In this document: positions 1 to 64,000 of the stretch, in pieces | Numbering within the stretch: position 1 is the first letter of the stretch | Layout: each line of letters opens with the position of its first letter | IMG/VR virus record: IMGVR_UViG_3300035208_000846 | DNA length: 64,000 bases | Reading direction: 5' to 3' (one strand) | From: an uncultured virus (IMG/VR IMGVR_UViG_3300035208_000846) | Lineage: Duplodnaviria; Heunggongvirae; Uroviricota; Caudoviricetes | Translations under genes and position numbers: made by a program | The notes under the pieces: generated by a model | The model's database searches: none | Seen by the model: the letters and a program-made list of their open reading frames with translations, nothing else | Told to the model about the DNA's origin: nothing

Positions 1-412
1 CCAGCCTCTCCGCTACCCACTTATTATACACAATGCCCAAGTTCCGCTTGGCCGCCTGAATCTTCAGGTGCTCAAGGATTTTGTCCATGTGCTGCTCGCA
101 GCCGTCCGGTCCCCAGCGGTCCATCTTTACCGCCATGTCCCGGCACTTGCATCCGTTCCGCTCGACGATGCCGATCTTGCCAAGGAGTTTCTTCAGTTCG
201 GTTCCGGGACCGCCACTGAGCCGCCTCTTCTGCAATGGCTGGTTGACTTGGCCAGGCCCCCGACCTTCCTCCCAGGCTTGCCAGTAATCAGGGTTATTTT
301 GGCAGAGTCGCACCCAATGGGCTGTCTTGCGGCACTGGTGCCGCTCGCACCAAACCCAACCTTCCTTGGGTATCTCACACTGGCACGCTGACGGGGGTGC
401 AATTGCCGACAC
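1..412 (-). CDS. Cys-rich hypothetical protein, runs off the window edge (not in the supplied ORF track)
   Basis: GTG at 410-412 overlaps the upstream TAG. Hand translation VSAIAPPSACQC...GPGTELKKLLGKIGIVERNGCKCRDMAVKMDRWGPDGC... is open to base 2. Confidence 0.65.
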   Translation of the reverse strand, partial: MSAIAPPSACQCEIPKEGWVWCERHQCRKTAHWVRLCQNNPDYWQAWEEGRGPGQVNQPLQKRRLSGGPGTELKKLLGKIGIVERNGCKCRDMAVKMDRWGPDGCEQHMDKILEHLKIQAAKRNLGIVYNKWVAERL

Positions 413-1563
413 TAGGACACATTCTCCGTTATCCAGACTCGTATATACACAGGGTTGATAGGTTCTAACGGCGGGTTGCAGGGGTCTGGGGTTAAGCAGC
501 ACGCCCACCCCTCTACATCTGGGCTGTCAAAGACTATCTCTAGTGGATCGCATTCAACGGATACCAGCGTAAATCCGGCGTCCGGAATTTCACCAACGCT
601 TGGGGGACATGGGGTATCGCCGCCTTCACCTTCTGTAGTTTGATACCACCCAAACTCGAATAGTGGACTGGTTCTGTTGGCGCCTTGCTGCTCAGCACAC
701 ACAAACCACAATCGACTATTAGCACTGAAACTCGGCAAACAATCGCAGAAGAGAACTTGGTCTGATCGCCAGACTCTTTGATTGTGCTTGAAACGGTACA
801 GTTCAAATTCTGCGGGGAACGTGATTTGTTGATCGCACGTTCCATAGATTACATCCATCGTAACGGTCAGTGTGTCGGCTAGGCAATTATAACCGCAGTT
901 GCAGCCACAGTCCGGGCACTCAGAATCCGTCCGGTAATGTTCACTCGCCTCAAAATAGTCAAACCAGATCGGAATTGCTCCGCCGCCATGTGCAATCCCC
1001 GCTCGGTTGGCCGGCGTCTTTGTGCGTGGGCCAACGCATCTGACAAATGTTTCAGCCGATGTCTGAGAGTCTACGCCGCATCTAATCAATGCGTCTCCGT
1101 CATACAGCACATACTGCTGGATACCACCGCCTTCCGTAAACGGAATGTAATTGAAACCCGGACATTCCGGGTTTAGATCTGGCAAGTCGGAGGTTTCGGT
1201 TGCCACACCATCAACAACCTCACCGAAAATCGTCTCCCAAATTTGATCCGCGAATTCATCCACTGGGGCAACGAACTTGGCATAGAGGTAGTTGTTTGCG
1301 TCGTACCAAGCCAATAGATATGTGTACGCGTCGCCATATTGTGCATTTACGCCACGAGCAGTAACCCACATCGTGCCGTTTGCGTCGGGAAAATTTTGAA
1401 CGTGAATTGCGTATCCAGAGGTTCCCTTAGCCTTATTGCTGGAAATCTCCCAAGTTCCAGTAATGTCCCAATTCGCCCCAAGGTCTTCGGCATCTGCACG
1501 ATTGAAGTCGTCAGTCACGGTCACGCATTCGCCTTCACAACAACACCGCCGCCTTCCGCCCAT
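412..1563 (-). CDS. Cys-rich putative virion/tail-tip protein with lectin-like beta domain
   Basis: 383 aa; N-terminal RRCCC, DDFNRAD...GANW motif, many Cys; last genes of the structural operon. Confidence 0.6.
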   Translation of the reverse strand: MGGRRRCCCEGECVTVTDDFNRADAEDLGANWDITGTWEISSNKAKGTSGYAIHVQNFPDANGTMWVTARGVNAQYGDAYTYLLAWYDANNYLYAKFVAPVDEFADQIWETIFGEVVDGVATETSDLPDLNPECPGFNYIPFTEGGGIQQYVLYDGDALIRCGVDSQTSAETFVRCVGPRTKTPANRAGIAHGGGAIPIWFDYFEASEHYRTDSECPDCGCNCGYNCLADTLTVTMDVIYGTCDQQITFPAEFELYRFKHNQRVWRSDQVLFCDCLPSFSANSRLWFVCAEQQGANRTSPLFEFGWYQTTEGEGGDTPCPPSVGEIPDAGFTLVSVECDPLEIVFDSPDVEGWACCLTPDPCNPPLEPINPVYIRVWITENVS

Positions 1564-1564
1564 A

Positions 1565-2068
1565 CTATGCCTCCGCGCAAGGATCGGTTTCCGGCGTCAG
1601 GCACGGCAGGTCTTCATCTTCTGTGTTGCATGTCCCCGGGCTCTCGCAATCCAGACTCACGCAGACGTAGATGTAACCGCTGTCAGTCCAGGTGCTCTCC
1701 ATCCTCTTGAACCAGCCCCGGGCTCCCGCCTCAGTCGGGTAGGGTACGCCGTAATGGAAGTCGATGCCTGTCTCGTAATCCGTCTCCAGCGTGTCGCAGT
1801 CGAACCGGAACTTATGTTCGGCCGGACACCACGTTCCGACGATGATGTCAAAACACGTATTCTGCCCGGGGTGCGCCTCCATCAACATGCACCAGTACAA
1901 CTCGTCATCAGCCGGAACAACTTCCCTCGGCGGCATGACAACATGGCCAGCGCCAACGACACCGAGATCGGGAACGTGCTGGTGCTCAGCAAGTTCTTGG
2001 AGTGCAACGAGGTATCGCCGGCTGATCCGTTCGCCAACTTGAGGCGGTTGAATGTTCACGTCTTTCAT
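1565..2068 (-). CDS. hypothetical protein (tail region)
   Basis: 167 aa, tightly packed in the minus-strand operon. Confidence 0.6.
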   Translation of the reverse strand: MKDVNIQPPQVGERISRRYLVALQELAEHQHVPDLGVVGAGHVVMPPREVVPADDELYWCMLMEAHPGQNTCFDIIVGTWCPAEHKFRFDCDTLETDYETGIDFHYGVPYPTEAGARGWFKRMESTWTDSGYIYVCVSLDCESPGTCNTEDEDLPCLTPETDPCAEA

Positions 2069-2820
2069 GCGACGTTCCTCAACACCTCGAAGTTAGCCGT
2101 GGGATAGGCCAAGTCACCAGCCGCGTTGTAGATGTACTGCCAGCCGTTCTCCGTCCAGTCCTTCGTCCATGGCTGATAGCGGTACTTGAAGGTGTAGAGC
2201 AGTTTGAACGTCTGCGTCTTGCCGAGTCGGGCCACCTTGTTTGGCGACGGCCCAAAAAACGCCAAGGTCTGCGCAGGGAATGTGATTCCCAACAGGTAGG
2301 TCTGGAACGCCGCCGCATTGCAGGTTCCCATGATCGCCAGCGAAGCATCCGTCGCCGCTATTAAGTCATGGAATTCCAGGCGGTAATCCAAATTACCCGC
2401 CAGGACGTGCATATCCCGCCTCGGATTCGCACCGCTCGGGGAACCAACATGCAACTGCTCCTTCGGCAACAACTTGTACTCCATCGAAGGGTACAGCGTC
2501 TCAATAACCATCCGGCCGTTGATCGCTTCCGGCGCGTACGGGTGGAGCGCATACGTCACGGTGACAATCGCCGTGTCGTAACTCATCTGGTCGGCCGTGC
2601 TGCCGACCGCCGGATTGTCGTTGAACGGAATCACCGTCGCCCCAACCGCCCGTGCTCCCGTACTCGTCCGATAAGGATACGTCGCCCCGGTGTTCGCTAC
2701 GTACTCCAGCAATGAGTACCGATCGGTCCATGCGCACATCAGCCGTCGCTTGGCCTCGAAGAAGCCATCCGTTCCCCACTGCTCGACCGGCGAGTTTTCC
2801 AATTCGTAGAACGCGACCAT
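2065..2820 (-). CDS. putative tail protein
   Basis: 251 aa, aromatic/beta-rich, coupled to both neighbours. Confidence 0.55.
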   Translation of the reverse strand: MVAFYELENSPVEQWGTDGFFEAKRRLMCAWTDRYSLLEYVANTGATYPYRTSTGARAVGATVIPFNDNPAVGSTADQMSYDTAIVTVTYALHPYAPEAINGRMVIETLYPSMEYKLLPKEQLHVGSPSGANPRRDMHVLAGNLDYRLEFHDLIAATDASLAIMGTCNAAAFQTYLLGITFPAQTLAFFGPSPNKVARLGKTQTFKLLYTFKYRYQPWTKDWTENGWQYIYNAAGDLAYPTANFEVLRNVA

Positions 2821-3764
2821 CAGGGAACAACTCCTCCTACGCTGGGCAATTGCTGAACGATTGACTCCAACGCGGCAATCATCATCTCCTGTTGCCGCTG
2901 GATCGTTTCGAGCGACGCAACGCCTTTGTCCACCATCCGCATGATCGCCTCGACATGCTCGGCCGTGAGCGGGGTTGCCTCGCCAGTCGGCCGTGATTCC
3001 TGCTGTCGCAGTTCGTCTGCCAGACTCAGCCGATCAGTCCGCGGTGGTGCCAGTTTCGTTCCCCGAGGCGGTTCCGGCATCTCCATGCCTTCCATCTCGG
3101 GCGGAACCTTCACGCGGGTTGATCGGGGAACCGAAGTGTCTTCGCCCAGGTCAGTGAACGCCCTTTCGACAACGCTCGCCGCAACCGGGGCCTTTCCCTC
3201 AAAGGTGAAGTCCTCGAAGACGGATTCTTCCGCCTTGGGTTCAGCCGGCGGTTTCGTCTCCTTCGGCGTCTCGATCGGGGCCGGCTGGCTGAACTGGAAC
3301 TTGCTGGCGGCGGCCAACAGGTCGGCGGCGTCCTGGAATTCAGCCGGTTTGGCTGTCGTCTCTTCCGCGACGGGCGCTTTGGCTGGCGTTGGCTGGCTGA
3401 CCTCGAACTGCTGGAGGATCGACCGTTCAGAAGTCTCGGTACTCTCAGGAGGTTGCGTTACCGGCTGGGTTTCAGGAACGGTAACGCCCGGCGTCTCGCT
3501 GAACGTGTATTTCTCCAGAGCCGCCGCTCCGGGCTCGCTGGTCGCTGGGAGAGGCGACGTTGGCGCGGAGTCCCGGAGCGGCGCGGGCTGGGAGAATATC
3601 GAGAACTGGTCCTCTTTCTCTGTCGTTGCCTCGTCCCGAGTCTTGGCGACCCGCTCGGCAATTTCATCCCTCTTCGCCTTCGAGTCGATAACCCAAAGGC
3701 GAAACTTTTCAAACTCTTCTTCCGCTCGTCGCCAGAATTCTGCAAACATTAGCTGAAAGGCCAC
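2820..3764 (-). CDS. Pro/Glu-rich hypothetical protein in the tape-measure position
   Basis: 314 aa, low complexity, repeated FSQPAP; follows the tail-tube-like gene. Confidence 0.5.
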   Translation of the reverse strand: MAFQLMFAEFWRRAEEEFEKFRLWVIDSKAKRDEIAERVAKTRDEATTEKEDQFSIFSQPAPLRDSAPTSPLPATSEPGAAALEKYTFSETPGVTVPETQPVTQPPESTETSERSILQQFEVSQPTPAKAPVAEETTAKPAEFQDAADLLAAASKFQFSQPAPIETPKETKPPAEPKAEESVFEDFTFEGKAPVAASVVERAFTDLGEDTSVPRSTRVKVPPEMEGMEMPEPPRGTKLAPPRTDRLSLADELRQQESRPTGEATPLTAEHVEAIMRMVDKGVASLETIQRQQEMMIAALESIVQQLPSVGGVVP

Positions 3765-4552
3765 TTCTCAGTGAGTGCGGGATTCTTAACCGATCCGGTT
3801 GCCGTGCCGTTCTGGCCGTTGAACTCGAAGAACAACTTCACCCCGACGTTCTCCTGGGTTTCCGTGTTGACGATGGCTTCCAGTCGAACCATCTTCATCC
3901 ATTCCAGATCCCAATTCGTCGCGTCTGTAACTTCCAACTGCATCCGGTAGTCCGTCTCGACCGCCGGCAGCGTCGTCGGGTCGCTGAAGTAGCGATGGTA
4001 TTCCAGAGCGGCATCGAACGCCCCGCGATTCCGTTTCCGGCCGCCGGATGTGCTCGACGACACATACGGCCTCCCCGGACACCGCATAATCAGATGGGCG
4101 AATCGGACATCGTTCTCGTCAACCTCACCCCGGATCACGGTCAACGATTCGGGGCATGGCGGACTCGGGACGGTCGTGTCGCTGTAGACGGCCGCACCTT
4201 TGGTCAGCGTGCCGTTCCGGCTGAAGTGAACCGCATATTGGATGTACTGGTTCTTCTCGACATCGAGAACAATGTCGATCTGTTCACAGTAAGCTCCGTT
4301 CTCCTCGCTGTACCAGCCAAGCGCTCCGTCCATGCTGGCAGCGAAGGTGAAGAAGTCTCCTGGGAACACGGCCGGCGTGTGGCCGTACCCAAGGTAGATG
4401 CCCTTCCAATCGTCGATGCCGCACTTCCGTCCGGTGCCAGAATCGGTATTGCTGGCCACGTAAGGAGTCAGTTCGCTCAACTCCTCGATCTGCCACATAC
4501 GGAGCGTGTTTTCCCCGTTGACAGTCATATTCAGACCAGTGATAACGCCCAT
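3749..4552 (-). CDS. putative tail tube-like protein
   Basis: 267 aa with two related halves (PYVASNTDSGTGRK / PYVSSSTSGGRKR); position after the neck genes. Confidence 0.5.
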   Translation of the reverse strand: MGVITGLNMTVNGENTLRMWQIEELSELTPYVASNTDSGTGRKCGIDDWKGIYLGYGHTPAVFPGDFFTFAASMDGALGWYSEENGAYCEQIDIVLDVEKNQYIQYAVHFSRNGTLTKGAAVYSDTTVPSPPCPESLTVIRGEVDENDVRFAHLIMRCPGRPYVSSSTSGGRKRNRGAFDAALEYHRYFSDPTTLPAVETDYRMQLEVTDATNWDLEWMKMVRLEAIVNTETQENVGVKLFFEFNGQNGTATGSVKNPALTEKWPFS

Positions 4553-4562
4553 CGCATTGCTC

Positions 4563-5093
4563 CTACGTGGCAGTTAAATCGCTCGTATCAAACCAAACGT
4601 CGGTCTCGCCGTGCCAGACCGATACCCAGCCGACCGGCGTGTTGGTGTACTTGTTCTCTCCGACCTCATCCCGCGTCTGCATCGCTCGGAACCGTCTGAC
4701 CGAGGCCGGCTTATCCGTATCCCAGGTGAAGTCCCAGATCGTATCCTTCCATCGCGTCGTTGCCCGGTAGATGGCAAACCAAACATCGAAGAACTTACTC
4801 ACATCCTCCGTTGCCAGCCGCCGATCAGCCGATTCGATTTCGACTGACCACCGCATGACGATCATTGAACTGTTGCTGGTGCGGTACGCCCACGGCCTGC
4901 CCTCCAATGGCCGAATCCGCACTCGCGGAAAGTCGCTCGTCAGGCCGCCATCAAGCTCAATTGCCCTGTCAGTGGTGTCCGTATACTTGACGCGGTTGTC
5001 CTCCGGAACGGCCGTTGTGAAGTCCGTATCCGCTTCCAGAAGCGTCCACATGGCGTTGTAGACTTGCCACAGTGGATTGTCAGGATTTGACAT
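4563..5093 (-). CDS. putative tail completion/terminator-like protein
   Basis: 176 aa; synteny; DFPRVRI motif. Confidence 0.45.
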   Translation of the reverse strand: MSNPDNPLWQVYNAMWTLLEADTDFTTAVPEDNRVKYTDTTDRAIELDGGLTSDFPRVRIRPLEGRPWAYRTSNSSMIVMRWSVEIESADRRLATEDVSKFFDVWFAIYRATTRWKDTIWDFTWDTDKPASVRRFRAMQTRDEVGENKYTNTPVGWVSVWHGETDVWFDTSDLTAT

Positions 5094-5461
5094 TAGGTTC
5101 CCCCGTCCCAGCAGCGGACCAACACGTTACAGTTGGCCGTATCCGCCTTGGCCATGACCGTGATCCCCGGTTTCAGCCGGACCAGGGCGGCCTCGCCGGG
5201 CAACAGTTTCCCCATCTCGACCATCCCACCGCTGTCCGGCCCGAACGTGATGAAGTTCGTCGCATCCAGGTTGACCAGATACAGATACCCGAGCGTTGCC
5301 ACATCGCCGAAATCTACAGCTTCTTCGCTGGTTCCGATGATCTGAATCCCGCCGCCTTCGCCTGCCGTATTCAGGTCGAGCGTCCAGGACTTATTGATGT
5401 TGCAGACGTAGAAGTCCTTACTGATATTGATGGCCATTGCCAACTGGATCTCATCTGCCAT
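5093..5461 (-). CDS. hypothetical virion protein
   Basis: 122 aa beta-rich (GYLYLVNLDATNFI). Confidence 0.55.
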   Translation of the reverse strand: MADEIQLAMAINISKDFYVCNINKSWTLDLNTAGEGGGIQIIGTSEEAVDFGDVATLGYLYLVNLDATNFITFGPDSGGMVEMGKLLPGEAALVRLKPGITVMAKADTANCNVLVRCWDGGT

Positions 5462-5466
5462 GACTT

Positions 5467-5865
5467 CTACCCCGTATGTTCGATCGCGTTGATCCGGATA
5501 TTCCCATCCCGCACGTCAGCCAAAAACTGCATCGCATCGACGTAATGCCAGCGGAGCTTGTTCTGCGGAATCCCGTTGCGGTCCATGTCGTCAACCCCCC
5601 GGGACTGATACAGCCAGACGCCAGCCAGACATGCCGCGCAATCCTTGACCTCGGTAGGGGTCTCCCCGTCTTCATCAACAACCGGAATCCGATACCCGCC
5701 CTTGCGGAAGTAAGCGTCCATCTTTGCCCCGACCCCGGCGATTGCCCGCGTGATCCGTGCCGTGATCTGTGCGGCGCTGTAGCCGGTTTCGAGCTTCGCC
5801 CAGGTTTCGACGTTGCTCACGCCGAAGTGGTCTTCAATGTCAGACTGTGTGCAATACGTGCTCAT
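5467..5865 (-). CDS. Mu gp36-like (DUF1320-type) head-tail adaptor
   Basis: MSTYCTQSDI...AKMDAYFRKGGYRIP...LAGVWLYQSR...AMQFLADVRDG pattern. Confidence 0.7.
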   Translation of the reverse strand: MSTYCTQSDIEDHFGVSNVETWAKLETGYSAAQITARITRAIAGVGAKMDAYFRKGGYRIPVVDEDGETPTEVKDCAACLAGVWLYQSRGVDDMDRNGIPQNKLRWHYVDAMQFLADVRDGNIRINAIEHTG

Positions 5866-7037
5866 TCTTCCACCGTGTATTCGGTCGTGATCGGCCGGAG
5901 CGGGATCAGCGATTCATGGCCGGCAACCCGGCGCCGCTGCGTGTACCGATTGGAACCTGCTCTGGCACGCATCAGGGCTTCACGGCAGCGTGCCGCATCA
6001 GCCTGCGTGTACTTCCCGGACTCGTGGAGGAGTTCTTTTTCGGCCAGCCTGAGAAACGCGGGGACCGCTCCGGGGTCGATGTCCAGCGGTTCCGTGACTG
6101 TGTACTTCACCCCGCTCCGCGTCGTCTGGACAACAGCGTCCAGTTCGATCGTCGTCGTGTCTGTGACAACCATGATCGACCGCTGCTCGACCCACGGTTG
6201 CTGACCGGCAACCCCGGTTGGGGCAATCGTTGCACTGTCCCCAATCCGGATGATGCAGCCTTCCATCAGGGACTCGAATGCCGTACTCGTACCCGTCACG
6301 TCCGCCGAGTTGTACGTAACTGCAATCGTGCCTTGGGAACACTTCTTTTCGTGCCCGGTGTACCGCATCTGCCGTGGCTTGCAGCGGTAGATGAAGTCCA
6401 CAGTTTGGGCCGTACTAGCCGGCGGCCAGATGTAAAGAGCGAACCTCCCGTAGGCGTCGGGGATCGGTCCAATGCTCCAGATCGCCGGCTCCCCGGAGTC
6501 TGGTGAACTTCGCATCCGTGACAGCAGTTCCTCCATCGAGACGTGCGCCCCCAGAATCGTGTGCGTCTCTTCCGGCATCGGGTCGGACAGCGACATGAAA
6601 TCGTCGGGGAGTGCGTAGTATCTCGGGAACGCCTCGTAAGACGTTGCTGCGTCAATGTCGGCTGTTGGGGCCTGATCCGGATCGATGGTGACGACGGTAT
6701 CCGATTCCCGGCTGGCGATGTCGTAAACGATTCCGTCGATCGCTACGCTCCAGTCGATTGCGTTGTCGTCCCAAGTTGAATCCGTCAGCGTCAGTTCCCG
6801 CTCGTATGTTCCTCCCGTCGAGTCATAGGCAATCGTGCCGGTAGATGCTGCCGCCACCAGATTGATCCGGCAGGTCTTGCGAGCGAACAGCCATTGGTAG
6901 GACTCGGAGATTTCCTGATAGGCGGACAGCAATGCGCCCCGCAGCGTCGGCATGTTGTGACTATTCAAGCCACGGTTCGCCGCGTATCGCTGCAAGTGCT
7001 CCATCGCGTCGTAGTAAGTGAAGATTTCTCGTGCCAT
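5862..7037 (-). CDS. head-tail adaptor protein with inserted beta-rich domains
   Basis: 391 aa; YALPDDF, LYIWPP, FIYR motifs of phage adaptor proteins; two GTIA-containing inserts. Confidence 0.55.
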   Translation of the reverse strand: MAREIFTYYDAMEHLQRYAANRGLNSHNMPTLRGALLSAYQEISESYQWLFARKTCRINLVAAASTGTIAYDSTGGTYERELTLTDSTWDDNAIDWSVAIDGIVYDIASRESDTVVTIDPDQAPTADIDAATSYEAFPRYYALPDDFMSLSDPMPEETHTILGAHVSMEELLSRMRSSPDSGEPAIWSIGPIPDAYGRFALYIWPPASTAQTVDFIYRCKPRQMRYTGHEKKCSQGTIAVTYNSADVTGTSTAFESLMEGCIIRIGDSATIAPTGVAGQQPWVEQRSIMVVTDTTTIELDAVVQTTRSGVKYTVTEPLDIDPGAVPAFLRLAEKELLHESGKYTQADAARCREALMRARAGSNRYTQRRRVAGHESLIPLRPITTEYTVEE

Positions 7038-7585
7038 CAGTCTTCCCCGGAAAACTTGGCTGTCAGGTTCTCGCGTAACTCAGCCGTTTCTTTCGCCGAC
7101 AGGGGACCGTGCTCGTCCTGAATCTCGGCAATCTCTTCCTCAACGAAATTGGGATTGCACTGGTAGGGTTCCGGTTCCGTGTCGCTCTTTCGCGGCGTAA
7201 CGTTGATCGAGCCTTTGCATCCCCACCCCTTCTCAACGCAACGGTTCTGAACGTCTGCCCGGCTCGATACCCAAGCTCGCGGGTCGTATGGGTCATTCCC
7301 CTCTGAGTCAACGAGGCCAGGGCAGAAGCGTTTGCCTGCGACGCTCACGCCTAATTCCTTGGCTCGTGCCCTGGCCAGCTTCCTTGTTCGCTCATCGCCC
7401 CCGAAGCCATCGTTGACGTGACTACCGATCATGAATGTCGTGTCAGTCACCAGGCCGTGAACCGGGTTGGTCTGCATCAACTTCCGGCCACAACGCGGAC
7501 AGTAAAGCTCCTGCTCATCTTTTCCTCGCTGGTGAATCAACCGCCGGTAGCGGCATTTCCAACACTTATAGACGAACTCACTCAT
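7037..7585 (-). CDS. zinc-ribbon protein (FmdB-like N-terminus)
   Basis: YKCWKC...CPRCG; typical position after the portal. Confidence 0.6.
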   Translation of the reverse strand: MSEFVYKCWKCRYRRLIHQRGKDEQELYCPRCGRKLMQTNPVHGLVTDTTFMIGSHVNDGFGGDERTRKLARARAKELGVSVAGKRFCPGLVDSEGNDPYDPRAWVSSRADVQNRCVEKGWGCKGSINVTPRKSDTEPEPYQCNPNFVEEEIAEIQDEHGPLSAKETAELRENLTAKFSGED

Positions 7586-9498
7586 TCCACGACCTCAGCT
7601 TCTTGTGGTTCCTCTTGTTCCGGCCCCGGCAGCATTGGTTGCATCTGCAACTGGGGGAGCATCAGCCCGTTCGTACTCAGCCCCATCGGCTCGCCAATCA
7701 TGTGAATCAGATTGTTGACTTGCGCTGGATCGCCCGTCGTCTGGTAGACCTGAAGCAGCGGCCCGAGCAGAATCTGTGCGATGCTCTGGACCTCGGCGAA
7801 TTGCTGACTGCGGTTCTTCCGGCGTGCGGTTCCGGCTTCGACCGTGTAGTCGTATTCGCCGGCCGCCAGCACCGGGTCCGCCTGTGTGATAATTGTGCCC
7901 CAGAAGAATGACAGCGGCGTGGACATGTCTGGCACGCCGCCTTCCGGCATCGGTTCCCCGAACAGATGGAACGGCGGGGGAACGTACATCCGGGTCAGGA
8001 TCGCTTCCTTCGCAGCGATGTCCGACATGAACGCCTCGACGCAATCCGCCATATCCTCCGGCCGGCTGGTGACGTGGCCTTCCCTGATCTCGGCTTCTCT
8101 CGCCGATCGGTATTGAAAATTCGATTCGCCGTGCATCAACGGCGACATGCCGGATGCACGCTCGAACCGGGACTCTGCCAGTTCAATCACGTTGAAGAAC
8201 TCGGCCCTCAGTTCCGGGAACTGGATTACGTGGATCAGCTTCGTGATGTCTTCCAGCGTTTCCAGCGAGACGGCGACCGTCTCTTGATCTACGCCGCTTT
8301 CAATCGCGTCCCAGACTTCCTGCTCCAGAGCGGAGGCGACTAGGATAATGTCCCGACTGGTGGCTCGGACCCGTCCCAACAGGAACGACCAGGCATGGTC
8401 GAGGAACACCAAGAGCGGCAACGCACCCTTGAGCGGACTGGTTGACCAGGGGTTCTCGCTGTTCGGGAAGTAATCCAGCACGGTGCAAGGCCACGGGTCG
8501 TAATTCTCGTAGAGCGGGATCGGCCATTCCAACCGCGCCTTGATCTCTTCCCCAACCGATTCAACCGCCAACTTGTCCGGTGCCAAGTTCAGCGGGTAAT
8601 CCATTCCCGGCACGATAACCAGGAAGGCGTGTTGAACATCGGCCAGTGCGTCTCGCTGTGACAGCAATTCTTCGCTCGCCGATGGCAACTGCATCCCCAA
8701 GCCAATCCGGCTGTAGACCTCGTAATATTCCACGATGTCCCCGGTCGTCTCGTCCGGATCAGTCGGCCGTCCTGCCTCTCGTTCCTGATGACCCCAAACA
8801 GCCTGCGCCATGTGGGAGGCGAACTTGGCCCTCATCAACTTGGCGTCTACGCCGTAGATTTCTTCGAGTCGCCAGGCACTCGCCCGCCGCTTGCGTGCAA
8901 TCCATGCCGCCTCGCGCAGTGATTCGGTGTCCGGGTCGATAACCAAGGACTGAACAGTATCATGCTGGGTGACCGGCATGATTGAGTTGCCGTCCTCATA
9001 GAGTGCGTGCCAGACCACCTGCCGACCTTTGACGAGCGATTCCGGCAGGCCGCGTCGAATCTCCGTCGCCAACTTGTACTGGCTCGGCGTCCAATTCAAA
9101 TACCAAGTCAGCATGTATGCCCCGAGCCGTTCCGCCATCGGTAACGGCAACCCGGCTTTCATGATCGCCATCGGGTTGAACAGCGGCATCAATTCCGGCG
9201 GAAGATCAGGACGACGCGGCGACGCCAGCCGATGTGGCACTTGAGCAAAAATGTATGGCATCATCAGTGCCACGTATTCCTGCGCAAGATTACGGCGAAC
9301 TTTATGACGAGGCCCCGCCGCGTCGTGGAATGCCCGCGGTTCATCATCCTCCGAACCGCTCATGTGCAGTTGTTGGTATGACTTGCCCAGGAAGCCCCAG
9401 ATGCGATCGGCCTGCTCGCCGAACTGCCGACGCTTACACTTCTCGGCAGTCTTGAGTTGCCGTTCCCATAAATCTGTGAGACTTCTGAGCCAAGACAT
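7582..9498 (-). CDS. portal protein
   Basis: ~640 aa helical protein downstream of TerL; SGMS...G, SAREA and YDYTVEAGT motifs, Q/P/M-rich tail; start inferred at MSWLRS. Confidence 0.8.
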   Translation of the reverse strand: MSWLRSLTDLWERQLKTAEKCKRRQFGEQADRIWGFLGKSYQQLHMSGSEDDEPRAFHDAAGPRHKVRRNLAQEYVALMMPYIFAQVPHRLASPRRPDLPPELMPLFNPMAIMKAGLPLPMAERLGAYMLTWYLNWTPSQYKLATEIRRGLPESLVKGRQVVWHALYEDGNSIMPVTQHDTVQSLVIDPDTESLREAAWIARKRRASAWRLEEIYGVDAKLMRAKFASHMAQAVWGHQEREAGRPTDPDETTGDIVEYYEVYSRIGLGMQLPSASEELLSQRDALADVQHAFLVIVPGMDYPLNLAPDKLAVESVGEEIKARLEWPIPLYENYDPWPCTVLDYFPNSENPWSTSPLKGALPLLVFLDHAWSFLLGRVRATSRDIILVASALEQEVWDAIESGVDQETVAVSLETLEDITKLIHVIQFPELRAEFFNVIELAESRFERASGMSPLMHGESNFQYRSAREAEIREGHVTSRPEDMADCVEAFMSDIAAKEAILTRMYVPPPFHLFGEPMPEGGVPDMSTPLSFFWGTIITQADPVLAAGEYDYTVEAGTARRKNRSQQFAEVQSIAQILLGPLLQVYQTTGDPAQVNNLIHMIGEPMGLSTNGLMLPQLQMQPMLPGPEQEEPQEAEVVE

Positions 9499-9499
9499 G

Positions 9500-9892
9500 C
9501 TACGACCTCGCTTGCAACGCACGCTCCAGGCCGGTGATTCGCTTCAGCAGCTTCTCTACCGTCTCTTCGAGCAAGTTGATTTTCTGCTCTGCGGCGCGGA
9601 TCATGACTTCGCGTTTCGAGAGGCGGAACACGCCGCGGCGCTCCTCGCTGTTGATGATCCCGGGGTTCGTCTTGATGCGCGGATCATTTTCGTACCAGCA
9701 ATCTTCGAGCAAGCCACGGCGGACGACTCCGCCGCCCGTACCCATGAACCAAATGTCTGCGGACTTGCGGCGGGGAGTGACGATCACGCCCCAATCTGCG
9801 TAGGTGAATGCAGGGTCCAGGCAAACTTCGACCTCCGTACCGCAGAACAGTTCCGGCGTATCGAATTCGTGCATTCCGTCGATCGTTGACAT
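9500..9892 (-). CDS. hypothetical protein with C-terminal coiled coil
   Basis: 130 aa between TerL and portal. Confidence 0.6.
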   Translation of the reverse strand: MSTIDGMHEFDTPELFCGTEVEVCLDPAFTYADWGVIVTPRRKSADIWFMGTGGGVVRRGLLEDCWYENDPRIKTNPGIINSEERRGVFRLSKREVMIRAAEQKINLLEETVEKLLKRITGLERALQARS

Positions 9893-9921
9893 AACACAAC
9901 TCCAAGGAGGGTAGAGGGACT

Positions 9922-12777
9922 TTAGCCGATCTCAAGTTCGGCTCCGTAACGCGAAACACTTTTTCGGCGGCGATCACGTCTGCGGCTGTGGTAGCCTTCG
10001 ATCATCGCCTTGTAGGTGTCGATCTTTTCCAAACCCAAAACGCGGGAGGGGATTTGCGGCTCGTGGTATCCCGGCTGGAAGGAGGCGGCATACTCAAGGG
10101 TCGTTACCGCGTCTTGGGGAATCTTGGTTGAACGCTTGCCAGTCTTAACGTCGATGTGGGCTCGTTTGATTTCCTGATCCAACTTGGGACAGCACCCTCG
10201 CATGACCTGCAATGTCGGAGTCCCGGAGAAGGGGCCGGTCCCCCGAATTGCCAGCCAGCGATTGACTGCCATCTGCCGGGCCTCCACGTCCTTGTTGCCC
10301 GGATAGAATCCGCCCATCGAACCCAGGGAGCGAATTTGCACGCCGGCCTCACGGAGGGCAAGGAAATACTCTTCGGCCGTGTTCTTGTTCGAGATTCCCA
10401 TCTGGTGCTGGGAACCGGCCTTCTGGTCAATCACTGCCGCCTCCCATGCGTGGTCCCGGTCTCGGCGTTTGACCGCCGCCGCCCACTTGACTGTGTTCGA
10501 TTGGTTAATAACCTCCTCGTCGTAGACCCAGATGTGCTGCTCGTCAGGATCGACGGCAAGGAACAGGGTCGCACAGAACCGCGTTCCCGGATCGACCACG
10601 AAGTAGCGTGCCCAGTCGGGAGGAATCTCGAACGGTTCGCAACCGTGAATTCCCTGCGGTTGGTAGGAGGGATAGATACGGCGGCCTTGGAGAGCGAAGT
10701 TGCCTTCCCATCTGCTGATTCGCTCGTCCTCTGGAATTGATTCGTAGAACGCCTGCTTCTCGTCGTCCGGGATGTAGGGGTTTTCCCACACGAGAAACTG
10801 AAATGCCTCTACGTTCCGGCCGCCCGTCGCTGCCACTTCGGCCAACTCCTGCAATTGCGGGTTGGCGTTCTGCGGCGTGGCACTCCACCACATGCGGGGA
10901 ATGTGCCTCGGGTCTTCAGCCAAGGCCACAGCCCCTCGCCGTGCCTCGATATAGAACTGCTCATTCGCTAACTGCTCGTCGAACCAGACGGCGTTGTAGT
11001 GTTCGCCCTTCTGCGGTCGGCCTTCGCTGGAGCGGAACAGGATTCGCCAGCCGTTGATCCGCGACTTGACGTACCGGGGAATCTCCCGGCTGGCGTTCTC
11101 CCACGAGGGAGTCTGATAGGCTCGCTCCGGCAGCAGAGGAGGCGCGTCTTCCCACTTCTCCCGGTAGGCGTCGTCGTATGGATCGAGACGCAAGGGGTTG
11201 TCCGGATCGAACCGCACCGCCCGCCAGAGCTTCGTCTTCTCGTCCCGGATCTTTTTGAACTCCCCCGGTTGCGCCATCTTCTTCCAGAGTGCGCCAAGGT
11301 GGTCCATGTCCTCGGAGACAACCAGCATCAACCCGTCTTTGGGGAACTTATCATGCGGGTCGCAGTTCATGAAACAGCGGCACGCTTCAGCGGCTGCGCT
11401 GATCGTCTTAGAACTGTTTGCATGAGTCAGGCCAGCCAATTGATAATTCGCATATTCATCTACCGAAAAGTCCCAAATCGCGTCGTTGCCAACAAACTCG
11501 ACATGGGATACAATCGTTCTTGATGAAACACTAGCCACTTCGATAGAGGTAGGGTGCGATGCGAAAAAGACAAGCTCTTCCAGAAGACGAGTTGCGGCAT
11601 CTGTACGAGGTGAAGAAGATGACGCAACGTGAGATTGCAAAACACTTTGGTTGCGGCTGGAAAAAAGTGTTGCGGAATCTTCGCAAGTACGGCATTGAAT
11701 CCCGCAGGACTGGCCCCCGGAACGGCGAGTTGCATCCACAATGGAAGGGGGGGGTGACAATGGCTGGCAAGTATCGTGTCGTCTATGCGCCAGATCATCC
11801 GCACGCGAAGAAGGTTCACAAGTCAGGCGGCTATGTTCATGAGCACCGCTTGATAATGGAAGGGATTCTGGGACGATACTTGACCCCTGGAGAAATTGTC
11901 CATCACAAGGACGGGAATACTCTGAACAACGATCCAGAGAACCTGGAACTGTTTGCCTCAAACACGGATCATCTGCGTGCGACTTTGAAGGGGAAAGTCC
12001 CGAAATGGACAGATGCAGGTCTCGCCGCAATACACGATGGAGCAAGCAAGCCTCGGAAAGTCTCTGAGCACCTACTTCCTGAAATTCGTCGTCAATACCT
12101 AGAGGAACGAATTCCTCTAGTCGATCTCGCCGCACAGTATAATTGCGCACCCTGCGCGATTCGTTCTTTTCTTCAGTACCACGGCGTCCCCCTGCGTAGT
12201 CCGCGTGAGGCTTCGACGAAACACAAGATGCCGTCGAAAGATGAATTGCAGTTTGCCTATAACAAACTTGAGCACAAGGCGCTTCTGAAATATTTCGGAG
12301 TTTCTGTTGGCGTTCTGTACTCTTGGCTTCATAAGTACAAGATTCCCCTGAAAGAATCGCATCGCCCACGGAAATCCATTTCCCCTGAGACGACAGAATC
12401 CTGTGCTTCAGGGTAGCGATGAACGATTCCCCAGTGGACAGATAGACTCGGAACAGTTCGCCTTTGCCTTTCACGAACGGTCTTCCAGCCGGCCTGATCT
12501 CCAATTCGCCGGTTTGCGGATTGCGGCTGTAGACATGGAAGTCGGAGTCGATCTGGTCTATCCTCCGGTATTCTCCGCGTACTGGATCGAATATCTTCTG
12601 CTGTCCCCCGAGGCAACGGTTGGACCCGTAGACGATCCGAGTCTTGGCCTTGGATGCGTGAAACTGCTCGCCAACTGGCAGCGGGTTAAAGAGTTGCAGA
12701 CCTTCCCCTCGCAACTGCACCAGCTTCCGCAAGATGCGTTCTTCGGTTGCTCGTCGGATCGCCGCCGCCCTAGTCAC
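9922..12777 (-). CDS. terL: terminase large subunit containing a 400-aa intein
   Basis: Spliced Walker A GSNR|SSKT, Walker B VWFDEQ, SATP motif, ENPYI, nuclease VVDPG and QDA. Confidence 0.92.
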   Translation of the reverse strand: MTRAAAIRRATEERILRKLVQLRGEGLQLFNPLPVGEQFHASKAKTRIVYGSNRCLGGQQKIFDPVRGEYRRIDQIDSDFHVYSRNPQTGELEIRPAGRPFVKGKGELFRVYLSTGESFIATLKHRILSSQGKWISVGDAILSGESCTYEAKSTERQQKLRNISEAPCAQVCYRQTAIHLSTASCVSSKPHADYAGGRRGTEEKNESRRVRNYTVRRDRLEEFVPLGIDDEFQEVGAQRLSEACLLHRVLRRDLHLSISGLSPSKSHADDPCLRQTVPGSLDRCSEYSRPCDGQFLQGSSIVPESLPLSSGAHEHSRLTCEPSSRADDLAHRRHDTCQPLSPPPSIVDATRRSGGQSCGIQCRTCEDSATLFSSRNQSVLQSHVASSSSPRTDAATRLLEELVFFASHPTSIEVASVSSRTIVSHVEFVGNDAIWDFSVDEYANYQLAGLTHANSSKTISAAAEACRCFMNCDPHDKFPKDGLMLVVSEDMDHLGALWKKMAQPGEFKKIRDEKTKLWRAVRFDPDNPLRLDPYDDAYREKWEDAPPLLPERAYQTPSWENASREIPRYVKSRINGWRILFRSSEGRPQKGEHYNAVWFDEQLANEQFYIEARRGAVALAEDPRHIPRMWWSATPQNANPQLQELAEVAATGGRNVEAFQFLVWENPYIPDDEKQAFYESIPEDERISRWEGNFALQGRRIYPSYQPQGIHGCEPFEIPPDWARYFVVDPGTRFCATLFLAVDPDEQHIWVYDEEVINQSNTVKWAAAVKRRDRDHAWEAAVIDQKAGSQHQMGISNKNTAEEYFLALREAGVQIRSLGSMGGFYPGNKDVEARQMAVNRWLAIRGTGPFSGTPTLQVMRGCCPKLDQEIKRAHIDVKTGKRSTKIPQDAVTTLEYAASFQPGYHEPQIPSRVLGLEKIDTYKAMIEGYHSRRRDRRRKSVSRYGAELEIG
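11486..11514 (+). promoter_or_regulatory. sigma70-like promoter for the antisense HNH gene
   Basis: TTGCCA (11486-11491), 17 nt spacer, TACAAT (11509-11514); GAGGT at 11546-11550 lies 8 nt before the ATG at 11559. Confidence 0.65.
11559..12416 (+). CDS. HNH homing endonuclease with HTH domains, antisense inside the TerL intein
   Basis: HTH (MTQREIAKHFGC), WKGG, YVHEHRLIME...IVHHKDGNTLNNDPENL, further HTH-like segments. Confidence 0.88.
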   Translation: MRKRQALPEDELRHLYEVKKMTQREIAKHFGCGWKKVLRNLRKYGIESRRTGPRNGELHPQWKGGVTMAGKYRVVYAPDHPHAKKVHKSGGYVHEHRLIMEGILGRYLTPGEIVHHKDGNTLNNDPENLELFASNTDHLRATLKGKVPKWTDAGLAAIHDGASKPRKVSEHLLPEIRRQYLEERIPLVDLAAQYNCAPCAIRSFLQYHGVPLRSPREASTKHKMPSKDELQFAYNKLEHKALLKYFGVSVGVLYSWLHKYKIPLKESHRPRKSISPETTESCASG

Positions 12778-13190
12778 CCGACCTCCTTCAGGACCGCTGC
12801 CTTGGTTTCCGGAGTCAACTTCCCGAACAGGTCTTCCAGGAACTCCCGCCGCAATTGTTTCTCCAACGCCTTCATCGAGACTTCGTCTTCGTCCACATCG
12901 TCTTCGCCGTACTTCTCCAGCCCCCGGAGAACCATGTTCAGGACGGACGTTTGCGCTGCACTTCCCGGTGGCGCGTTCTCGAATGCAGCCCGCAAAAGCT
13001 GTGCGATACCAGTCGGCCCGCCGAACTCGTTGAACGTCGCCAGCGTGGTTGTGCGAAGAGAAAGTCGGAAGGCGTCGTCACTGACCGATTCCGGTTCGCG
13101 TGGGGCTTTAGCCGGCCGCCAGCGTTCCCCATCGATCATGCGGAGGATCGCCCGGGCATCCTCGACCACGTCGCCGCTTGAATCTCCCAT
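12774..13190 (-). CDS. putative terminase small subunit
   Basis: 138 aa helical protein overlapping the TerL start by 4 nt; call by position only. Confidence 0.45.
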   Translation of the reverse strand: MGDSSGDVVEDARAILRMIDGERWRPAKAPREPESVSDDAFRLSLRTTTLATFNEFGGPTGIAQLLRAAFENAPPGSAAQTSVLNMVLRGLEKYGEDDVDEDEVSMKALEKQLRREFLEDLFGKLTPETKAAVLKEVG

Positions 13191-13468
13191 GTCTCCCTCA
13201 CGTCCTTACCGCGTGTCTGCCAGCGGTGGACCTTAATGTTTCCTTCGATTCTCACCCGCTCGTTGGCGAACGTCGCCGCCATCTGGTCTGCCAATTCGTC
13301 CTTCCCGGTGACTGTGAATTCCATTCCGTTGGCAGTCACGCTGGCCTTTGCAAACCCTCCCTCGTATGGCAAGTCAACCTTGATCGGCTGATGGTTTACC
13401 GTTCCCTCAACAATGGCCGTTGCTTGTTGACAAGATCGCGCATCGAGTACCAGCCCCGGCCCTGACAT
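13136..13468 (-). CDS. OB-fold/SSB-like protein
   Basis: VRIEGNIKVHRWQ...TWEIQA resembles SSB core strands. Confidence 0.5.
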   Translation of the reverse strand: MSGPGLVLDARSCQQATAIVEGTVNHQPIKVDLPYEGGFAKASVTANGMEFTVTGKDELADQMAATFANERVRIEGNIKVHRWQTRGKDVRETWEIQAATWSRMPGRSSA

Positions 13469-13740
13469 TCCCCGCAAGCTCCTTTGCACTCACACATGAC
13501 ATACGGCAGGGCCGACATAATCTCCTGCTCGATCCCTGCCATGTGACGGTAGACTGCATCCCAATCCACAACCTGCCCACCGTAATCCGTTTCCTTCCGG
13601 ATCAGGCGATACTGCAATCCGTGCAAGTCGGTCAACGCCTGCATCATCTCGACGCGAAATTGAAACGGTTCCCGGAGCCAGACCGGAACCCGGTCGCCGT
13701 TGGCGTCTCGATAAATCTCTTCCTTGTTGGCGGAAATCAT
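13396..13740 (-). CDS. hypothetical protein with C-terminal Cys cluster
   Basis: PYVMCECKGACGECQGRGW; similar to the C-terminus of the ParB-like ORF (PYCVCPICGGNGCKQCEHRGW). Confidence 0.55.
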   Translation of the reverse strand: MISANKEEIYRDANGDRVPVWLREPFQFRVEMMQALTDLHGLQYRLIRKETDYGGQVVDWDAVYRHMAGIEQEIMSALPYVMCECKGACGECQGRGWYSMRDLVNKQRPLLRER

Positions 13741-13789
13741 AATGGCGTCCCGCCAGATTCCGTTCTGGCGGGACGAAGCACCTCATGCG

Positions 13790-14356
13790 TCACGAACCCT
13801 TGATGCCACCAAGCCACAGATCGACCCAGACCAGGACGGCGGTATCGGATGTCGATCCGCCTTGGTCCACTGTGCCGATCACGAACTGGCCGGCGGTCAT
13901 CGTGCCTCCATACAGGCAGCCCAGATCGTCGCAGATAACCTCCGAATGGACAGCGTGGGTGATTGCGCCGGCTTCGGTTCTGATGTTGCATGGACCACGG
14001 ACGACGCCCCAGAAGTAGTCTTTCGACGGAATCGAAAACCCCGTCGCGTAGGCATCGTCGATCGGGATGCACGCCTGGCCGGCGGTGTCCGTCAGTGCGT
14101 CCACCTTGCGGCCGTAGTCGTAGGCGTCCGTCCCGAACTTGTAGACGTTGTTTGCCATCGTCAACGCGGTATCTGCGTCGTTCTTCAGCAGCCGCAAGAC
14201 GACTTCGCCGCCCAACTCATGGACGGTATCGGCAACGACGAACTCGGCCCCGAGCATGTGGTCGAGCGATTCGTCGCTGACAGTCATGCCAATCCCGCCG
14301 CCGTCCGAAAACGTCGTACCACGGGCGAATGGCAGGTTATTTCCTCGCAAAGGCAT
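13790..14356 (-). CDS. putative capsid decoration/cement protein
   Basis: 188 aa directly after the MCP; YFWGVVRGP motif. Confidence 0.6.
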   Translation of the reverse strand: MPLRGNNLPFARGTTFSDGGGIGMTVSDESLDHMLGAEFVVADTVHELGGEVVLRLLKNDADTALTMANNVYKFGTDAYDYGRKVDALTDTAGQACIPIDDAYATGFSIPSKDYFWGVVRGPCNIRTEAGAITHAVHSEVICDDLGCLYGGTMTAGQFVIGTVDQGGSTSDTAVLVWVDLWLGGIKGS

Positions 14357-14404
14357 TATGTTGATCCTCGTTCAAAAGGTTTGGTTCAGTCAGAAGTCCC
14401 TGCG

Positions 14405-15484
14405 TCAGCTAATGGCCAGGAACTTGGTCTGGAACGCCGGCGATTCCCAGATCATCTGGAGGTGGGAATCAAGACCGATCCGCTTGTTCTTGGTCGTCAG
14501 GTCGAAGTCCTCATCCATTTCAACGAGCTTCTTCCCCATCACATGGAGCCGAATCTTGTCGAATCGGATGCCGTACCCGACGCCGGCGGGAACGTACATG
14601 TCCTCAAGGAAGTCCACGCCCATGTACGCCATCGCGTCGATGCCCGCGTCGATCAGCGTCTTGTTCTGCGTGACCTCAAAGGACTGGTCCGCCTCGAACG
14701 ACTGCTTCGCCTGGAGCATCATCAAGGGGGTAATGACGATCAGGTCGGGTTTCTTGCCGTGCAAGACTTTCTGGAACGTGATGCCCCAGTTGACGACTTC
14801 CTGCCACTGGCCAGCCCAGGTCGCTGTGGAACTCAGGAACTTCGCGTTCGTGTAGTCCACCTCTAGCGGCGAGAAGAAGCAGTAGGCTTCGTCTCCGGAG
14901 CCAGTCGGCCAGGTCTCGCTGTCTTCCGCCGTCCACGATCCGCCGTAGGCAGCCAGCGCCGTGTTTAGTCCGGCGTATGTGCCGGTCGGCGTGCCGACGC
15001 GAGCGTTCTCAGCAACGGCCGAAGCATTGAAGACCGACTCGATGCCGTGAAGCTCCTGGCTCCCGGTGGCCGCGCCATCGGTCGTCCACTTGCTGGCCAA
15101 GTCGATCCGGAAGTCCTCCATCGTCTCCTTGATGGCGTCTTCCAGAATGTTGTAAAAGGCGTTCGGATCATTCTGCGAAGCCAACTGGGAGAACTTCGAG
15201 ATCGACTCGCCAAGCTGGTAGGCGCGATAGGGAACTTCGCACCGCTTCTTGGTGTTCGTCGCCGGAAAGTCCATCGCCAGCGGATCGCCGGCAACGTGGA
15301 TGCTCCGCCGCTTGTAACGGACGTTCCACCACGTTTCGTATCCGCCGCAGTTGTATTTGATCTGACCCTTCTTTTGGATCATCGCCCAGATTGGCGATTC
15401 CTGGAAAAGAGGATCGACCTGCTCCTTGACCAGCGCCGCAATAGTCGCGGTCTGGACCTGAGCATTGGGAGAAATGTGAGCCAT
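14405..15484 (-). CDS. major capsid protein
   Basis: ~360 aa after the scaffold; AGGAG RBS; ELHGIES, KPDLIVIT, YMGVDFLED motifs typical of HK97-fold MCPs. Confidence 0.8.
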   Translation of the reverse strand: MAHISPNAQVQTATIAALVKEQVDPLFQESPIWAMIQKKGQIKYNCGGYETWWNVRYKRRSIHVAGDPLAMDFPATNTKKRCEVPYRAYQLGESISKFSQLASQNDPNAFYNILEDAIKETMEDFRIDLASKWTTDGAATGSQELHGIESVFNASAVAENARVGTPTGTYAGLNTALAAYGGSWTAEDSETWPTGSGDEAYCFFSPLEVDYTNAKFLSSTATWAGQWQEVVNWGITFQKVLHGKKPDLIVITPLMMLQAKQSFEADQSFEVTQNKTLIDAGIDAMAYMGVDFLEDMYVPAGVGYGIRFDKIRLHVMGKKLVEMDEDFDLTTKNKRIGLDSHLQMIWESPAFQTKFLAIS

Positions 15485-15556
15485 TATCAAACTCCTACTT
15501 TCAGCAGGTTAAAAAACACGAACGACTAGAGGGATGAGGGTAGGAGGTTTTGTTAA

Positions 15557-15602
15557 ACGGTCGCAGGCGAGGCCCAGGAGGGGTTGTCTCGCCTTCGACC
15601 GT
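15557..15602 (-). promoter_or_regulatory. stem-loop in the MCP leader
   Basis: ACGGTCG-C-AGGCGAG ... CTCGCCT-T-CGACCGT; 14 bp stem with one mismatch. Confidence 0.55.
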
Positions 15603-15646
15603 CACGAAGCCCAGCGCCCTCCACGCTAGGCCGCGTCGTAGCGCGT

Positions 15647-16600
15647 TCACTCGGTCGCACCGTAGAACTTCTTCATCAGGTGCGTTTGGATCGCAGCCAT
15701 GCTCCAGCCTTCCTTGGCCAGCTTTTCCGCCTCTGCCTGGAGGTTGACAGCGTCGCTCGGAGGGGGAGCGACTGCCGCCTGCCGTTTGGCAGCCGCAGCC
15801 GGCTTGCGAACCTCGTTCGGCTTGGGCATCTCGGCCTTCGCCAAACGGATTGATTTTTGAAGCCACGATACCGGGTTCGCCTTCGCAAACTCGGGATCGC
15901 TCTGCCAGATTTCGGCAACCTTGGTTCCCAGTTCGGTTGTGTTCTGCCAGTCGATCTTGCCGTCCCTGAACAGTTCCTTGGCGACCGGATCGAGGGTTGC
16001 CTGAACCTTCGTTGCGAGAATTTCCGTTTGCCGCTCGGCCTGAAGTTCGGTGGCCGTCTTCTGAAGTCCGCCGATGACCGGCTGGACAGTCTTGGTCAGA
16101 TACCCCTGCGGGTCGCGGAGCAGTTCCCGCAATTGTGAGTTGTGAACAAGTTCTCGTGTCTGATTGATGAACCATCTGTTGTATTTAGCCAGCTTCGCCT
16201 TATCCTGCGGCGTCATCTCCTCGGCGGTCATCTCCGCCCAGGCGGGGTCGTACTCCGGAATCTTTTCTTCCGGCGGCCCGGGTTTGATCTCCGGTTCCGC
16301 CTTCTGTTGCTTCGATTGCAGGAACTCCATGAACTCGGCTTCGTGATCGACCATCGCTTGGCCGAGTGCCGCAAGTTCATCTCGCTGGCCGATCCGCCGT
16401 TCAAGTTCCTGGTAGGACTTGGCCAGAGTGTCCTGATCCTTGAATTTGCCCAGGATCAGTTCCGGCTCCGAAGACTCTTCCGTCTCCGGCGTCTCGGGAA
16501 CTTCAGGCGTTTCCGGCGTTACTGCCGGCTCTTCCGTCTGGGATTCCTTGGACTCAAATTCCGTTTGGGCCTCTTCCATGCGCTCCTGTAGACTTGCCAC
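15647..16600 (-). CDS. capsid scaffolding protein
   Basis: Acidic N-terminus, LILGKFKDQDTLAKSYQELERRIG motif, upstream of the MCP. Confidence 0.75.
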   Translation of the reverse strand: MASLQERMEEAQTEFESKESQTEEPAVTPETPEVPETPETEESSEPELILGKFKDQDTLAKSYQELERRIGQRDELAALGQAMVDHEAEFMEFLQSKQQKAEPEIKPGPPEEKIPEYDPAWAEMTAEEMTPQDKAKLAKYNRWFINQTRELVHNSQLRELLRDPQGYLTKTVQPVIGGLQKTATELQAERQTEILATKVQATLDPVAKELFRDGKIDWQNTTELGTKVAEIWQSDPEFAKANPVSWLQKSIRLAKAEMPKPNEVRKPAAAAKRQAAVAPPPSDAVNLQAEAEKLAKEGWSMAAIQTHLMKKFYGATE

Positions 16601-16723
16601 ACCGTGCTCCGATTCCCGCGCTACGAGAGGGAGTGAGGGACTTTACGCGGGACGAATTGGAGGGATGCGCCAGAGCGCTCAATTCGACCTACACCCACGA
16701 TAGACAGGGGGTATCAACCACCC

Positions 16724-17080
16724 CTAGAATTTCGGGTGTTTATGGGTGTCAAGAGGTTGTCTGCCATGACGTGCCAGGACTTCGAGATACCTGGCGTAAT
16801 GCTCTGGACGAAGATCGAGACCGTATCCATTCTTCGCTGGAGCAGTCGTAAGCACATGGTTCTTCGTTGCCAATTGGCAGGCAACGCAAGGCAGATAGAC
16901 CTTGAATCCGCAGCGGGGGCATAGTCCAAGTTGACCGGGCCGCTTCTCTGGAATGTCGAGTTGTGCGGCTATTTCCTGCACGTCCGTATCCGATACCCCG
17001 ACCACGATTGCAATCTCGTGTTGTGTCTTCCGCCCTTCGGCTAGAAGTCGCTCCACTTGCTCTTGCATTCGCGGGTGCAT
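16724..17080 (-). CDS. HTH plus zinc-finger protein
   Basis: TQHEIAIVVGVS HTH; CPRCG...PCVAC. Confidence 0.6.
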   Translation of the reverse strand: MHPRMQEQVERLLAEGRKTQHEIAIVVGVSDTDVQEIAAQLDIPEKRPGQLGLCPRCGFKVYLPCVACQLATKNHVLTTAPAKNGYGLDLRPEHYARYLEVLARHGRQPLDTHKHPKF

Positions 17081-17081
17081 C

Positions 17082-17459
17082 TCATCTCATCTTTCCTGGC
17101 TGACGGACGATCGGCATCCCGGCCAGCACCACCCACTGGTAGACCTGATTGACGGAAATGTCATCCGGCAAATGGTTCTCGCCGTGTGACCAATCGAAGT
17201 TCAGCCGTCTCGGATCAGGCATCACGATCATTGCCACAATGTCAGCAACGGCGGCGGCGACCTTCTCGTCATCGAACGCCTTATAGAACTCGATGTCTTT
17301 CCCTTCGCTGTTGCGGACCTTGACTTTGGTTCTCCAGGTTTCGCGGCGTTTGTGCCAGGACACGCGATAATACTGCGAGTGGTATCGACCCCTGCTCCTG
17401 GCCCTGGCCTCCCGCAGTAATCTCCGCGACCGTGCCGTTGCGTCTTCTAGTTGTCCCAT
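17082..17459 (-). CDS. AP2-like DNA-binding protein
   Basis: SQYYRVSWHKRRETWRTKV...FDDEKVAA...LNF. Confidence 0.6.
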   Translation of the reverse strand: MGQLEDATARSRRLLREARARSRGRYHSQYYRVSWHKRRETWRTKVKVRNSEGKDIEFYKAFDDEKVAAAVADIVAMIVMPDPRRLNFDWSHGENHLPDDISVNQVYQWVVLAGMPIVRQPGKMR

Positions 17460-18094
17460 CGGTTTGAAATTCTCCCTTGCCAATTCACCCGCAGCGGTCC
17501 CAGGTGCAAGACCTGAAATGGCAACCGCCGCATCTTGTCTGGCATCCATTTCCGCCAGAAGTGCGTGTCGCATCCCTGGTAACTCGTCCATTCGTCGTTC
17601 TCATACCAGGGCGGGGGATGATCCAGCACTGGGTCTTCCCACTGGAACATCTGGAAATAGCCCGCGTACTCCCCGTTGCGAATTTCCGGCCCATACGGTT
17701 GCTCGTACCATTCTTCCTCGCGATCCTTGATTATCAGGTAATCGCGGTAACTACTGACGATCCTCCTGTGCGGCGAGTGGATACATCCCGGTTCCAGCGT
17801 GCTAAGGTCCATCTGCTTCGGCAGGAGAATATCTGCGTCCAGCACGGCAATCCACCCCGGTTCGTCCAGATACTTCAATCCCCAGTCGATCGCATGGCCC
17901 TTGTCATAGTGCAAGTCCTTGTCAGTCCGATTGACGCAAATGACCTCCACGTCAGAACCGATGGCAATCTGCTGTGTCTTCGTATCCTCGCGTGTCGTGA
18001 CGACAAGCGGATCGAAATGCTCCAGCGTTCTCGGCAGCGTCAACCGGAGATAGTCGTCATACTCGACACAGACGATGATTGCAGGCGGTTTCAC
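17447..18094 (-). CDS. GT-A fold glycosyltransferase
   Basis: KGHAIDWG, VLDADI (DxD), GYFQMF; GTG start overlaps the upstream TGA. Confidence 0.7.
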   Translation of the reverse strand: MKPPAIIVCVEYDDYLRLTLPRTLEHFDPLVVTTREDTKTQQIAIGSDVEVICVNRTDKDLHYDKGHAIDWGLKYLDEPGWIAVLDADILLPKQMDLSTLEPGCIHSPHRRIVSSYRDYLIIKDREEEWYEQPYGPEIRNGEYAGYFQMFQWEDPVLDHPPPWYENDEWTSYQGCDTHFWRKWMPDKMRRLPFQVLHLGPLRVNWQGRISNRWDN

Positions 18095-19011
18095 CAGTAT
18101 GGGTTCCTTTTCAATGCAATCCCTTCTACGTCCGGGTAATCCTCGCACCGCTCCAGCCGCATCGGCCGAGAATCCCAAGGGTCGATCGACTCGAACCCCT
18201 GTTCCGGAATCGACGACCGCCAGCATTCCTGGAGGAACTTGTTCATCATCGCCGCCGTGAACCCAAACGTGCTGTTGGAAAGCGCCAGCACGTCGCAGAG
18301 CGTCAGCATGTACCAGTCGGGGAAGAAGTCCATCTGCCAAGGCTCGCGCTTCGCTAGGTCATGCGAAAGGTAGTTGTAATATCTCCTGCTTGGCTTCAAC
18401 GTGACATTCAGGTCGGCCATCGTAACGGGATCGTAATCAGCGAACCATTCCAGGGTTTCCGGGCTTTCCGTGGCAATGAACAGGATCGGATTGACGAACC
18501 GCTGCCAATTTTCTTCCAGCCATTTCCGCCACCACTCCTTCGGAGTTAGGTGGAAGATCAGCCGGCCGTAGTCGCCCCGCCGAATATGTAGGCCAATGAT
18601 CGTCCGCTTGGCAATGAACTGCTCCAGCGCCCATTGGGTCGCCGGCAAGACTTGATCCAGGACTTCCAGGGTCGGCATGAACCAGGATCGAATCTCGTAC
18701 TTCCAGGGAGCATAGTAGCTGGCATGGTACTGCGCATACCCTCTCCAATCCGTGTTGACGAATTCATTCGCCCGAGGCGGAACTTGCTCGTCGAGATGAT
18801 TGCCTTGCCATTTCTCGTGGGCATGAGGAAGCATCACGGAGATGTTCGGTTCAGAGAATCCGCAGAGTTCGTTGCCAACCCAAGGCGGCAGCTGAACTTC
18901 CAGACCCCACCGATCCGCGTAGAGACGCAGGAATTGATATTGAAATACCTGATTTCCCCATCTTCCGCATCTTCCCAACTCGCGCATTGTAATGACACCA
19001 CTCATTTTCAC
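18091..19011 (-). CDS. GT11 (alpha-1,2-fucosyltransferase-like) glycosyltransferase
   Basis: GRWGNQVFQY, LHIRRGDY, SNSTFG motifs. Confidence 0.85.
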   Translation of the reverse strand: MKMSGVITMRELGRCGRWGNQVFQYQFLRLYADRWGLEVQLPPWVGNELCGFSEPNISVMLPHAHEKWQGNHLDEQVPPRANEFVNTDWRGYAQYHASYYAPWKYEIRSWFMPTLEVLDQVLPATQWALEQFIAKRTIIGLHIRRGDYGRLIFHLTPKEWWRKWLEENWQRFVNPILFIATESPETLEWFADYDPVTMADLNVTLKPSRRYYNYLSHDLAKREPWQMDFFPDWYMLTLCDVLALSNSTFGFTAAMMNKFLQECWRSSIPEQGFESIDPWDSRPMRLERCEDYPDVEGIALKRNPYW

Positions 19012-19940
19012 GCTACCTCCATTCTGGCTCTTCGATGAACGATGTCTTTTACATGCGTCTGTGAGATTTCAAACATCCTGCCGATTATTCGGCATCCGAT
19101 GTATTGCGCACATTTGCGGATCATCCGCACGTCTTCATCACTGAGTTTCGCCTTTGGACTGTCAGAACCACGCCGAATCGCATTATGTGTCCCATGCCGA
19201 ATGCTATCCAATTGATTTGAGGATTTGGTATCCCATCTCAGGTTGCACAAACGATTGTCCATTCTGTTTCCGTTCTCATGACAGGCTTCCTGCCCTTCTG
19301 GTTTGGGACCAACAAATGCCTCTAGAACAAGTTGATGTACGGTCTTGGTCCTTTTCAGGCTTCGACCAGTTCTCATTACCAGCGAGAGGTATCCGCCATT
19401 ATTTGGAGCCGCAACACGTTTTCTCCATGATTTCCCAACCCGCCATCCGCGTAGTCCGGAAGCCTTCCAACAAGTCCATACTGACCCATCATCTCCGATG
19501 AGATACCCGGGGTAGTCTGGATGTTTACGAAATACGACTGACGACACGATCGGAATCGGGGGAAATGGCGGTCTTGTTCCGAGTTCTTTTCCTCGCTCAA
19601 CCCATAGTAGATTTTCAATGCGGTCATCCTCTGCATCCTCATTGATGTGTTGAGCGTATTGATCCTTCTCGGGAGCACCACGAAATATTTCTAGTATTAG
19701 ACGCGCTCTCGATACTCCCGCACATCCTGCAAACGTGATAGCGCGACCTCCATTGTGCGTTCGCGTCCCTCGCATTTCATGCCAGCAACCCGGTTTCTTT
19801 TGATTTCCCCGCTTCAAGGCGGACCAAATCCGACCATCGCTAGACGCGGCATAGCCAGGACGATCAGGAACGTGCCTGAATTCGACGCCTTGAATCTCTG
19901 GAAACGGGGGACAATCTGCAATAGACTGTGAAATAGCCAT
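19008..19940 (-). CDS. HNH homing endonuclease with two NUMOD4/HNH-like units and a C-terminal HTH
   Basis: PGYAASSDGRIW...HINEDAEDDRIENL and PGYLIGDDGSVW...CHENGNRMDNRLCNLRW; CAGGAG RBS before the ATG at 19940. Confidence 0.85.
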   Translation of the reverse strand: MAISQSIADCPPFPEIQGVEFRHVPDRPGYAASSDGRIWSALKRGNQKKPGCWHEMRGTRTHNGGRAITFAGCAGVSRARLILEIFRGAPEKDQYAQHINEDAEDDRIENLLWVERGKELGTRPPFPPIPIVSSVVFRKHPDYPGYLIGDDGSVWTCWKASGLRGWRVGKSWRKRVAAPNNGGYLSLVMRTGRSLKRTKTVHQLVLEAFVGPKPEGQEACHENGNRMDNRLCNLRWDTKSSNQLDSIRHGTHNAIRRGSDSPKAKLSDEDVRMIRKCAQYIGCRIIGRMFEISQTHVKDIVHRRARMEVA

Positions 19941-19971
19941 CGTTGAATTCTCCTGGATTCGATGGTGGTTA

Positions 19972-20036
19972 GAACAGCCGAGGTGGACCAACACCTTGGC
20001 TGTTCGTATTTTATTCAGCATCTATACATCCGTCAA
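19972..20036 (-). promoter_or_regulatory. sigma70-like promoter and leader hairpin of the HNH cassette
   Basis: TTGACG (20036-20031), 17 nt spacer, TAAAAT (20013-20008); hairpin at 19972-20005. Confidence 0.7.
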
Positions 20037-20114
20037 TCATGCCTTTCCGCGGTTTCCCCATCTTCCCCACCTTCCCATACGCCCCAACTGACTCATCGTG
20101 ATAATGCCGCTCAT
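20037..20114 (-). pseudogene. truncated 5' stub of the GT11 gene
   Basis: Translates MSGIITMSQLGRMGRWGRWGNRGKA*, matching the GT11 start MSGVITMRELGRCGRWGNQ. Confidence 0.8.
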
Positions 20115-21016
20115 TTGAACACCGCTGCTCCGGTTGCCATATTTAGCATCACAATCTTGTTGTCCTCTCGGATGTATTGTGCGATCGACCGTGATAGGGA
20201 CAGAAACGTGTAATCGTGCTTTTCACCGTTGACGGCGTCGATCAACTCAAGATAATACGCCGGCGCGAGGTAACATTTCTCAATCGGCCCTCGTTCGTAA
20301 TTCGATCGGTCTCCCGTTTTGATCCGATGATCGTATTCGAGCCCATCGACACACTTCACCCGATTCCCGGCAACCAACCATTCCTTCATGAAGAAGAAAG
20401 AATCCTGTGCGCCATATGCCAGGAACCATTTCTCGTCCTGACGATTCTCTGCCTTGAAATAATCCGGCTGTTCCAGGTCGAACCGCTTGCCACGGTATTT
20501 GCCGAAAATATCCAGAAACGTCTTCCTGTGAATGAACTGGTTTCCCGTGTTCACGAAACACCAGTACATGCTCGCGTCTCTGGCAACGATGTCAAGGATC
20601 GTTTGCCTATCCCATGTTCCGATGAACTTCCGGTAATCGAAGGTTGGGTTCGCCTTGGATGCACAGTACCAGCAGTCGTCCTCCCACGGTTGTTGTTCCG
20701 CGAGGATGTCGTAATAGTTGCGATCCATGATGTTATCACTGTCACACATCAGGCACCAATCCGATGTTGCCTGCCAGACGGATTCCAGCTTGTTGCCGAA
20801 TACGTGGAGTCTCGCCGGATTCTGAACAAACCGCAACTTTTGGATAGGTGCCAGTTCGCAGGCCAGGTAAGCCCAGTCCGGCGTCCCATCGTTCACGACT
20901 ATGATCTCGTCAACGTGGGGATTGTCCTGCGCCGCTTTCAGACACTCCATAATCCACTGGCAGCCACCCCGTCTGCTTTCATCGTAAGCCGTCACGCAGA
21001 CACTAAGGCTAGGCAT
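20111..21016 (-). CDS. GT2-like glycosyltransferase
   Basis: LSVCVTAYDE, IIVVNDGT, MCDSDN. Confidence 0.8.
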   Translation of the reverse strand: MPSLSVCVTAYDESRRGGCQWIMECLKAAQDNPHVDEIIVVNDGTPDWAYLACELAPIQKLRFVQNPARLHVFGNKLESVWQATSDWCLMCDSDNIMDRNYYDILAEQQPWEDDCWYCASKANPTFDYRKFIGTWDRQTILDIVARDASMYWCFVNTGNQFIHRKTFLDIFGKYRGKRFDLEQPDYFKAENRQDEKWFLAYGAQDSFFFMKEWLVAGNRVKCVDGLEYDHRIKTGDRSNYERGPIEKCYLAPAYYLELIDAVNGEKHDYTFLSLSRSIAQYIREDNKIVMLNMATGAAVFK

Positions 21017-21839
21017 TTGATCCCCCGTTCCGTTTTGGAAATTCCTGCGCAAAGGCAGCAAGGTTTTCGAGATAGATGTCGTGCATTGGCCGGTTAAGGA
21101 GTCGGCACCAGTAGGCGTCCTGGTCGGGATGCTGTTTGTCGATCCATGGCGCATACCCGCTACAGGTGTGCGTAATGATCGTCCCGTCCCAAGTCGAATT
21201 CCAGTAGCAGACCAGATCAGAACGGATGCGAGCGAATTTGTCGTAGAACACCAAGTTGAATATCGGCTGATCCGTCCCGTTGACAACGTGGCAGTTGACC
21301 GGAGCGACATTCTTGCGCATCGCAATCAATCGCTCCCTTGCGAACGGCATTCGCGTTCTGGGGTGGTAGAGCATGACTCCCGTGTTGAATTGCTGCCGCT
21401 TCCGGTCGTATTCGCTCCATAACCACTTGAAGCATTCTTGGCGATCCGGTTCCTGTAACTCCTCTGGCGTTGCCCAATACGTGAATGCGTGCTCAAGCGT
21501 AAACAGTTCTCTGTCCGCAAGCACGTCTCCCCATCCAACCTCGTGCAACAATGGTTCGAGTGGATTCTGAATCAGCACGTCGCAATCCGCGTAGAGAACA
21601 ATATCCCACTGCTGGAAGAAGTCGTCGAATACCGCGAACTTGCGATAGTGCCGATCCTCTCTGTCTAGCAAGACGCGGATTCCGCGTTGCTCAAACTCCT
21701 CTGCATCTATTTCCGGCGGAGCTATCAGACAGTAATCTCCACGCCATTGCCCCTGCCGCTTGGCGTTCACGAATACCGCCTTGGCGTGAGGCAAATAGCC
21801 TTCATCTGCAACAAGCACGAATATAGGTCTCAGCCTCAT
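21009..21839 (-). CDS. GT8-like glycosyltransferase
   Basis: LVADEGY, VLYADCDVLI, FNTGVM, DQPIFN. Confidence 0.85.
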   Translation of the reverse strand: MRLRPIFVLVADEGYLPHAKAVFVNAKRQGQWRGDYCLIAPPEIDAEEFEQRGIRVLLDREDRHYRKFAVFDDFFQQWDIVLYADCDVLIQNPLEPLLHEVGWGDVLADRELFTLEHAFTYWATPEELQEPDRQECFKWLWSEYDRKRQQFNTGVMLYHPRTRMPFARERLIAMRKNVAPVNCHVVNGTDQPIFNLVFYDKFARIRSDLVCYWNSTWDGTIITHTCSGYAPWIDKQHPDQDAYWCRLLNRPMHDIYLENLAAFAQEFPKRNGGSNA

Positions 21840-22375
21840 GGTTTCTGGACGATCCAGTTCTTGTAAATTTCATCGTCGGTCAGCAGCACCGGCAATCCGG
21901 TTTCCGCGACGAAACGGTCAACATCCTTGGCAACCGTGATGTAATCGCCGACTCCTCCGGTCACGTAATCATGGCCCATCATCCAGCCTCCGGATTTGAC
22001 CTTCGGCCACCATGCCCGGATGTCCGCATAGCATTGCAGGTGATTCGCGTCGATGTAGAGCCAGTCGAAATACTGATCCGGAAAACACGGGGCGGCGTCT
22101 AGCGAGTACGCCTTTATCATGCGGATTTGCTCGTTTGTGGCAAACCAGCGAAGGCACTGCTTGTACTTCACGTCATGGGCGGAGTTTGCCGGATCGTGGC
22201 CGTAGATCTCCACCGGCTGTTCTTCCCAGCAGTCGATCAAGTAGAGAAGTCTGGGCTCCGCACGTTGGAATATGACTTTCGAGAACTCCCCCCAATCAAC
22301 TCCGATCTCCGCCCCGATTCCTCCCCTTGGAAGTGAGGCGAAGATTGTTTCTCTATCACGCAAATCCCATTGCAT
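21836..22375 (-). CDS. class I SAM-dependent methyltransferase (Methyltransf_24-like)
   Basis: GAEIGVDWG, FDWLYIDANH, GGWMMGHDY. Confidence 0.85.
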   Translation of the reverse strand: MQWDLRDRETIFASLPRGGIGAEIGVDWGEFSKVIFQRAEPRLLYLIDCWEEQPVEIYGHDPANSAHDVKYKQCLRWFATNEQIRMIKAYSLDAAPCFPDQYFDWLYIDANHLQCYADIRAWWPKVKSGGWMMGHDYVTGGVGDYITVAKDVDRFVAETGLPVLLTDDEIYKNWIVQKP

Positions 22376-22387
22376 GACGCCGCCTTT

Positions 22388-23314
22388 CTAGACTATCGAG
22401 TTACGCCGATACCAGTCGATGATTGATGGAAGCGCATCGGTCATTGTTCGTGGCTGATATTCCGGCCAGATCGACAGGAGTTTGTCGATGCACAACCATT
22501 GATCCTTAATTTCCAAAAGTGTTTTTGGCCGATCCCATTCTTCGGGAGTGATGTTCTCTTTGCCCATCGCCCGGCAAATCAATTGAATCGCCTCCCGAAC
22601 CGTATGGCATTCACCGGAACCTACATTGAAAGTCTGGCCCCACTTGCCGGCGGCCATGATCTTCTGATACGCATCGCACGCATCGCCGACATAGACAAAT
22701 TCCCTGCGGAAACGCTCCGCTCCGGTCGTGATTTGCGGGCGCTTTCCATCGAGTAGGCGAAGAATTGTTCGCGGCACCAGTCGGCTATGATTCGGATCGC
22801 CAGCGCCATAGACGTTGGCGCACCGAACTGACGTTACCGGAACTTGGTAATTGACGGCATAGGCTCTCATCAGGTGGCTCACACACGCCTTGCTCGTCTC
22901 GTAAATCGCCTCCGGAACAATCGCCTGACTCTCCTTGTACGGGACTGGTCCGCTGCCATAGGACTTGTCGCTTTCGGCCACCAGGATTCCAGTTACCCGA
23001 TCCGATTGCCTCGCCGCCTCCAGAATCGTCGCCGTTCCCATGACGTTGACATTCATGCAGTTGACAGGATCAAGACGGCAATTCCTGACAATCGCTTTGC
23101 TTGCGAGATGGTAAATCTGGTCGATCTCCCAATCGACGATGATCTCTAACATTCTGCGGAAATCGAGAATATTGCCCTGTACTTGGGCACATGGCAAATC
23201 GTGCGCTACTCGGTCGTGGTACAGCCCAACGACACAATCCCCATTGGCAATCAATTTGGAAACCAGATGTTGCCCAATGAAGCCAGCGGCACCCGTAACC
23301 AGAATGTTCATCAA
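22388..23314 (-). CDS. NDP-sugar 4,6-dehydratase/epimerase (extended SDR)
   Basis: TGAAGFIG, SDKSYG, YETSK, RCANVYGAGD. Confidence 0.88.
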   Translation of the reverse strand: MMNILVTGAAGFIGQHLVSKLIANGDCVVGLYHDRVAHDLPCAQVQGNILDFRRMLEIIVDWEIDQIYHLASKAIVRNCRLDPVNCMNVNVMGTATILEAARQSDRVTGILVAESDKSYGSGPVPYKESQAIVPEAIYETSKACVSHLMRAYAVNYQVPVTSVRCANVYGAGDPNHSRLVPRTILRLLDGKRPQITTGAERFRREFVYVGDACDAYQKIMAAGKWGQTFNVGSGECHTVREAIQLICRAMGKENITPEEWDRPKTLLEIKDQWLCIDKLLSIWPEYQPRTMTDALPSIIDWYRRNSIV

Positions 23315-24417
23315 TACACCATCGCCGCCTGGCGCGCCTCTCTGAGTTGTCGTTCTGTCAAATTAGGGTCGAGATACGTGATGTCGTCGTTTCTGTAGCC
23401 CGTTACGATCCTTCCCAGGCGAGCTGCGGCAAGTTGCCAGCCCCGCGTGTAGGGAATTGGCTGGTAATACCCAACACACCAGCCACTCATGTACTTCCGG
23501 TTGCGATCCATGAAGTTGACAGTGTGCTCCAGACTTTCAGGCGTCTCTCCGGGGAACCCCATCAGGAACAAGGCAGCGACGCGCACATTTCGCTCGTAGA
23601 GGTTTTGCAACGCATCTTCTGCCTCTGCCGGTGTGAATGTCTTTCCCATCGCCTTGAGCATTCGACTATCGCCGCTCTCAATGCCGATCTGAACTTCCAT
23701 CGGATGGATGATCTGGATGGCGTCCAAGACCTTCGGAACCAGATGCTTGACGTGTACGAAAAATTGGACTTTGCATCGCAGATCAACGCCGATCCTATCG
23801 CACGCATCCAGAATGTCGAGCATCCGTTGGGAATTAACTGCGAATATGTCGTCAACGAAGAACACCCGAGAACGGCCGAACGTGTTTACGATTAGCGCCG
23901 CGTTTTTCGCGGTACGCTCCGGACTGAACTGAACCACCTTTGGTTCTGTGTTGTTGCAGAAGTGGCAATGGTACGGACAGCCCCGACTCGTCATCATTTC
24001 AACAATACTGTCCGCCCTGTTGAGCTTTCCGAAATCAAGCTCCGACCATTCCGGGTAAGTTGAATAATCGACTTTCTCGTCGTGCAACCACCGCTCTCCG
24101 CCGCCGGTCCAGCCCTGAACCCCAAGGGAATCCAGCCATGCCTTGTCTTCAGGAAGAATCGCATTCACAGCCTTGCCGCCAAGAGTTATCGTTCTTTGCG
24201 ATCTCCGAACCAGACTTTCCAAGTCGTCTCGCACTTGCTGGCACAAGTCAATTGCCGAATATCCAATCGCGTCATACGCTGCCCAATCATGGTCTTCGTC
24301 AGCATACGCAACGTCGATCGTGTGACCATGCTTGCGACCATAGACGGCTAGGTCCAGCAAGGCAATTGCCGTTCGTGGTTCTCGTTGCTCGTAATGCTGA
24401 GTCAGGAGGATTTTCAT
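23311..24417 (-). CDS. radical SAM protein (cobalamin-binding class B-like)
   Basis: TSRGCPYHCHFC, FVDDIF, GIESG, MGFPGET. Confidence 0.85.
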   Translation of the reverse strand: MKILLTQHYEQREPRTAIALLDLAVYGRKHGHTIDVAYADEDHDWAAYDAIGYSAIDLCQQVRDDLESLVRRSQRTITLGGKAVNAILPEDKAWLDSLGVQGWTGGGERWLHDEKVDYSTYPEWSELDFGKLNRADSIVEMMTSRGCPYHCHFCNNTEPKVVQFSPERTAKNAALIVNTFGRSRVFFVDDIFAVNSQRMLDILDACDRIGVDLRCKVQFFVHVKHLVPKVLDAIQIIHPMEVQIGIESGDSRMLKAMGKTFTPAEAEDALQNLYERNVRVAALFLMGFPGETPESLEHTVNFMDRNRKYMSGWCVGYYQPIPYTRGWQLAAARLGRIVTGYRNDDITYLDPNLTERQLREARQAAMVY

Positions 24418-25184
24418 TCCCGGCGTCCCTCTGCCCATTCGTAAGAATCATATTGGAAATCCTCCAGCCGATTCGCCCACACATGGGGTCCGAGTGTTTT
24501 CAGAAAGTGCGAAAACACAGTCACGCCTTGGCCGATGTCTGATGGACCGTCAATCTGAAAGACCATCCCCGGCGTGAATGAGTAACACTGGATGGTCGGC
24601 TGGAGCATAATCATGGCGTGGTCGCTGCCTCTTGATTGCGGCATCTTCTCGTCCATCGCGTTCAGGAGGAATTCCACGTACCTCCCGTTCACGAGATAGC
24701 CCTGATTGGAGAACGCTCCGTAGACGCGGTGGATGTACTTGATGTCCGTCTGCTCGAAATCCCGGCCCAGTGTATCTTTGTGCCAGACTGGCGGATTGAC
24801 ATGGTAGGTTGCCCCGAGATAGAAAATGTCCCACGCCTTATCGAAGTGCTCGTGGATATACTGTAGCCTTTCCCGGAAGTCCTCGCATAACAAGGCGTCG
24901 TCTTCAAGCACGCCAACAACGTCGTCAGTCCCTCTGACTTTCTCCCAGACCGCTAGATGGGAGAGCCAGTTTCCGACCGTGTTCGGCGTCTGCATCATCA
25001 GGCGGATATTTTCCGGGCGTCCCTTGTAGTCCGAGAACCGCAACGCCGGAAATCGCTGGGCCTGAATCCCAGCCTTCGTCAATTCCTTGGCAATGTGCTG
25101 GCGACGATCCGCGCGATGGTCCAGGTTGATGTACCACCACTGAATGTCGTCTGGTTTAGGAAACACCGCAATCCTCCCTCGCAT
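24414..25184 (-). CDS. GT25 glycosyltransferase
   Basis: YINLDHRADRR, LSHLAVW, VLEDDA, IFYLG. Confidence 0.85.
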   Translation of the reverse strand: MRGRIAVFPKPDDIQWWYINLDHRADRRQHIAKELTKAGIQAQRFPALRFSDYKGRPENIRLMMQTPNTVGNWLSHLAVWEKVRGTDDVVGVLEDDALLCEDFRERLQYIHEHFDKAWDIFYLGATYHVNPPVWHKDTLGRDFEQTDIKYIHRVYGAFSNQGYLVNGRYVEFLLNAMDEKMPQSRGSDHAMIMLQPTIQCYSFTPGMVFQIDGPSDIGQGVTVFSHFLKTLGPHVWANRLEDFQYDSYEWAEGRRE

Positions 25185-25941
25185 AGAGTTTGTTGATTGC
25201 TGTCTTGCCGAGGAATTTGTATCCGTTACTCAAGACCATCGGCTCCCACGCATCCGAAATGTCTTCTCCCCATCCGACCTCACAATACGTTCGGTATTCG
25301 ATGCAGAACACTTTTGGCCTGCACATCTTCCAAGGCCAGGCTTCGAGAACTGCTTTCTCGTGGCCTTCCACATCAATGCTGCAAAACTGGCAGTCGGCGA
25401 ATTTTCTGAAGTCCGGAATGTCCAGCACGTCTCGCATCGTCATGCAATCAACAACTTTGGTTGTCTTCGGGCTCTCCGCCCAGTCTTGCTCGCATGAACT
25501 GATCTGTCCGTTGACATAGAGCGATATGGTTCCCGTCCTATTCGAGATAACCGCTGGAAAGATCATGTCGCCGGGTCGCCACATTGCCAACTGGTAGACC
25601 ATGCTCGGAAGCGGTTCAATCAACAGGCCGCGCCATCCTCGCTGATACAGCTTCCATGTATTGCTACAGTCTTTTGGGTAACTCGCTCCGATGTCGATAT
25701 AGAGTCCCGGATTCGGACAGACACTCAGTACAATGCCGTCTTCGTCGCACTGCGCCCCTTCGCGTGAAATGTCGGGATATTTGCGGTTGTAATACTCAGC
25801 GGTCCCCCTGACCATCTCGCTGGCAGTTCTCAATGCGCCACGTACGTCTTGATTGCCATCTCCCAGACGCTCAACCATCGCTCGGCATTGATCGAGAACA
25901 TAGCCAGTCATTTGGATGATCTGCAACTCGGGGTCGTTCAT
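25156..25941 (-). CDS. FkbM-family methyltransferase
   Basis: YIDIGAS...SNT...GWRGLLIEP, SIDVEGHE. Confidence 0.85.
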   Translation of the reverse strand: MNDPELQIIQMTGYVLDQCRAMVERLGDGNQDVRGALRTASEMVRGTAEYYNRKYPDISREGAQCDEDGIVLSVCPNPGLYIDIGASYPKDCSNTWKLYQRGWRGLLIEPLPSMVYQLAMWRPGDMIFPAVISNRTGTISLYVNGQISSCEQDWAESPKTTKVVDCMTMRDVLDIPDFRKFADCQFCSIDVEGHEKAVLEAWPWKMCRPKVFCIEYRTYCEVGWGEDISDAWEPMVLSNGYKFLGKTAINKLYAREDCGVS

Positions 25942-26609
25942 GCAATCTCCCGATTCCTGAATAGCGCGTTCTCGTTCGCGTACCGCCCGACCAACTCCCA
26001 GTCGGGCAGCATCTCGCAAATCTCTATCAGCGACGGCTCACCATCGTAGAGCGGCGAGTCGTAAGCCTCGATGTAGAGCCAGCGTGTTCTCTTTAGCGTT
26101 TCCTTTCCGCCCCGGATGATCTTCGCCTGTGCGCCCTGCGGATCGCACCAGATGAAGTCGATCGCCTCGGGAAGCCAGTCCTTCCTTGCGGCCCGCCAGG
26201 CGTCAAGCGTCGTCGTCCGCACTGGGACTTGGTTGTGGAAGGTAATTTCAGGCGACCGCTCCAGGTGCCGCGTCGGCGCACAGATCGAACTCGACAAGTC
26301 CCAATCGCGGTTCTTCCACGTCGGCCCGCTGGATTGCCAGAGTTGCGCCACGCCGCATTCATCCGACACGGCGAGTTGCAGGAGATACGCCCGATGATTC
26401 TTCACGTTCTCCCGGAATGCCGTTGCCGCCCGGGGGTCCGGCTCGAAGCAATACATCTTGGCTTGCGGGAAGGCTTCAAGGAACTTCACGGTGTCCGTGC
26501 CGTCGTTGCAGCCGATCTCGACAATCACGTCCGGCGCTCGGCCAAGCCAATAGCGGATCGCATCCGGTGCCATGTCCTGCGGGACTACAATCGGGAATCG
26601 CGGCTTCAA
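25938..26609 (-). CDS. FkbM-family methyltransferase
   Basis: IVEIGCNDG, CFEPDP, IWCDPQGAQ. Confidence 0.85.
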   Translation of the reverse strand: MKPRFPIVVPQDMAPDAIRYWLGRAPDVIVEIGCNDGTDTVKFLEAFPQAKMYCFEPDPRAATAFRENVKNHRAYLLQLAVSDECGVAQLWQSSGPTWKNRDWDLSSSICAPTRHLERSPEITFHNQVPVRTTTLDAWRAARKDWLPEAIDFIWCDPQGAQAKIIRGGKETLKRTRWLYIEAYDSPLYDGEPSLIEICEMLPDWELVGRYANENALFRNREIA

Positions 26610-27364
26610 CTGTTCTTGTATCGTTCCCTGTTGCGTACATTCGCTTCCGGCTCCCACCAGTCATTCTCCCTTCTGTTGGCAATGTGAAACATCGCGTGGT
26701 CCGCGTCAGTGAAGATCAACGCCTGGTAGCGCTTTCCGTACTGACGGTGGATTTCCCTGTTCATCCAAATGTCTTCGTACCCGGCGCCCTCGTATTCCTC
26801 GTTGAATCGGAGGCCACCCAGCTTGACTCGCTCGATTGTGAACTGCGAGTTGCCGAAGACCGGCCATCCGTTGAACATCCAGAGGTGCGCCGAACCGTAG
26901 GCTTCGTGCATCTCGGGATATTCTTCGTAATGATCGAAGGCAATCCGCAAGGCGTGCGAATCGTTCTCCATCGTCTCGGCGAAATCTTCCGGCAACCGGC
27001 GGACCCGGTAGCAGACCTTGGTTAGCCGCCGGCTGGTGGCGATGGATGCCGCGTGAAAGAAGCGGTCTCCGACCAGTGCATCGGCGTCCAGAAACGTCAG
27101 AATCCGCCCGGTCGATTCGTTGATGCCGATGTTTTGGAGACGCGGCTTGTTGAACAACTCGCCGGTCCTGTCAACGTTGATAACCCGGACATGAAGTAAT
27201 TGGCGATCCGGCAATTCCAGATCGCCATCGGCCCGTTCGTTGACAACAACAGCCTCCACGTCCTCGTCCCAGAACGGAGGCATGACATCTTCCAGCCTTT
27301 GCAGACAGGCGTTCAGATTCTTCTCCCGCTTCCTGTGCGGGATGATAATCGAGTATTGCAGCAT
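26606..27364 (-). CDS. GT2/GT7C-like glycosyltransferase
   Basis: SIIIPHR, FNKPRLQNIG, FLDAD, FNEEYEGAGYED. Confidence 0.8.
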   Translation of the reverse strand: MLQYSIIIPHRKREKNLNACLQRLEDVMPPFWDEDVEAVVVNERADGDLELPDRQLLHVRVINVDRTGELFNKPRLQNIGINESTGRILTFLDADALVGDRFFHAASIATSRRLTKVCYRVRRLPEDFAETMENDSHALRIAFDHYEEYPEMHEAYGSAHLWMFNGWPVFGNSQFTIERVKLGGLRFNEEYEGAGYEDIWMNREIHRQYGKRYQALIFTDADHAMFHIANRRENDWWEPEANVRNRERYKNS

Positions 27365-27429
27365 TTTTTCTCCCAGCCCGCGCCGCTACGATTCTCCCAA
27401 AAAAACAGATTCCTACAAGTCGGGTTCCG

Positions 27430-27744
27430 CTACGTGAACTCCGGTTCAATCAGATCGGATAGGGATGCAACAGCCGCCACAATCGCTCCCATTGCTGTGG
27501 CAAGTTCGGCGTTTTCCTCGGCCAGTTGCCAGAGATCAGACAGTTCGACCATCTGCTCCGTGCGTGGCTCTGGCATGTGCTCCTTGGTGGCGTAGTTGTA
27601 CCTGTGGAATCGGAGCGTTGCCGTGGATGTGCCGTCTTCGAGGATGCGGACAAATAGCCCGCTCAACCACCAGTCGGGGTATTCGCCTTTTGCGCGAGCC
27701 TCGACGGTCTCGGTAGTCCTGCCTGGTATTCTCGGGAGTTCCAT
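27430..27744 (-). CDS. hypothetical protein
   Basis: 104 aa with an RBS, after the fibre-like gene. Confidence 0.55.
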   Translation of the reverse strand: MELPRIPGRTTETVEARAKGEYPDWWLSGLFVRILEDGTSTATLRFHRYNYATKEHMPEPRTEQMVELSDLWQLAEENAELATAMGAIVAAVASLSDLIEPEFT

Positions 27745-27756
27745 AATGCTATCCTA

Positions 27757-28620
27757 TTAACTGTCAGTATATCCGGTGTATAGTCCGCTCTTGAAATGAA
27801 GTGTTCGCGTTCCGCCGCCGACTTTGGCAACAGCTACATCTGCGGTGGCTCCCACCGTGCCGTCGCTGGATTGATACCCGGCGGCCTTGAGTGGTTTTGA
27901 CAAAGTTGCCAGCGTGCCATTGCTGATGAGCGTGGTGGTGCCGGCGGCGTCGAGTTTGAGGCCGACGGTGTCGGAGGGGATGGAGAGTTCGCCAGTGCCA
28001 CGGTCTATCTCCATCCTCTTAACGTTTGAACTAACACGATCATAGACGATGATATTGCCGCCAGTGTAGATTGCGATCCCGTAGCCCACTGCAGACCACA
28101 AGGATAACGCATTGTCTCCCATAACATTCAGTGCATTCGACGCACGTACTTCAGCGTCACCATTGGACTTTACGTTCCCCCTGAGCCAGTACGTTGCGCG
28201 GTCGTCATATCCATACGTAATCCAGCCATCTTGATCCGCCGCCTGGCGTATCGTCGCCTGGGAGAACGTGCCAGTTGTTGGCGTTGCCCCTCCTATCGCT
28301 GCACCGTCGATTGAGCCGCCAGTGATGGCAACAGCGTCGGCGTCCTGCGTAGCCATTGTGCCGAGACTGAGCAGTCCACGCATCGCCGCGTAATCATCAG
28401 CCGCCACGAGGCCCTGCCCATCAGTGGATGGCGCTACGCCGCTCCAGGTGTCAAGATTGGCCGAGTAAGCCTGCACGTCTGCACCAACAGCAAGCCCACC
28501 CAACGCCGCCGCGATTGCTTGGAAGTTGGCGTCCCATGCCTGCCCTGCCGATCCGGTGGCCGTTCCGGTGAATTTGTATATCCCGGTAGAGCCGATCTCT
28601 TCAAATCCGTCGTAGGACAT
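27757..28620 (-). CDS. fibre-like virion protein
   Basis: GADVQAYSANLD, LSLGTMATQDADAVAITGGSIDG; Gly/Ala/Thr-rich. Confidence 0.6.
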   Translation of the reverse strand: MSYDGFEEIGSTGIYKFTGTATGSAGQAWDANFQAIAAALGGLAVGADVQAYSANLDTWSGVAPSTDGQGLVAADDYAAMRGLLSLGTMATQDADAVAITGGSIDGAAIGGATPTTGTFSQATIRQAADQDGWITYGYDDRATYWLRGNVKSNGDAEVRASNALNVMGDNALSLWSAVGYGIAIYTGGNIIVYDRVSSNVKRMEIDRGTGELSIPSDTVGLKLDAAGTTTLISNGTLATLSKPLKAAGYQSSDGTVGATADVAVAKVGGGTRTLHFKSGLYTGYTDS

Positions 28621-28623
28621 TCC

Positions 28624-30645
28624 TCACCTCTTTATTCTGCGTTTCGTTATTCGTCGTCGAACTGGCGATGCCTCTGCCGCCCTTATACTCGTTCCCCAGC
28701 CCGGCATTAGCGCCAGCGCCTCGCTCTCCGTTAGCGCCATAGCCTGCGCAGCCGTCAAGTACAACGCCCTTGGCGCATAGAGGCTTCTCCCAGTGATGTC
28801 CCGCCTGACGATTTTCGGTTGCGTTGTCACGCTTCGCCGAACCAGTTCGATCTCCTCGAACAGTTCTTCGGACGGACTGGCTGACGGCGAAGGTGACTCG
28901 GAAGGCGATTCGCTGACGCTGGCGGACGGCGACGGTGACGCACTCGGCGACTGCGACGGCGAGGCGCTTGGACTCTCGCTGGGACTGAAGCTGACGCTTT
29001 CACTCGGCGAGGCTGAAACGCTTTCACTGACGCTCTCGCTTGGCGAGGCTGAAACCGATTCGGAAGGCGTCCCGCTTACGGATTCGCTCGGCGACTCGCT
29101 GATGCTCTCGCTAACACTGGCCGAAGGCGATTCGCTCGGGGACGCCGAAATGCTCTCGGATGGTGAACCGGAGATCGACTCCGATGGTGAACCTGAAACC
29201 GACGGGCTTTCACTGACCGACTCGGACGGGCTGGCGCTAATGCTCTCACTCGGAGAGGCGCTGACGCTCTCGCTCGGAGATTCCGAAACGGATTCGGACG
29301 GGCTTTCGCTTGGGCTGGCGCTCGGACTTGGACTGGCTGAGATGGACTCCGACGGCGACTCCGAGACCGATTCGCTGGGGGACTCCGAGATGGACTCGCT
29401 GGGGGATTCGGACAGCGAGGCTGACACAGACTCACTTGGGCTCCCGCTTGCTGTTGACGGCGGGACTGATGCGGAACTGCTCGGAGATTCAGACGGCGAT
29501 TCAGACGGCGACGGCGAAGCACTCGGCGATTCTGACGGCGATTCCGAAACGGACTCGCTAATGCTCTCGCTCGGACTTTCGCTGACCGATTCGCTTGGTG
29601 TTCCGCTGATTGATTCGGACGGACTCTCACTAACTGACGCCGAAATACTCTCGCTCGGCGAACCGCTGATACTCGGACTAGCCGAAGGCGATTTCGACGG
29701 CGACTCTGAAATGGATTCACTGGGAGATGCCGAGACGGATTCGCTCGCGCTCTCGCTTGGTGAGGCGCTGATTGATTCCGACGGCGACTCGCTCGGACTA
29801 GGACTTGCCGATATGGATTCAGACGGCGACTCCGACACACTTTCGCTCGGAGTACCGCTGACTGATTCGCTTGGAGAACCAGACGGTGACGCGCTGGCGG
29901 AACTAACCGCCCAAGTAATTACGATGTCCTGGACAACCAGCCCACCGGGATCTGAACCAGACGGCGAACTGGAGGGCGACTCGCTCGGACTTTCGCTTAC
30001 GGATTCGCTCGGGGATTCCGAAACCGATTCTGATACAGATTCAGATGGCGACTCGGAAATGGATTCAGACGGTGAACTCGATATGGACAGGGAACTGCTC
30101 GGTGATTCGGAAGGAGATTCGGAGACGGATTCCGATGGGCTTTCACTGACCGACTCGCTCGGGGAACTCGACGGTGAAGGTGAACTGCTAGCCGATTCGG
30201 ATGGGGATTCAGATATGGATTCGCTCGGGGACTCGGATGCCGATCCGCTCGCCGATGTGGAAGGAGATGGCGAACTGCTCGGAGAAGCGCTCGCCGATGT
30301 TGCTCCGGAAACTGTGACTGTCTGCTCTGCCGTGTAATATGTGTCGCCCTTACCACGAATCTGATACGTCCCAGCTATTCCGCCGTAAACCGTCAGGGTT
30401 GAGGCGGTTTCTGATTGCGTGTCAACCAGCGGATTCGTGCCAGCATGGTACAGCCCTTCGGCGAATATGTCGATTCGTGTCCAAGTCGATGTCCCCTGAT
30501 CCCATTCCCATGTCAGCGTGTAGGGAGTAACATCACCGCTCCCGCCGAACGATGGCGTGATCGTCATATCGAACGATCCGCTCACTTCGATATTCGGGTC
30601 GCTCACCGGCGCGGTCAGTGTTACGCCGCTAAGATTCTTTGCCAT
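28624..30645 (-). CDS. serine-rich repeat (mucin-like) protein
   Basis: 673 aa; ~110-aa beta-rich N-domain, then about 490 aa of SESPSES(I/V)/SASPS repeats, basic C-terminus. Confidence 0.85.
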   Translation of the reverse strand: MAKNLSGVTLTAPVSDPNIEVSGSFDMTITPSFGGSGDVTPYTLTWEWDQGTSTWTRIDIFAEGLYHAGTNPLVDTQSETASTLTVYGGIAGTYQIRGKGDTYYTAEQTVTVSGATSASASPSSSPSPSTSASGSASESPSESISESPSESASSSPSPSSSPSESVSESPSESVSESPSESPSSSLSISSSPSESISESPSESVSESVSESPSESVSESPSESPSSSPSGSDPGGLVVQDIVITWAVSSASASPSGSPSESVSGTPSESVSESPSESISASPSPSESPSESISASPSESASESVSASPSESISESPSKSPSASPSISGSPSESISASVSESPSESISGTPSESVSESPSESISESVSESPSESPSASPSPSESPSESPSSSASVPPSTASGSPSESVSASLSESPSESISESPSESVSESPSESISASPSPSASPSESPSESVSESPSESVSASPSESISASPSESVSESPSVSGSPSESISGSPSESISASPSESPSASVSESISESPSESVSGTPSESVSASPSESVSESVSASPSESVSFSPSESPSASPSQSPSASPSPSASVSESPSESPSPSASPSEELFEEIELVRRSVTTQPKIVRRDITGRSLYAPRALYLTAAQAMALTESEALALMPGWGTSIRAAEASPVRRRITKRRIKR

Positions 30646-31564
30646 CCGTATGCCAATCAGGAACGGGTTTGAAATGGTCGATCAGCCAGGACAGCGGACG
30701 CATCTGTCCCGGCCAGCGGTCGTTCATCCAGAGACTCCGGGAATGTTGCCTCGCTTTGTCAATTTGCTTTTGGGAAATCGGGTATGGCCAGGTCGAACCG
30801 CCTTCCTCCCTGAAGTTGCTTGTGCGGAACATATGGGCGAACCACGTCTTTTTGCTCGTTATCAGCTTGCCGCCGGACAACCATGACTTGCAGGCCCACT
30901 CCGTCCCGAACTGGCCCCACGAGCCATGCGCCTCATCCATGCCGCCAAGTTCCCAGAACCGCTCCCGCTCCAGAAACATGCAGGCTCCAATGAAGCTCAT
31001 GGTCTCGATCAGGTCGCCTTGGCATTCCGGCCGGTGTGCATGTTCCCGCCAGTACTGAAAGTGCAAGTCTTTGTCGAATCGCCAGGAAACGGTCAGCGGT
31101 TTCGGCCGCGGCTTCCAGATGATGTCCATCCGATGCTCAGCCGCCTTGCACTTCTCACACTGCTTTGGCTTGGCACCTTGGTATGTTCGAGCACCGCAGG
31201 ATTCACAGATCCAATCAAAGGCGTGGAGGTTGTACTGCGCCGGCACCATCGTCCAATCCGGCTGGCAGTCCTCCATTAGCTTAACGTCGAAGCCTTCGTC
31301 CACGGCGCAGTGGGCGTCGATCTTCATGATGTACTTGGCCTGGGACAGCAACGCTCCTGCGTTCGTTGCCGCACGCTGGCCGACCGCTTCGGTGAAGTGG
31401 ATGATGTTGACTCGCGGGTCGTCCTTGATCGGAGGGTTCGGCCATGCGCCATCGCAAACGGCAATTATTTCTGTGTCGGCGCGCATATTCTCCAGGACGT
31501 TTTCAACGGTCTTCGCCATGAAAACCTCGTTCCTTCCCGGAATTATCACACTCAGCGATCTCAC
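30629..31564 (-). CDS. polypeptide GalNAc-transferase-like (GT27/GT2) glycosyltransferase
   Basis: SVIIPGRNE, IDAHC (DxH), FWELGGMDE..GSWG..GTEWACKSWLSGG...FAHMFR. Confidence 0.75.
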   Translation of the reverse strand: MRSLSVIIPGRNEVFMAKTVENVLENMRADTEIIAVCDGAWPNPPIKDDPRVNIIHFTEAVGQRAATNAGALLSQAKYIMKIDAHCAVDEGFDVKLMEDCQPDWTMVPAQYNLHAFDWICESCGARTYQGAKPKQCEKCKAAEHRMDIIWKPRPKPLTVSWRFDKDLHFQYWREHAHRPECQGDLIETMSFIGACMFLERERFWELGGMDEAHGSWGQFGTEWACKSWLSGGKLITSKKTWFAHMFRTSNFREEGGSTWPYPISQKQIDKARQHSRSLWMNDRWPGQMRPLSWLIDHFKPVPDWHTDGKES

Positions 31565-32283
31565 GTCTGCTGCTGCATCCGATACCAGTAATTGCGTTTC
31601 GTTTTGCGACTCAGGCTGTGAAACAGGCCGAACGGGTTCGCGTCCACGTCGCCGCAGAACTTGCCGTTCGGGAACAGATAAATCGTCGGCCGATACGTAT
31701 CGACCATCCGGCCCTCACTCTGCCTGATCCATCTGGACCAAACTCCCTTGAACATTCGATCTTCGCCTTGGGGGTAAGGACGCTCGACTATATCCTCGCG
31801 GTAGCCGCCAAGTTCCCAGAACACGTCCCTCCGCATGGCGAAGTTGTTCGGCAGCGGCTTGACGTGAACCGTGTCGTACTCAAGGCCGTATCGTTTCAGG
31901 ACCGCCATGTCTTGCGTGAACCGGCCGTGCTTGTCCAAGACGCCGAATTCCCGTTTGAACTGCATTTTCTGGACCTTGCAATTCCGTACCGACTCGATCA
32001 GGTCTGCCGAAATGATGTGGTCGATGTCGGTCATCAGGAGGTATTCGCCGGTCGCCATCCGAGCCCCGGCGTTACGTGCCAGCGCCCACGTCCACGGTCG
32101 CTTGTCGCCCGTGCGGTGCAATCTCATCCACGGCCTCGGTTCCAACGGAGGATCGCTGCCGTCATCAACCAGGATGAACTCCACGTCGTTCATCGTCGGC
32201 AATCCAATCCGCTCAAAGTGCAACGCCTGCCGCCGCACTACTTCATGGCTGTTGAGAACCGGAATTACGATCGAAATCTTCAA
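31561..32283 (-). CDS. GT2-like glycosyltransferase
   Basis: ISIVIPVLN, LVDDGS, ARNAGA, TDIDH, LGGYRE. Confidence 0.82.
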   Translation of the reverse strand: MKISIVIPVLNSHEVVRRQALHFERIGLPTMNDVEFILVDDGSDPPLEPRPWMRLHRTGDKRPWTWALARNAGARMATGEYLLMTDIDHIISADLIESVRNCKVQKMQFKREFGVLDKHGRFTQDMAVLKRYGLEYDTVHVKPLPNNFAMRRDVFWELGGYREDIVERPYPQGEDRMFKGVWSRWIRQSEGRMVDTYRPTIYLFPNGKFCGDVDANPFGLFHSLSRKTKRNYWYRMQQQT

Positions 32284-32897
32284 GGCTTGACCCAAAACGC
32301 CGTTGCGAGCAATTCCCTGGCGACATACCAGGGGTCGATGTGATGGCAATGCGTATAAGCGTCAACCGCCTTCATTACGCCCCCACGCCGCATCGGAATG
32401 TAATCGTGAACTGCCACCATCCCGCCACTTCGGACCTTCCGCGACCAGCAGATGATGTCCATCACCGCATGGTCGAACGTATGGTCCCCGTCAATGAACA
32501 CGAAATCCAGTCCGCCGTCCGCGAAGTCAACCACCGCCTCTTCGCTCGTCGTCCGCATGATCGTGCAACGGTCTTCGTCGATGAATGGCTTTAATCGTCG
32601 GAGCGTGATGGCGTGATTGTTCTTCTGGGACTCCACCGTCCGATGGCTGAACTCATAGGTTGACCACGGATCAATGCAGAACAGGTGGCAGTTGGGGATT
32701 CGCGTCAGCAATTCCGCCGAATACTCGCCCCGCATGACGCCGATCTCTGCGCCGCGTCTGTATCCCAGATCGTTCCAGCAATCCGCCAGATTCAGCCGCG
32801 TACCCTTGCGCGAGGCAATCGGCAGGCAGTCATCCTGAACGCGGGTTCCGAAATGCCGGCGAATGGTTCTATGGATGTTGCGTGTATCGTTTGACAA
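32280..32897 (-). CDS. class I SAM-dependent methyltransferase (Methyltransf_24-like)
   Basis: GAEIGVMRG, DFVFIDGDH, GGMVAVHDY. Confidence 0.85.
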   Translation of the reverse strand: MSNDTRNIHRTIRRHFGTRVQDDCLPIASRKGTRLNLADCWNDLGYRRGAEIGVMRGEYSAELLTRIPNCHLFCIDPWSTYEFSHRTVESQKNNHAITLRRLKPFIDEDRCTIMRTTSEEAVVDFADGGLDFVFIDGDHTFDHAVMDIICWSRKVRSGGMVAVHDYIPMRRGGVMKAVDAYTHCHHIDPWYVARELLATAFWVKP

Positions 32898-33564
32898 GCT
32901 CGCTGCTCTTTCCCCAATGCGGAATGTCGAACGCCTTCAACTGGCCGTGCGACTTCCATTTTGTCTTCTGGCGAATATCCGATCCGCTCGGATGGTTAAG
33001 TTGCACAACCGGCGTTGTTGACCACCATTCAACTTTGTTTCTCGGCGAGACTCCGAGTTTCGCGTCGATGTCAGGACGGCCTACCTCTCCCACGATGTTG
33101 TCTCCCGGATCGGTCTTCCACTTGCCCAACCGCTCCTTCAAGGCGTCCAGCAGGTAGAGCCTTGGCGCTACCAGCGTGCAGTTGGAGATTCGATTGCGGA
33201 GGCAATAGAATCGGGCGTCCCACGAGAACAGCGACCAGCGGGAGCGGTTGTAGGCTACCTCGTCATCCTTTGGCCGGTACTCACGGAAATGCTCGTTCGA
33301 GTAGAGCACGTCGTCTTCGGCCTGTGCGACGTATGGCGTCTTCGCGTGCGAGGCGGCCAGGTACATCTGACGGTAGATGTTCCAGTAGCACATCGGTTCC
33401 GTATCGCGGTAATTCTCTCCCAGGTCCAGCGGCTTGCGTGTCATGGAAATAATCGGTGTATCGCCAACCGCGTCCAGAAGGGTGGCAATCTGGAACTGCA
33501 TCCAGTGCTCAGGCAGTTGGCTGGCACTGATGTACAGAATCGTGATGTCTTCCAGACCTTTCAT
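32869..33564 (-). CDS. GT-A-like protein
   Basis: TPYVAQAEDDVLY motif; island context. Confidence 0.55.
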   Translation of the reverse strand: MKGLEDITILYISASQLPEHWMQFQIATLLDAVGDTPIISMTRKPLDLGENYRDTEPMCYWNIYRQMYLAASHAKTPYVAQAEDDVLYSNEHFREYRPKDDEVAYNRSRWSLFSWDARFYCLRNRISNCTLVAPRLYLLDALKERLGKWKTDPGDNIVGEVGRPDIDAKLGVSPRNKVEWWSTTPVVQLNHPSGSDIRQKTKWKSHGQLKAFDIPHWGKSSELVKRYTQHP

Positions 33565-35012
33565 TCCTGGGTATTCTCTACCTTGACTTGAACGTAACCC
33601 AAGGATTCGAACTGCCCGAGATAATTACTCCATTCGGCCGATTCCACGCCTGCGCATGTCGCCGCATGACGATAAAAAACCGTCGCCCCACTATTAACGC
33701 TGTACTTTCCGTCCTGAATTGTGACTGCCATTTCGCCAGTGTGGATGATGTCGAGCAGCGTCATTGACTCGCCATATGCTAGGAGCATATATTCCGCATC
33801 CCCCTCGCCGATGATATCTCCTGTCCCCTCCCAGTTCGTGGCGAACGTGAATGTATTGTCTTCCTCAACGCCTGTTGCGTGTCCCCAGCAACTTGTGCCA
33901 TCGATGGATGCGCAGGCAGAGGACGAGGGAGACTCCGAGGCAGATTCGCTCGGTGATTCAGAAATCGACTCAGATGGCGATTCGCTCGGACTCGGACTAG
34001 CCGATGCCGATTCGCTGGGCGATTCACTGACACTTTCGCTCGGTGATTCGCTAGGCGATTCGGATATGCTCTCGCTAGGTGATTCAGAAATAGACTCTGA
34101 TGGTGAACCCGAAGCGGATTCGCTCGGTGAGGCGGAAATCGACTCGCTGGGGCTCCCAGAAATGCTCTCACTTGGCGACTCCGAGATTGACTCGCTCGGC
34201 GATGGCGATGTGCTTGGGCTTTCGGAGATTGATTCCGAAGGAGACGCGCTCGCCGTTCCCCCCGCCACAGCCGCAGGCCACACCGTGCGCCTTGGCGGCA
34301 GGATCAGGCCGGAGAGCATTACGTTGCTCGGGTCGGCGAGTTGCTGGATTTCGGCGGGGGAGAGGGTGCGATTATGCACCAGTATATCCGCGTACTCAGC
34401 CCCCCTGTACTTCGCACCGGTTGCAAGTGAAATTACTCCATTGACTGCTCCGGCCTTAGTTTGCGTGTCAGCATCCTCGATGCCATTTAAGTACAGCCGG
34501 CACACACCACTCGCATCGGAGACTCCGCACAGATGCCGCCACGTGCCAGCCGTTATCGCCGTGCCACCAATCAGCTCTACGACGGACCACGATACCTGTT
34601 TTTGAAAACGCGCGTATGTTGTAGGACCGCTTTTTAACCCTAGAACTGAATAGGTCGCGGTTGCTGGCGTGGTGAGTACCGATTGCGAATCATAGCTTGC
34701 TGCTCTGGTCAAAAACCAGCCTGATATTGAAAACTCAGCCCCTAATGTGGAAATATTGAGGCTAGTTGCTACACTAGTATCCCCTGCACCCCCGGCCTTG
34801 AGAGCCATTCTGGCTAGAATCGGACTGAAATACCACATCTCAGTCGGCGTTTGCCCAGCGACAGTATAGCCGGTCAGCGTGCCGTGGGTCCCATGGACGC
34901 TGGCATCCGCATATTGCAGCGTGGACGCACCGCCACCGAGGCCGGCGAAGACGAGACCTTTCGCCAGTTGAGCGTTGCGGTTCAGACGTGGCCACCAGGT
35001 GCGCTGGATCAT
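33561..35012 (-). CDS. LamG/concanavalin-like domain protein with a Ser-rich repeat linker
   Basis: FSISGW, WRHLCGV...LYLNG, HNRTLSPAEIQQL, followed by ~110 aa of SESPS repeats. Confidence 0.8.
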   Translation of the reverse strand: MIQRTWWPRLNRNAQLAKGLVFAGLGGGASTLQYADASVHGTHGTLTGYTVAGQTPTEMWYFSPILARMALKAGGAGDTSVATSLNISTLGAEFSISGWFLTRAASYDSQSVLTTPATATYSVLGLKSGPTTYARFQKQVSWSVVELIGGTAITAGTWRHLCGVSDASGVCRLYLNGIEDADTQTKAGAVNGVISLATGAKYRGAEYADILVHNRTLSPAEIQQLADPSNVMLSGLILPPRRTVWPAAVAGGTASASPSESISESPSTSPSPSESISESPSESISGSPSESISASPSESASGSPSESISESPSESISESPSESPSESVSESPSESASASPSPSESPSESISESPSESASESPSSSACASIDGTSCWGHATGVEEDNTFTFATNWEGTGDIIGEGDAEYMLLAYGESMTLLDIIHTGEMAVTIQDGKYSVNSGATVFYRHAATCAGVESAEWSNYLGQFESLGYVQVKVENTQE

Positions 35013-35482
35013 TGCGACTCGTAACTGTAGCGGAAGATGTTCAACGTGCTGCCGTCAGTGTTCGGAATCGCCTGGCCGCACTTGTTGACGATCACGCAGC
35101 GAAAGTCATGTGGACCGATCGGCACGCCGCATAACTGCACGTACTGGTCCTCGTCCGCGGCTCGGATCGGAAACTGTCCGGCGAACTGGCTCGCATTCAG
35201 GTGCGCCGCCAAGACGTTTGCCACGTCGCCATCTTCTCCGTCACCATACGCCGTATTGAATTCGTAGATGATGTAGAGCGCGAAGTATCCGCCTGCCGTT
35301 GGCGCTGCGGCAAAGTCATGAACGTACAGCAGGAAGTCGGCATGGGTGTAGAGTCCCGTTCCGTTTGCCACGTCGGCGGTAGCCAGCGCCACCCCGTCAT
35401 TGGCGAGGTTTTTCAGCGGTCCCGCTGCAGCCATTACTTCTTCGGCTGATGGCCGGTCGTTCCAGAGCAGAGTAGATGCCAT
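35009..35482 (-). CDS. hypothetical virion-like protein
   Basis: 157 aa beta-rich, coupled to the LamG gene. Confidence 0.6.
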   Translation of the reverse strand: MASTLLWNDRPSAEEVMAAAGPLKNLANDGVALATADVANGTGLYTHADFLLYVHDFAAAPTAGGYFALYIIYEFNTAYGDGEDGDVANVLAAHLNASQFAGQFPIRAADEDQYVQLCGVPIGPHDFRCVIVNKCGQAIPNTDGSTLNIFRYSYESQ

Positions 35483-35484
35483 AT

Positions 35485-35790
35485 TTAACTCCCGGTCGCA
35501 AATAGGTTGACCGTGTTGTTGACGAGTGTTTGCAGCGTCTCATCGGTTGCCCCCGTGATATCCTGAACAGTCGCCGCACGATTAGCCGCCAGCAACGCCA
35601 TGAGCATCTTTTCGGCCCAAGGGCGCGATTGACTGAATACTGACGCTGCCCAAAGAACGCGGTTAGCGTGATTCACAGTGGCGGCATCCTCGGTCTGGAT
35701 TGTCTCTGCGGCCACGATGCAGGCCACCTCAATCCTGTTCAGCAGATCGCCATTGCCAAAAAGTTGCCGCAATTCGATGTATGTCGCCAT
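35485..35790 (-). CDS. hypothetical protein
   Basis: 101 aa helical, RBS present. Confidence 0.6.
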   Translation of the reverse strand: MATYIELRQLFGNGDLLNRIEVACIVAAETIQTEDAATVNHANRVLWAASVFSQSRPWAEKMLMALLAANRAATVQDITGATDETLQTLVNNTVNLFATGS

Positions 35791-35792
35791 GC

Positions 35793-36341
35793 CTATCCTT
35801 TCACAAGTCTTGAATATGTGTTCGGTCCACCCACCATCAGCACACTCGGAGCGTCAATGAGCCCTCGCGTGCTGCCTCGTCTCGCCGCTTCGCGGAACCC
35901 GAGCCGCTTGGCATAGTACGCTGCGTGCCGCGGATGCACCTCGCACAAGCAGACTGGCTCGCCAACCGCCACACACTCCCGCGCCGCTTCCATCATCAAC
36001 CCATGCGACACGCGATGGTGCCGCAGGCACGCTGGATCGACTACGATCCGCCAGCAGCAGCCGAGCGGCAGGCCAACCGTGCGTAGGATGTCGGTCTCGC
36101 GTGCGTAACTCACGTCGGTCGGCAGGCCAAACTCGCCGTCGAGCGTGTACGTCAGCGTGCCGACCAGCCGGCCGTCGAGCGTTGCCACGAGTTGCGTTGA
36201 AACGTCTTCCCATGCGCGATAGTGCCGAAATATTCCATCGGGTTGTGGTGTGATGTAGCCTTTGGCAAGGTATGCGTCGTGCGTCAGCCGCCAGATGTCG
36301 GGGAGTTCAGCAGGTGACGCACGACGGACTACAACATCCAT
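35793..36341 (-). CDS. GNAT-fold acyltransferase, N-acyl amino acid synthase (FeeM)-like
   Basis: RLTHDAYLAKGY, VGTLT..LDGEFGLP.D, VHPRHAAYY..RLGF. Confidence 0.7.
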   Translation of the reverse strand: MDVVVRRASPAELPDIWRLTHDAYLAKGYITPQPDGIFRHYRAWEDVSTQLVATLDGRLVGTLTYTLDGEFGLPTDVSYARETDILRTVGLPLGCCWRIVVDPACLRHHRVSHGLMMEAARECVAVGEPVCLCEVHPRHAAYYAKRLGFREAARRGSTRGLIDAPSVLMVGGPNTYSRLVKG

Positions 36342-36342
36342 C

Positions 36343-36639
36343 TCAGCCAGCCTGCAATTGCTTCTGGACGGCTTCCATGACGCCGAGCAGCGCCTTGCCG
36401 CAGGCGTCCACGTAAACGGCCACGTCGGCCACGTTCGTCGGGTCGATCTCCATGTTGTCGAGCAACTTTTCGGCGTCCACGCCGGCCTCCATAATCGCCG
36501 TCGCCATCTCCTCCGTTTCGCAGTGGTAGTCGATGGTGCATTTCATGCTGCCGAATCCAGCTGCCTTGGCTCGCACCGTGAAGCACACGGCGCGTTTCCC
36601 CTCGCGGTTGACTCGCGCGTCGATCTTGTCTTTTGCCAT
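36343..36639 (-). CDS. hypothetical protein
   Basis: 98 aa, AAGGA RBS. Confidence 0.55.
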   Translation of the reverse strand: MAKDKIDARVNREGKRAVCFTVRAKAAGFGSMKCTIDYHCETEEMATAIMEAGVDAEKLLDNMEIDPTNVADVAVYVDACGKALLGVMEAVQKQLQAG

Positions 36640-36654
36640 TGGTTTTCCTTTCGG

Positions 36655-37044
36655 TTATGGGTTTTGCCTCAATTTGGCCAAGTCGGCCTTCCATTTTTCA
36701 AACTGATCCCGCGTTACGGCGTAACATGGCCGCGACTCCAACGTCTTGAGAGCATCGTCAACTATCTCGGTATCACGCTTCAGAGCCTCCGTTACGAGTT
36801 CAGTCAAGGCGGCGAGCTTCGAGTTCTGCGAAACGGCCTGGCGTTCAAGCTGGTCGATCCGCTTCCCCATCCGCTGCTCACGCTGCCAGGACGTGTAAAC
36901 GAAAAACACCACCAGCACGACAGCCAGCCCCAATCGCTCAATTGCACCCATCCAGTCTACTTCCGCGCTAACCGCAGTTTGAGCGAGCATCAAGGCCCCG
37001 ACCGCGAACATGGCCTGAAAAAGGTGTCCGACTGGTGATGTCAT
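36655..37044 (-). CDS. putative holin-like membrane protein
   Basis: Two hydrophobic segments followed by a coiled coil; start uncertain. Confidence 0.45.
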   Translation of the reverse strand: MTSPVGHLFQAMFAVGALMLAQTAVSAEVDWMGAIERLGLAVVLVVFFVYTSWQREQRMGKRIDQLERQAVSQNSKLAALTELVTEALKRDTEIVDDALKTLESRPCYAVTRDQFEKWKADLAKLRQNP

Positions 37045-37178
37045 CGTACCATTCCGTTTTCGTTCCATCTTCGACCCCCATAGGCCAACAGCCGATGGCG
37101 GCACTGGTGCAAGCATCATTGCTAACATGACAACCTCCGCCTCTCGTTCTGTCTGGTGCGGAGTTGCCCTTCTGGCCC

Positions 37179-37373
37179 TTACTTCCATCTCCAACGGCGG
37201 ACTGGCTTCGCCGTCGGCACCGTCCAACATCGCCCGTTTTCGCAGCGAGTCTCCTGCCTATACTCGATCCGTTGTTCGATTCGCTCCTTCACAAATTTCG
37301 GGATAGGCGGCACCGGGAACTTCGGTGTCGGTGGCGTCGCAAACAGAACCGCTGCCAAAATCATCGCGTGCAT
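37179..37373 (-). CDS. small secreted-type protein
   Basis: Hydrophobic N-terminus, CENGRC, basic tail; AAGGAG RBS. Confidence 0.5.
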   Translation of the reverse strand: MHAMILAAVLFATPPTPKFPVPPIPKFVKERIEQRIEYRQETRCENGRCWTVPTAKPVRRWRWK

Positions 37374-37415
37374 TATGTCTCCTTGCGATTTGCAGGATTT
37401 CGTTTTCGGTAAAGG

Positions 37416-37649
37416 CTACTCAGGTTGATTGCTATCGGGAAGTTCATCGACCAGTTTCATGATTGCCTTGCTGCCGAACTGCCACCCCATCACGATCGAC
37501 TCGGCAAATTCCTGCCGCGCGATGTTGCAGTATGGTTCGTCAAACAGGATGCCGAATTCCGGCTTCTCGCCGCAGTTATGGCCAACCCAGAAGACGATTT
37601 CATTCTCGCGCTTGACGACGCTCTGAATGATGTATGGCTTCTCTTTCAT
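37416..37649 (-). CDS. hypothetical protein
   Basis: ATG overlaps the upstream TGA. Confidence 0.5.
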   Translation of the reverse strand: MKEKPYIIQSVVKRENEIVFWVGHNCGEKPEFGILFDEPYCNIARQEFAESIVMGWQFGSKAIMKLVDELPDSNQPE

Positions 37650-37966
37650 CTCATTGCCTCCTGTTTGGCGGCCTTCTCCATCGAGATGTATCCATCGAGT
37701 AGAGCCTGTTGTCGCCTGAATGCGGATATGACAGCATCGACGCTCATACCGGGGCCGATGCCGCACTCATTGCAAATATGGATCAGCCAGTACCGATCCG
37801 CCTCGTTGCGTTCCTCAAGCATCGCATCGAGTACCGCAACCCTGCCTCGTAGCTGCCCGATCTTCTCAGCGGCCTCGCGGTTCAGCACGCTGACACGCGA
37901 TACTCCAAGCCGCTTATCCAGCTTTTCTGCCTGCCATCGCAGTCTTGCAACGATGTCTCTGCTCAC
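37646..37966 (-). CDS. hypothetical protein
   Basis: 106 aa, GAGG RBS. Confidence 0.5.
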   Translation of the reverse strand: MSRDIVARLRWQAEKLDKRLGVSRVSVLNREAAEKIGQLRGRVAVLDAMLEERNEADRYWLIHICNECGIGPGMSVDAVISAFRRQQALLDGYISMEKAAKQEAMR

Positions 37967-37977
37967 TTCAACGCCTC

Positions 37978-39843
37978 TCAGTCTTTCCCTCGTAGTGCGA
38001 TGATCGCGTAAACACCGTAGCCCCAGTAGATACGGTCATACGTGAGAGTACCGCGTCCGCCGTTTCCCCACGATGCGCCCCAGGAGTTCTGGTAGACGAA
38101 CCGCGTCAAGTCGAGTAAGTCAACGCCGAATATCGCATGCCCGGTGTAGCCGAAGTAAATCGGGTAGCCAGCCAACACCATCGTCTGGAGTTCGCGGCGG
38201 TTCTTGATTCGGATCACGCCGTCTTTCGCTACCCGATACTTCGCTGCGTCTGCCAGCGCGTCAGTATTTGGCTTCGCCCTCCAACCCTTCGATCGGGGCC
38301 AAACCTTCTCGGATGGACAGCCGATTGCTTGGAGTACGGCGAGGTTGTCGTGCAGCGTCGAGCCCCGATCCACGCCGCCGGATGTGTACGCATAGACGCC
38401 GTATGGGTTCAGCGTGACGTGCTCGTGTCCGTCCTGGTTACGGCGACACATGAGCCCGCCAACGGCTGACTCGGCCCCGCACGAATTGCCAGAAATCAGT
38501 ACCTTCCCATTTCTTCTGGTAACAAGGATCGAATTCGGAACAGTGGCGCAAAACACCGGCCCTTTGTAGTGTTCTACTCGCGTTGATCGTCTTTCAATCG
38601 ACTGCCTTTTGCTGCCCCATTCTGTGATCGTGATGTCCTTAGTACAGTTGTCGGCGTCAATGTGGCGACCGTCTTTCATAGTGGAAGATCGCGGTGCCCT
38701 CTCGTATGTCCCGCAACGCTTTCCAATTCGCAGCAGCAATTCTTGGATGTCGTCGGCCATTCGCGTACTGGATGTAAAGAAAGCCCGCCGCGAACCACTC
38801 GTTGACTGATCGCCATAGAACTTCAAGAACAGTTCTATTTGCCTCTGGCTGGCGCACTTGATAATTGACGGAATGTGCTTGTGGGGAGAACGGTACACTT
38901 CACCGTCAAACAGATTGGTTCTCATCCAGTGTGCTAGTGCGGGATCGGAGACCTCCCACACGCCTGGGCGAGACTTCGTTTCGACAAATCCCAGTCTGGC
39001 TGCCAATGGTCGAACGATTCCAATACGATCGTCTCGGAAGCAACAAAAACTCGTCCTTCTCCATGTGCTTTCCGCGCCACCGACCCATCCATCAGACGCG
39101 ACCAGGGCGACCAATGCCAGAAAGTCATCGCCATCGTAGATACGATTGCCGACAGTGATTTGTGTCAATTCCGTCCCACAAAAACCACTCGGAGCCGCAA
39201 GCAAGCCAGAATACCATCCAAGTGAATCGGCTCTTTTCATCAGATAGTCCGGATTGAGTGTCCGAATCCGCTCGTTCCACGGACGCACATACATCCGGTG
39301 ATTTGGCGTCACGCAAAAGTCTGTGGATGTGTTTTCTGCACAATACATCATCCCATCATAGTCGTATGCGTGCAGGTCCGTCGGTTTCTGAAACTCCATC
39401 TTGTGGGTTAGTGGATTGATCGTTGCCAACAGTGATGTGCCGTTGTAGCTCTGCCATGACTGCCAGCCAGCGTCCGTCAAGACTTCTGTTTTTTCGTCGT
39501 GGCAGCCGACTTGTCCCTGGTTTAGCGTGACTTTCACGTAATCGTTCGGCGGCGTCCTGTCCTTGTCGGCAATCGCCGCAAGGATTTCCTCGTCGCTCAT
39601 CACGTTGATGCCGGCTTCCTCAAGCGTCAGCGAGTAGAGCACCGGGACGGATTCCGGCCGCTCCATCTCACCGGGGAGCACCAGACCTTTGCGGCAACCC
39701 TGCGGCGGATTGTCGAGCATGGCACATTCAACGGCGTCAAGCTCCATGTCGAGCGAGCCGCCCATCACACGATCTTGCGCCGGCTTGTCCATGTAGCGTG
39801 CCAGCAGTTCGCGGTAGCGTGTCTGCAATTGACCGTCGCTCAT
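37978..39843 (-). CDS. papain-like (C1) cysteine peptidase containing an intein
   Basis: Spliced active site NQGQVG|SCG, GHAI, QNSWGASWGNGG. Confidence 0.85.
   Translation of the reverse strand: MSDGQLQTRYRELLARYMDKPAQDRVMGGSLDMELDAVECAMLDNPPQGCRKGLVLPGEMERPESVPVLYSLTLEEAGINVMSDEEILAAIADKDRTPPNDYVKVTLNQGQVGCHDEKTEVLTDAGWQSWQSYNGTSLLATINPLTHKMEFQKPTDLHAYDYDGMMYCAENTSTDFCVTPNHRMYVRPWNERIRTLNPDYLMKRADSLGWYSGLLAAPSGFCGTELTQITVGNRIYDGDDFLALVALVASDGWVGGAESTWRRTSFCCFRDDRIGIVRPLAARLGFVETKSRPGVWEVSDPALAHWMRTNLFDGEVYRSPHKHIPSIIKCASQRQIELFLKFYGDQSTSGSRRAFFTSSTRMADDIQELLLRIGKRCGTYERAPRSSTMKDGRHIDADNCTKDITITEWGSKRQSIERRSTRVEHYKGPVFCATVPNSILVTRRNGKVLISGNSCGAESAVGGLMCRRNQDGHEHVTLNPYGVYAYTSGGVDRGSTLHDNLAVLQAIGCPSEKVWPRSKGWRAKPNTDALADAAKYRVAKDGVIRIKNRRELQTMVLAGYPIYFGYTGHAIFGVDLLDLTRFVYQNSWGASWGNGGRGTLTYDRIYWGYGVYAIIALRGKD
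38485..39504 (-). mobile_element. intein with a degenerate LAGLIDADG-type endonuclease region
   Basis: Begins CHDEKTEVLT; VTPNHRM; LVASDGW; TSSTRMADDIQELLLRIG; ends VFCATVPN...LISGN followed by Ser+1; 340 aa. Confidence 0.9.
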
Positions 39844-40088
39844 TTCAGCATCTCCGTGATTTTCTTGCACAAGTCGCAATGCGGCCGGTCTTCGTCGTCA
39901 GGCCATTCTCTCGGACACTGTTCATAACACACGCTGGGTTGTGCTTCGGTCAGCAGTTGCTCCATTTCAAGAATCAAGTTGGCACACCACCGTAGCGCTT
40001 TAGGCGTCTCGACAAACTGCTTGTGCATTGTGTCGATCAGATGCGCCAGGCTTGTTGCGGCATTGACAGCATCGCGCGTCTCGCTCAC
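39840..40088 (-). CDS. hypothetical protein
   Basis: GGAGG RBS before the GTG; TGA overlaps the peptidase ATG. Confidence 0.5.
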   Translation of the reverse strand: MSETRDAVNAATSLAHLIDTMHKQFVETPKALRWCANLILEMEQLLTEAQPSVCYEQCPREWPDDEDRPHCDLCKKITEMLK

Positions 40089-40101
40089 TTCAGCGCCTCC
40101 C

Positions 40102-40425
40102 TTAAAATCGTTTCCGTTTTCTGCCAATCTGCCGCTGGTTACTTCGCCATTGCGTGGCCTTGGCAACAGCCCGCACCGCTCGCTGAGTTCTCCACGGCTG
40201 AGTAATGGCAGCAAATGCCCGCTCTGCGCCTTTGTCCCGATTGCCGTTTCTTCGCTTGGCAAGTAAGTCCCGCTTGGCTCGCTTATATTCCTTGCTTTGC
40301 GCAATCAGAACTGGCGAGATCGAATCAGATTTCGTTACACACGTCGCTACCCACTCCAATGGTCCATCTTCAGGAATGAGGCCAGCGCTTTCTGTTGTAC
40401 TGCGATACCAATGCAATGCGGCCAA
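40102..40425 (-). CDS. hypothetical protein
   Basis: 107 aa in operon. Confidence 0.4.
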   Translation of the reverse strand: MAALHWYRSTTESAGLIPEDGPLEWVATCVTKSDSISPVLIAQSKEYKRAKRDLLAKRRNGNRDKGAERAFAAITQPWRTQRAVRAVAKATQWRSNQRQIGRKRKRF

Positions 40426-41133
40426 TCACTCCCCCCTGTGCTTGGAAATCGTCACGATCGTAGCCGTCACGTCATTCGGCAACGTTCCGCTGAACACCAC
40501 TGTTCCGTCGTCGTCCATCAAAAACAAAACAGGCAGCGTCATTGACGCTGCCTTCTCGCAGTATGGCTTCATTGCCGGATCGGTTGAATTCCGATCGACT
40601 GTCAGAAACTTGCCGGCGGGGAACAGTTCCCGGATTGCCGCCGACTCGAAGATGTACCGCTGTTGTATCGGCAATTGCGTCCTGTCTGACCGTTCTTCGA
40701 CGATGATCCCCCACGTCGCCTTGTCGGGCGTCGGTTGCGGTTCTGGATCAGGATCGGGCTCCGGTTCCGGTGACTCGCCAACCGTAACCTGTTTTGACAA
40801 CCACGTCTGCCGCTTAGCATCCCAGTCGATTACGGTCGCCGTCAGAACGTATACCCCGGGTTCTGAAACCCAAAATAGGGCGTTGCCGGCGACCACCCGC
40901 GATGAATCGGTATCCAAGAGCGGCGTCGGCATGAATTCCGCCGTCGAGCCCTCGGGGACGAATCCCACCCGATACCAGGCCGGTTTGCCAGTCTGAACCT
41001 CATCCGGGCCGTCAATGGCAATGATCTGCGATTCGGCTGAAACGGCCGCAGACAGTGGCGGAATTGCCAGTTCCGATCCTCCGTCGCTCGGGACCGCCGC
41101 CAGTAAACAGACAGCCAATAACCACTTGCTCAT
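40426..41133 (-). CDS. exported protein: signal peptide, beta domain, (EP/DP)n linker, thioredoxin-like C-domain
   Basis: MSKWLLAVCLLAAV; PEPEPDPDPEPQP; TLPVLFLMD. Confidence 0.6.
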   Translation of the reverse strand: MSKWLLAVCLLAAVPSDGGSELAIPPLSAAVSAESQIIAIDGPDEVQTGKPAWYRVGFVPEGSTAEFMPTPLLDTDSSRVVAGNALFWVSEPGVYVLTATVIDWDAKRQTWLSKQVTVGESPEPEPDPDPEPQPTPDKATWGIIVEERSDRTQLPIQQRYIFESAAIRELFPAGKFLTVDRNSTDPAMKPYCEKAASMTLPVLFLMDDDGTVVFSGTLPNDVTATIVTISKHRGE

Positions 41134-41204
41134 AATCGTCGGCCTTAAAAAGTGCCGGGTGGCAGGGAAGGAGTGACAAGCCCACCACCCGGCCCCGCAA
41201 CCAA

Positions 41205-41399
41205 TCACTCCGTCAATTTCCGCTTATGGAGAATCCATTTCCGGTTCTTGTCGATCGCGTCCATCCATGCGAGCATTTCGCTCTTGCCGACTCCGAAGAC
41301 CGTTCCCGGTTCCAGTGCGTGCGCCGTCGCCGACTCGCTCGAACCTGCATAGACAAGTCGAGACGTGTCAGACTTCAGGACGCAGTAGTACCGTGCCAT
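41205..41399 (-). CDS. hypothetical protein
   Basis: Short coupled ORF. Confidence 0.45.
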   Translation of the reverse strand: MARYYCVLKSDTSRLVYAGSSESATAHALEPGTVFGVGKSEMLAWMDAIDKNRKWILHKRKLTE

Positions 41400-41776
41400 C
41401 AGTTCGCCTTGATGACGCCGAATTCCTTCAGCAACGCGATTGCCGCCTGGATGATGGCGATAATCACGGTAGGACTGACTTTGCAACGCTCCGCCTCGGC
41501 GGCCAACTCCGGGGCCAACATGACTTTTTCCGTTCCCTCGTCGCCGATGAACATCAGAATCAGTTCATGCAGAGCGGCGAACATTTTCTCGTTCTGAACC
41601 GCGTTCAGGAAAAACCCGGCGATCTTGTCGTCAATCTCCGTGTCCGTCTTCCCGGCCAGATCAACGCCCCACGTCAGCACCGTCGTCAGCCAATCTTGGA
41701 GTTCTTCCCTGTTGGCGAAATCCGGCAGTGTCGTGAGAACCCTGAGCAGCGACAAGAAAATCCGAAACCTAAGCAT
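41399..41776 (-). CDS. hypothetical membrane-associated protein
   Basis: AGGAGG RBS; KTDTEIDD motif; hydrophobic C-terminal helix. Confidence 0.55.
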   Translation of the reverse strand: MLRFRIFLSLLRVLTTLPDFANREELQDWLTTVLTWGVDLAGKTDTEIDDKIAGFFLNAVQNEKMFAALHELILMFIGDEGTEKVMLAPELAAEAERCKVSPTVIIAIIQAAIALLKEFGVIKAN

Positions 41777-41975
41777 CGAACCCCTCCTGTAGATAGCGAT
41801 TGAGAATCGCCGCAAGACGCGCCACGTAATGCCTGGCCGAGTCGTGGTCATCTCGGGTCGCGTTGCCTTCCGCCGCTTCCCAGAGTGGGCGTGCGGTGTT
41901 CAGAGCGGCATCCAGTGCCTCGCAAGCCTCCTGATCCATGACCGCGCCATGCACTGCGATGTGCGATAGCGCCAT
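41769..41975 (-). CDS. hypothetical protein
   Basis: GGAGG RBS, first gene after a putative promoter. Confidence 0.5.
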   Translation of the reverse strand: MALSHIAVHGAVMDQEACEALDAALNTARPLWEAAEGNATRDDHDSARHYVARLAAILNRYLQEGFDA

Positions 41976-41987
41976 TCCCCTCCCATG

Positions 41988-42015
41988 AGTTTACGATAAG
42001 GGGAAATTGCGTCAA
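41988..42015 (-). promoter_or_regulatory. putative promoter of the late block
   Basis: TTGACG, 16 nt spacer, TAAACT. Confidence 0.45.
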
Positions 42016-42017
42016 GG

Positions 42018-42081
42018 AGCCAGCCGGCGGCCCGGGTAGGGGAACGGCGACTACTGCGAGTCGTAACGCCGCCGGCTGGCT
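42018..42081. repeat. 14-bp perfect inverted repeat
   Basis: AGCCAGCCGGCGGC (42018-42031) / GCCGCCGGCTGGCT (42068-42081). Confidence 0.8.
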
Positions 42082-42085
42082 TGAG

Positions 42086-42526
42086 TCATACCGTGATTTC
42101 CGCCTGCATCAGATCGAGTAACCAGAGAGCATCGGCGTGGTTGTCGTCCTCCACGTTCTGCCACTTCATCCTCGCTGCGGCGATCATCTCCCCCTTGCCT
42201 GAGCTTCCTTTTCCTGTGGCGTGTTTCTTGATCGAGCCGGTGTGTCGGTTCGTGACTTCAATATTCCGCTCGGCGGCCACCGTCTCCACCACCCCGATCA
42301 TAGCATGGATGCAATGAGTTGCAGCGCCGCCCCGGTGGTGGGCCTGCTCGTAGGCGATTACGTCAGTCGGAACCATGTCAAGGATTCGGTTCAACCAGGA
42401 TCGGAACGCCAGCCACTTCATCCCCGGAGAATCCCCCCTTCTTGGTGTGAAGTCCTGGACGCCGCTCTCCCCTTGCGAGTGTGCCCAGCCCGTCCGCGTC
42501 CCCAGGTCTAGTGCCAGTATTCGCAT
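42086..42526 (-). CDS. RuvC-like Holliday junction resolvase
   Basis: ILALDLGTRTGWA, IAYE, IKKHATGKG, DDNHADAL. Confidence 0.85.
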   Translation of the reverse strand: MRILALDLGTRTGWAHSQGESGVQDFTPRRGDSPGMKWLAFRSWLNRILDMVPTDVIAYEQAHHRGGAATHCIHAMIGVVETVAAERNIEVTNRHTGSIKKHATGKGSSGKGEMIAAARMKWQNVEDDNHADALWLLDLMQAEITV

Positions 42527-43176
42527 TCCAAACGCTCCCTCAGTTTCTCGATGATTTTCGCCCTTCGCTGCTGGATCGCCTGCTTTGTTCGGTTCATCGA
42601 CGGTGCAACTTCATCCAGCGTTTCCCCTTTGTAAAAAGTGCGACAAATGATCTCTTGCTCGACTGGTGTTAGCTTGCTGATCGCCTGCGAAATCAACTCC
42701 GTCTTCTCTTTCGCCATCACTGTGTCAAGCGGATCGTCGCAGTACTGCATGTCATCGACTTGCACCTGTGCCGGCCGAACGTTCGCCGCCTGCATCCGGT
42801 AATCGTCGCCGTCGAAATCCCAGAACATATTTCTCGGCAATCGGACAAGTGACTTGGAGGAAACGTCGAGCCAGATCGCCTTGCGAATGTGCCAGGTTAC
42901 ATACGTCGAGAACTTCACGTTCCGTTTCGGGTCGAACTGGCTACCGTGGATGCACTCCAGAATCCCGGTGAACGCCGCCGAAACCAACTGCTCAAACGGC
43001 ACGTCGTACTTCCTGGCGGCCCGTTTGGCCAAGCCAACCGCCATCGGTGCAACCGACCAGAACAACCGCTCAGACGCCTCCTTGTTGCCTTTCTTCGCCT
43101 TCCGGAAGGCCGCAAACTGCTCCCGCTTCGACAACACTTTGTACCGCCTCCCCATCTCCGACATCACATTGTCCAT
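42508..43176 (-). CDS. sigma70-family sigma factor
   Basis: Region 2 FDPKRNVKFSTYVTWHIR; region 4 TLDEVA...TKQAIQQ. Confidence 0.85.
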   Translation of the reverse strand: MDNVMSEMGRRYKVLSKREQFAAFRKAKKGNKEASERLFWSVAPMAVGLAKRAARKYDVPFEQLVSAAFTGILECIHGSQFDPKRNVKFSTYVTWHIRKAIWLDVSSKSLVRLPRNMFWDFDGDDYRMQAANVRPAQVQVDDMQYCDDPLDTVMAKEKTELISQAISKLTPVEQEIICRTFYKGETLDEVAPSMNRTKQAIQQRRAKIIEKLRERLECEYWH

Positions 43177-43399
43177 TCGGCCACCGCTTGTATCTCGCCA
43201 TGTTGTTGTTCGAGTCGGCATGAGCGAGATCGTGACAGCGGCGGCAGAGGCAAATCAAATTGCCAAACTCATCCCCCCCACCATGACTACGGAATCGGAT
43301 GTGATGGATGTCCCATCCCGGACTACCGCATCGCTCACAGGGGACCGCCTCATCCTCAGCAAACCCCCAAGACTTACGGTATGCTTCAATATGTGTCAT
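43070..43399 (-). CDS. small HNH nuclease
   Basis: CERCG...DIHHIRFRSHGG...NLICLCRRCH. Confidence 0.75.
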   Translation of the reverse strand: MTHIEAYRKSWGFAEDEAVPCERCGSPGWDIHHIRFRSHGGGDEFGNLICLCRRCHDLAHADSNNNMARYKRWPNGQCDVGDGEAVQSVVEAGAVCGLPEGEERQQGGV

Positions 43400-43847
43400 T
43401 CGATGGGATTCCGATCCTCTGTTCGTGGCACCAGTTCAGAATGAAGTCCAGATAGTCACGCATCTCGTCGTGACTCATTTTGGACTTTTGCACTATTTCT
43501 TCAAGGCCCCGGCTACTGGCGTACAAAACCTTCAGCCAGCGGTCGAGGTTTTCAGCGTTGACGCCGATCGGGATTCGCGTCCCCATGACCTCGGTGAACC
43601 CCAGTTCGCTCCACCCCATCTGCCCCATCCAGGCCAGAATCGTCGGCAAAACAACGCCGTAATAGTACCTCAATTGGCCCCGGTTCCCGCTCGCCGCCGG
43701 CCTGAACGTCACCCGGTAATACTTCCCGTCCTGCTGTTCGGCTACCCAGGACAGGTATCCCTCGTCATTCAGGAACTTCAGGCGGCCGTCAGACTTCAGC
43801 ATCATGAATTCGTGACTCACGTTCCATTCACCCTTTTTCTCTCCCAC
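43386..43847 (-). CDS. NinB-like protein
   Basis: QLRYYYGVV...SKMSHDEMRDYLDFI...GIP. Confidence 0.55.
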   Translation of the reverse strand: MGEKKGEWNVSHEFMMLKSDGRLKFLNDEGYLSWVAEQQDGKYYRVTFRPAASGNRGQLRYYYGVVLPTILAWMGQMGWSELGFTEVMGTRIPIGVNAENLDRWLKVLYASSRGLEEIVQKSKMSHDEMRDYLDFILNWCHEQRIGIPSNDTY

Positions 43848-44263
43848 TCGATCCCCGCCATGAACGCCTCCACCACCGGCCCGTCGTACTCCCCGTTCTG
43901 CGTCAGCGACTTCCTGAACTCTATCGCCGCGAACACCTCCTCCTTCGCAAGTTCCCTCCCTGTCTTCTCTTTCTCGTATACCTTCGGATGTCCCAGCGCC
44001 AGTTTACACGCCTCCATCAGCGTCTCAACCGTCGTCTCCTCACCACTCGGCCACCGCACCTTCCCTGTCCCCGGCCAGTAGTCCAATAGTCTCTCACTCC
44101 CCCGTCCGTTGAAGAAGATGTGCAGCGATGTTCTCCTACCTCCTATCCCAAACTCCCTCACCTCCACCTTCACCCCTTTCGACTCTGCCAGTTTTCTCGC
44201 TCTCCCCAAGTCTTCTATCGCCGCCACGCACCCGTCCTTCATCGGTTTCTTTGCTCGACTCAT
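43817..44263 (-). CDS. hypothetical protein
   Basis: 148 aa; LDYWPGTGK. Confidence 0.55.
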   Translation of the reverse strand: MSRAKKPMKDGCVAAIEDLGRARKLAESKGVKVEVREFGIGGRRTSLHIFFNGRGSERLLDYWPGTGKVRWPSGEETTVETLMEACKLALGHPKVYEKEKTGRELAKEEVFAAIEFRKSLTQNGEYDGPVVEAFMAGIEWERKRVNGT

Positions 44264-44724
44264 GATTCTCCCTCTCCCGTTTTCCAGCCCGTTCGTTTCC
44301 CGGCCCCCTCAACCGCCCGCCTGAATTACTCACTTTCCTGCTCGATAAGATACCACCACAACCGTAACCACCCCACTGTCATGGGAAATGCCAACCGCTC
44401 GAATTCAAGTCAGGGACGAGACATCGCGTTGAACATCGCGCAAGACCCCCCCTCCCCACAATACCGCAATACAACGCCTTGCATCGGTCGCCACTGGCCA
44501 GGTGTCGGATTTTCAGCAAGTATCCGCCTGGGTTCGGACGATCTCCTCGGCTCCGGGGAGTACCTAACGACGAACAGGGTTTCGCCGCGGGGCTGGGACG
44601 GTTCTAGCGCTCCTTTTCCGGTCTCCTCGACCAACCAGCATACCCGATTTGCGCCAAGCCTTTTTGCCGCAGCAGTAGGTAGCCTGGCCGTTGAACCTGT
44701 CGGCAACTGAGCCTATCTGCACTG

Positions 44725-45045
44725 TTATTTTTTTCTGCCTCTCCTGAGATACTCGCGCAGAAAATCACGCAAATTGGCGATCCTCCACGTCGGATGTTCC
44801 AACTCATAAGCCACCCATATTAGGTAGGCAAGTGGAACCTCAGAAATGGCTTTGTTTTTGTGTTTGCCGAACCAGAGCTTGGAATTCTCGTTCCATGCGT
44901 TCGGATGATTGCGTTTCGTCCGTTTTGGCTTTGCTTTTTTCGGACTCGTTTTACGCTTGTCTAGTCCGGCCTTCTCTTCCTTTTCGTAGCGAACAGGGCC
45001 GTACTTTTTCCGAAGAGCGGCAGTTCTCCAGGTATCCTTTGGCAT
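44725..45045 (-). CDS. DUF3820-like small protein
   Basis: FGKHKNKAISEVPLAYLIW. Confidence 0.65.
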   Translation of the reverse strand: MPKDTWRTAALRKKYGPVRYEKEEKAGLDKRKTSPKKAKPKRTKRNHPNAWNENSKLWFGKHKNKAISEVPLAYLIWVAYELEHPTWRIANLRDFLREYLRRGRKK

Positions 45046-45196
45046 GGATTCTCACCCTTGCAAGAAGAACCTGGATGACTTAGAATTCTCGTCAGACATG
45101 GCGACTCCTGAGTAAGTTGCCGATGTTTAGAGAAGGCATGAGCGATCATGCCTTTTCGTATTTCTAGGATGAGTATAGCGCATTTGTGTTTTTCGT

Positions 45197-47101
45197 CTAT
45201 CTGATCCCGGAAACTTCCATGAACGCTCGGACGAACTCTGCCGCCACTTCGGGGACGATGGCATTCCCGTAGCCCCTTAGCCGCCCGACGCGATTGCGTC
45301 TTGCACCGCGCACCAGTTCTCGTATCCCGGCGAGGCTTGGTCCCAGCTTGCGGGGAACCCCATGAGCCAGCGGCGACTGCGGCAAGATCAGGCTTGCGCC
45401 ACCAGTTTCCAGCCAGATTTCGTCTGCCTCTTCGTCAGATAGGGATTGCCATATTTCCGCAAGCGTTGCTGATGCTTGGAGCAGAGGTCGCCTCGATAAG
45501 ATGGCGTGCTGCAAAACTTGCAGAGCTTCCGCTTCCTTCCCAAGTCCGTGTAGTTCGGCGAATGCGAGCGACGATGGCAGGAACCGCACAACGTTATTAA
45601 GTTGTCGGCGGCGTTGTTCATTGGGTCTTTGTCGATGTGGTGGACATGCAGCTTTGTGTCGTTCCTGCCGCATATCTGGCACCGCTCCAGAACAGCCTTG
45701 CGTGACTGCCTGTGGTAGCTTTTGGGGTTGTGCTTCTTGATCTTGCCTTCCATCGCTTGTGTCATGCACTCCCGATTGCAGTAGATCCTTTTGTCGAATG
45801 CCAGATTGGACTCTAGTATTCCTCTGAATCTCTTCCTCACTAACAACTTGCCGCAATAACGGCACGTTCTCTTGGGAACCTGTGTCCTGTCCTTGCCTCC
45901 CCAATAGAGTCCCATACATACCCTGTTGCAGAATTTCCTCTTCAAAAAGTCCTTTTTCGACTCTAGCGAATTCCCGTGGATGTTCCGTTTCAGAGGTTTC
46001 CCGCATTGTTTGCAAAGTCTCATTTACCTCTCCTTGTCGATTTCCGCCTGCACTGTTATCCATTCCAGAAAGCCGGGGCTGCAAATGTCCCATGTCACTG
46101 GGAACATCATCAGCCATCTTGAAAATGCCGGATTGAGGACTGGGGATGCGGCGGGTCTTTCCGTCTCGGCAGTGGACGAGGGCGTAATCGTCCCAGCCTG
46201 CTCCTGTAGCGGGCGTGAGTTTTTGCCGTGCTGGTTGCTCTTGGGCGAGCGGTGGTTGCCTGCGGTGGGTGTCGCCCATCCGGTCAACTGCGTCTGACTG
46301 TGCAGCGTGTCCGGCGTCCCCCGGTGCGCCCCCGTCGATTCGCTGTGCTCCCGGCGAGGCGTCGGCCAGCCGGTCAGACCGACCCGAACAGCTTGAGACA
46401 GACTGCTTGATTGCATTGGATTCTGTTGATTCCGAACTCCCCCATAGTTTTCCCCGTCTTTCATCATGGGCGTCGGCCAGCCGGTGAGTTGTGCCGCTAG
46501 GTTCAAGTCCATTGAGTGGCCGTTTGTTGTTTGTCCGGTTATCCAGTCCTGAATTGCATTCTCGCTGTATACGCGAGTGTCGCCCGTAGTTGCGGTTGGC
46601 CACCCAAAAGGTTCGTTGCCTGATATGCGGAGCGCCGACGCTCGCAGCGCACAAATCGGCCGCCCCGCAGGCGTAACCCGCGTCTTCCAGGTCAGCGAAT
46701 ACTCCATCGAGCCATTCAAGTCCATCCTTTGAGCTAACTTGTTCGCCAAGGCAGACTGGAGGGCGGCACTCTGCGATAAGTCGGTAGAAGGCGGGCCAGA
46801 GGTGCCGTTCGTCTTCGTGTCCTCGGCGCTTGCCTGCGCTCGAAAGCGGTTGGCAAGGGCAGGATCCGGTCCAAACAGGAGCATCTGAGGGCCATCCTGC
46901 CAGTTGGAGGGCGAGCGGCCAGCCTGCAATCCCGCAGAAGAAGTGGCACTGGACGAATCCGGCGACATCTGCTGGTTCAATTTCGGTGATTGATCGTCCA
47001 TCGACTTCCCCGTCTGGAATGCAGCCATCGCGTATCAACCCGCGAATCCATTCGCAGATGAAGGCGTCGTTGTCATTGTAGTAGTGCCACTTTTGGCTCA
47101 T
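45197..47101 (-). CDS. C5 cytosine DNA methyltransferase, alpha chain (motifs I-VIII and X)
   Basis: FFCGIAG, GSCPCQP, GEQV, GAPHIRQR, terminal RLRGYGNAIVP. Confidence 0.88.
   Translation of the reverse strand: MSQKWHYYNDNDAFICEWIRGLIRDGCIPDGEVDGRSITEIEPADVAGFVQCHFFCGIAGWPLALQLAGWPSDAPVWTGSCPCQPLSSAGKRRGHEDERHLWPAFYRLIAECRPPVCLGEQVSSKDGLEWLDGVFADLEDAGYACGAADLCAASVGAPHIRQRTFWVANRNYGRHSRIQRECNSGLDNRTNNKRPLNGLEPSGTTHRLADAHDERRGKLWGSSESTESNAIKQSVSSCSGRSDRLADASPGAQRIDGGAPGDAGHAAQSDAVDRMGDTHRRQPPLAQEQPARQKLTPATGAGWDDYALVHCRDGKTRRIPSPQSGIFKMADDVPSDMGHLQPRLSGMDNSAGGNRQGEVNETLQTMRETSETEHPREFARVEKGLFEEEILQQGMYGTLLGRQGQDTGSQENVPLLRQVVSEEEIQRNTRVQSGIRQKDLLQSGVHDTSDGRQDQEAQPQKLPQAVTQGCSGAVPDMRQERHKAACPPHRQRPNEQRRRQLNNVVRFLPSSLAFAELHGLGKEAEALQVLQHAILSRRPLLQASATLAEIWQSLSDEEADEIWLETGGASLILPQSPLAHGVPRKLGPSLAGIRELVRGARRNRVGRLRGYGNAIVPEVAAEFVRAFMEVSGIR
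45277..45387 (-). pseudogene. orphaned duplicate of the beta-chain 3' end
   Basis: Beta frame after the HNH stop reads RRWLMGFPASWDQASPGYENWCAVQDAI. Confidence 0.75.
45388..46023 (-). CDS. HNH endonuclease nested in an alternative frame of the methyltransferase
   Basis: Two CxxC...FC/YCNRxC zinc fingers, CQICG...LHVHHIDKDPMNNAADNLITLCGSCH; AGGAGAGG RBS. Confidence 0.85.
   Translation of the reverse strand: MRLCKQCGKPLKRNIHGNSLESKKDFLKRKFCNRVCMGLYWGGKDRTQVPKRTCRYCGKLLVRKRFRGILESNLAFDKRIYCNRECMTQAMEGKIKKHNPKSYHRQSRKAVLERCQICGRNDTKLHVHHIDKDPMNNAADNLITLCGSCHRRSHSPNYTDLGRKRKLCKFCSTPSYRGDLCSKHQQRLRKYGNPYLTKRQTKSGWKLVAQA
46024..47028 (-). CDS. methyltransferase beta chain in an overlapping frame (motif IX, GWPTP repeats)
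   Basis: Four GW(P/A)T(P/A) repeats and LNPAFSRWLMMFPVTW; start uncertain. Confidence 0.75.
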   Translation of the reverse strand: MAAFQTGKSMDDQSPKLNQQMSPDSSSATSSAGLQAGRSPSNWQDGPQMLLFGPDPALANRFRAQASAEDTKTNGTSGPPSTDLSQSAALQSALANKLAQRMDLNGSMEYSLTWKTRVTPAGRPICALRASALRISGNEPFGWPTATTGDTRVYSENAIQDWITGQTTNGHSMDLNLAAQLTGWPTPMMKDGENYGGVRNQQNPMQSSSLSQAVRVGLTGWPTPRREHSESTGAHRGTPDTLHSQTQLTGWATPTAGNHRSPKSNQHGKNSRPLQEQAGTITPSSTAETERPAASPVLNPAFSRWLMMFPVTWDICSPGFLEWITVQAEIDKER

Positions 47102-47300
47102 TTGGCCTTTTTTCTCCGCCTGGCCTCCTTGATGACAAGGCTCCAGAACTTGCACGATGCCTTGGGGTCTGCACCATCGTAGGTGGCAATCGCCAGTTTC
47201 ATGAACTCTTCATAGTTGTGGCACAATGAGATTGTGCCGAGGTGGTCGCGCCACGGGACGCCGCACGATGGGCAACGGGGGCGGTCATCAGAGGGTTTGG

Positions 47301-47651
47301 TCATCCCATCCCTTTCCATTTGTCTCGTGAGTCCCAAAGCTCTTCGCCGGCCTCGATCCGAGCGGCATAGACGGCAACCCGCGCCGCCGAACCGGGCCGC
47401 GTACACGTCGCCTTCTTTGGCTTCTTCGGCCGAAGCAAACCATCGTCGCCGAGATTCGCCGCAACGTGAACGTTCGCGGGCTGCCAAATCGCCAGCCGGA
47501 TCGCTTCTTCCGCCATGTCGTGCAGCGTCAGATTCTCGCCGATTCCGGCCTTCTCGCACGTCACCCGAAGTTCGCGGATGGCATCCTGCATCATCTTATT
47601 CCTGCCTGTCGAGTAATCAGGTTCCATCGTCTTGCCCTTTGAAAGTGTCAT
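47301..47651 (-). CDS. hypothetical protein
   Basis: PGSAARVAVYAARIEAGEELW motif. Confidence 0.55.
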   Translation of the reverse strand: MTLSKGKTMEPDYSTGRNKMMQDAIRELRVTCEKAGIGENLTLHDMAEEAIRLAIWQPANVHVAANLGDDGLLRPKKPKKATCTRPGSAARVAVYAARIEAGEELWDSRDKWKGMG

Positions 47652-47811
47652 CTGTCCCGGATCGTCAGGCTCAAATGCGCAGCGTCATACCAAGTGAAAC
47701 TCAAGTCGGGATCGGAGGCATACCGTCCAAGGATTCGCATCGTAGCGCACCGCTGTTCGTCTGTGTCGCAAAACAGGAAAACGTAGAGTTCGCCATCCTT
47801 CTTGCGAATCC

Positions 47812-48810
47812 CTACCACCCGGATGTCTGGTTCTGCCGATCTCGCCTGAGAATTTCGGATTCGATCCATCGGTAGGTTTTCTCCAATCCTTCACGCAACG
47901 GAGTTTTCGGTTCCCAGCCCAGAACGTCACGAATCATCGTGTTGTCGCTGTTCCGGCCGACAACCCCTAGCGGTGCGTCCAGCATGTATCTCCGCTTGAG
48001 TTTAATCCTGGCGATCTCCTCCACCATCGTCACGAGTTCATTGATCGAAACCGCCTCGGTCGTCCCGAGGTTGATCGGAGTGGCGATCAGTTCCGGAGAG
48101 TGCATGATCTTGTCGATGCCGGTAATGCAATCCTCGATCCACATGAAGCTCCGCGTTCGCGTTCCATCGCCCCAGATTTCGATCTCGTTCTGGCCGTTGA
48201 GCTTAGCGTCAATGACCTTCCGGCAGATCGCGGCCGGGGCCTTTTCGCGTCCTCCGTGCCACGTCTCATGCGGTCCCATGACGTTGTGGAACCTGGCGAT
48301 GTGCGTCTCCAGGCCGCACTCGTGCCAATATTCCTGGCAGAGCATTTCGGAGAACAGCTTTTCCCAGCCGTAGCCTCTTTCGGCCATCGCCGGATATGCG
48401 TCTTTCTCCTTCAGGCCAGCACACTCCGTTTCTTCCTGGAGCGTCGTCGGGTAGACACAAGCGGATGAAGAGAAGAAGTACCGCTGGACTCCGCCAAATA
48501 CCGACGAAGCCTCAAGCAAGTTCGTGTTGATTAACACTGAGCGGAGACATTCAACCCTATGTTTCTCGATGAAGCCCATCCCGCCCATGTCGGCGGCGAG
48601 ATTGTAGACTTCATCGAATCTTGCCCGCAGGATTCGTTCGCATTCATGGAAGTCGCGCAGATCAGCAACGACCTCGAAGTACGCCGAATGCTGATACCAA
48701 TGCTTCAGTTCTTTGATGTCAACGCCTACGACTTCATGACCGGCCTCAACGAAATGCCGCGTCAGCCAGCCGCCGATGAAGCCGCCGGCTCCAGTCACTA
48801 GGATTCTCAT
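47812..48810 (-). CDS. GDP-mannose 3,5-epimerase-like NAD-dependent epimerase
   Basis: GAGGFIG, NLAADMGGMGFI, SSACVY, YGWEK, GGREKAPAAICRK. Confidence 0.88.
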   Translation of the reverse strand: MRILVTGAGGFIGGWLTRHFVEAGHEVVGVDIKELKHWYQHSAYFEVVADLRDFHECERILRARFDEVYNLAADMGGMGFIEKHRVECLRSVLINTNLLEASSVFGGVQRYFFSSSACVYPTTLQEETECAGLKEKDAYPAMAERGYGWEKLFSEMLCQEYWHECGLETHIARFHNVMGPHETWHGGREKAPAAICRKVIDAKLNGQNEIEIWGDGTRTRSFMWIEDCITGIDKIMHSPELIATPINLGTTEAVSINELVTMVEEIARIKLKRRYMLDAPLGVVGRNSDNTMIRDVLGWEPKTPLREGLEKTYRWIESEILRRDRQNQTSGW

Positions 48811-49002
48811 CAGTAGGGTTTCTCCATTTCTTCTCCAGGCTCAAACACGGCCTTCAGGAACTTCTCGACCGCCTCTTGCATCTCTGCACGCTCCCGCTCG
48901 AAGTACAGCCCGCCCGGACATGCCCTCGTGAAGTCCCGGACCTTTTTGATCCGGTCGATTTCCAGAGCGGTGAGCTTCACGGTCTGCTTGCCATTTCGCA
49001 CG

Positions 49003-49773
49003 TCAATACGCATTCGCATTCTCCTTAACAAAGAACTTTCCCGAATCGGAATCGAAACCAAAACCCAACACGCTGATTCGTTCCCAGAGTCGCTTTTTAA
49101 GAAGTTCGGCGGTGTCGCCGACGTGTTTGATCTCGCCTTTGATCGCCTTCAAGACGGCATCGGCGTGTTCTGGCTTGGCTACCTGGCCGATGGAAATCGT
49201 CCACTGGCTGAGGATTTCCGCGTGGGCCGCCGCGTCATCCTCGCTCAGTGGCGGCGACTTCGGGGCCGGCGGCTTTGCAGGCTGACGCGGCTTCGCTTGT
49301 GCTTTCGGTTTGGGTGCTTCAGGTTCATCGGCCTCCGGATCGTCGGTCGTCGGCAGGGCGAACAGCAGAGCGTAGCCGTACTTTTTAGCGCCGGTGATCG
49401 CCTTGTAAACGCTCTTGTCCGCCACGTCCTGGCCTTCGCCGCTGGTGGTGACTTCTATCCACTCGCCGGATTCGTGCATCAGACGGACGTTTCCCGTGAC
49501 TCTAACGCCATAGGAAATCGTCTCGATGACTTTGCCGTTCTTGTCCGACTTCTGACTCTTCCGGTCTGGCAAAGACTCAACCGTTGACAGGGAGAACGAC
49601 ATCGCCAGCCGGTTGGCAATCAGTGCCGGCCAGACGGCATCGTGCCAGTCCTGTTCGTTGGCGTAGTCGTAGCGATGGAAATCGTTCCGGCCGCTCTTGT
49701 GTGCCGGCTTGATCTGCGCCCGAGCGGAAATCAACGCCTTCATCAGGTTTTCGGTTTTCTCACTCGTCAGCAT
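49003..49773 (-). CDS. ERF-family ssDNA annealing protein
   Basis: NDFHRYDYA, DKSVYKAITGAKKY, DDPE. Confidence 0.8.
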   Translation of the reverse strand: MLTSEKTENLMKALISARAQIKPAHKSGRNDFHRYDYANEQDWHDAVWPALIANRLAMSFSLSTVESLPDRKSQKSDKNGKVIETISYGVRVTGNVRLMHESGEWIEVTTSGEGQDVADKSVYKAITGAKKYGYALLFALPTTDDPEADEPEAPKPKAQAKPRQPAKPPAPKSPPLSEDDAAAHAEILSQWTISIGQVAKPEHADAVLKAIKGEIKHVGDTAELLKKRLWERISVLGFGFDSDSGKFFVKENANAY

Positions 49774-49775
49774 CT

Positions 49776-50117
49776 TCACTCCCTCACAATTCCGTAATCG
49801 CCAGATTGAAAATTACTCCCCTGCCTATGGATGAAATGGCCGTAGTCGGGCTTCCCCGGCAGGACCGGGCAGTGGACAACCACGTCCACTGTCTTTTCGG
49901 CAGGCACGCACGCCTCGTATGGTTTCCCAAACGGATCGGTGCCTTGAGCGATCGTTGGTTTCCTGCGGTATCGCTCCAGCGCCGCACGGGCCGCCGCTCC
50001 GTCTTCCCCGAGAACCACGCAGTCCTCGCGGAAATTTCCTTCAATGTCGATAACTGCCTTCCCCGGATGGTAAGAGTCCGGCGCTAGCAGCAGGGAATAG
50101 AGTTCGATGATCTTCAT
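49776..50117 (-). CDS. hypothetical protein
   Basis: 113 aa, coupled. Confidence 0.5.
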   Translation of the reverse strand: MKIIELYSLLLAPDSYHPGKAVIDIEGNFREDCVVLGEDGAAARAALERYRRKPTIAQGTDPFGKPYEACVPAEKTVDVVVHCPVLPGKPDYGHFIHRQGSNFQSGDYGIVRE

Positions 50118-50971
50118 AGCTCTCCCTCAAAAACGTCAGCCGCCTCGACGGCTTCTAAGAACCTGTCTCGCGTCAACCTGTTAATGCTCCGACTGAACCA
50201 CGCCCGCACATCCTTGCATCCCGGCGGCATGAGTACCTTGACCTTCCATGCTGTTTTGAGGCACGCCTGCCCCAGCCGGATGGCACCTTCCCTTCCTGGA
50301 TTCCACAAGGTGCCATCCGGCCGCGTCTTGTCCTGGTCGCGGTCGGCCACAATCACGACCAGTCTCCCTCTCCCCAATTCCGCGATGGGTTTTTCAAGTC
50401 CCAAGCATGAGGGGCGCCCGACACAGGCAACTCCGGCGCTGAGCATCGCGGCTGTGTCGGACGCACCCTCGACCACCACCAGCATTTTGCCAGCAAGTGC
50501 GCCTTTCTCCGTTGGCTGAAAAAGTCCATGATGGCTACCGATCTCCGACCACTTTTTCCCGGTAGTCGCTCGGTACTGGATTCCGACGCAACGGCCTTTC
50601 AGCCACATCGGGAATGCCAGATTCCCGTTGTAGTCGCAGCATTGCATCGACTTCAGGCAACCGCTCGAGACTCCGAGATTCCGGGCGTGCCGCTCCAGTT
50701 GGCCGATACTTGTCCTGGCTTTGAAGGCCGCAAGCAGTCTCTCGAAATCTGGAGGTGGCGGTCGCTTCTTCGGCTCTGGCAAAAACTCCTTGGCGAGCGG
50801 TTGATCGAGTCTGTGTATCCAAGCGCCGTTCTTCGCCTGCTGATCGGATTGAACACGCATGCAGAACGCGGTCTTGCCGTCACTAGATATTCCACACCAG
50901 TCGGGTCTTCCTAAACCGCAGACCGTACAAGGTTGCGACTTACGAACGCGCACAACTTTTGGTCTGCTCAT
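50114..50971 (-). CDS. DNA primase-like protein (zinc finger plus TOPRIM)
   Basis: CTVCG..DWC...FCMR; VVEGASD, VADRD, KDVR. Confidence 0.82.
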   Translation of the reverse strand: MSRPKVVRVRKSQPCTVCGLGRPDWCGISSDGKTAFCMRVQSDQQAKNGAWIHRLDQPLAKEFLPEPKKRPPPPDFERLLAAFKARTSIGQLERHARNLGVSSGCLKSMQCCDYNGNLAFPMWLKGRCVGIQYRATTGKKWSEIGSHHGLFQPTEKGALAGKMLVVVEGASDTAAMLSAGVACVGRPSCLGLEKPIAELGRGRLVVIVADRDQDKTRPDGTLWNPGREGAIRLGQACLKTAWKVKVLMPPGCKDVRAWFSRSINRLTRDRFLEAVEAADVFEGEL

Positions 50972-51058
50972 GGCGACTCCTTCCTGCTGGAACAGTCAAC
51001 GCTTCTTCAACAGTCCAGTTTCTGTGAAGTCGCTCCCGTATCGTGAGTCGGAGAACTT

Positions 51059-52861
51059 TCATACTCCATCCCTCAACAGTGCGTTCTGCCTCGGCGTGTA
51101 GCGTCCGGGGCCGCGTTTGATCCAATGATCGGCGGCAATCGCGTTGACGATTTTTGCCACCTGGCTCCGCGTGTAATCCGTCCCATACCCGAACCGTTCG
51201 AGCAAGGATATTTGCTTCGGACTGAGTTGATCGGCATCCTTGCGGCGCATGATTTCGTCGATCAGTTGCCGGGCGGCATCGAATGACAGGTCGCGTTCGT
51301 TGATCTTCGAGCGTTTGCCGCGAATGATCCCGGCGTTCTCCAAAACCTTGAGCATCTTCGGCGTCGGCCGCCGGTCGCGGTTCCAGACGGAGGCCGGTCG
51401 GGCTTCGATCTGCCACTGGTCGAAAATGTCGATTACCGGGCCGACCGTGTAGAGTGCCTTGGCCAAGACTTCGCGGCGGTATTTCGCCAGGTCCACGTTG
51501 GCGTGCATCTGGGCCTGAAGTTCTTCGCGGGCCTGTTTCAGGGCCTTTTTGACGGGCATTGCCTCGGCGTTGCTTAGTTCTTCGGCTAGTGCGATTTCTT
51601 CAGGAGTGTAGTCGGTCCCGAGAAAGTTCGTGGCGGTGACAAGTTTATGTGCGCCAGTGTTCCCGACAAAATCGAGCACCAGCATTTTCGGCTTACCGCT
51701 TGTCGCAATTGCGAATCGTCGTTCTTCAGGTGTCTCTAAACCCCTCAAAATGCCTGGCAAGGGCCGGAAGGCGCGCCCGAGCTGTTGAGCGTAAACAGCG
51801 CGGGACTTGGTGGGCCGACACATGGCAACGATTTCGATCCCGGGAACGTCAACGCCTTCAGTCAGGATGGCAACGTTGCAGAGGTACTGAATCTCGCCGG
51901 CCTTGAATCGGTCGAGGATTGCGCGACGGTCCTCTTTCGGCGTTTTCGCAGACAGTGCGGCGGCTGAATCCGGCTTCCGCTGGTTGATCGTCGCGGCGAG
52001 CAGTTCGGCATGGTCAACGCTGACGGTAAAGACGATTGTTCGCTGTTCGCCGGTCAAGTTGATGATTGGATCAACCATCCCGTAAACGTTTTCATTGGCC
52101 TGCAAAATCTTCTGCAAGTCCGTTTTGCTAAGGTCAAGGCCGACTGTTCTGACCGTGGAGTAATCGAGTCCTTCGACAACTACGCCCTGGCGGACGACTG
52201 GGACGAGCCAGCCGTCATTGATCGCGTCGGAAACCTCATAATTCATGGCGATGTCATCGCAGACATGAGAGAGGTTTTTCCGGTCGGCACGATCTGGAGT
52301 CGCCGAAGTCAGAAGGAACTTGATGTTCGGATTCGACTTGAAATACTTGATCGTCTTTTTGTACGTGCTCGCGGCGGCGTGGTGAAATTCGTCGATCCAG
52401 ACCAAGGTGAATGTGTCCGGGTCGAACTTCTCCAGTCTCCGGGAGATTGTCTGAATCGTCCCGACAACGATTCGGGGTCGGTCGTCCGGCGGGCCGTATT
52501 CATCTGATCGCAGATCGGCCATCTCGATCGACGGCATGATGCCGATGACTGCCAGGAGCGTGTCCCGCTGTTGGTAGACAAGTTCCTCGGTATGAATGAT
52601 GTTGAGGATTCGTCCACCTTTATCGAGAACATCGTTGCATATTTTCGCACCAGTCAGCGACTTGCCGCACCCGGTTGGGAGAATCACGGCGGCACCGTTG
52701 ACTTCCTCGGTGACGGCGTGCCAGTTCTCCCGAGCCTGCTCCTGATAATCCCGAACCTCGAAAGGCTCGGTCGGCAGGACTGGCTCGCGTTCAACCGTCG
52801 GTTCCCAGAGTGGTTCACGTTCATAGTGCGGGAGTTCGGGCGGTGGAAAGAGGCTGTTCAC
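51059..52861 (-). CDS. SF2 DEAD/DEAH-box helicase
   Basis: RDYQ, PTGCGKS, DEFHH, SATP, TEGVD, QQLGR. Confidence 0.92.
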   Translation of the reverse strand: MNSLFPPPELPHYEREPLWEPTVEREPVLPTEPFEVRDYQEQARENWHAVTEEVNGAAVILPTGCGKSLTGAKICNDVLDKGGRILNIIHTEELVYQQRDTLLAVIGIMPSIEMADLRSDEYGPPDDRPRIVVGTIQTISRRLEKFDPDTFTLVWIDEFHHAAASTYKKTIKYFKSNPNIKFLLTSATPDRADRKNLSHVCDDIAMNYEVSDAINDGWLVPVVRQGVVVEGLDYSTVRTVGLDLSKTDLQKILQANENVYGMVDPIINLTGEQRTIVFTVSVDHAELLAATINQRKPDSAAALSAKTPKEDRRAILDRFKAGEIQYLCNVAILTEGVDVPGIEIVAMCRPTKSRAVYAQQLGRAFRPLPGILRGLETPEERRFAIATSGKPKMLVLDFVGNTGAHKLVTATNFLGTDYTPEEIALAEELSNAEAMPVKKALKQAREELQAQMHANVDLAKYRREVLAKALYTVGPVIDIFDQWQIEARPASVWNRDRRPTPKMLKVLENAGIIRGKRSKINERDLSFDAARQLIDEIMRRKDADQLSPKQISLLERFGYGTDYTRSQVAKIVNAIAADHWIKRGPGRYTPRQNALLRDGV

Positions 52862-53877
52862 GCTACCTCCCATTTCGAGTCCGAAATCTGATATTGCTTC
52901 GCGTCCATCCATCCCCGGTGCTCGCACTGTTTACAGCCGTTCCCACCGCAGATTGGACAGACGCAGTACGGCATGACTTCGGTTATCCTGACTTTCACGT
53001 AGCCGACTTCCTTCTCGAAGTTGGGATAATTGAATCGTTTGGTGAGCGGCGATTTCGCCTCGATCAGCTTGATCCACTCGGCTTTCATCTCGTTCAGGAG
53101 GCGGCGGTGGCGGGCGATGATATCGGCGGCTCGCACGTCAGCGGCGGCGGATTCCGGCCAGGGATTTCCGAACCGATCCTCGCGGTACTTATCCTTCCTA
53201 CGGGGTTCCTCAAGCTCCCCGCTAGGCGTAGTCTCTTCGGCGTCTTCGTCTACCTCGTCAGGTGGGTTTTCTGGCGTTTTTGGATCGTGGCACACGGCGC
53301 ATTCGCCGTCATCGTCCTCCAACTCGCTGCCACAATGTGGGCAAGGTACGTGGGTTGGGGTATCGTTTTCACCCTCCGTCTGGGTTATATCACTGTCAAC
53401 GTTGACAGTGACCTCCCCCGTTGGTTGGGTTTTTGTTTTGGATTCAGCCTTGATGTTGGAAATGAATGTGTTGCTGACTCCCAAATGCTCGGCCAGTTTC
53501 CGATCTGTGAGGTTTTTCGACATCGGGTGAGCAATCGCGTCGCGCGTACACTTCCGCTTGTCGGCGATGGTGCGTCTCAGGCCGTGGGCCTTATTCGCGC
53601 CGTAACTAGCCCACTGTGCCTTCTCCAATGTGCTCCTAGTTACGTCGCATGGCACACGTTCATGTCCTAGTCGTTTGTACGCCTCAAGGCGATGAAACCC
53701 ATCGACGAGCCAATAAACTTTGCCGTCGTAATGAACTTCGAGCGGAGGAAGGATTTCTCCGTCCTGAATGTCCGTCATGTACTCCTTGACGACGGACTCA
53801 GTGATTGCGACTCTGCTCTGCGTTCCGCCGCTGGTGCTGATCTGGTCCACTCGAATCATTGCTGCTGTTGCGATCAT
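52858..53877 (-). CDS. ParB/Srx-like nuclease-domain protein
   Basis: TQSR, LVDGFHRLEA, ANKAHG, HTH, Cys clusters. Confidence 0.75.
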   Translation of the reverse strand: MIATAAMIRVDQISTSGGTQSRVAITESVVKEYMTDIQDGEILPPLEVHYDGKVYWLVDGFHRLEAYKRLGHERVPCDVTRSTLEKAQWASYGANKAHGLRRTIADKRKCTRDAIAHPMSKNLTDRKLAEHLGVSNTFISNIKAESKTKTQPTGEVTVNVDSDITQTEGENDTPTHVPCPHCGSELEDDDGECAVCHDPKTPENPPDEVDEDAEETTPSGELEEPRRKDKYREDRFGNPWPESAAADVRAADIIARHRRLLNEMKAEWIKLIEAKSPLTKRFNYPNFEKEVGYVKVRITEVMPYCVCPICGGNGCKQCEHRGWMDAKQYQISDSKWEVA

Positions 53878-54022
53878 CCATAAGCTCCTGTCTGACGATG
53901 CGGCATTCCGTGGGTGCGTCGATTCCGAGACGCACCGCATTGCCTTTGATTCCGACAACAGTAATCGTGATGTTGTCGCCGATGATGATGCTTTCGTACC
54001 TTCTTCTGCTGATTACCAGCAT
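53798..54022 (-). CDS. csrA: carbon storage regulator (RNA-binding translational regulator)
   Basis: MLVISRRRYESIIIGDNITITVVGIKGNAVRLGIDAP...RQEL. Confidence 0.92.
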   Translation of the reverse strand: MLVISRRRYESIIIGDNITITVVGIKGNAVRLGIDAPTECRIVRQELMDDRNSSNDSSGPDQHQRRNAEQSRNH

Positions 54023-54047
54023 GGGTCACTCCTTGGTTGGTTGCGGG

Positions 54048-54349
54048 TTAATCCTCTAGAAACTTGTGGTCAAGTCCGACCTGTTCGATGTCAGCGAGTA
54101 TCGCGACGGCTTCTTGCAACTCGGCTTGCAGCCGCTCGATCTCAGCCTCCAGCCGCTCGATCTCAGCCTCCAGCCGCTCGATCTCGGCCGCCTGTACCAC
54201 CAGCCTCCGTTTCGCGTCGCACAAGGCGTCGTGGATCACGCACACCACTCGCAAGTGAAATTCACGTCGGGCTCGCACTGGCACCCATTGACTAGGTGTG
54301 TTGTGTCTGCCAGCTCGATCACCGCATCAAGTTCGCTGTATTCGCTCAT
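54048..54349 (-). pseudogene. small coiled-coil gene apparently split by a 2-nt frameshift
   Basis: MSEYSELD...CQCEPDVNFTCEWC continues as VIHDALCDAK... in another frame at ~54243. Confidence 0.45.
54129..54189. repeat. 21-bp tandem repeat (about 3 copies) encoding AEIERLE heptads
   Basis: CAGCCGCTCGATCTCAGCCTC repeated. Confidence 0.85.
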
Positions 54350-54525
54350 CGTTTCACCTTTCGTTTGGTTGTGTCGCCGCACTCAAGCATCAATTCCAAA
54401 TTCGCAATCCATGCACGCATGGTGCTGGCCTCCGTTTCCAGCCGCTTGATCTCCTCTGCCTGTACCCTGATGGTTGCGTGCAGTTCAGCCACCCGGAGAA
54501 CAGTCTCAGGTGTTATGTCAGTCAT
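54346..54525 (-). CDS. small coiled-coil protein
   Basis: MTDITPETVLRVAEL..., paralogous to MADITPDTVHRVAEL at 55283. Confidence 0.55.
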   Translation of the reverse strand: MTDITPETVLRVAELHATIRVQAEEIKRLETEASTMRAWIANLELMLECGDTTKRKVKR

Positions 54526-55031
54526 CGTTCACCACCTCCACAAACTGCCGGCAGCGGACACGGCCAGGAAGTTTGAGCAGGTCGGCGCTGTGCTTGCTGT
54601 CGTGGTAGCTCACATGGCCGTCCTCGTACTCGTTCCGCCAGAGTTCGGTGGGTGCCACGCGGTAATCGCACCCTGCGAAATTCCAGACCGGCTCGTCGTC
54701 GTCATACCACTCCTTGCCGCCATGCGGTCGGCACTGAATCTGCTTGCCGCGTTTGGCGGCTTGCAGAACGTCGATCCTCTCGTCAAGGGTCATGCTTTCC
54801 TCCATCCTTCCTGTCGTTTCGTTTTCGCCCGCGCTGCACTGTACTCCGGCAGTGGGAGCCGACAACCGTATGCAACACGGTACAGGCAGCACGCGCTGTA
54901 ATCGCCAGTGTTGCGCGAGCCGGCCAGCGTCGCGTCTCGAATCCTGTATAACCCTGGCTCGAAACACCGCCGGCCGATACACTCAGCATCGAGGAAGTTG
55001 TACTCGTGCTTGTCGCATTTTTTGCGGTAGA

Positions 55032-55283
55032 TCATTTCACCTTCATCTTGTCGATCTCCTTGTCAACCGCGTCATCTACGGTGCGGCCGGTCGCGTACAT
55101 CGCGCGGAAACGATAGCTATTTTCTCCGTCCATTTTCGGCGAGAGCGTCTGCGCAAGTTCGGAACGCACGTAACGCCACCGTCGAGCGTCGGCTTGCAGC
55201 CGCTCGATCTCGGCTACCTGCGCCCTGACGGCTTCTTGCAGCTCGGCTACCCGGTGAACGGTGTCAGGCGTGATGTCAGCCAT
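55032..55283 (-). CDS. small coiled-coil protein
   Basis: MADITPDT...DARRWRYVR...VDDAVD. Confidence 0.6.
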   Translation of the reverse strand: MADITPDTVHRVAELQEAVRAQVAEIERLQADARRWRYVRSELAQTLSPKMDGENSYRFRAMYATGRTVDDAVDKEIDKMKVK

Positions 55284-55563
55284 CCCTCTCCCCCCTTTGC
55301 TCGAAATGCACGCAGCCGAACATCGGACCAGTCTGAAACATCGCATCATACCCTTCAGAGTCCGAGTAACTCAGTTCGTCGTTCTCAGGTGGCGGCAGGT
55401 CGTCATCGCCCCAACTGCGATCAACAAACTTCTCGCACAGACACGTTCCATGCCCTGGCTTCGGCCAATGCCCAAGATTCACATTCTCCCACGTGACCCA
55501 ATAGGTTCCGCGTGGCGCCTTCTTGTGCGGCTTCCAAAACGCGCAGTCTTTGCATCTATTCAT
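55276..55563 (-). CDS. Cys-motif hypothetical protein
   Basis: CKDCAFW...TGPMFGCVHF. Confidence 0.6.
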   Translation of the reverse strand: MNRCKDCAFWKPHKKAPRGTYWVTWENVNLGHWPKPGHGTCLCEKFVDRSWGDDDLPPPENDELSYSDSEGYDAMFQTGPMFGCVHFEQRGERDG

Positions 55564-55572
55564 TGTTTCACC

Positions 55573-55983
55573 TCAGTTCTCCCTTAGGTACTTACTCCAC
55601 CAGCCGCGTTCTCCCCGCATGATGGCGTCCCACTCCTTGTCCGCTTGCGCCATGCCCCACCCCATACCAACATCGGGATTGGAATCGTGCCATGCAATCA
55701 GTAGGCACTTTATCACTTTCCGCAATCGCTGAATCTCGGCTTCCCTCTTCCTTAATAGGGCCGCCAGCACAACCACGGCGTCGATCGGACAGCCGCTTCC
55801 AGGATCGCCAGTGACTTTTGTGCGCCAATCCACAACGGCATCCGTGACTCGCTGCATCCAGTCCCGCAGCCGCTCGATCTCACCCTCCAGCCATTCGACG
55901 TATTCCGGCGAGTAGTATTCGACGGAGACTCCTCCGGCAAGAGTCTCGCGCCGGATGCGTGTGCCAGTGAAATTAGCCATCAC
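55573..55983 (-). CDS. hypothetical protein
   Basis: GGAGG RBS; EYVEWLE. Confidence 0.55.
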   Translation of the reverse strand: MMANFTGTRIRRETLAGGVSVEYYSPEYVEWLEGEIERLRDWMQRVTDAVVDWRTKVTGDPGSGCPIDAVVVLAALLRKREAEIQRLRKVIKCLLIAWHDSNPDVGMGWGMAQADKEWDAIMRGERGWWSKYLREN

Positions 55984-56107
55984 TCACCTCCAAATCAGTT
56001 GCATTAGTCCAGCCACCGCATACGCCATCCAGGCGCCGGCGACCATCACGATCCAGTCGAGCTGGTCGTCATGGTTGGCGGGGAGCCAGCGGTAGCGGCG
56101 TAGGAAG

Positions 56108-56425
56108 TCACGGTTGGTCATCGGTAGGCTCCACGAGGCGGACGATCTCAAGTCCGCCGGCATACGAGCTCGCCCTCAGCGCGGCATCCTCGCGTGTGGC
56201 GTGAAGCATGTACGGTTTGCCGTCACGTCGGAATGTCGCCCACACCTCGCGTAACTTGCAGACGACGCGGTATTCACCAGCGAACACGAAGCGAAGCCAC
56301 AGATATTCGTCGCTGGCTTTCTGCCGAAATTCGATCTCCGCCTCCCTACCGGCTTCAATCGCCGTGATCGTCTCGCAGAGAGCGTTGCGGAGTTGTTTCA
56401 TGGCGGTCAGTTTGTCGTCGTTCAT
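56108..56425 (-). CDS. hypothetical protein
   Basis: 105 aa, GAGGAGG RBS. Confidence 0.55.
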   Translation of the reverse strand: MNDDKLTAMKQLRNALCETITAIEAGREAEIEFRQKASDEYLWLRFVFAGEYRVVCKLREVWATFRRDGKPYMLHATREDAALRASSYAGGLEIVRLVEPTDDQP

Positions 56426-56624
56426 CTGTCAGTCCTCCTCGTCGTAAACGGAATCCATGCCGCTGCCGAACGCCTCGTCGATGCAGGGTTTGCACTCGTC
56501 TACGTAGATCGTTGTCACACCTGTTACGCTGTCCGTGCTGACGCGCTTCTGCCGAAGTTCCGTGTCGCAGTAATGGCAGCGGATGATGATGTCGGGGTTC
56601 ATTTCAGACTCTCCTTCAGGCATG

Positions 56625-56677
56625 AAAAAACCCCCGCCGGCCTGCCGTGGAATTGAGACACGGCGAACCGACGGGGG
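56625..56677 (-). terminator. intrinsic terminator downstream of the integrase
   Basis: GC-rich interrupted hairpin followed by T6 on the minus strand. Confidence 0.65.
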
Positions 56678-56717
56678 GCGGTGCCGCGACGACGAGCCGC
56701 GGCGGCCGTACTGCTAT

Positions 56718-57587
56718 TCAGACAACTCGCGGCAGAACGCCGACGAGACTGTGACCGCAGAATCGCGGGTCGATGTATCGACGTGTCATCGACTCGCGCG
56801 TATGGCCGAGAGCCTGTCGTGCCAGGTCGAGCGAACCATTGGCAGCGGCTAGCGTGGCGGTTGTGCGTCTCAGAGCGTGGAATGCGTGGTAGCGGTCGGT
56901 CGGCAATCCGGCGCGTCCGACAATCCGCTTTAACGCCGCAAATAACTGCCGGTGCTGGTACGGCCAGGGAAATATTGGCTCGCCATTCCAGCCCATTGCG
57001 TGGATCGTCTCCAGCGCCTCTTGCGGCAATTGCACGAGTTGGCCGAAGGCGGTCTTGGCATCTGCACTCACAAGACGCATCCAGCCGGTCGTTCTGTCCA
57101 GGTCGGCTTGCTGAACGCTGATGAGTGCCGAGATACGAGCCCCCGACCAATACAGGCAGAGAATCACGGCTCGCCACCAGGCGGCCTTGGGAATCGCCGT
57201 CCCGCGAATCATCGCACGCTCGAACCGGCAGGAGTCGAGAATCGCGGCCACCTGCTCCAGTGTTAGAGCGATTGGCGGGTCGTAGGGTATCGCCACTCGC
57301 GGCACTTCGGCGTCTCGCGGGTCTTCGCTGGTGAGTTTCCTCCGCCAGGCGAAATGCCAGAGAGTAAGAATGTCTCCCCGCTCGCGGCGAACCGTCCGCG
57401 GGGAGACCTGCCCCAGTCGAGAGGCGAGACAGTTTAGGAAGGTGGTTTCGCTGAAGTCCGCAACAGTCGGAGTGCGGCCGAGATGCTTTGCGAAGGCTCG
57501 GACAGAGTACCGGAGTTGATCGGCCGAAGAGGCTTTCAGTTGCGGGCGGTAGAGCTTGTAGAGTGATATAAGCGCATACAAATCCAC
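56718..57587 (-). CDS. int: tyrosine recombinase / integrase
   Basis: SGARISA (R), AKT (K), FHALRRT (HxxR), LGH, RRY; GGAGG RBS before the GTG at 57587. Confidence 0.9.
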   Translation of the reverse strand: MDLYALISLYKLYRPQLKASSADQLRYSVRAFAKHLGRTPTVADFSETTFLNCLASRLGQVSPRTVRRERGDILTLWHFAWRRKLTSEDPRDAEVPRVAIPYDPPIALTLEQVAAILDSCRFERAMIRGTAIPKAAWWRAVILCLYWSGARISALISVQQADLDRTTGWMRLVSADAKTAFGQLVQLPQEALETIHAMGWNGEPIFPWPYQHRQLFAALKRIVGRAGLPTDRYHAFHALRRTTATLAAANGSLDLARQALGHTRESMTRRYIDPRFCGHSLVGVLPRVV

Positions 57588-57787
57588 GATGTCCTCCGTG
57601 CTGCCGATCTGCCCGCAACGAAAGCCTAGCTTCCATTTTTGGCAGGTCAAATGCGCAGCCGAACATGCACATCGTGGGAATCCATTTCCCGGCACATCCA
57701 TGCAGCGGCCATCAATGACCACTCCATAACACCGGGAATCTCGACCGGGTTGCACCCGCCGAGTGCGGCCAGCGAGCCGCGTCAGAA

Positions 57788-57842
57788 GGTGCTTATTTTT
57801 GGTATAAGCACCATGTTAGCAAATATCTGCCGATCCTGTCAA
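57788..57842 (-). promoter_or_regulatory. putative integrase promoter with a downstream 9-bp inverted repeat
   Basis: TTGACA, 18 nt spacer, TAACAT; GGTGCTTAT / ATAAGCACC. Confidence 0.5.
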
Positions 57843-57888
57843 GCAGATTTCAGGGAACCAGAGAAAGTTTCCCTAAGTGCAGACTGCA

Positions 57889-58089
57889 CTAAGACTTGCG
57901 TCCGATCCACTTTGGGTTTCCCATCGGTGGAGGCGTGAATTTGCGAACGTCCTCGTCGCGGATCAGCCAGGATTTGCCGATTCGGATAGCCGGCAGCATC
58001 CCCATTCTGATGTAGCGACAGACGTTTCCGTGGCTACGGCCGATGATTTCGGCTGCTTGCGTGACGGTGTGGTATCCTTCGAGAGCCAT
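57889..58089 (-). CDS. xis: excisionase-like HTH protein
   Basis: HTVTQAAEIIG...YIRMGMLPAIRIGKSWLI. Confidence 0.75.
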   Translation of the reverse strand: MALEGYHTVTQAAEIIGRSHGNVCRYIRMGMLPAIRIGKSWLIRDEDVRKFTPPPMGNPKWIGRKS

Positions 58090-58202
58090 GATGCACATGA
58101 CTATATTGTAGCAGTCATTCGTCAAGATACAATAGTTTGTGGCTGGCTGTACCATGGGATAAGCGCCCATCCGGTCCTTACGGATGCCGGCAACCAGCCA
58201 AA

Positions 58203-58255
58203 TGCGGGAAGGGGGATTTGAACCCCCACCTTCGAGCGAAGACTAGGCCCTCAAC
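58203..58255 (-). other. putative attP core: 3' half of tRNA-Leu(GAG)
   Basis: Minus strand TTGAGGG-CCTAG, variable-arm hairpin, GGGGG-TTCAAAT-CCCCC, TTCCCGCA; no D-arm or 5' half. Confidence 0.75.
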
Positions 58256-58571
58256 GAACCGTGCTTTTCGGCGTGTTTAGGAGCGAAACATAGCGCGGTT
58301 TTCGAGAAGAACGCCAGGACTTGAACGATCGGCCGATTTTCATAGACTGACGGGTGAGCCTGTTTCCCATCTTGGTCCCCGGGGGCGCGGTCGAACAGGC
58401 CGCGCCCCCGGTCCTTTTGGAGCCGAGTCATGCCGAAAGAAATCAAAGGTCGAAAACTCACGGCCAAGGACCACCGCCAATGGCGCAAGGTGAACGAGTC
58501 CGCCGGGCCAGCCGCTGCGACCGCCGCCGTGAAGAAGTCCATCGCCAAACGATCGAGGAAAAAGTGATCCA

Positions 58572-58833
58572 TATGCACTGCACACGATGCGACGGTACTG
58601 GATTCCTGAACGCCGATCAACTCCCGGAGGGATTGCTCGACGCAGTCGGCTACGACGGAGTCCTCGACTGGATTGACCGCCAACCTGCCGGCGAGACAGA
58701 CGCGGCTGTCTGCGACTGCTGCGGAGACGGTGAGGGCTGGTATGGCACCCCAGGCGAGCACTATGGGCCGGACGATCCACCTGGAGACCGTGGGCCTTAT
58801 GCGAATAACGGCGGCTTGTGCAAGTGCCATTGA
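58572..58833 (+). CDS. hypothetical protein with CxxCxGxG motifs
   Basis: CTRCDGTG ... CDCCGDG; start approximate. Confidence 0.55.
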
Positions 58834-59264
58834 GACAAGAAGGAAGAAGTAACATGATCCCCGACGACGTTCTCACCCTCCTCTCGACGACCAGCGACCC
58901 GAAGATCATCAAGATTTGGTTCCCGACGCTGATCCGCGAAATCCGGGAACTCCAAAAGCGCGTCAACCCGCCGGTCGTGTACGTTGACGCTTCCCTCCCA
59001 TCGGAGTCAGAACCATGCAAGACGACCGACAAACCCCCGGCTGGATCGTCGTCCTGATCTTCTTTGCCATCCTGATCGGGATCGCGAAGTTCGCCGACCT
59101 GACCGGATGCCACTCGGCCAACAACGGCCTCTGGGAAGAGGATGTCAGCTCCCAGTACGGGATATGACTCACACCATGTTTGACGGTAGCGGAATCATCG
59201 TCTGGACTATCATTCTGGGCTTTCTGATAATCCTGATCGACGACCTCACTGACAGGAAGCCGCC

Positions 59265-59456
59265 ATGCTGACCCGCCGCTCGTTCATCGCCACAATCGCC
59301 GGCCTCCCAATCCTCGGCAGGATATTCCGCAAGGAACCCGAGAAGCTGCCCTGGAAGGCGTGGGTAGTCAAGACAAAGAGGATACGTCTGTCGGACCTGC
59401 CAAAACTCTACCATCTCGAAGGGCAATCAGGCTGGAAACGAACAGGTAGGCCGTGA
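59265..59456 (+). CDS. small protein with a twin-arginine-like N-terminus
   Basis: MLTRRSFIATIAGLPILG. Confidence 0.5.
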   Translation: MLTRRSFIATIAGLPILGRIFRKEPEKLPWKAWVVKTKRIRLSDLPKLYHLEGQSGWKRTGRP

Positions 59457-59686
59457 TGGGACACTGTAAAAACTGCCGCCACTGGACAGGCAACGAATGG
59501 CCTCGCTGCACATGCGACAAGTTCGTCTGGGATGACGGCGAAGTTGATGTCCCACAAGACGGCGTTTTGATCGCGCGGGCAGTCGCCGACCAGCCATACA
59601 TCCTCACCGCCCCAGGGTTCGGTTGTTTCCACTTCTCATCCCGTCGGAAATACATCGAAGAACTCAACACCGGCACCGGCAACTAG
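59453..59686 (+). CDS. Cys-motif hypothetical protein
   Basis: CKNCRHW...TAPGFGCFHF. Confidence 0.6.
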   Translation: MMGHCKNCRHWTGNEWPRCTCDKFVWDDGEVDVPQDGVLIARAVADQPYILTAPGFGCFHFSSRRKYIEELNTGTGN

Positions 59687-60760
59687 CCGACTCTCTGCCG
59701 TGAATCCTATGCCCCCCATAAGTGCGGAAAATACGCAAGTCACAGATACACAACGACTTGCGTAAATCACGCCTTCTTCCCTACGGTGGGCACTTGGCAT
59801 TTTCCAACGCCTTTATAAACAAAAGGGGGGTATAACTCGCCCCAGATACCGCCTCAAAGCCCCCGTTTTCCCTCTCGAAAAGCTACTCCCCCCAGTAACC
59901 AATAACCACCGAGAGTCAGAAAGAAAGAGAGTCGAGAAGGAAGAAACTCACCAGACACAACACAGTGACATAAAAGGTACATAAACCGAACGACAAATGA
60001 CGGGATTTGTGTACCTTCATGCCAAACGACACCCACTCCAAACACCAAAAAACATGGGTAGGGAACCTAGAAGAAGAAACCCATCGAACCCCTCGGGGGC
60101 GGGGCGTCAATGGTGGGTTCTGGCATGGTCGGGTTCCAGTCGCCGGGTTCTGGTAGTGTACCTAAGAACAATTCTCATAACGACTTACGTCGATTCCCCT
60201 GTTTGTGTTCACCCCGACCTTCATTCCCTTCCGCTCACCTGTTCCTCTCTGTTTTCCCCTGATTTCCCGCTGATTCTGCGGTTCTTCCTCCGTCTTTCCT
60301 TCCTGTTGATCCTCTCTTCTGTTCTCCCTCTGGTGGTTACAGGGGGTATCTGGTGGTCGGGAGCGATTGTTGAGCGGCGCCGGGCTGTTCCTGCGATCTT
60401 CCATGCTGCCGATCTCACTGGTGGGCGACCTGCCTGTCGAGCGCCGGCTTTCGTTGCAGTCGGCGGCGGGTGGCGACCCGGCTCTTGTTGGGCGTCGTCT
60501 CTTGTCTCTTCTTCTCTGACTGATTGACGGCAGGTGGGATGGCTTTTCGAGTAGACGAAGGGCAGGTCGAGATTGGCTTGCGGTTCCGACTCCGTTCTTT
60601 CTCCCGGCTCCCCCTCCGGCGGGATTGTCTCGGCAATCGCCGTAACTTGGTTAATGGTGCCGAGTTATGAATCGAGTCTCATTCGCCCAATTGTCCAGCC
60701 CGGATAATTCTCGGTTTCCCCCTGTTTTTTGCGGGATCTAGGCCCAATCGAGAACCGATG

Positions 60761-60789
60761 TTGACAAGTATCGGGCGAGATGCTAAAAT
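60761..60789 (+). promoter_or_regulatory. near-consensus sigma70 early promoter
   Basis: TTGACA, 17 nt spacer, TAAAAT, ahead of the plus-strand gene run. Confidence 0.8.
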
Positions 60790-60835
60790 GCTAGTGTTCG
60801 AGGGGAAACCAGGCAACCAAGATCAGGAGTGAATC

Positions 60836-61021
60836 ATGCGACCAATCCAAGCGACCGTCCTTTCGACTGACAATGGAATCCTCGTTCGCGTGCGACGCGG
60901 GTATCGTGCCGAATCGCTGTACGGACGGACCATCCCGGAGGGGCTGAAGTATGGAGATCGGGTGCTTGTCCGTCGCGAACGGAACAATCCGTTCCTCGTT
61001 TACGTCGGAAGGCCGGAGTGA
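60836..61021 (+). CDS. hypothetical protein
   Basis: AGGAG RBS, first gene after the promoter. Confidence 0.55.
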   Translation: MRPIQATVLSTDNGILVRVRRGYRAESLYGRTIPEGLKYGDRVLVRRERNNPFLVYVGRPE

Positions 61022-61095
61022 ATGCCAGGTCGGCCCGGCGGCCCACAACACGCCCCATCCCGGGAATGATGGGGCAACCACGAAGGAGTGGAACC

Positions 61096-61371
61096 GTGAT
61101 AGCAGAAGACAAAGCCTGGGAGTCCGAAACGCTCGCCTTCGTTATCGACGGTCGGGCGTACACAATCGCTGACTTCCGCCGGATAACCGATCGGCTGTTT
61201 AATCCGGAGGATTGGAAAGCGCCTTGGGCGGCGCTTGTTCCATACGATCTGGTGGCCGCAGCGATTGCCGCAACAGAGTGGTTCCACGCCGATCGGCCGA
61301 CAATCGTGGGAATCGAGCCGGCGCCGGGAACCGGCCGCGTGATACTTCGCGGCAATGGGTATCAAGCGTAG
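61096..61371 (+). CDS. hypothetical protein
   Basis: AAGGAG RBS before the GTG; DWKAPW...AATEWF...GNGYQA. Confidence 0.55.
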
Positions 61372-61444
61372 TTCAACAAGTCGGCCCCGCGATTGCCTCA
61401 ACAATCGCGGGGCCAGGTCAACCCTGAAACGGAGGGTAAAACCG

Positions 61445-62092
61445 ATGCAATTGTACGAACAATACCGGCCGGCGTCATGGTCGGAAGTAGTCGGCCAGGA
61501 CAAGACCTTGGCCAAACTCGACTTGCTCCGTCCCCGCGGCCTGGGCGGCCGCGCATATTGGCTTTCCGGCCAGTCGGGCACCGGAAAAACGACCATTGCC
61601 CGGCTCATTGCCGCTGAGCTTGCCGACCCAATCCACATTGAAGAGATCGACGCAACGGACCTGACCCCCTCGCGATTGCGTGAACTGGAGCGTGGATTGC
61701 AATTGCGGGGGTTTGGCAAAGGTGGCAAGGCGGTCATCGTCAATGAGGCGCACGGGCTGCGCCGGGATTCAATCCGGCAATTGCTGGTCCTATTGGAGCG
61801 ATTGCCCGGGCACGTCGCTTTTATTTTCACCACCACTTGCGACGGGCAGGATGATCTGTTCGAGGAAAAAATCGACGCCCATCCGCTCTTGTCGCGTTGC
61901 GTCGATCTTCCCCTATCACGGCGTGACCTGGCGAAAGCCTTTGCGGAACGTGCCCAGTCCATCGCTCGACAAGAGGGGATGGACGGCAGGCCGCTGGAAG
62001 CGTATGTCAAGCTCGCCGAAAAACACCGTAACAACCTCCGGGCAATGCTCCAAGACATTGAATCCGGCGCGATGAGGGGGACGGAATCATGA
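61445..62092 (+). CDS. clamp-loader-clade AAA+ ATPase (DnaX/RarA-like)
   Basis: [33 protein letters not shown]. Confidence 0.82.
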
Positions 62093-62409
62093 TGAGCAAG
62101 CAAGAGGAAATCGACCTGATCCGCGCCTTTGTGGCGGATTCCGTCCCCCGCAATAGCTATCTTGCAACGCTGCTTGCGGAAATACCGGCAGAGTGCGAAA
62201 AGCTAATCCGCTCTGACCTGGCATGGCCGCTATCCGTTGCTGCGAATCATGAAGCACGGCTGGCGGCCGACGCTGAGCTTGAATCGGTACAGAAAAAGAC
62301 TCGGGAAGCGAGCCGGGAGCTTGCCAAGCTGCAAGTCGCAATTGACCGAGCATCGTCAACCCTAAAGGAACTGCGGGATAGCGCCCGCAAGATCGCTGCA
62401 ACCACCTGA
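62089..62409 (+). CDS. coiled-coil hypothetical protein
   Basis: 106 aa, coupled. Confidence 0.6.
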
Positions 62410-62421
62410 AAGGAAAAAACC

Positions 62422-62607
62422 ATGATGATCGTTGAATGGTCACCCGAAATGGGCGTGTTCGTTGTCGATTACAAAGGCCGGCAAACGATCGTTTCGCCGG
62501 ATGAGCTACACGGAAAATATGCCGGATGCCGCCAGATATTCGAGCAAGCCCGCCAAGCGGTCGAATCCGGTAGGGCAGTATTGGGAGTTCACGCAGACCT
62601 AGAATAA
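62422..62607 (+). CDS. hypothetical protein
   Basis: AAGGA RBS. Confidence 0.55.
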   Translation: MMIVEWSPEMGVFVVDYKGRQTIVSPDELHGKYAGCRQIFEQARQAVESGRAVLGVHADLE

Positions 62608-62619
62608 GGAGCAAACAGC

Positions 62620-62820
62620 ATGAAAACGGAATCAAAACAACCCCGATTGCCTCGCGCCATTCTGGAAGGCATTGAATACCTTACCGCACAGGCCTATGCG
62701 GAGGTGTTCAACCTGCTCGATTGGCAAGCCACGATCTCGGGCGACGAAGCAGGCCGAATCGCCACGCTCTGCGAAGATGTCGTCCGCAAGGAGCTTACAA
62801 AACTTTGGGAGTGCGACTGA
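62620..62820 (+). CDS. hypothetical protein
   Basis: AAGGAG RBS. Confidence 0.55.
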   Translation: MKTESKQPRLPRAILEGIEYLTAQAYAEVFNLLDWQATISGDEAGRIATLCEDVVRKELTKLWECD

Positions 62821-63362
62821 TGAAAGTTACCGTCAATTTCCACGAGTGCTCGTTTCGATTCACTGAGAAACCGCCCGCCGAGGTATTGCAGGCCCTCAAG
62901 GCACACGGCTTCCGTTGGCAGCCGATCTCCCAATGCTGGATGCGGCCCAAAGGTTGGCGCGGTCTGCCGAACAACTTTGGGGATTGGCTCGTCGCGAAAG
63001 CCGAGGGTAAAGAAGTCCCGCTAATCAATCGCTGGCCGTGACCGCTCCCCGAGAACTAACCCTGAACCGCAAAGGACAATGAATCATGTACATCTACCGC
63101 GCCATTCAACGCGATACCAGATGGATACCGCCTCGCGAAACGGAACACGAATTCCCGACTGAAGAGGAAACCGTCAAGTGGTTGCAGGAACACGGCGGGG
63201 GCATTTACCGAAACATCCTACACAGCTTTGACTGCGAGATAAAGCCGCAACCGTCATGACCGCTCCCCGAGGAACAGCCCCGAACCGCGCACCCGGGTTT
63301 CGCCACCGGGCGGGGCTCTTGCCGGACCTGCTGTAGGGCCGGCGTCAGCGACACCGGAAGGA

Positions 63363-63707
63363 GTGAAAACCATGAAAGCCATCAAGACAACAATCCTCGC
63401 GCCCACCGATCGACTCGGAACCCGAATCAAGGCAACCGATGAGGACGGCAACGCCGTAATCCTGCCTTACCGCCACGAATTGCGCGACGACGAGAACCAC
63501 GCCCGGGCGGCAACGGCACTCTGCGAAAAGATCGGGTGGGATGGGGAACTATGTGGCGGTTCGCTCAAGCATGGCATGGTCTGGGTGTTTATCAGCCCTA
63601 GCACGCCCTGCATTAGCGTTGAAGTTCAATCAGACCGAAAGGCAACCCATGAAACTCTACGAAATCGCTCGACAAGCGTTGGCTACGGCCGACGCTCGGC
63701 TCGCTGA
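63363..63707 (+). CDS. hypothetical protein
   Basis: PTDRLGTRIKA...NHARAA motif; AAGGAG RBS. Confidence 0.6.
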   Translation: MKTMKAIKTTILAPTDRLGTRIKATDEDGNAVILPYRHELRDDENHARAATALCEKIGWDGELCGGSLKHGMVWVFISPSTPCISVEVQSDRKATHETLRNRSTSVGYGRRSAR

Positions 63708-64000
63708 ATCGCTGCTCTGCTATCTGGAGCGCAAGCACGGCCTGAACTACGTGGGGGCGATGGAATATTTCGCCGCCCACGACATCGACCCGCGGGAATA
63801 TGAAGACCTAGTGGAGGAGGCTTGAATCGTGAAACTACATCTCGCAGTGGGCGACTTCGCTCGAAACATCGAAACTGGCTGGCTCGGCAAGATCGTTGAA
63901 ATTCTGCCGCCGCAAAAAGTCTGGATCAACAGGCACGAATATTTCATCGAAGTCATGGCCAACATGCTCGGCGTTGACACGCTGGCTGTGGCCGCCTCTG

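Follow-up and report, generated by a model that had tools for sequence, protein, structure and literature searches.

Inteins whose endonuclease is encoded on the strand opposite to the host gene are rare but have been described previously. The accessible part of a preprint (bioRxiv 10.1101/2025.01.02.630785) reports antisense LAGLIDADG inteins, for which it credits Gorbalenya 1998 and Gogarten 2002, in Synechocystis DnaX and in a SpoVR-like protein of Chloroflexus. It also reports antisense VSR-like endonucleases from inteins of actinophages, some of which lie in terminase large subunits. The fractured genes of Dassa et al. 2009 (PMC2677866, from the text available) are a further related arrangement, in which a free-standing endonuclease gene lies between the parts of an intein in phage-like DNA, and the endonuclease ORF overlaps the intein coding sequence. 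Canonical HNH inteins carry the nuclease within their own polypeptide.

Here we analyse an intein in a 64,000-nucleotide stretch of DNA from an uncultured member of the Caudoviricetes (IMG/VR record IMGVR_UViG_3300035208_000846), referred to below as the window (Table 1). Judged from its sequence, it is very probably a class-1 intein that interrupts the Walker A loop of the large terminase subunit (TerL) of a phage, with its homing endonuclease encoded antisense and not as an in-frame domain. It shares with the inteins of the preprint an opposite-strand ORF between the splicing blocks, a contiguous intein and an open host frame, as well as a terminase large subunit among the hosts, a proposed origin in which a free-standing endonuclease gene invaded an intein, and horizontal transfer that is apparently ongoing. 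It differs in that the nuclease is of the HTH-HNH type (HNH_3), whereas in the accessible part of the preprint the antisense types are LAGLIDADG and VSR-like, and HNH endonucleases are in-frame only; its hosts are uncultured environmental phages and not actinophages; and it has a promoter-like site, promoters having 0 mentions in that same text. Fractured genes, as far as the available text of PMC2677866 describes them, have two host ORFs and a GIY-YIG/Vsr-like endonuclease in the same orientation, whereas the window has an unbroken ORF and an antisense HNH gene. The canonical HNH inteins involve the same HNH_3 family, but here the nuclease is a separate protein encoded on the opposite strand; all that the intein has of it is a mirror image that cannot be translated as HNH.

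The initial annotation of the window knew of no description of this architecture. The antisense LAGLIDADG and VSR-like inteins of the preprint show that it has been described, and the newness appears to be limited to the HNH type. Our literature search found no report of an antisense HNH intein; 'anti-sense HNH' occurs 0 times in the accessible preprint text, and in the available part of PMC8966425 'opposite strand' is used solely of the cleavage site.

Table 1. Features of the terminase locus in the window
Feature	Position	Strand	Description
Terminase-large-subunit-like ORF	9922..12777	-	951 aa, GTG start, no stop through intein; 70 homologues
N-extein	12616..12777	-	54 aa; C-terminal end is GSNR, first half of Walker A
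C-extein	9922..11415	-	497 aa + stop, begins SSKT
Intein	11416..12615	-	400 aa, ORF residues 55-454; Cys1 ... Asn400, then Ser+1
Intein N-terminal splicing region, ~residues 1-95	12331..12615	-	pLDDT 94-98; H71 invariant
Block B TLKH, residues 68-71	12403-12414	-	within N-terminal splicing region
'Shadow' linker, ~residues 96-365	11521..12330	-	antisense of HNH gene, translated; no domain or predicted fold
Intein C-terminal splicing region, residues 366-400, ending ...THAN	11416..11520	-	pLDDT 94-98; D382 and N400 invariant
HTH-HNH-HTH-HTH endonuclease gene	11559..12416	+	285 aa + TAG; HNH_3, PHROG 7545
HNH catalytic core, residues 90-140	11826..11978	+	invariant E95 H96 H115 H116 N124 N128 N135 H138; pLDDT 92-94
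HNH C-terminal extension, two further three-helix (HTH-like) bundles	12081..12335	+	absent in 11 aligned relatives
Promoter-like site TTGCCA-17-TACAAT	11486-11514	+	antisense to intein residues 368-377; 10/12 consensus matches
Shine-Dalgarno-like GAGGT	11546-11550	+	8 nt upstream of HNH ATG

The terminase gene and its intein

The host ORF is terminase-like. Terminase_6N matches the window C-extein below the Pfam cut-off (E 0.045), and 10 of 20 intein-free homologues match it at E<=0.01, the best at 2.3e-8; the sole PDB profile matches are large terminases (E 0.15), and a PHROGs search found no family for either the ORF or the C-extein. A portal-like ORF (7582-9522; E 9.4e-6) and a major-head-like ORF (14405-15490; E 1.2e-17) lie near it. 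The translation reads ...YGSNR/CLGG... and ...LTHAN/SSKT... at the two junctions, such that Walker A (GSNR-SSKT) is re-formed once the intein is taken out. The initial annotation had the intein splitting this motif, and its placement is correct, with Cys1 directly after GSNR and Asn400 directly before Ser. Being inserted in frame at a conserved site for which intein-free homologues exist, the element is as an intein should be, and it has the Cys1, TxxH block B, Asn followed by Ser+1 and HINT fold of class 1, although not the penultimate His. Cys1 and the block B H71 are invariant in 16/16 aligned inteins, as are D382 and N400 in that alignment; the penultimate residue is His in 14/16, Lys in one other (L003) and Ala in the window. 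This His is dispensable in some inteins and is not universal among active ones.

The N-terminal splicing region matches the Mtu RecA mini-intein by sequence (E 0.0016), and the sole Pfam match in the intein is a sub-threshold one to Intein_splicing (E 0.0026) that spans both ends. The middle contains no Pfam domain, and the pLDDT of the AlphaFold model, which is 94-98 at residues 1-90 and 370-400, falls to 32-56 there, in agreement with the earlier remark that some 270 central residues have no recognizable domain. Foldseek returned 26 PDB matches at E<=0.001 for the model, and those listed are inteins or intein-like (1mi8, E 2.9e-6). We are confident that the two ends are predicted to form a HINT fold together, with a disordered middle. 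We infer that the intein splices, because its splicing residues are conserved and the terminase is presumably essential.

The antisense HNH gene

A complete HTH-HNH gene of 285 codons had been claimed on the opposite strand, and the protein it encodes fits this description. HNH_3 matches it with E 8.6e-10 (38.5 bits, Pfam cut-off 24.8) and PHROG 7545, 'HNH endonuclease', with E 1.3e-28; there are HTH matches besides, and PHROG DNA-binding matches at residues 175-217 and 237-273. The catalytic HNH residues are invariant in 12/12 sequences in an alignment of the window protein with 11 relatives. The close relatives that we found of the whole protein, including its 120-aa C-terminal extension, are near-identical copies only. 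The stop codon (12414-12416) and the final codons overlap block B (12403-12414), again as proposed originally. That the endonuclease of this intein is a separate antisense gene, and not an in-frame domain, is supported.

The AlphaFold model of the HNH protein has a mean pLDDT of 75.6. Foldseek of the whole model against the PDB gave nothing at E<=0.001, and a PDB search by sequence gave one chance-level match (E 0.81) and no match to any solved HNH structure. The HNH core aligns with I-HmuI (1u3e) over 81 residues with the middling score of Z 6.5 and an rmsd of 3.7, and both proteins have separate DNA-binding modules; I-HmuI ranks 15 in the Foldseek search of the whole model, with E 0.83. I-HmuI is intron-encoded.

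The initial annotation also gave the HNH gene its own promoter and ribosome-binding site, and the sequences themselves, TTGCCA-17-TACAAT and GAGGT, are present. The promoter is a consensus match only, and the search found 2 such sites in the region against 0.6 expected. A comparable match in the same place occurs in 3/13 related HNH-bearing loci scanned (L008, L009 and L014); the scan found none in L005, L006, L010, L011 and L028, and only weak matches elsewhere in L013, L018, L019, L021, L022 and L025. Because conservation across the related loci is weak, we do not claim a conserved promoter, and the suggestion that nuclease timing is decoupled from late TerL expression is speculation. None of the sequencing runs found to cover 11300-12800 was an RNA run.

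Selection on the two strands

A stop in the terminase frame would need NTT-A, NCT-A or NTC-A across HNH codon junctions. The HNH gene was said to avoid every one of these, and it does so: across it the terminase frame has 0 stops, compared with 6 and 11 in the two remaining antisense frames. Shuffling of the gene's own synonymous codons, the check for stop depletion put forward with the original claim, gives a mean of 8.5 stops, and the other null models give 12.0 with the codon order permuted, 8.1 with the codon usage of the window and 9.1 with uniform synonymous usage; in none of the four was a zero-stop outcome obtained (0/20,000 simulations in each). Every Phe codon of the HNH gene (5/5) precedes a G-, A(GCN)- or L-initial codon; an A-starting codon after Phe is impossible to encode in this relation of HNH and terminase frames.

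Over 15 related pairs, which are not independent and whose ratios are distorted by the overlap of the frames, pN/pS is 0.08-0.43 in the HNH frame and 0.29-1.48 in the shadow frame, with 13/15 pairs at 0.72-1.48 in the latter, and differences are highest at HNH codon position 3 in 14/15 pairs. In one contrary pair (L021/L022) the shadow frame is the lower of the two (0.29 against 0.38). Taken together, these ratios indicate purifying selection on the HNH frame of the family, and near-neutral evolution of the terminase shadow frame. The data support selection on HNH codon choice that keeps the terminase frame open; selection therefore acts on both strands, for amino acids in the HNH frame and only for the lack of stops in the terminase frame. 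The near-neutral ratios and the low pLDDT likewise support a predicted unconstrained, unstructured linker for the antisense-derived stretch, in keeping with its earlier description as a 'shadow' peptide, which would leave with the intein.

Related loci

With an alignment of the intein N-domain we found 25 related viral loci. In 18 of them the intein contains an HNH homologue in antisense (E 1e-21 to 8e-40), and the twin of the window makes a 19th locus. The frame offset is identical in 18/18, and host-frame stops number 0 throughout, compared with 1-18 stops in the other antisense frames and a chance expectation of 1.7-12 per locus. A search for antisense HNH genes in other TerL inteins had been put forward as a check, with stops in the terminase frame of homologues counting against the claim; such genes were found, and such stops were not. 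The probability of zero stops under synonymous shuffling is <=0.002 in 14/18 loci, and the stop-free frame is weakly significant (P 0.05-0.11) in the four that are GC-rich (L008, L010-L012). As a control, we took 28 further HNH homologues from viral contigs, a set in which the ORF call of L047, just 22 codons, carries no weight. One or more stops interrupt that frame in 27 of them; the lone stop-free one (L028) is another antisense-HNH intein, located in an SNF2-like helicase gene. For the P0022 sequence, an indirect test in which the sets of residues possible in the antisense frame were aligned to the HNH core scored 528 against a null of 343 +/- 13.6 (60 shuffles), with the window intein as positive control scoring 901. 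A scan of genome contigs with the same N-domain alignment gave 63 pattern matches and no confirmed relative, host or prophage.

Alleles and mobility

Both mini-intein and empty alleles had been expected at the insertion site, and both exist. Five mini-inteins of 130-134 aa occupy the same terminase site (P0001, L003, L004, L015 and L016), two alleles are empty with no gap (P0002, GSNRSSKT; P0005, GANRASKT), and the consensus of 20 short homologues at this site is GSNRSGKT.

In several pairs of loci, compared with the first 600 nt of the C-extein for the extein side, the inteins are the more alike: identities are 97.9% and 80.7% for intein and C-extein respectively in L010/L011, 91.2% and 64.4% in L019/L025, 97.8% and 87.7% in L021/L022, and 100% and 97.2% in window/L002. 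The IMG/VR twin contig is 99.4% identical to the window over 4645 bases, without gaps and without a difference in the intein, and all 18 differences in the terminase gene lie in the C-extein, 17 of them synonymous. One run (X1) has two C-extein variants (depths 110 and 45.5) beside one intein contig. The greater similarity of the inteins points to horizontal transfer and is consistent with homing, although ordinary recombination can produce such a contrast too. Both intein junctions are also covered, with no differences, by contigs of one landfill and one groundwater run, either of which may be where the window came from; agreement of the IMG/VR contig with contigs from runs of two studies answers the concern, raised at the outset, that the locus might be misassembled. 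Contigs of four runs, from which rare variants may have been dropped, showed no joint that skips the intein.

It is conceivable, albeit unlikely, that the HNH ORF is a relic within an intein that splices and is inherited vertically, the endonuclease being unexpressed or inactive and its ORF still open as a result of recent acquisition. Decay does occur in the family, for the HNH gene of L013 is split into fragments of 157 and 54 aa with its terminase frame still open, but the window ORF is uninterrupted over its 285 aa and has every invariant catalytic residue and a Shine-Dalgarno-like site. Similarly, the mini-inteins at the same site and the absence of a diverged close relative of the window HNH gene fit with a relic, whereas the HNH-frame pN/pS of the family does not. 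Homing may even lack a target in the population, because no intein-less allele was seen in the contigs of the runs; against strictly vertical inheritance, however, are the closer similarity of inteins than of exteins, and the twin with its identical intein and 18 different C-extein positions.

Other explanations

The HNH protein could instead be mainly a packaging accessory nuclease, its place in an intein being secondary, which we consider improbable. HNH genes commonly adjoin phage terminase genes, according to the text available of PMC3592412, and in two of the related loci (L011 and L012) a second HNH_3 homologue lies shortly downstream of the terminase gene and on its strand. The antisense HNH-in-intein unit is also found in the SNF2-like helicase gene, however, and the HNH unit appears to travel with the intein; in addition, packaging would have no need of HNH in cis, because there is no HNH gene in the mini-intein and intein-free terminase alleles. 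Among viral loci found with the window HNH as query there are, moreover, four with HNH in frame inside inteins, those of a ribonucleotide reductase (L049), a radical SAM/B12 protein (L050), a DNA polymerase A (L054) and L055.

Still less probable is a fractured gene, in which a split intein would be trans-spliced from two polypeptides with the endonuclease gene between them, the open frame being incidental. Free-standing endonucleases between split-intein halves are known from phage-like metagenomic DNA (PMC2677866), but the known cases in the available part of that paper have an endonuclease in the same orientation together with a stop and a new start, neither of which is seen here. The host gene is not broken into two ORFs: it is a single 951-aa ORF, the same is true of 18/18 relatives, and neither the window nor any of these loci has a terminase-frame stop where chance would give 1.7-12 in each. 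The zero-stop simulations (0/20,000 under each of four null models), the 18 further loci and three agreeing assemblies rule out that the frame is open by chance or that the locus was misassembled.

Proposed mechanism and origin

We propose that an intein with an antisense-encoded homing endonuclease would operate as follows. A ribosome reading the terminase mRNA through the HNH antisense would produce a linker of ~270 unstructured residues, on either side of which the N-terminal (~95 aa) and C-terminal (~35 aa) parts of the intein would fold together and excise the full 400 aa, restoring GSNR-SSKT. The HNH protein would be made from a plus-strand transcript by means of its own ribosome-binding site, and possibly of the promoter-like site, and would cut intein-less terminase alleles in co-infection, such that repair would copy the intein and HNH gene jointly.

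Most likely, the arrangement arose through the reverse-oriented entry of a free-standing HNH gene into a mini-intein and has gone on to reach diverged terminases and at least one helicase gene. As a more tentative extension, which we regard as possible but doubtful, this may be a long-lived two-strand mobile unit that arose once, in support of which all 19 loci share the frame offset. It would target DNA that encodes P-loop motifs and in this way move across unrelated NTPase genes (several terminase families and the SNF2-like helicase); the opposite-strand position would then perhaps be functional, with the nuclease made early, or uncoupled from the late terminase message, and terminase expression perhaps lowered through antisense interference from its transcription.

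Implications

An intein that gains a homing nuclease without in-frame fusion supports the view of 'splicing first, endonuclease later', and all stages are represented around one site: the empty allele, the mini-intein, the antisense gene and the broken antisense gene. The locus is also a natural case of dual-strand coding in which one strand is selected for protein and the other solely for the lack of stops, and in which stop avoidance forbids certain residue pairs in the nuclease. Gene callers would report such a locus either as a 951-aa 'hypothetical protein' or as a broken terminase and an HNH gene, and six-frame-aware intein annotation would fix many phage terminase calls. The 130-aa splicing core, which appears to bear a 270-residue unstructured insert, may be of interest to intein engineers. 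Elsewhere, the same HNH family is found both as free-standing genes and as in-frame intein domains.

An intein and an HNH gene on opposite strands

The window carries a doubly coding layout, confirmed here, in which an intein interrupting a terminase-like gene is read from one strand and an HNH gene from the other (see table). The ORF junctions read ...KTRIVYGSNR/CLGGQQ...AGLTHAN/SSKTISAA.... The HNH gene product matches Pfam HNH_3 (E 8.6e-10, over the curated cut-off), several helix-turn-helix models and PHROG 7545, 'HNH endonuclease' (E 1.3e-28), while in the terminase frame the sole Pfam match of the intein is a sub-threshold Intein_splicing match that bridges both of its ends (E 0.0026). 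Since the ORF coordinates, the HNH_3 and PHROG matches and the bridging match agree, the anatomy proposed in the initial annotation, including the overlap between the HNH end and block B, is correct to the base.

Coordinates of the terminase ORF, its intein and the antisense HNH gene in the window
Feature	Coordinates	Strand	Remarks
Terminase-like ORF, 951 aa	12777 down to 9922	minus	From ORF reading
Intein, 400 aa	11416-12615	minus	Residues 55-454; Cys first, Asn last, then Ser
HNH gene, 285 aa	11559-12416	plus	From ORF reading; ATG start; entirely within the intein
Block B (TLKH)	12403-12414	minus	Overlapped by the final HNH codons

The terminase codons are shifted by one base relative to the complement of the HNH codons, and a terminase stop therefore arises wherever an HNH codon junction reads NTT-A, NCT-A or NTC-A. 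The HNH gene had been said to avoid every such junction, and it does: there are no terminase-frame stops over its 285 codons, with 6 and 11 in the other two antisense frames, as against an expectation of 8.5 when its own synonymous codons are shuffled, 12.0 when codon order is permuted, 8.1 when codons are resampled by the window's usage and 9.1 under uniform synonymous choice. The synonymous shuffling that had been proposed as a check never reached zero stops, and neither did the other three null models (0/20,000 trials under each). Phenylalanine followed by a codon beginning with A is unwritable in this arrangement of frames, and in the window HNH protein the residues after the five Phe are Gly, Ala, Leu, Ala and Gly.

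Identity of the host gene and character of the intein

The host gene is very likely, but not proven to be, that of the terminase large subunit. The C-extein alone (9922-11415, beginning SSKT) matches Pfam Terminase_6N weakly (E 0.045), and neither it nor the terminase ORF matched a PHROG family. A database search with the C-extein gave 70 homologues, 67 of them 526-606 aa long; Terminase_6N was matched at E<=0.01 by 10 of 20 short homologues (best 2.3e-8), and a PDB search with a profile of the short homologues returned only large terminases, albeit weakly (E 0.15). The gene has one portal-like and one major-head-like ORF as its neighbours. Its GTG start overlaps the end of an upstream 138-aa ORF (12774-13190, minus strand) at 12774-12777; this ORF, which has no PHROG match, is a possible small-terminase gene, perhaps translationally coupled.

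Sixteen aligned inteins conserve Cys1, the block B His, the block F Asp, the terminal Asn and the +1 nucleophile; the penultimate residue is Ala in the window and His in 14 of the 16. The AlphaFold model built from this alignment has pLDDT values of 94-98 at residues 1-90 and 370-400 and of 32-56 at residues 100-363, and matches solved inteins, among them Ssp DnaB (E 2.9e-6), Mtu RecA and Npu DnaE. The structural reading of an intein with a separate antisense HNH gene is supported.

The mini-intein and empty alleles predicted at this site were both found among the C-extein homologues. In protein P0001 (686 aa) a mini-intein occupies precisely the window's site, and both of its terminal parts are homologous to those of the window's intein; the Walker A motif is uninterrupted in the two homologues read individually (P0002, GSNRSSKT; P0005, GANRASKT); the consensus of 20 homologues at the site is GSNRSGKT. 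A further homologue, P0022 (972 aa), is interrupted there by 405 aa. Judged from its protein sequence, this intein is compatible with an antisense HNH gene in the window's frame offset, scoring 528 in that comparison versus 343 +/- 13.6 for 60 shuffles. The 911-aa homologue P0040 has an intact Walker A (GPNQGGKT) and a different insertion of ~340 aa near its C-terminus. By eye this carries LAGLIDADG-like motifs, and it would give the terminase family another intein site.

Antisense HNH inteins in related loci

Searching viral contigs with an alignment of the intein N-domain yielded 25 loci: one near-twin of the window, four mini-inteins of 130-134 aa, two cut by contig ends and 18 inteins of 287-314 aa. 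The six-frame search for antisense HNH genes proposed earlier was positive in all 18 of the latter, an HNH homologue lying antisense to the terminase within the intein (phmmer with the window HNH as query, E 1e-21 to 8e-40). All 18 have the window's frame offset and an open terminase frame, with 1-18 stops in the other antisense frames; as several have the same sequence over the region examined, they amount to about 14 distinct loci. Synonymous shuffling put the probability of zero stops at <=0.002 for 14 of the 18 and at 0.05-0.11 for four GC-rich ones. In one locus (L013:4134-4769, minus strand) the antisense HNH is split in two (157 and 54 aa) and looks like a decaying copy; the terminase frame is still open.

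As a control, 28 other HNH homologues were taken from viral contigs with the same query, and in 27 of them the corresponding frame is interrupted by one or more stops (1.6-9.8 per 100 codons). The exception, L028, is an antisense-HNH intein unit in a different P-loop gene: an SNF2-like helicase ORF (1553-3751, minus strand; Pfam SNF2-rel_dom and Helicase_C) has a 280-aa intein in its P-loop (DMG/C...NHN/TMKT), and antisense to it lies an HNH homologue (2938-3498, plus strand) with 44% identity to that of the window. In four of the 28 (L049, L050, L054 and L055) the HNH_3 domain lies in-frame within an intein; the respective hosts are a ribonucleotide reductase, a radical-SAM/B12 protein, a family A DNA polymerase and one unassigned ORF, and the remainder are mostly short free-standing genes. 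Thus one HNH family takes free-standing, in-frame and antisense forms. A second, free-standing HTH-HNH_3 gene lies on the terminase strand just downstream of the intein-bearing terminase in L011 (6020-6697, plus strand) and L012 (6691-7368, plus strand).

The initial annotation regarded this architecture as undescribed, which is wrong. Inteins with antisense endonucleases are already in print, and the architecture is therefore known: a preprint on non-canonical inteins (bioRxiv 10.1101/2025.01.02.630785), in the part available, attributes the earliest antisense LAGLIDADG inteins to Gorbalenya 1998 and Gogarten 2002, describes antisense VSR-like endonucleases as well, and includes the terminase large subunit among the hosts. 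In that part of the preprint HNH is entered only as in-frame, and no antisense HNH intein was found among the best-listed matches of our literature searches; this HNH form, with its spread among environmental phages, seems not to have been reported before. In fractured genes, as presented in the accessible part of PMC2677866, the host gene is broken and the endonuclease lies on the same strand, whereas the window's terminase ORF is unbroken and its HNH gene antisense.

Selection and expression

Among 15 pairs of related loci, differences gather at the third position of HNH codons in 14. For the HNH frame pN/pS ranges from 0.08 to 0.43, and for the terminase frame from 0.29 to 1.48 (>=0.72 in 13 pairs), although the pairs are not phylogenetically separate and ratios of this kind are biased where reading frames overlap; the L021/L022 pair is opposite (0.38 for the HNH frame, 0.29 for the terminase frame). 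Overall this is consistent with purifying selection on the HNH protein, with stop avoidance as the only constraint on the shadow peptide. All 12 HNH proteins aligned share the same catalytic His and Asn residues. The window's HNH protein has a C-terminal extension of ~120 aa, absent from 11 aligned relatives, and because of it the intein measures 400 aa instead of ~300; the extension is touched by PHROG DNA-binding families and modelled by AlphaFold as two further three-helix bundles (pLDDT about 75-86).

As the HNH gene is antisense to the terminase, the geometry requires a separate transcript. A candidate promoter, TTGCCA-17-TACAAT (10/12 consensus match), lies antisense to intein residues 368-377. 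When 13 related HNH-bearing loci were scanned, a comparable site was present at the same place in L009 (10/12), L014 (9/12) and L008 (8/12), no match was found in L005, L006, L010, L011 and L028, and the others had weak matches elsewhere only. A purine-rich Shine-Dalgarno-like motif lies 5-10 nt upstream of most HNH starts. None of the sequencing runs listed as containing this stretch is an RNA run. The promoter of its own and the independent timing attributed to the HNH gene in the initial annotation are unproven.

Mobility

In the pairs of loci compared, the surrounding exteins (first 600 nt of the C-extein) diverge more than the inteins, with identities for intein and C-extein respectively of 97.9% and 80.7% (L010/L011), 91.2% and 64.4% (L019/L025), 87.7% and 65.9% (L018/L025) and 97.8% and 87.7% (L021/L022). 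Over 4645 positions, 28 differences separate the window from its IMG/VR twin; 18 of these, 17 of them synonymous, fall within 574 bases of the C-extein (10780-11353), and there are none over the following 2.7 kb (11354-14094), which includes the whole intein. This marks a sharp recombination boundary, 63 bases away from the C-junction of the intein. Landfill metagenome run X1 contains two versions of 11207-11323, with seven differences and depths of 110 and 45.5, beside a single contig across 11294-13400. Ordinary recombination may also leave inteins more alike than their exteins; the identity gaps, the twin and the run X1 patterns are consistent with what homing with co-conversion would leave. 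The window stretch occurs in landfill and groundwater metagenome runs, and the only one of the 70 homologues named at organism level, the others being labelled 'hypothetical protein' at most, is a protein from a Planctomycetota MAG (P0046, 42% identity), which together provide a weak hint at host and habitat.

What the first reader, a model, noticed from the sequence alone, without database searches (positions are those of the whole stretch)
45277..46116. 747-bp HNH cassette overprinted inside a two-frame methyltransferase, supplying a replacement 3' end
Seen: the beta frame ends SRWLMMFPVTWDICSPGFLEWITVQAEI..TAA and is followed immediately by the ATG of a 211-aa HNH gene. After the HNH stop the same frame reads RRWLMGFPASWDQASPGYENWCAVQDAI..TAA, a diverged duplicate. 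The two Trp codons (46116 and 45369) are 747 nt apart, a multiple of 3. The alpha frame runs stop-free through the whole Lys/Arg-rich HNH gene to reach motif X, and I see no intein ends. Inference: an endonuclease homed into motif IX, brought a new, possibly cleavage-resistant beta C-terminus, and is tolerated as a ~250-aa insert in alpha. Three proteins would then come from one locus without splicing.
Basis: partly seen in the sequence, partly recalled or inferred. Interest (0 to 1): 0.88.

Follow-up and report, generated by a model that had tools for sequence, protein, structure and literature searches.

The report
Hidden HNH cassette in two-frame methylase
A selfish HNH nuclease gene has inserted into a phage DNA cytosine-methylase gene that is read in two overlapping frames, bringing a spare end for one protein and leaving the other frame open; both tricks are already published, so this is a well-documented combined variant.

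Summary
On the minus strand, alpha (45197..47101) is a C5 cytosine methyltransferase, beta (46024..47028) lies inside it in the +1 frame, and a 211-aa HNH gene (45388..46023) starts right after the beta stop. A diverged copy of the beta tail follows the HNH gene 747 nt downstream.

The alpha frame crosses the HNH gene without a stop, where 6.4 to 8.4 are expected (P about 1e-4). The same holds in all 15 related HNH genes nested in methylases or terminase inteins.

A near-identical occupied/empty allele pair (L181/L187) shows the cassette is a discrete mobile unit that carries copy 1. GC content and 9 of 9 empty alleles mark the window's copy 2 as the resident sequence. No intron or intein signal was found.

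Both principles are in print. Hidden out-of-frame HNH genes in phage methylases are the ShiLan domain (PMC11855218). Two-frame alpha/beta methylases are M.EcoHK31I (PMC2836561, PMC3404938). This scan has also noted the combination on other DNA at least seven times.

What this case adds is precise insertion ends, the direction of the duplication, a Shine-Dalgarno site built into the new beta end, and a predicted alpha-beta interface centred on the duplicated tail. Verdict: a real, new variant of known kinds, of moderate interest.

The parts
45197..47101 (-). alpha ORF, 634 aa from the ATG: C5 cytosine methyltransferase. It carries motifs I-VIII at the N-terminus and the motif X helix (..GYGNAIVPEVAAEF..) at the C-terminus, and reads through copy 1, the HNH gene and copy 2.
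   Evidence: Pfam PF00145 E 9.7e-16 over residues 76-215. phrog_363 E 1.6e-69. AF2 model: residues 1-180 and 612-634 confident, 191-304 and most of 325-600 below pLDDT 50.
46024..47028 (-). beta ORF, 334 aa, in frame alpha+1 and entirely inside alpha. It has WPTP-type repeats and a motif IX-like end (..LNPAFSRWLMMFPVTWD..).
   Evidence: phrog_1008 'DNA methyltransferase' E 5.7e-27. Alpha and beta are both open in 76 of 80 related viral loci, while the third frame has 4-27 stops. AF2: confident only at 84-132 and 300-333.
45376..46122 (-). The inserted cassette as inferred: a 747-nt unit made of copy 1, the HNH gene and a 12-nt linker. Its ends are fixed only to within a few bases, because the repeat makes them ambiguous.
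   Evidence: Offset 747. GC falls from about 0.63 to 0.52 at 46122 and rises from 0.48 to 0.68 near 45400. By analogy with L181 against L187.
46024..46122 (-). Copy 1: the cassette-borne replacement beta 3' end (SRWLMMFPVTWDICSPGFLEWITVQAEIDKER, then stop). In alpha it reads as the degenerate KMADDVPSDMGHLQPRLSGMDNSAGGNRQGEV.
46030..46035 (-). Shine-Dalgarno-like AAGGAG, 6 nt before the HNH ATG, formed by the last codons of copy 1 (K-E of ..DKER).
   Evidence: Sequence. Similar GGAGG-type sites precede the HNH start in L003, L004 and L086.
45388..46023 (-). HNH endonuclease ORF, 211 aa, in the beta frame. It has two N-terminal CxxC zinc modules, an HNH core and a C-terminal CxxC..CxxH module.
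   Evidence: PF01844. phrog_1271 E 1.6e-19. Relatives.
45277..45375 (-). Copy 2: the resident 3' segment. In alpha it reads PLAHGVPRKLGPSLAGIRELVRGARRNRVGRL, which leads into motif X. In the beta frame it is a now orphaned RRWLMGFPASWDQASPGYENWCAVQDAIASGG, then stop.
45197..45276 (-). The alpha C-terminal helix with motif X (GYGNAIVPEVAAEFVRAFMEVSGIR).
   Evidence: pLDDT 83-96.

Best explanation
The locus is a phage C5 cytosine methyltransferase of the M.EcoHK31I kind. One stretch of DNA gives two polypeptides. Alpha carries catalytic motifs I-VIII plus motif X. Beta is nested in the +1 frame and carries the motif IX-like segment and WPTP repeats. The two most likely assemble into one enzyme.

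A free-standing HNH homing-endonuclease cassette of the 'hidden, out-of-frame' (ShiLan) kind has inserted into the codons for motif IX. These codons are read in both frames, so a plain insertion would break both proteins. The cassette therefore carries three things:
- At its 5' end, its own diverged copy of the beta end: motif IX, tail and stop. The last codons of this copy also form the Shine-Dalgarno site of the HNH gene.
- The HNH gene itself, in the beta frame, starting right after the beta stop.
- A short 3' linker that restores alpha's SPLAHG segment.

The cassette length is a multiple of three, and the HNH codons are chosen so that the alpha frame (+2) holds no stop. Alpha is thus translated straight through as a 634-aa protein with a largely disordered loop of about 250 residues before its motif X helix.

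Shown here: the anatomy, the stop avoidance, cassette presence/absence between near-identical alleles, and which copy is cassette-borne. Inferred: translation of all three products, methylase activity with the loop, alpha-beta assembly, and homing by HNH cleavage of empty alleles.
For: - Anatomy and statistics in the window.
- Stop avoidance is general. The +2 frame has 0 stops in 13 of 14 related HNH ORFs (3.8-14 expected). The one stop, in L002, is alpha's own terminator. The +1 frame is as expected. L181 also has 0 against 7.7 expected.
- Of 80 viral loci holding relatives of this HNH, 14 were flagged as nested in a longer same-strand ORF at +2. L091 has both frames open. 2 were flagged at +1.
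- The hosts are PF00145 methylases or PF14890 inteins in terminases.
- Occupied/empty pair: L181 and L187 are 99.3% identical over 274 nt on the left and 100% over 145 nt on the right. In between, 790 nt in L181 (beta end, HNH, linker) stand where L187 has 28 nt. The net gain is 762 nt, a multiple of 3.
- Direction of the duplication: GC of copy 1 is 0.505, HNH 0.511, copy 2 0.677 and the upstream methylase 0.60-0.65. The tails of 9 of 9 empty alleles are closer to copy 2, for example L187 at 72 against 51 of 93 nt. L181's cassette tail is closer to copy 1, 55 against 48.
- The two-frame host is general. Alpha and beta are both open over 251-543 codons in 76 of 80 loci. PhiXhv-18 annotates both as DNA methyltransferase.
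- The same cassette architecture occurs in phiKX1, L085, L086, L087 and L114.
- Alpha-beta complex of the empty allele L025: score 0.91, best of 3 controls 0.01. That mark was reached by 116 of 157 solved complexes and 2 of 215 mismatched pairs. The runs share at least 61% of contacts and the partner pLDDT is at least 58. My own alignments were used, so these counts hold only roughly. Beta residues 260-297, the duplicated tail, are the core of the interface.
- No intron or intein signal.
- AF2 of alpha keeps the catalytic domain and the motif X helix confident, with the insert mostly below pLDDT 50.
- Identical cassette-bearing contigs lie in run X3, from a study other than the possible source run (records 9 and 10).
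- Published precedents: PMC11855218 (introduction, results and discussion read); PMC2836561 and PMC3404938 (passages read).
Against: - There are no expression, protein or methylation data. No RNA run holds the stretch.
- The complex pass may only reflect likeness to solved one-chain C5 methylases, where motif IX packs against motif X. In addition, the alpha and beta alignments come from the same nucleotides, so some covariation is built in. One listed contact pair, alpha 146/147 with beta 113, lies within about 3 residues of overlapping codons.
- Beta alone folds poorly (mean pLDDT 58).
- In L085, which was the closest HNH relative in the viral collection, a frameshift near position 2440 breaks both alpha and beta. 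At least one host methylase is therefore broken or misassembled, although the +2 frame stays open there too.
- The beta loci were picked by similarity to beta, which favours open beta frames.
- The window's own empty allele was not found, so its cassette ends are inferred from relatives whose HNH is 57% identical.
- Rfam can miss divergent group I introns.
Confidence: 0.78

Rival explanations
1. The insert is removed, either as a self-splicing intron carrying the HNH ORF or as an unusual intein, so mature alpha has no loop.
For: HNH ORFs are common in phage group I introns (general knowledge; discussed in PMC11855218, results 3.5). The same HNH family sits inside true inteins in terminase genes, where the insert is spliced out as protein. 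The start of the insert resembles the sequence after the insertion site, which the ShiLan authors weighed as a possible intron sign.
Against: Rfam gives no hit at E up to 1 in 44000..48000. Pfam finds no Hint or intein domain in alpha, and no Cys/Ser start or His-Asn end is visible. An intron would not need the exon frame kept stop-free, yet it is kept so in 15 of 15 related cases.
Confidence: 0.05
2. The insertion has killed the methylase. Alpha is not functional, and the open frame is a remnant of a recent event or a side effect of the HNH composition.
For: L085 has a frameshift in both alpha and beta. The ShiLan paper notes that its methylase is dispensable for the phage (PMC11855218, discussion 4.1). 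The loop is long and mostly disordered.
Against: Synonymous shuffles that keep the HNH protein and its codon usage give 6.4 stops, with P about 1e-4, so composition does not explain the open frame. The +1 frame is not protected (12 stops). All catalytic motifs in alpha are intact. The window and L181 cassettes are only 57% identical in HNH yet both keep alpha open, which points to long-term selection.
Confidence: 0.07
3. The HNH is not, or is no longer, selfish. It works with beta, for example as a nuclease steered by the methylase's recognition subunit, giving a one-locus restriction-modification-like device or a packaging or recombination helper.
For: The HNH always lies in the beta frame. 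In L048, L089 and L091 it is fused in frame to beta with no stop between them. In the window it starts 0 nt after the beta stop, so coupling is possible.
Against: The distribution is sporadic: 2 of 80 viral beta loci (L034, L048), and 3 of 34 metagenome loci, one of which is the window's own phage. The near-identical empty allele L187 fits a mobile selfish element. The same HNH family also sits in single-frame methylases (L003, L088) and in terminase inteins.
Confidence: 0.08

Closest known systems
ShiLan domain and Pacc40 insertion: hidden out-of-frame HNH endonucleases in actinobacteriophage DNA methylases (Arsenault, Gosselin and Gogarten 2025, PMC11855218; introduction, results and discussion read)
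   Same: An HNH ORF with flanking zinc modules lies in a shifted frame inside a phage DNA methylase. The host frame has no stop. There is no intron or intein signature. The start of the insert resembles the sequence just after the insertion site. The distribution is sporadic and taken as homing. The in-frame reading is predicted as a loose loop with a small helical part.
   Different: - The host here is a two-frame (alpha/beta) methylase of a phage from metagenomes, not a mycobacteriophage.
- The HNH lies in the frame of a second real gene (beta) and starts right after its stop, behind a clear AAGGAG. The paper found no ribosome-binding site and proposed leaderless starts.
- The flank repeat is about 33 codons (11 in ShiLan) and serves as a full replacement end for beta.
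- By my reading of the paper's coordinates (GTG at position 18, TAAC at the end), the ShiLan host frame is HNH+1. Here, and in all 15 relatives tested, it is HNH+2.
M.EcoHK31I, the alpha/beta C5 methyltransferase of E. coli HK31 (Lee, Kam and Shaw 1995, as described in PMC2836561 and PMC3404938, passages read; the primary paper is not held)
   Same: [quoted passage not shown] In M.EcoHK31I both are needed for activity. Here binding is only predicted.
   Different: Beta here is nearly as long as alpha (334 aa) and holds WPTP repeats. Alpha's middle part is predicted disordered, so DNA recognition may lie in beta, whereas M.EcoHK31I alpha is said to hold the target-recognition domain. Sequence homology to M.EcoHK31I itself was not tested. 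No HNH insertion is described for M.EcoHK31I in what I read.
Inteins whose homing endonuclease is encoded out of frame (bioRxiv 10.1101/2025.01.02.630785; passages read)
   Same: The nuclease ORF is in 'frame 3' of a host reading that must stay open. Relatives of the window's HNH do exactly this in terminase inteins (L004, L094, L095, L106, L113, L120).
   Different: There the insert is removed by protein splicing, and the preprint reports an endonuclease VII-like nuclease. In the window no splicing domain exists, so the loop stays in alpha.
Free-standing homing endonucleases that split or invade phage genes (recalled example: mobE in the Aeh1 nrdA gene; from memory, no call)
   Same: A selfish nuclease gene inserted into a conserved coding region, with the host function retained.
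   Different: There the host gene is cut into two separately translated pieces. Here the host frame is read through.

Membership tests
ShiLan-type hidden out-of-frame HNH insertion in a phage methylase | HNH endonuclease ORF in a shifted frame inside an insertion of a DNA methylase gene | tested here: met
   PF01844 ORF 45388..46023 inside alpha 45197..47101, frame offset +1 from alpha
ShiLan-type hidden out-of-frame HNH insertion in a phage methylase | Host frame free of stops across the whole insertion | tested here: met
   0 stops against 6.4-8.4 expected, P about 1e-4
ShiLan-type hidden out-of-frame HNH insertion in a phage methylase | No recognisable self-splicing intron or intein | tested here: met
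   Rfam none. Pfam shows only PF00145 in alpha. RNA was not examined, so an unknown intron type is not excluded.
ShiLan-type hidden out-of-frame HNH insertion in a phage methylase | Start of the insertion resembles the sequence after the insertion site | tested here: met
   53 of 99 nt and 16 of 33 aa in the beta frame
ShiLan-type hidden out-of-frame HNH insertion in a phage methylase | Disjunct presence among close relatives (mobility) | tested here: met
   L181 (occupied) against L187 (empty), flanks 99.3-100% identical. 2 of 80 viral beta loci carry an HNH.
M.EcoHK31I-type two-polypeptide C5 methyltransferase | Beta ORF wholly inside the alpha gene in another frame | tested here: met
   Beta 46024..47028 lies inside alpha 45197..47101 in frame +1. 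Conserved in 76 of 80 loci.
M.EcoHK31I-type two-polypeptide C5 methyltransferase | Alpha carries motifs I-VIII and X | tested here: met
   PF00145 over the N-terminal part. HhaI motifs IV-VIII aligned for the L025 alpha. Invariant P-C-Q, E-Q-V, R-x-R and G-N in the alignment.
M.EcoHK31I-type two-polypeptide C5 methyltransferase | Beta carries motif IX | tested here: inconclusive
   The nearly invariant S-R-W-L-M-x-x-P-x-x-W in beta resembles the motif IX consensus as I recall it. No profile test was possible (Pfam has no hit on beta). In the complex model this segment packs on alpha's N-terminal helix and motif X helix.
M.EcoHK31I-type two-polypeptide C5 methyltransferase | Both polypeptides needed for methylation | not testable with these tools
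   Only a predicted complex: 0.91 against a best control of 0.01
M.EcoHK31I-type two-polypeptide C5 methyltransferase | Sequence homology to M.EcoHK31I itself | not tested
Intein | Hint splicing blocks at both ends of the insert, a nucleophile at +1 | tested here: not met
   No PF14890 or Hint hit in alpha. The same search finds them in the terminase hosts.
Group I / II intron | Match to the intron covariance models | tested here: not met
   No Rfam match at E up to 1

The most novel reading that the evidence does not exclude
The cassette is more than a tolerated parasite. By living in the beta frame it is translated with beta: coupled at the stop-start junction here, and fused to beta in L048, L089 and L091. 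In some lineages this yields a nuclease joined to the methylase's recognition subunit, a one-locus, restriction-modification-like device that cuts DNA lacking the phage's own methylation. A milder form of the same reading is that the duplicated end is a general way for mobile genes to invade doubly coding DNA. It un-overlaps the two codes into one copy for each frame.
Probability: 0.08. Interest if true: 0.8.

Novelty: new variant of a known kind. Interest (0 to 1): 0.4.

Why it matters
This case shows how a selfish gene can enter DNA that already codes in two frames without breaking either protein. It brings a spare end for one protein, patches the other, keeps a multiple-of-three length, and avoids stops in the second frame.

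It also offers an answer to a question the ShiLan paper left open, namely how hidden HNH genes get translated. Here there is an own Shine-Dalgarno site and a start right after the stop of a real upstream gene in the same frame.

The occupied/empty pair gives exact insertion ends for cleavage and homing tests. For annotation, such loci hold three genes where pipelines call one or two.

Tried and rejected
- The window's own assembly is not held. The nearest record, G001, is an 11-kb fragment with neither methylase nor HNH, so no genome-wide search was possible.
- A single-protein scan of viral contigs with the HNH found nothing. An alignment-based scan worked.
- Beta has no relative among solved structures (best E 0.98). 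The HNH has only a weak IscB HNH-core match (E 0.0015).
- A third 50 of 99 nt match of copy 1 inside the HNH gene (45730..45828) was checked and rejected as a composition effect. It matches copy 2 at only 27 of 99.
- No promoter-like site for the HNH lies on the minus strand inside the locus.
- No RNA holder is listed for the stretch, so nothing can be said on expression or splicing from public reads.
- Two contigs in runs X3 and X4 join the flank upstream of copy 1 to copy 2, with 24 other letters between, skipping 780 and 774 nt (tables 5 and 5c). They read like empty alleles of relatives, but each has only 21-22 matching letters on one side at 85% likeness. I do not count them.
- MAFFT places the insert at alpha residues 340-607. 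Because of the repeat this placement is one of two equivalent ones.
- The primary M.EcoHK31I paper is not held.
- Literature searches for a combined two-frame methylase with a nested HNH found the two precedents separately and no paper on the combination. This covers open-access papers and bioRxiv only.
Full report
**1. What is there**

All genes around the finding lie on the minus strand of what is clearly a phage genome. PHROG matches include a portal-like protein, an Erf-like annealing protein, a helicase, a ParB-like protein, a RuvC-like resolvase, a sigma factor, a second HNH gene and two sugar epimerases.

- Alpha (45197..47101, 634 aa from the ATG) matches C5 cytosine methylase PF00145 over residues 76-215 and phrog_363. 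It ends in a motif X-like GYGNAIVP helix.
- Beta (46024..47028, 334 aa) lies wholly inside alpha in the +1 frame. It has no Pfam hit but matches phrog_1008, also called 'DNA methyltransferase'.
- The beta stop TAA is followed at once by the ATG of a 211-aa HNH ORF (45388..46023; PF01844) in the same frame.
- After the HNH stop and 12 nt, the beta frame reads a second, diverged copy of the beta end, down to a stop at 45277.

**2. Is it more than chance**

- The two 99-nt copies agree at 53 of 99 nt without gaps. The window-wide mean is 24.8 (sd 4.4), and this is the best non-self match on either strand, at an offset of exactly 747.
- Agreement is 16 of 33 in the beta frame and 8 of 32 in the alpha frame.
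- The alpha frame crosses the 211 HNH codons with no stop. Shuffling codon order expects 8.4 stops. Shuffling synonymous codons, which keeps the protein, expects 6.4. Zero stops occurred in 1 of 20,000 and 2 of 20,000 shuffles respectively.
- The cause is visible. None of the 26 T-ending codons is followed by a codon starting AA, AG or GA.
- The remaining frame has 12 stops.

**3. The host gene is a two-frame methylase**

- Both alpha and beta find the same places in phage records by tblastn: 461 and 179 records.
- Xanthomonas phage PhiXhv-18 annotates both frames as DNA methyltransferase, ending 5 nt apart.
- In 76 of 80 viral contigs fetched with a beta alignment, alpha and beta (always alpha+1) are both open over 251-543 shared codons, while the third frame has 4-27 stops. 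In the other four, my motif rules found no alpha start or no alpha. These loci were chosen by likeness to beta, which favours open beta frames.
I checked it. [quoted passage not shown] PMC3404938 says the same (passages only; the primary paper is not held).
- Folding fits this. Alpha alone has a confident catalytic domain (1-180) and C-terminal helix (612-634) but a disordered middle (191-304). Beta alone is mostly disordered, except 84-132 and the C-terminal 300-333.
- A complex model of alpha and beta from the cassette-free allele L025 scored 0.91, with the best of three controls at 0.01. That mark was reached by 116 of 157 solved complexes and 2 of 215 mismatched pairs. The runs shared at least 61% of contacts and the partner pLDDT was at least 58. 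My own alignments were used, so the counts hold only roughly.
- The core of the interface is beta 260-297, which is the segment duplicated in the window.
- Two cautions apply. The pass may reflect the way motif IX packs in solved one-chain C5 methylases. The two alignments also derive from the same nucleotides. Most listed contacts are far from overlapping codons, but alpha 146/147 with beta 113 are close to them.

**4. The cassette is mobile and carries copy 1**

- A scan of metagenome contigs gave a second occupied allele, L181. Its HNH is 57% identical over 208 aa, and its alpha frame has 0 stops against 7.7 expected.
- The same scan gave an empty allele, L187, whose flanks are 99.3% (274 nt) and 100% (145 nt) identical to L181. 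Between the flanks L181 has 790 nt where L187 has 28 nt, a net gain of 762 nt, a multiple of three.
- The empty allele reads ..TGNSGV-LEPGFPRWLQ-GYPESWDRLSPGYEDWSRVQDAIASGG, then stop.
- The occupied allele reads ..TGSSGV-SPQLNASFSRWLMGFPVIWDIMSPGYMEWLEIQAILVKGL, then stop, then the HNH gene, a short linker, and again GYPESWD...
- So the cassette brings a complete new beta end, sits in the motif IX codons, and replaces a few resident codons. Its 3' linker reads ..PSYPLTN in alpha, standing in for the replaced ..GISPLVA.
- L187 cannot be derived from L181 by simple deletion, so this is a gain.
- Three results give the same direction for the window:
  - GC is 0.505 in copy 1 and 0.511 in the HNH gene, against 0.677 in copy 2 and 0.60-0.65 in the methylase upstream.
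  - The tails of 9 of 9 empty alleles are closer to copy 2 than to copy 1, for example L187 at 72 against 51 of 93 nt and L025 at 65 against 56.
  - The cassette-borne tail of L181 is closer to copy 1, 55 against 48.
- Copy 2 keeps a beta-like reading because the alpha codons for SPLAHG force RRWLMG in the other frame.
- The last codons of copy 1 (..GAC AAG GAG AGG TAA) form AAGGAG 6 nt before the HNH ATG. Resident tails end ..IASGG and have no such site.

**5. A family habit**

- Of 80 viral loci with relatives of this HNH, 14 were flagged as nested in a longer same-strand ORF at +2. L091 has both frames open through it. Two were flagged at +1: L164, a terminase intein, and L128, GC-rich and probably spurious.
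- By Pfam the hosts fall into two groups. One group is C5 methylases: L086, L087, L088, L089, L091 and L114, plus L085, which has no Pfam hit but an alpha-like sequence. The other group is true inteins in terminases: L094, L095, L106, L113, L120 and L164, plus Brucella phage Pr (L004).
- The same HNH nesting is found in the methylases of Komagataeibacter phage phiKX1 and Staphylococcus phage CUB-EPI_14.
- In 13 of 14 tested ORFs the +2 frame has no stop (3.8-14 expected). The one stop, in L002, is alpha's own terminator. The +1 frame is as expected.
- In two-frame hosts the layout repeats: beta end, stop, HNH start, then a second copy of the tail (phiKX1, L085, L086, L087, L114). In L048, L089 and L091 beta runs into the HNH with no stop, giving a fusion.
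- Carriers are rare: 2 of 80 viral beta loci (L034, L048), and 3 of 34 metagenome loci (L165, the window's own phage; L181; L185).

**6. What it is not**

- Rfam has no match, and alpha has no Hint or intein domain.
- An intron would not need an open exon frame.
- Against 'dead methylase': all catalytic motifs are intact, and the open frame persists between cassettes only 57% identical.
- One counter-case stands. L085 has a frameshift near 2440 that breaks alpha and beta together. This may be real decay or an assembly error.

**7. Known or new**

- The hidden out-of-frame HNH in a phage methylase is published (PMC11855218; I read the introduction, results and discussion). That paper reports a stop-free host frame, no intron or intein, and an insert start that mimics the downstream flank.
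- Out-of-frame nucleases in inteins are reported in a preprint (10.1101/2025.01.02.630785; passages read).
- The two-frame methylase is M.EcoHK31I.
- My searches found no paper on the combination, but this scan has noted it on other DNA at least seven times.
- This case adds exact insertion ends from an occupied/empty pair, the direction of the duplication, the Shine-Dalgarno site built into the new beta end, and the link between the duplicated tail and the predicted alpha-beta interface.
- By my reading of the ShiLan coordinates, the frame relation there (host = HNH+1) differs from the one here (host = HNH+2).

**8. Public reads**

Contigs identical to the window across both cassette junctions occur in run X3, from a study other than that of the possible source run (records 9 and 10). 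Nothing can be said on RNA.

**Verdict**

This is a new variant of known kinds, of moderate interest.

Noticed in passing
L004 (Brucella phage Pr) 1576-4122 and 2399-3085; L094, L095, L106, L113, L120, L164: Terminase large-subunit genes with true inteins (PF14890) whose linker is the off-frame reading of a nested HNH ORF of the same family as the window's. The nesting is at +2, except L164 at +1. The Pr record annotates 'intein present' and 'intron-encoded' HNH side by side. [quoted passage not shown]
   Followed up: partly
L048 1047-2696, L089 1894-3318, L091 2008-3519: Beta runs into the HNH with no stop, giving beta::HNH fusion ORFs of 475-550 codons. Alpha stays open alongside, so both frames are open over about 500 codons.
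   Followed up: partly
L085 1988-3632: The closest HNH relative in the viral collection (53% identity) sits in a methylase where a single frameshift near 2440 moves both alpha and beta to new frames. This is either decay or an assembly error. The locus lies next to an integrase (291-1526).
   Followed up: partly
window 19011-20021 (-): A second, unrelated HNH endonuclease gene (phrog_1492, E 2e-43) lies among the structural genes of the same phage.
   Followed up: no
window 22391-25184 (-) and 47815-48810 (-): Two nucleotide-sugar epimerase paralogues (phrog_540, E 1e-58 and 3e-63) and a glucosyltransferase-like gene. One epimerase lies directly upstream of the methylase module. This may point to a sugar-based DNA or surface modification.
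   Followed up: no
window 44650-45250: A low-GC stretch (0.47-0.49 against 0.57 for the window) just downstream of the methylase holds a 106-aa Lys-rich ORF (44728..45045, -) with no PHROG match. It might be another acquired piece.
   Followed up: no
L003 (Staphylococcus phage CUB-EPI_14) 824-2629; L088 1548-3542: In ordinary one-frame C5 methylases the same HNH family nests at +2 but at different sites: just before motif IX in L003, and between motifs IX and X in L088. The L003 record annotates the whole as one 601-aa methyltransferase.
   Followed up: partly
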